A stretch of DNA of 63,248 bases, the filler included, from Collodictyon triciliatum (taxonomy: Eukaryota): assembly GCA_043381765.1 (NCBI GenBank). It is 7 parts of 7 records of this genome, joined end to end, with 100 filler letters (N's around TTAATTAATTAA, not from the genome) between each part and the next. Parts side by side here need not be neighbours in the genome. Positions count along the whole stretch, not along the records: positions 18,776 to 28,652 come from JBHJMP010002943.1; 6 more parts are not named here. The stretch is one strand, 5' to 3'. Position numbers and translations under genes: made by a program. Positions 1-63,248 of this stretch are shown in pieces (positions within the stretch are counted from its first letter, which is position 1; the number at the start of each line of letters is the position of its first letter). The notes below the pieces were generated by a model. It was not told the origin of the DNA, ran no database searches, and worked only from the letters and a program-made list of their open reading frames with translations.

Positions 1-13933: not shown

Positions 13934-15059
13934 GTTTTATGTGTGTGTTTTTTGTGTGTGTTTTTTGTGTGGTTTTTTGTGTGTGTTTTGTGTGTGTTTT
14001 ATGTGTGTGTTTTATGTGTGTGTTTTTTGTNNNNNNNNNNNNNNNNNNNNNNNNNNNNNNNNNNNNNNNNNNNNNNNNNNNNNNNNNNNNNNNNNNNNNN
14101 NNNNNNNNNNNNNNNNNNNNNNNNNNNNNNNNNNNNNNNNNNNNNNNNNNNNNNNNNNNNNNNNNNNNNNNNNNNNNNNNNNNNNNNNNNNNNNNNNNNN
14201 NNNNNNNNNNNNNNNNNNNNNNNNNNNNNNNNNNNNNNNNNNNNNNNNNNNNNNNNNNNNNNNNNNNNNNNNNNNNNNNNNNNNNNNNNNNNNNNNNNNN
14301 NNNNNNNNNNNNNNNNNNNNNNNNNNNNNNNNNNNNNNNNNNNNNNNNNNNNNNNNNNNNNNNNNNNNNNNNNNNNNNNNNNNNNNNNNNNNNNNNNNNN
14401 NNNNNNNNNNNNNNNNNNNNNNNNNNNNNNNNNNNNNNNNNNNNNNNNNNNNNNNNNNNNNNNNNNNNNNNNNNNNNNNNNNNNNNNNNNNNNNNNNNNN
14501 NNNNNNNNNNNNNNNNNNNNNNNNNNNNNNNNNNNNNNNNNNNNNNNNNNNNNNNNNNNNNNNNNNNNNNNNNNNNNNNNNNNNNNNNNNNNNNNNNNNN
14601 NNNNNNNNNNNNNNNNNNNNNNNNNNNNNNNNNNNNNNNNNNNNNNNNNNNNNNNNNNNNNNNNNNNNNNNNNNNNNNNNNNNNNNNNNNNNNNNNNNNN
14701 NNNNNNNNNNNNTTTTTTATGTGTGTTTTTTTATGTGTGTTTTTTTATGTGTGTTTTTTTATGTGTGTTTTTTTTTGTGTGTTTTTTTATGTGTGTTTTT
14801 TTTATGTGTGTTTTTTTATGTGTGTTTTTTATGTGTGTTTTTTATGTGTGTTTTTTTATGTGTGTTTTTTTATGTTGTTTTTTATTGTGTTTTTTTATGT
14901 GTGTTTTTTATGTGTGTTTTTTTATGTGTGTTTTTTTATGTGTGTTTTTTTATGTGTGTTTTTTTATGTGTGTTTTTTTATGTGTGTTTTTTTATGTGTG
15001 TTTTTTTATGTGTGTTTTTTTATGTGTGTTTTTTTATGTGTGTGTTTTGTGTGTGTTTT
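13934..15059. repeat. (TTTTTTTATGTGTG)n-type degenerate array upstream of BET1, interrupted by N gap
   Basis: Directly visible either side of the gap. Confidence 0.85.
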
Positions 15060-16147
15060 GAGGGATCTCTTCCGCTTTTGTCGCCGACAAGGATGAGAGT
15101 GATCAGATCTGCTTTGTCTGGATAATCCATAAATGGTATGTGAAATCAGAATCGTTTTTGATCAAAAAATGCGAGACAAAACGCAACGACAAAGCAGACC
15201 CGCACGCACGGTTCTTCAACCCCCGTTCTTCGCACTTATCTCTCATGACCAACGCGTGNNNNNNNNNNNNNNNNNNNNNNNNNNNNNNNNNNNNNNNNNN
15301 NNNNNNNNNNNNNNNNNNNNNNNNNNNNNNNNNNNNNNNNNNNNNNNNNNNNNNNNNNNNNNNNNNNNNNNNNNNNNNNNNNNNNNNNNNNNNNNNNNNN
15401 NNNNNNNNNNNNNNNNNNNNNNNNNNNNNNNNNNNNNNNNNNNNNNNNNNNNNNNNNNNNNNNNNNNNNNNNNNNNNNNNNNNNNNNNNNNNNNNNNNNN
15501 NNNNNNNNNNNNNNNNNNNNNNNNNNNNNNNNNNNNNNNNNNNNNNNNNNNNNNNNNNNNNNNNNNNNNNNNNNNNNNNNNNNNNNNNNNNNNNNNNNNN
15601 NNNNNNNNNNNNNNNNNNNNNNNNNNNNNNNNNNNNNNNNNNNNNNNNNNNNNNNNNNNNNNNNNNNNNNNNNNNNNNNNNNNNNNNNNNNNNNNNNNNN
15701 NNNNNNNNNNNNNNNNNNNNNNNNNNNNNNNNNNNNNNNNNNNNNNNNNNNNNNNNNNNNNNNNNNNNNNNNNNNNNNNNNNNNNNNNNNNNNNNNNNNN
15801 NNNNNNNNNNNNNNNNNNNNNNNNNNNNNNNNNNNNNNNNNNNNNNNNNNNNNNNNNNNNNNNNNNNNNNNNNNNNNNNNNNNNNNNNNNNNNNNNNNNN
15901 NNNNNNNNNNNNNNNNNNNNNNNNNNNNNNNNNNNNNNNNNNNNNNNNNNNNNNNNNNNNNNNNNNNNNNNNNNNNNNNNNNNNNNNNNNNNNNNNNNNN
16001 NNNNNNNNNNNNNNNNNNNNNNNNNNNNNNNNNNNNNNNNNNNNNNNNNNNNNNNNNNNNNNNNNNNNNNNNNNNNNNNNNNNNNNNNNNNNNNNNNNNN
16101 NNNNNNNNNNNNNNNNNNNNNNNNNNNNNNNNNNNNNNNNNNNTCTC

Positions 16148-16178
<31 letters not shown>

Positions 16179-17154
16179 TCTCTCTCTNNNNNNNNNNNNN
16201 NNNNNNNNNNNNNNNNNNNNNNNNNNNNNNNNNNNNNNNNNNNNNNNNNNNNNNNNNNNNNNNNNNNNNNNNNNNNNNNNNNNNNNNNNNNNNNNNNNNN
16301 NNNNNNNNNNNNNNNNNNNNNNNNNNNNNNNNNNNNNNNNNNNNNNNNNNNNNNNNNNNNNNNNNNNNNNNNNNNNNNNNNNNNNNNNNNNNNNNNNNNN
16401 NNNNNNNNNNNNNNNNNNNNNNNNNNNNNNNNNNNNNNNNNNNNNNNNNNNNNNNNNNNNNNNNNNNNNNNNNNNNNNNNNNNNNNNNNNNNNNNNNNNN
16501 NNNNNNNNNNNNNNNNNNNNNNNNNNNNNNNNNNNNNNNNNNNNNNNNNNNNNNNNNNNNNNNNNNNNNNNNNNNNNNNNNNNNNNNNNNNNNNNNNNNN
16601 NNNNNNNNNNNNNNNNNNNNNNNNNNNNNNNNNNNNNNNNNNNNNNAGGAGAGTCTTGGGCAGCGAGAAGGTCGGATGGATAGCCTGGTTGGTTGATTAG
16701 GGTGCGGGTTCATTAGATGCCAGATATGTGACGGGGGTTATCGCACAAGACTTTCCGGCCCAGTCCTCTTCCCTTGCGACCGAGGGAGCATACCTCAAAC
16801 CTGATTAGATCACGTTTGTGTTCTTGGTAGCGCCCTCTTGTCCAAACTCACCAACCTGAGAAAATGACGCTTACACATACCTCTTTCGCCCAACCACTTT
16901 TTTCAACGCATCCCAGTATTACTAGTATACACATACAGAATAATATTGACAAATTTCCACAATTTATGAAATTGTATTATATATATTTATAAATTAAATA
17001 TTTACAAATATATTCCAGATATGTACCATGTGGTCTTTGTCCGCTCGCAAAACCCAGCCCAACCCCGCGCATCACATCCATCCACTGCCACACGAGGCCA
17101 CGACGAAAAGCAAAGCCAGCAAAGAAAACAAGCAAAGCCAGCAAAAGAGAAAGA

Positions 17155-18608
17155 ATGCCACCGACTCGGCCCAGAGGCGGAGCCAAAGAGAGTCGAGGAA
17201 ACGGACGCGGCAAAGACCGTGAAGATCGAGAAGATCGAGGAGGTCGAGGAGGTCGAGGAGGTCGAGGAGGTCGTGGAGGTCGAGAAGGTCGCGAAGATCG
17301 AGGAGGTCGTGGAGGTCGTGGAGGTCGTGGAGGTCGCGGAGGTCGTGGAGGACTCCGAGAAGGAAGCCGCGCACAGAACAAAGACAAAAACGAGCCGAAG
17401 AAGATCGACGGCCCAGAATACGACATCTTTGACTTGCAGGACGATGACCGGGAAGAGAAGAAGCAGGCGATGATGAATCGCACGCGATTCCGCGGAGTTG
17501 ATTCGTACGAGTACGAAGAGTTTGAAGGTGGCGCCGATGAAGACATCGACAGTGACGAGGCGTTTGGAGAGTCTGACGAAGAGAACTACGGCAGCATGTT
17601 TGGCACCAAAAGCAAGAATGAGCCTCGGGTATCGCTGGACTCGAGCGACGAGGACGCTGGCGATAACGGCAAGTCTTCTGGTCCAAAGAAGGGCCAGGCG
17701 AAGAAGTCGAAGCAGAAGCAGAAGAAAAAGGCCAAGAAGACCCAGGTTGGTTTTTATTTTTCTCTTTGTGCTCTCATTTCTATGGTATTGCATCGAATTT
17801 TAGTTTAATGTATCACTTATCATTTCCCGATAACTTTTTGGAGTATATATAAAGGAAAGGAAAGGAAAAAACGAAGATTTAAAAGTACATTCCTATAGAA
17901 CAATGATAGCGATGAAGGTGATGATGACGATGACGAGGGGGAACTTTTTGACATCGAAAAAATCTTGGATTCTCAGCCCGGTGTATCATCCAAGGCTCTT
18001 CAAGTTGATGGTGATGATGGCGGTGATGATGCGAGTGATGAAGATGAAGATGAAGACGAAGATGATGTATATTGTGTTAATATAATTAAATTGATATCAT
18101 TTTCTTCTTCTCATTTGAATGAATCCTTAATTGAATTATATGATTAACTGCTTACGCTAATATGATGCATGAATCCAGGCAGACGGAGCTAAATATAGCA
18201 ATATATTGTCCACATTCCGCTCATTGGGCAATGGCAGAGACAAGAAAAAGAAAAAGAAGCATGTCGCTGCATTCTCTGAATTTGCACCGGAATCAGAGTT
18301 TAACATAAATCCATCTGACAATAAAGGTAACATCCCATGTGTCAAAGAGCGATATTATATGTCGAGTGAATTATTTGTCTATAAATATATTGAAAGTCAA
18401 TTTATACATAAAATTGATGTTAATTATCATTCAATGCTGTCTCTACATGGTCATCGTTGTTGCTCTTATGCCTCCCGAGCAGATAGCGAGTTGAGATTTG
18501 AAGACTTGGTGGCCCCGCTCGGGGAAACCCTGGAGGTTGAAGAAACAAAAAAGAAACTAAACAAACTAGACAAAATACAAGGAAACTTGTCGGTCACAGT
18601 ACCGCTCC

Positions 18609-18611
<3 letters not shown>
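17155..18611 (+). CDS. UTP14: U3 snoRNA-associated protein 14, 5' part (rest lost in gap)
   Basis: EDIDSDEAFGESDEE, SEFAPESEFNINP, LRFEDLVAPL...KKLNKL...LSVTVPLP match recalled Utp14 N-terminal motifs. N-terminal RGG repeats and acidic tracts are present. Confidence 0.8.
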
Positions 18612-18675
<64 letters not shown>

Positions 18676-18775
18676 NNNNNNNNNNNNNNNNNNNNNNNNN
18701 NNNNNNNNNNNNNNNNNNNTTAATTAATTAANNNNNNNNNNNNNNNNNNNNNNNNNNNNNNNNNNNNNNNNNNNN

Positions 18776-19060
18776 TGTGTGAATGTGTGAATGTGTGAAT
18801 GTGTGAATGTGTGAATGTGTGAATGTGTGAATGTGTGAATGTGTGAATGTGTGAATGTGTGAATGTGTGAATGTGTGATTGTGTGAATGTGTGAATGTGT
18901 GAATGTGTGAATGTGTGAATGTGTGAATGTGTGAATGTGTGAATGTGTGAATGTGTGAATGTGTGAATGTGTGAGTGTGTCAATGTGTGAGTGTGTCAAT
19001 GTGTGAATGTGTGAATGTGTGAATGTGTCAATGTGTGAATGTGTCAATGTGTGAATGTGT
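18776..19060. repeat. (TGTGAATG)n 8-mer array
   Basis: Directly visible. Confidence 0.9.
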
Positions 19061-19098
19061 GAGCGTGTGATTACATATCTGAGTCCGACAATATGCAG

Positions 19099-22000
19099 CA
19101 CACCACTTCATTGGGCCACAATACATGGACAAATTGAGAAGACAATACAACTTTTAAAAAAGGGAGCCAGTGTACATGCAAAAAATAATGCTGGGTACTT
19201 AAATATTTCGTTTCCGATACTAGATACTAGATACTAATCCTTTTTTTTCTTTCTAATTTATATCATAATGAACTACATGTGCCATTTTTCATGCTAAACA
19301 AAGAGCTAAAAGAATCTCAAATTGACGAAGCAATCTTGTACTCGTATTTGAATGTTTATTAACAACCTTACTTAACCTTAGTTACACACCTCTGCATTGT
19401 GCTGCTGAATTTGGCAACGTTCGGCTCGTCCATATACTATTCGAACATGGTGCTGACCCGAAAATGCTGACGGCGACTGGACATACAGCGGTATGCACAG
19501 AATATGCACTTCTATTCATACTTGCATAATCCGCTATATATCACACACGTGATTCGTTATTTCCCAAAAAAAAAGCCGTAAAAATCACATTAAGTCGAAT
19601 ATCAACTTCAGCTGCACTGTGCTGCTCGTTGGGGGCATTTAAGCGTAATGGAAGTCCTGATCGAGCAGTACAAGTTTGATGTGAATTCTCAAGATCAGAA
19701 CGGTTTGTAATTCATTTTTGGTTCCCCTGAGATATGTGGTTTTAAAATAGCCCAGTTTCATACCCGTTTGGTTTCTGTATTTTTTTTTAATTACCAAGCG
19801 GTCTTATCCTTTGATGAAATTTCAGATGGTATTAATGTAATTATTTATCACCTTTTCTCTTCCTTCAAGGCTGGTCCCCTCTTCACTTCGCTGCCTTTCA
19901 CGGCTTTGATGAGTTAGTCAAATTTCTTTGCGCCAACGGGGCCAACTTTTCATTGACGACCAAAAGGGGAGAGGTTTGATTGCATAATCACGCACTTTTA
20001 CCCAGCACCAAATGACTTATACTATACATATGTACGCGACTTCGCAGAGATACTCATTCTGAATAAATTGATGGAAAAAAAAAAAAGATCTTCTATCTCT
20101 GATAATAAGAATTGTCGAAATGACATCCTACACTGTAGACACCCATCCATGGAGCGTCGGTAAATGGTCACGAAAAGTGTGTTGGCTTGTTGCTGGGTGT
20201 TGGGTCCAATGTGAACTCTACAGACAGTTGGGGAGGAAGTACTTCAATTATTGAAGAAATTCTGTTTTATCTTTTCATCACAACATATTGTATTTAAACT
20301 TAATTCAAAACTTTTAATACAAAGAACGGTTTATGTTTTCTTCGATTATTCTATTACACTTTAGTTACATATTATACTTTTTTTCTTCTAGTAAGAACTA
20401 AACCGCATATCACATCATGCAGCACCACTCCATTACTCAAGCTATAATGGCCATGACAAAACAGCCAAACTACTAATCTCACACGGTAAACTCATTTTGT
20501 TCTTTTTTATATACCCTGTAAAAAACAACTTCTATATATTGAAGCCATTTTCCCATAACATACTCTGAAATACTTTTCTACTCTCATATACAAACTTACC
20601 TAATATTGAAGGTGCGGATCCAACCATTCGCGATTCGAGCGGTAGAACACCATCAGATGTAGCCAGCAAAAATTGTGCAGATGTTTTACGAGTACTTTTT
20701 TTTTAAATCAATATTTTTTCTCTCTCTCTGAATGTCGATTTCCATTTGCTTAATGACCTAAATACCGATTCTTGGGCAACAGTAACATGGACCAATAAAC
20801 TGAGGCACAACTTTTGTGACTCATTTGTGATTTTTTTTCTTGCTAGAAATTTATGTAATTTTTTTTCCTATATAGGAGGCAGAGAGGCGTTTGCATACTC
20901 AAAGCACCCGAACTCGAGCCATAAGCGAGGACTCTACTGTAATTACTTATATCAATCACCAGATGAACTATTTGACCCAGTGCCTCTCCGATAGTAAGTT
21001 CATCTGCTAATACTAACTTTGTTATCTAATTTTTACATGTGATAGATTATACTTCAAATTCACTTCGAGGCCACCTCCCGAAAAACTAAAGTAACTCTGG
21101 ATATCTCCTACGAAGCACTTATCTCGAATATCGAGTCCCTATTCTCCATACGATGTTCCTTTAAAGTTTACTACATCGATGAAGAGCATGGTTATGGCCA
21201 TCCCTCTCCAATGAAACATGACCAACAGCAGGTGAAAATAATAATAATAGTAATGATAGTGCATATAGTTATGGAAAATAGTATTCAAACGATGGGGGTT
21301 AACAACTTTGCCTATTTGCGAATATGCATCCACACTACGACAGCCAGTGATATACTTCAACGCGCGCTCGACTATTCACTCCAACTTGGTTCTAATATCT
21401 GGTGACGAGGACCTAAAAATTGCGATGGGGGAATTTCGAAAAAAGAAAAATAAAAGGGTCAAAATTTTTGTCGAGGAAGAGAAAAGTATACTCCACATCC
21501 ACAATATGTTCTTCAAACAAAATTTAAAATATTTTTCTATTGATGATGCTGTAAAAATGAACCACCGAAGAGCGTTTTTATATTTATGCATATACCACAG
21601 TTTGCTAATCGAATGACTTTGTGCTAATTTTTTTTCCGATTAGATCATATTCCCTTTATTTGCATGGTTACAAACACGCCCTTTGCATCCACAATTTTTA
21701 CCAACCCTTCGAATGAAAAGCATACCATACTGGAGCACAGGCTAGTCCGTGTCTCTCCGAAGGCCACATACCAAGAGTTTCGTAATCTCTTGGAAAGCAG
21801 ACTTAAGTGCTCTCCAACTCATGTGTACTTCAGAGTACAAGACTTCTTGGTTACAGTCGATAGCGACCAAGATTGGAGAGAAGTGAGTGTTTCTTTCTCT
21901 TTCCTTTTTCCTTTTTCCTTCTCCTCTCTTCATTTTTCTCTCCTTTCTCCTTTTTGATTTTTCTCCCTTGAAGATAACAAGGAAACAATCACGACTCATT

Positions 22001-22532
22001 TTTGTGCGTGCAATATTCCATTATTTGAATTTCACTGCGCCATTGAACATTGATATCTTTTGTCTAAACCACGACTTATTTTGCTTCCTCTGGGCGATGG
22101 GGACATGATGAGTGTTGCCTTGTTGGAGTTGAGAGTGTTTTTTCCCTTTATTCGATTCAAAGTGGAGTTGAGAGTGTTGATTAATGAGTTGATATAAATG
22201 CAGGTTATCACAGAGTTGCACTTGGACCAAAGTCGCCCTAAAAGTACCTCTCCATTTACCGATTCGCAGTCTCTAGTCGATGTGCACACACATTTCGGCT
22301 CCTTGTCCATGCCATCTCGTAATATATACGATTTTTATCATAATATATCGATACCAAAGAAATCTGGGGAACATGTATTTTTCATATTTGATAGGCCACA
22401 TCTGAAACAGATTACATAGAAGCTTCTCATTTTTCTTCTCTCCGTTAAGAAGGAAGGCCGCTTCTTTATGTTGTAATACCATCTGTGGTCGAACCAGCAG
22501 CGCACAATGCGGAACCACGAAGTGATTTATAA
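19099..22532 (+). CDS. Ankyrin-repeat protein with two PB1-like domains (5' end in gap)
   Basis: Six ankyrin repeats (TPLHWAT, TPLHCAA, TALHCAA, SPLHFAA, TPIHGAS, TPLHYSS). These are followed by IILQIHFEATSRKTKVTLDISYEALISNIESLF...KVYYIDEEH...LVLISGDEDLKIAM...RVKIFV and HRLVRVSPKATYQEFRNLLESRL...FLVTVDSDQDWRE...RPLLYVVI. Stop TAA at 22530-22532. Confidence 0.85.
22124..22178 (-). mobile_element. 23-nt retroelement 3'-end insertion with perfect 16-bp target-site duplication
   Basis: TGGAGTTGAGAGTGTT (22124-22139 and 22163-22178) flanks TTTTCCCTTTATTCGATTCAAAG. The minus strand reads CTTTGAATCGAATAAAGGG-An. Confidence 0.8.
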
Positions 22533-22638
22533 AATAAAATATATTTTAAAAAACATCAACGCTAAATGCAAGGGTTATTTATAAGATACACGTTTTTAAT
22601 TGCCTATTGACGTTGATAGCGGATAGTATAGCGCACGA

Positions 22639-22795
22639 TTTTTTTTTCCTTTATTCGATTCAAAGTGTAGCGAGGTTATGCCATACAAAGGGGCGGGATG
22701 GAGCGCATGGGAGAGAGCAAACGCGAGTAGGAGAAGACACTACCGTGGAGAGGGTAGCACTGGAAAGAAATCAGTGATAGCGAGCTGGTCAGGTG
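22639..22795 (-). mobile_element. Longer (~155 bp) polyA-tailed copy of the same element family
   Basis: Minus strand ends ...CTACACTTTGAATCGAATAAAGG-A9. Nearly identical to 22899-23052. Confidence 0.7.
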
Positions 22796-22821
22796 GGCGT
22801 CCCAACTGGTTGATTGGTTGT

Positions 22822-22899
22822 GATAGTGATAGTGATAGTGATAGTGATAGTGATAGTGATAGTGATAGTGATAGTGATAGTGATAGTGATAGTGATAGT
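22822..22899. repeat. (GATAGT)13 microsatellite between the two long element copies
   Basis: Directly visible. Confidence 0.9.
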
Positions 22900-23052
22900 T
22901 TTTTTTTCCTTTATTCGATTCAAAGTGTAGCGAGGTTATGCCATACAAAGGGGCGGGATGGAGCGCATGGGAGAGAGCAAACGCGAGTAGAAGACACTAC
23001 CGTGGAGAGGGTAGCACTGGAAAGAAATCAGTGATAGCGAGCTGGTCAGGTG
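22899..23052 (-). mobile_element. Second long copy of the polyA-tailed element (3-nt deletion relative to first)
   Basis: Direct repeat of 22639-22795; GAGTAGGAGAAGAC versus GAGTAGAAGAC. Confidence 0.7.
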
Positions 23053-24308
23053 AAATGCAATTTTCATCATGAACCATTTCTCGCCCTCCCATTATTGTTA
23101 GATTATTTTAATAACAATTAGATGGAAGAGGAAAAAAAGAGGGAAAAGAAGAGAAAACTTCACTGGACGTACTTTATTATTTCGATTAATTTTCATTTTT
23201 CATTTTTCGTTATCTGCAGTACCCACGGGATCTTTGTTGTTGTTATTTATTTCTTATGAAAACAACAATTTTATTATCATATCGTGGTATAATTCCATTT
23301 ATTTCAATACACAGATTTGATTCGAAGCAACGCTGGGAAACAAAAGGAAATATGTAACTGTCTAGAAACTGCAAAGGGGTTCCTCGCAAAGCTTGTTCAT
23401 CTAGGAAGCCTTGATATTTCTATAGTAATCGGAGTGAGGCATATAATTTATGCCTTGCAGCTTCTTTTTCATGCGAGGTTCTTGGACTATGCAGACTTTA
23501 TGATTAAATCCACATATGAATTTCTGTTGAGGAATACTTCATCGAAACATTAGCTTGTTTTGGTGGGTTGCTCGAAATAGGTTTTTTTTTGAGGATAATC
23601 CCTTTATGTGGAGGTTCTCTTGCCGACAACCGCGGTATGAGTGAAACAGAAAACTACATTGGAGAAATGTTTTGGAAATGATGACGTCATAAGTACCTAA
23701 ATTAAGTATAATTCCACAAATAGATAGTGTTATATTCAAACTTCGTGCCCATATTTGGGAGATGTCCCGCATTAAGCTATAAGTTTGTCCGAAAACGTGG
23801 TAGTACCCCATATATGGAAGGGGCCACCTCAGAACGTGCATAGAAATTACCCCAAAATTCCTAAAAATCCGTTTGTATAAATTGAATGCGCTCGATAGAA
23901 AATTCGTCCACAAACCAAAACACAAGAAAAATGGCAGAAGCCGCAGAAATCAAGCAGAATGAGAACAAGAGCAGATCCGCTCAAAGACGAAAGAAAGAAA
24001 AATATAAATTGTTCATAGTCGATCAATGCTTAACCTTCACCACCTGCCCGCCCCAATCACAATCTAACACAATCTAACATTTAAAACAAAACAAAAATGA
24101 CTTCTAAAAAGATAATGAGTGCTGCGTAGTTGCCAGCCGCTGCCAAGTAAAAACCCGACAGATTGCTCACCACGCAACAACAGAGATCACCAGGAGGCAC
24201 ACAACCACAGCCGCAGCAGCCAAAGAAGCAGAGAGCCGACCGGACCGAGAAGAAGAGAGAGAAGAAAGCCGCTCAGAGAACAGAGGCAGCAGAGTCAAAG
24301 GCAAAGGC

Positions 24309-56896: not shown

Positions 56897-59800
56897 ATAC
56901 CGACTCATTCACTCTCGAAAATTTCGAACATTGCGGTGGAGAACAACGGTTGGAGTATTCTTTAAAGCCCTGTATCTGTACTGTCACTACCAGCGATTGG
57001 TAAGAAGAAGAAGAGTCTTGTTAATGGGAAGGTTTGTCGACCGATTGGCAATTGTGAATGTACATTTGATATGATTTTTCTGACATAAAATGTTATATAT
57101 ATATGATAAGGGTAAATGCCCCAGCTCTTCCAATCCTACCAGCTCCATCTAACTTAAAATGGATCTGCAAGAGTATTATAACTATTTATTTTTATTAATT
57201 CAGATTTTTGTGTCCATGTGTAATTACTATGATTCTCTTCAACATCCGGTTTAACCATAAATATTTAATTATTAATCTATACTTGAATGGTAATCAAATC
57301 CCATAGCAATGATTGTTAAATCTTTTTAACAATTATTTACGATGTCCCTTCCTTCTTTTTTTCCTCCCTTCTATATATAAAGGGTTTGCGCTCAAGGATA
57401 TTATACACCGCCGAATATTTCAGTTTCGATGTCGCAAAGTCATCCCGAAAGTTTTCCAATGTTGGCGCCAATATGCCTTTGGCAACCGTAAAAGCAGATA
57501 TGCTTTCAGATATTGGAGGTACACGTTTTTTTTTTTCTGGAAAAAAATATCCTAATGGAACACTGAATTCTGTAAATGCGCAACGTAATTTTAAATTGGT
57601 TTTTTTTTATTTTAGGTGGCGGTTGATGAGATGGTCATTTCGAGAATGGAGAAATGCTGTACGGTTTACAAAGTCTTCCATTCGGCGCCAATCGATCAAA
57701 CAGGAGCAGGAGAGGATGACAAGGTAAAACAGGATTAATTTTACAAAAATACAGCGATGATTTTTCATCTTCACATTGTCCTGTACCCTGATAGTGTGAT
57801 TTATATAACACAAACTTCGTACTAGAATGCGATACTTATATTTTGATTTAAATCAACTCATCTAGAATGGACTTTTTCAGTAAATATATCCAAACTTTAC
57901 GCGAAATCGACCCTTCATTTATCGAAGGTAGGTTGTAAATAAAGCATAATTTTTATAGCCGATTGGCCTTTTTTTTCCTTCCGTTTTTCGATTTTTTATC
58001 CTTACTGACACATTAGAGATATGCACTAAATGCAAGTGTATATACTGCACGAGTTTTTATATTTTCTACGTTTATTTCCAGGGGTTCTGCTTTTATTTCA
58101 TTTGTCTTATATATAATCGCTATTTCATACAAAAAATGATTAAATTATAGAGGACGACAAGGTTTTAGAAAGAAAAATAGAAGATTTGAAAAGACGTCAA
58201 AACCTTGAAACTCTTCGACACAAGCAAATTGAGACTATTTCGGTAAAAATACAATAATTCATAGATAAGCGAATTATTTGCATCATATTCACCTTTTCAT
58301 CATAGAGAGCACGAGACAACACTTTGGATACATTTTTGCGGGAACAAACAGTCAAATTGACGATCAATTACAAAAAGGATGCCGAAAAAAGTGCCAATCA
58401 TGTATTCTTCTGTCATTTGCTATTACTATACCGACTGTTACTGTTACTGTTACTATGATAATTATTATAACAGCACCGCTATCAAATGTGCTCTTTCAAT
58501 CATTATTTGTTATAATTTTCATGCCTTTCTTACATTTATTAATCCTCTAAGGTAAATAAACTGCGACGAAGAGTTGCACTTCTATTTCTTATGAAATTAG
58601 ATATCTTTGTGGATAAATACAGATTATTGCAGGTTGACCAGTCTTCAAAAACAAAAAACAAAAAACAAAGAACAAAGAAACAAACAAAGAAACAAGAAAA
58701 ACAAATTTAATCTTATCATACAGACATACAGAAAAAATAGTACACCATATGGGAGCGTGATTAATCAATTTTCTTCAAATAAAACATATAAAAATAGGCT
58801 AGTAAGATCGTTCGTAGGTGCTTCAACTCTCTTGCAGAGTAAAACACTGACAATATAATACAATGTTATGAATAGGCTACTTAGCATTCTATTACTTTGC
58901 TGAGTTTCCTTTTTTTCAAAAAATTTTTAAGACCGATATTAAAGAAACGTGCCATCTCATTTGCAAATGTGCAATTGGTTAAAAGGATGATTCACTTCTG
59001 CACAAGGCAAACATATCTTCTAAGTTTCTCATTCTTCCATGTGCATAGGATTTTCTTTAATACTTGACACACACCACGTAACGGTGCTGTAATTGAAAAT
59101 ATTTCAATCCAAAAGGGTACGAAAATTACGAGTTCGCTCTCTCCGACGCGAAAATCTGAGGTCCTTATGGGCATATTTCTCTGCGTGGAGGTTTGTTGCA
59201 AAGGAATTCCGCATATGCAGATCACCTGGCGAGTTTGAGAATGTTCGTCGTAGGAAAGTAAATATTTTGGTTCTATTATATAGAAGCAACGAGATAATAT
59301 GCGTAAAAATGTCTACAAAAAGCAGTTCTAAAAAACATACACATATGCTCCCTCGTAGAATAGGGTGTCTTTTCTTGGTTTTTTTTTTATTATCTCATTA
59401 TTAAGCTTCATTAATACTTCCGTTCAAAGTGAATAATTTCATACCTGAATCAAATGCTTCGGGATTTAGTATTTAATGGTCATGTATGCTCGGCGTGCCG
59501 CACTGGGCCACAATCCAAACGACTTTCGTTCATGCTTTTATCGACTGTTAGAATATTCTCAATACAAGAAAACGATGTTAGAAATTTATTTTTTATTCTT
59601 AATAATATTTTTTTATTTGTATAAACATGTATGCAATGATTGATTACAACATCCTCCTTTCACGTCTCAAAATTTAATACCCAGGAACTATCCATTGCAA
59701 TGCCGAAATTTATCTATGCTCTGGTATTACATTATGGCCAAATTAATATGATATATATATATATACTCATAGGAGAATCATGAGGCAGTTGCTACTATCC

Positions 59801-59995
59801 CGTAGGATATGGAGAAAATTTCACGAAGCGTTTGTATCCTGGAGACATAAGGTTTTTTCATGAAAGTCCTTTTTATCTTTACTAATAATACTACTAATAA
59901 TCATACTAATAATAACGATAACGATAATGATGATGATAATAATAATGATAATAATAATGATAATAATAATGATAATAATAATGATAATAATAATG

Positions 59996-60091
<96 letters not shown>

Positions 60092-61511
60092 TATCAAGAT
60101 TTCAGGCTTTTCTTTGAACTTTTTTATTTCGGATTTTGCATGACTAACTAATATATCTAATAGAATTAAGTAACTAACAATCCATTTATGTACAAGACTC
60201 ACATGATTCCAAATCCGAGGCCAGAGGAAAATAGAATATCCGCTGATTTATGGCTTTGGACTGATTACTTCGGGAAACGGGAAATGTTCAAAGACCAGAT
60301 GTCCAGACTAACAAACGACCGTAAAGTAGAGGTATATAATAAGATAATTAGGCCTATCGAAAGTATTATCGATTATTATTATTTTATAACAGGATAAGTT
60401 TTTTAATCATAAATACGATCTTAATGATTCCAAGGACACAAATGATATACTTTTAGATTTTTATTTCATACTTTCTGAATAATAGAGCACGATTAATACC
60501 GCTTTTAAATTTTATTAGATAATATATACTATATACCACACTTGTGCCATTATGTCTTTTTTTTCATTTTTTTTCAATACTGGAACGAAGTCAACCAACA
60601 AATAAAAGAATTTTCCTTAAAAAAAGAAGAGCCGAAAATAAAAGAAAATAAAGTAAAATTCATACAAAAATATAATTTTGGTAATCTGTTGCAGATCGCC
60701 GGTGCCATGCTTTGTTTACCCAAGTATCGCTATAGTAAAATCATGGAAGAATTCGAATCCCAGGTTGAAGTGAGAGAACGATATGAGCAAGCACTCCTAA
60801 TTTTGTACTTTGAAGTAAGATATATCTTGTGAATTAATATTTAAGAAATAGTATCGATTCCTCCTATTTGATCTGTACGTAAACATATTATATTCAAAAG
60901 GAACATTCCAATCTCCTTGAATCAAGTAAAAACGTTGAATTAGCGCGTTTAAGAAGTGCTGAAATCAAGGTCATCATGGAAAATGCAAGGGTAAAAGTTA
61001 TCAGTCTATTCTGCTGGGATTGCGGCATCTATAGCAATAAATAATTACAAATCTTGACTCATCTGCAACTATAGGCTTTTGGTTATCATTTGATAACAAA
61101 TAAATCTGTGGAGCGTCTTTATCGTGTCTTTTCAAATGAATTTATAGCATCCGGGGTATATCTTGAGTACATACATACATACATACATACATACATACAT
61201 ACATACATACATACATACATACATACATACATACATACATACATACATACATACATACATACATACATACATACATAGCATCACATAGCCTATAAAAGAA
61301 TTTTATCCGTACTTTAGATTGCAAAGTGGCTCTTTGAGGCAAGAATACACCATTTAATTCGTGTGAATGAAGCTCTTGAGCTAGGTATTTATAGCCAAAA
61401 TGTGATGGTATTTTGTTTTCAACATTCATTTTTGAAGACTATATATGAAAGTTCGCTTTATTCTCCCCTTTTTTTTCATACCTTATGTGTGACGTATTGT
61501 TGTGAGAGCAC

Positions 61512-61574
<63 letters not shown>

Positions 61575-61948
61575 CTGCATCTCCATCTGTCGCATCAAAT
61601 GCTCTGACCCATATCGCGAGGCGCATCCGAGCCCACTCATCTTTCTGTATAGGTGTCGAACCTGAGCTCCCGTCCGCCCCGACTTTCTGGCGGCACATCC
61701 GCTTCCTAATCTCCCTGGTCACAAACGCAGAATACCCAAACAACCTCGGGAAAATCACCGTGCAGACTTTCCGACGAAACGTAAACACAGCCGGAAACAA
61801 AAACCGTCTTGGCTCGGCACAATTGCAGGTGGCGTTCGAGAATCTGAAAGGACGGAGTTTGTTCCGGTCCAGCGTTTTTGCCTCTTCAATCTGGAAGATG
61901 CACAGCAGCTCAAATGCAAACTCTGTTGCGGGCGCCTCTTCCAATTGA
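56897..61948 (+). CDS. Basic, Trp-periodic multi-exon protein with Sfi1-like (centrin-binding-type) repeats, 5' end in gap
   Basis: Segments VIPKVFQCWRQY, RYAFRYWR|WRLMRWSFREWRNAV, LRSLWAYFSAWRFVAK and FHEAFVSWR fit an F-x-x-W-R repeat. The terminal exon reads GVEPELPSAPTFWRHIRF...*. The exon chain is only partly resolved. Confidence 0.55.
59907..60090. repeat. (AAT/GAT)n microsatellite (other intronic SSRs: (TTA)n 48815-48919 and 53293-53386, (GT)n 52693-52766, (TACA)n 61168-61277, (TTGA)n 61513-61573, (CT)n 63090-63176)
   Basis: Directly visible. Confidence 0.9.
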
Positions 61949-62403
61949 GTCCCAACACTACACAAAGCATAAATATCTCATAAAAAAAAAAAAGAAAGAA
62001 TGATTAAAATAAGGAAAATGGCGGTAGGTAATAGATTACAATGAAATGTGTGGATACCTATCTTTGACTTGTCTTGATGCAAAGAGGTATTGAAGTTGTG
62101 CGCACACCCGTATTTTTTTTTTTATGTCAGTGTCCTTTACCTTGTCGCCAAATGTAGGTAATGTCTTATTCTTTTAGAAGAATTAGAAAAAAAAAGAAAA
62201 AAAGGAAACAGATAGACTTCCTAACATCCGTTATCTAGTCTATGTTGTGCTTGCATTTCCTATTTTCGTTTCATAGAACCTTCAATTACTGGTCCTTTAT
62301 TTTAATTATTTTCTTTTGTTTTGGTAGGAAATTAAATCATTGACACGATTTATTAAGCTTGTGTAGGTCAGAAGTGGTTTTCTCTATTGGATATATCTAT
62401 CCT

Positions 62404-63084
62404 CTATTTGTCGTTTGATTCACTTGGCAAATATATTGCTATAAGCATGTCCGACACAACAGAATCATCCACCTCTTCATCCTTTGCAGTCTCTAGTGCG
62501 TTGGCCAAGAGTATTGCCAGTAGATGTTTACACTACAAAAGAAAAAAAAGCGCCTAATTTGTTTTAAGCCATTACCATTCATTTTTCGGAATGAAAAGTA
62601 TATATGAAAAAAATAGCAACTTATTAGAGCAAAAGGCTTTACCATCGCCCCTTTCTCTTTCGTAATCAAGCGGTAAAAATTTTCACAAGGGCAGTACTTT
62701 TCTAAGCACGTGTATGACTTTGAATGTGACCCGACAACCTAAAATTGATAATTTAGATGATGAATGGATCATATATATAATAGAGATTGAATTAAATATT
62801 CTCACAAAGGAGTTGTTTGGAAAAGCGAATGCTGAGGGAAAATGAATCGATTGTTGCTGCTTCATTCAAACCATATGTATTATCATTCTGCTCTGCCGAC
62901 TTGTGATTCTCGTGACACCCCCTCCAAGGGCAAGGTCATTTGCCGGTGGAAACTCTTTCGGAAATAGAGCTTTTAGACTGATTGCGCCATCCCAGTGTAA
63001 GAGTCACCGAATCAATAAATGTGTGGAATGTAAAGTTGCGTATAAGTAACACTGAATTGACAGTATGAACCATGAAAATATGTG

Positions 63085-63179
<95 letters not shown>

Positions 63180-63245
63180 GGAGGTAATTATATATGTTAA
63201 TTGTGAGATGTAAATAAACTTGCCTCCTGAGAACATCATTGTTTA
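62404..63245 (-). CDS. ZSWIM7: SWIM zinc-finger protein ZSWIM7/SWS1, 3' part
   Basis: NNDVLRS|LKALFPKEFPPANDLALGGGVTRITSRQSRMIIHM|VVGSHSKSYTCLEKYCPCENFYRLITKEKGAM|CKHLLAILLANAL...* has the CxC...CxH SWIM motif. Confidence 0.85.
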
Positions 63246-63248
63246 CTG

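What the first reader, a model, noticed from the sequence alone, without database searches (positions are those of the whole stretch)
22124..22178. Ultra-short (23 nt) polyA-tailed insertion with a perfect 16-bp target-site duplication
Seen: TGGAGTTGAGAGTGTT is duplicated around a 23-nt insert that reads CTTTGAATCG-AATAAA-GGG-An on the minus strand. The same core occurs five times in this window on two separate assembly pieces (22140, 22639, 22899, 48320, 53949). Established: a polyA signal, A-tail and 10-20 bp TSD are hallmarks of target-primed reverse transcription by non-LTR retrotransposons. Inference: this is a recently active family that mostly leaves about 20-nt footprints, too short for repeat finders. 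The three short copies stop within about 3 nt of one another, next to a possible CUUUG/UAAAG hairpin. This hints at a preferred RT stop or a defined micro-element rather than random truncation.
Basis: partly seen in the sequence, partly recalled or inferred. Interest (0 to 1): 0.72.

Follow-up and report, generated by a model that had tools for sequence, protein, structure and literature searches.

The report
Tiny retroposed tail with target duplication
A 23-base insert flanked by a perfect 16-base duplication is real and is most likely the extreme tail end of a retroposed RNA copied into the genome of an unidentified protist; this is a familiar kind of event, unusual here only because three copies all stop after about 17 bases.

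Summary
TGGAGTTGAGAGTGTT lies at 22124-22139 and 22163-22178 around a 23-nt insert. The core CTTTATTCGATTCAAA occurs 5 times, all on the + strand, against 0.07 expected.

Best reading (0.55): these are target-primed reverse-transcription products of one A-tailed retroposon family. The evidence:
- All 3 short copies have flanking duplications of 16/16, 10/12 and 11/14 bases. Random-site frequencies are 0, 0.0015 and 0.003.
- All 3 have variable T-runs.
- All 3 have a T at the inferred primer nick.

The 5' ends cluster at 15-18 nt retained, with nothing between 7-15 nt or 20-147 nt in the window. The chance of this is about 0.002 or less under simple truncation models, but n is only 3.

Not supported:
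- The hairpin has a minimum free energy of 0.
- No RT or endonuclease ORF was found in the window.
- The two 148-nt copies are adjacent, share an identical T9 tail and lack duplications, so they may be one event.

Copy number, parent element and empty sites therefore remain untested.

The scan has reported ordinary truncated LINE tails before, on other genomes. I class this as a new member of a known kind; interest 0.4.

The parts
22124..22139 (.). Left copy of the perfect 16-bp target-site duplication, TGGAGTTGAGAGTGTT.
   Evidence: 0 of 20,000 random sites reached this flank score.
22140..22162 (-). 23-nt insert. On the minus strand it reads CTTTGAATCGAATAAA + GGG + AAAA, so 16 nt of the family's 3' end are retained. 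That rises to 18 if the CA shared with the target is counted.
22163..22178 (.). Right copy of the 16-bp duplication. It ends in TT, the inferred primer end of the nicked + strand.
22639..22795 (-). Long copy 1: T9 + CC + core + 130-nt body. The body has GC 0.55, against 0.38 and 0.31 in the flanks. There is no convincing duplication (8/11 with shifted boundaries, random-site frequency 0.03).
   Evidence: (D16, D17).
22796..22898 (.). Spacer between the long copies: a unique 24 nt (22796-22819) followed by a pure (GTGATA)13 microsatellite.
22899..23052 (-). Long copy 2. It is 99% identical to copy 1 (one 3-nt indel), with the same T9 and the same far end (CAGGTG). It has no flank repeat (random-site frequency 0.40).
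48300..48311 (.). Left flank repeat of the second short copy, AATTATTGCCCT.
   Evidence: Matches 48338-48349 at 10 of 12 positions; random-site frequency 0.0015.
48312..48337 (-). Short copy, 26 nt. On the minus strand it reads A + CTTTGAATCGAATAAA + GGGG + AGAAA.
48338..48349 (.). Right flank repeat, AACTATTACCCT. It ends in T.
53929..53942 (.). Left flank repeat of the third short copy, TAAGTCGATCGCAT. With the preceding G it reads GTAAGT, a likely intron donor of a + strand gene. That gene context is an inference from the ORF and splice-like signals.
53943..53964 (-). Short copy, 22 nt. On the minus strand it reads TTTGAATCGAATAAA + G + AAAAAA.
53965..53978 (.). Right flank repeat, TAAGTCAAATGCAT. 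It matches the left repeat at 11 of 14 positions and ends in T.
   Evidence: random-site frequency 0.003.

Best explanation
The 23-nt block is a genuine insertion of the last 16-18 nt, plus a G-run and a short A-tail (read on the minus strand), of an A-tailed RNA family. The same window holds two roughly 148-nt copies of that family and two more copies of about 20 nt.

It was most likely made by target-primed reverse transcription by a non-LTR (LINE-type) enzyme encoded elsewhere in the genome. The proposed steps are:
1. The + strand is nicked just after a T.
2. That T primes on the A-tail.
3. cDNA synthesis ends, or switches to the upstream DNA end, after about 17 nt.
4. A second nick 12-16 bp away, followed by fill-in, gives the duplication.

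Shown: the insertion, the duplications, the variable tails, the multiplicity and the clustered 5' ends.

Inferred: that a reverse transcriptase did it, what the source RNA is, and why synthesis ends so early.
For: - The 16/16 duplication abuts a T-run on one side and the family's sequence on the other.
- The core occurs 5 times against 0.07 expected.
- All 3 short copies have flank repeats rarely seen at random sites: 0, 0.0015 and 0.003 of 20,000. The repeat lengths vary (16, 12, 14 bp), as expected of staggered nicks.
- Tail lengths and G-runs differ between copies: GGG-A4, GG-A9, GGGG-AGAAA and G-A6/7. This fits independent RNA-derived events.
- All 3 unambiguous (right-hand) flank repeats end in T on the + strand. 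This is the base that would prime on an A-tail.
- The long-copy body has GC 0.55, against 0.31-0.38 in its flanks. Homology between the two long copies begins exactly at the T-run. The long form is therefore a discrete foreign unit that shares this 3' end.
- Up to 2 nt of microhomology are present at the 5' joints.
- Every copy lies on the strand opposite to the nearby + strand ORFs. The gene context at 48320 and 53949 is inferred.
- Short 3'-end retrocopies with duplications peaking near 15 bp and a bimodal length distribution are documented in humans (PMC2831318; abstract and Results read).
Against: - No RT or endonuclease domain was found in 107 ORF scans. These covered part of the 157 stop-to-stop ORFs of 90 aa or more. 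36 low-complexity ORFs and 16 overlapping frames inside annotated genes were not scanned.
- The two long copies are 100 nt apart, share an identical T9 and have no duplication. 'Truncation relative to a longer parent' therefore rests on what may be one event.
- The tails are very short (4-9 A), and the duplications do not start with the A-rich motif typical of L1.
- Two of the three duplications are imperfect while their cores are intact.
- Simple processivity models do not give three ends within 3 nt: P is about 0.002 under a uniform model and at most 7e-5 under a geometric model. Plain random truncation is therefore not enough.
- No relatives were found outside the window.
Confidence: 0.55

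Rival explanations
1. The roughly 20-nt unit is a discrete micro-retroposon. A defined short RNA (CUUUGAAUCGAAUAAA + G1-4 + oligo-A, 22-26 nt in all), or a processed 3' fragment carrying the minimal tag that the reverse transcriptase recognises, is copied in full each time. The 148-nt form is either the precursor or a chimaera.
For: - The retained lengths are 15, 16-17 and 16-18 nt. No copy in the window retains 7-15 nt or 20-147 nt.
- The clustering has P of about 0.002 or less under truncation models.
- All three 5' ends can be placed at the same C of CUUUG if one base in the old copy at 53949 is taken as mutated.
- Long copy 1 has a weak in-register flank repeat (8/11, frequency 0.03) placed around only its first roughly 28 nt.
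- Insert sizes are 23, 26 and 22 nt.
Against: - n is 3.
- The hairpin that would mark such a tag has MFE 0.
- The long-copy body is compositionally foreign to its flanks, and homology starts exactly at the tail. This favours a real long form.
- No RNA evidence could be obtained.
- No known retroposon is this short. The shortest I saw named in a search-listing abstract is about 100 bp, Platy-1, described as the shortest SINE in primates. This is a statement about what I saw, not proof of absence.
Confidence: 0.2
2. The copies are retrocopies of the 3' UTR end of an ordinary, highly expressed cellular mRNA: processed-pseudogene fragments mobilised in trans. They are not a transposon family of their own.
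For: - The sequence ends in AATAAA-G(n)-A(n), like an mRNA 3' end.
- The variable G-run could reflect alternative cleavage sites.
- The long copy matches no small-RNA family and is unstructured, with z of +0.3 to +0.4.
- Short mRNA-derived pseudogenes with 15-bp duplications exist in humans (PMC2831318).
Against: - No parent gene is in the window.
- AATAAA lies only 1-4 nt from the tail, which is closer than usual for cleavage signals. This spacing rule is recalled, not tested for this organism.
- 4-5 copies in 60 kb is dense for one mRNA.
Confidence: 0.12
3. The insert is DNA-level filler. A staggered break at 22124-22139 was filled in and sealed, with a short patch copied from the long copy 0.5 kb downstream (templated insertion during end joining), and no reverse transcriptase was involved.
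For: A same-strand template lies 480 bp away. The insert is short.
Against: - The insert differs from the nearby template at the junction: T4-CCC against T9-CC.
- The two other short copies sit on another contig that has no long copy.
- Those copies have their own flank repeats and different T-runs.
Confidence: 0.06
4. The sequence is a + strand functional element: a spliced-leader RNA gene array (exon ...TTCAAA followed by GT), or a pyrimidine-rich intron or UTR motif.
For: In the long copies the core is followed by GTGTAG. The two long copies are in tandem with a 260-bp period, as SL RNA genes often are. That property of SL RNA genes is recalled.
Against: - Variable T-runs precede every copy.
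- The short copies carry duplications.
- I saw no Sm-like site by eye.
- There is no Rfam match at gathering score, and none of 7 weak matches overlaps the element.
- The fold is not better than shuffles.
Confidence: 0.03

Closest known systems
5'-truncated LINE insertions and short mRNA-derived retrocopies made by L1-type target-primed reverse transcription (human L1; short pseudogenes of 300 bp or less, PMC2831318)
   Same: - An A-tail abutting a target-site duplication of 12-16 bp.
- 0-2 nt of microhomology at the 5' joint.
- A bimodal long/short length pattern.
- Insertion antisense to the nearby + strand ORFs.
   Different: - Only 15-18 nt of template are retained, which is far shorter.
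- The tails are 4-9 A.
- There is no TT/AAAA-like target.
- The three 5' ends coincide.
- No autonomous element has been identified.
Stringent-type LINE/SINE pairs that share a short 3' tail recognised by the reverse transcriptase (zebrafish and eel L2-clade elements; PMC4176376, seen as a search-listing abstract only)
   Same: A short conserved 3' block is what every copy keeps. The tails are short.
   Different: The recognised tails there form stem-loops. Here the 17-nt block has no predicted stable fold. Neither a LINE partner nor recognition has been shown.
Tailless retropseudogenes of mammals (PMC5322556; abstract read)
   Same: Small RNA-derived inserts with duplications, truncated at defined rather than random positions.
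   Different: Those elements lack the A-tail and are cut at the 3' side, in single-stranded loops of structured RNAs. Here the tail is present and the defined end is the 5' one.
RTE-related short retroposons (PMC6007223; abstract read)
   Same: The first base of the duplication is tied to the 3' tail of the template, and the tails are very short.
   Different: Their signature is a T starting the duplication about 10 nt after a T stretch. With 3 sites I could not test for such a pattern.

Membership tests
Non-LTR retroposon insertion (TPRT product) | 3' A-rich tail directly abutting one copy of a target-site duplication | tested here: met
   A T-run (the A-tail on the minus strand) lies next to the left repeat in all 3 short copies.
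Non-LTR retroposon insertion (TPRT product) | Target-site duplications of variable length (roughly 7-20 bp), more frequent than chance | tested here: met
   Repeats are 16/16, 10/12 and 11/14, with random-site frequencies of 0, 0.0015 and 0.003 of 20,000. The two long copies fail this test (0.03 and 0.40).
Non-LTR retroposon insertion (TPRT product) | Copies are nested 5' truncations of a longer element | tested here: inconclusive
   Two 148-nt copies share the 3' end. They are adjacent and nearly identical, so they may be one event. There are no intermediate lengths.
Non-LTR retroposon insertion (TPRT product) | An autonomous parent encoding reverse transcriptase and endonuclease with the same 3' end | not testable with these tools
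   No such domain was found in 107 ORF scans of the window. No genome is held.
SINE | 5' head derived from tRNA, 5S, 7SL or snRNA, with an internal pol III promoter | tested here: not met
   Rfam gave 0 matches at gathering score. None of the 7 weak matches (E of 1.1 or more) overlaps 22639-23052.
Processed pseudogene (mRNA retrocopy) | An intron-containing parent gene whose 3' end matches | not testable with these tools
   There is no parent in the window and no genome.
Spliced-leader RNA gene | Leader exon followed by a GU donor, an Sm-binding site and a structured intron part, with the leader found on many mRNAs | tested here: not met
   GT does follow ...TTCAAA in the long copies. However, there is no Rfam SL match and the fold has z of +0.3. 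T-runs and duplications are left unexplained. mRNA 5' ends could not be tested.
Cut-and-paste DNA transposon, MITE or excision footprint | Terminal inverted repeats and a fixed duplication length | tested here: not met
   All 5 copies are on one strand, with no inverted partner. Duplication lengths are 16, 12 and 14 bp.

The most novel reading that the evidence does not exclude
The roughly 20-nt unit is the smallest retroposon yet seen. A defined 22-26-nt oligoadenylated RNA, the bare 3' tag of a retroelement, is reverse-transcribed whole into staggered nicks again and again. It leaves footprints that repeat finders cannot see. The approximate 148-nt copies are its precursor.
Probability: 0.2. 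Interest if true: 0.75.

Novelty: new member of a known kind. Interest (0 to 1): 0.4.

Why it matters
If only the ordinary reading holds, this is a clean example of retroposition in a poorly sampled protist. The best protein match to the window's polycystin ORF is 26% identical among 5.8 billion sequences.

If the tight 5' ends hold up genome-wide, they would show either a hard stop about 17 nt into first-strand synthesis or a defined tiny template. Either result would say something concrete about how a reverse transcriptase engages the 3' end of its RNA. It would also mean that many genomes may carry retroposition scars too short for standard repeat annotation.

Tried and rejected
- **Whole-genome search:** no genome is held.
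- **Sequencing runs:** 20 of 24 listed runs hold a part of 21950-23200. The best share is 0.24, mostly from freshwater metagenomes, across 17 studies. The shares are therefore not evidence of habitat, copy number or expression.
- **Viral scans:** 1 locus with the 18-mer and 0 with a 29-mer from the long copy.
- **Prokaryote genome scan with the 18-mer:** 20 loci, about the number I estimate by chance for that collection size.
- **Check of all external matches:** 0 of 137 combine a T-run of 4 or more with a flank score of 4 or more, and none continues into the long-copy sequence. All were treated as chance.
- **Organism identification:** this failed. The protein atlas gave no usable hit. The CcmH-like ORF gave no hit. 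The polycystin ORF gave 2 distant hits.
- **Literature search for the motif:** 5 papers, all with unrelated primers or sequences.
- **Earlier scan notes:** nothing for this genome or its look-alikes. One sequence hit was an unrelated GATAGT array in an archaeon.
- **Simple recent tandem duplication of the long copies:** rejected. The sequence left of copy 1 is not homologous to the spacer left of copy 2.
- **Coding repeat:** rejected. The + strand ORF at 22627-23034 reads the two copies in different frames and has no Pfam family.
- **Hairpin:** rejected on energy.

Full report
**1. What is there**

The window is not one molecule. It is seven assembly pieces joined by N44-TTAATTAATTAA-N44 linkers. 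It comes from a eukaryote:
- ORFs carry PPR, polycystin, LRR, SPRY, CcmH, ankyrin and TIG domains.
- Introns appear to be about 85-90 nt and begin GTAAG. I read this from the sequence.
- GC is about 38%.
- Microsatellite density is extreme.

I could not name the organism. The polycystin ORF has only two distant relatives, the best 26% identical, among 5.8 billion proteins. Two other look-ups gave nothing.

**2. The observation**

TGGAGTTGAGAGTGTT occurs twice, at 22124-22139 and 22163-22178, around the 23-nt TTTTCCCTTTATTCGATTCAAAG. The core CTTTATTCGATTCAAA occurs five times, all exact and all on the + strand, at 22146, 22649, 22909, 48320 and 53949. The expectation is 0.07. No further copies appear at up to 4 mismatches.

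A scan of the whole window for exact, non-low-complexity direct repeats of at least 10 bp, at a start-to-start spacing of up to 1200 bp, returned 18 pairs. Only this one has a repeat of 14 bp or more around an insert of 15 nt or more.

**3. Anatomy of the copies**

Read on the minus strand, every copy ends ...CTTTGAATCGAATAAA, then one to four G, then a short A-run:

| Copy | G-run and tail |
|---|---|
| 22140 | GGG-A4 |
| Two long copies | GG-A9 |
| 48320 | GGGG-AGAAA |
| 53949 | G-A6/7 |

I scored flank repeats for each copy, allowing boundary shifts of up to 3 nt, and compared them with 20,000 random non-low-complexity sites treated the same way:

| Copy | Flank repeat | Fraction of random sites scoring as high |
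|---|---|---|
| 22140 | 16/16 | 0 |
| 48320 | 10/12 (48300-48311 vs 48338-48349) | 0.0015 |
| 53949 | 11/14 (53929-53942 vs 53965-53978) | 0.003 |
| Long copy at 22639 | 8/11, shifted boundaries | 0.03 |
| Long copy at 22899 | none | 0.40 |

So all 3 short copies carry duplications of 12-16 bp, and the long ones do not.

In all three short copies the right-hand repeat, whose end is unambiguous, ends in T on the + strand. That is the base that would pair with an A-tail if the + strand was nicked there and used as primer.

**4. The long copies**

22639-22795 and 22899-23052 are 99% identical and differ by one 3-nt indel. Their homology starts exactly at the T9 run and ends at CAGGTG. Between them lie a unique 24-mer and a pure (GTGATA)13 array.

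The body has GC 0.55, against 0.38 and 0.31 in the flanks. This argues that the long form is a discrete, foreign unit rather than local DNA that happened to be duplicated.

A plain recent tandem duplication is excluded, because the sequences to the left of the two copies are not homologous.

The identical tail length, the proximity and the lack of duplications mean the two copies may still derive from one event. Possible routes are template jumping or a later local copy. I count them as one or two independent observations, not two.

The long form matches no Rfam family. It folds no better than shuffles on either strand, with z of +0.4 and +0.3. It therefore does not look like a classical SINE with a small-RNA head, nor like a structured RNA gene.

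**5. The clustering of 5' ends**

The number of template bases retained upstream of the G-run is 15 (53949), 16-17 (48320) and 16-18 (22140). The ranges reflect 1-2 nt shared with the target.

A search for a T-run, a C-run and only the first 5-12 nt of the element found no copy that stops between 7 and 15 nt. No copy lies between 20 and 147 nt.

- With truncation uniform over 7-148 nt, three ends within 3 nt have P of about 0.002.
- With a constant per-base stop rate, three ends at 15-18 nt plus one copy reaching 148 nt have P of at most 7e-5 at the best-fitting rate.

With n of 3 this is a lead, not a result.

The hairpin offered as the cause is not supported. The 23- and 27-nt RNAs have MFE 0, and all 200 shuffles fold at least as well.

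**6. Context**

The insert at 22140 lies about 200 bp beyond the last ORF of a + strand gene. That gene has five ankyrin-repeat ORF fragments and two weak, below-cut-off PB1 matches, spanning 19055-21957.

The copy at 53949 lies in what looks like an 85-nt intron, just after a GTAAGT donor that follows a 52-codon open frame. The copy at 48320 lies between + strand ORFs, in an intron or small exon. Pfam gives no support for those two genes, so their context is an inference.

On this reading, every copy has its A-tailed strand opposite to the nearby + strand ORFs.

**7. Mechanism**

The simplest account is target-primed reverse transcription:
1. A nick after a T on the + strand.
2. Priming on the A-tail.
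3. First-strand synthesis of about 17 nt plus the G-run.
4. Joining to the upstream end with 0-2 nt of microhomology.
5. A second nick 12-16 bp away, filled in to give the duplication.

The insertion, duplications, tails, multiplicity and clustering are shown. The enzyme, the source RNA and the reason for the early end are inferred.

Human data show that very short 3'-end retrocopies with duplications of about 15 bp, and a bimodal length distribution, are a normal by-product of LINE activity. The authors proposed RNA truncation before reverse transcription (PMC2831318; abstract and Results read). Defined truncation points are also known for tailless retropseudogenes (PMC5322556; abstract read). 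Links between tail sequence and the first base of the duplication are known for RTE-related elements (PMC6007223; abstract read).

**8. What I could not do**

- No genome is held.
Empty-site alleles, expression, and the meaning of the 0.11-0.24 word shares in public runs all remain open.
- Scans of metagenome, viral and prokaryote collections returned only chance matches: 0 of 137 have the window's architecture.
- No RT or endonuclease ORF is in the window. Sixty kilobases says little about the genome as a whole.
- Supplementary tables of the papers were not opened.

**9. Verdict**

The insertion and its duplication are real. The retroposition reading is the best-supported one (0.55 for ordinary TPRT with an unexplained early stop; 0.2 for a defined micro-element; the rest for rivals).

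The claims of a large, recently active family and of a hairpin-caused stop are not established.

I class this as a new member of a known kind. The scan's earlier notes on other genomes describe similar truncated LINE tails as ordinary. The coincident 5' ends are the one feature worth a genome-wide follow-up.

Noticed in passing
window 24376-25175: An island of 72-73% GC sits in a region of 35-40% GC. Long open frames lie on both strands (562 aa on +, 413 aa on -), and neither has a Pfam family.
   Followed up: partly
window 9629-9728 and five more such joins (18676, 28653, 37258, 46975, 56689): The window is a concatenation of seven assembly pieces joined by N44-TTAATTAATTAA-N44 linkers. Most pieces end in microsatellites, so the assembly breaks at simple repeats.
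   Followed up: yes
window 22820-22899; 10860-10990; 53668-53733: Simple repeats are very dense and very pure: (GTGATA)13 at 100% identity, a long (TTTTGG)n array and a T-run of about 65 nt, among many others.
   Followed up: partly
window 31395-33518 (-) and 45625-46449 (-): A 708-aa polycystin-type channel ORF has only two distant relatives (best 26% identity) among 5.8 billion proteins. A CcmH-domain ORF found none by the word-based search. The organism seems to belong to a poorly sampled eukaryote lineage.
   Followed up: partly
window 19055-21957 (+): A multi-exon gene has five ankyrin-repeat fragments followed by two weak PB1-like ORFs. The studied insert lies just beyond its 3' end.
   Followed up: partly
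window 22625-22635 vs 22664-22674: An 8/11 in-register repeat (AGTATAGCGCA / AGTGTAGCGAG) brackets only the first roughly 28 nt of long copy 1. This is as if a micro-copy had landed there first. The random-site frequency is 0.03, so it may be chance.
   Followed up: partly
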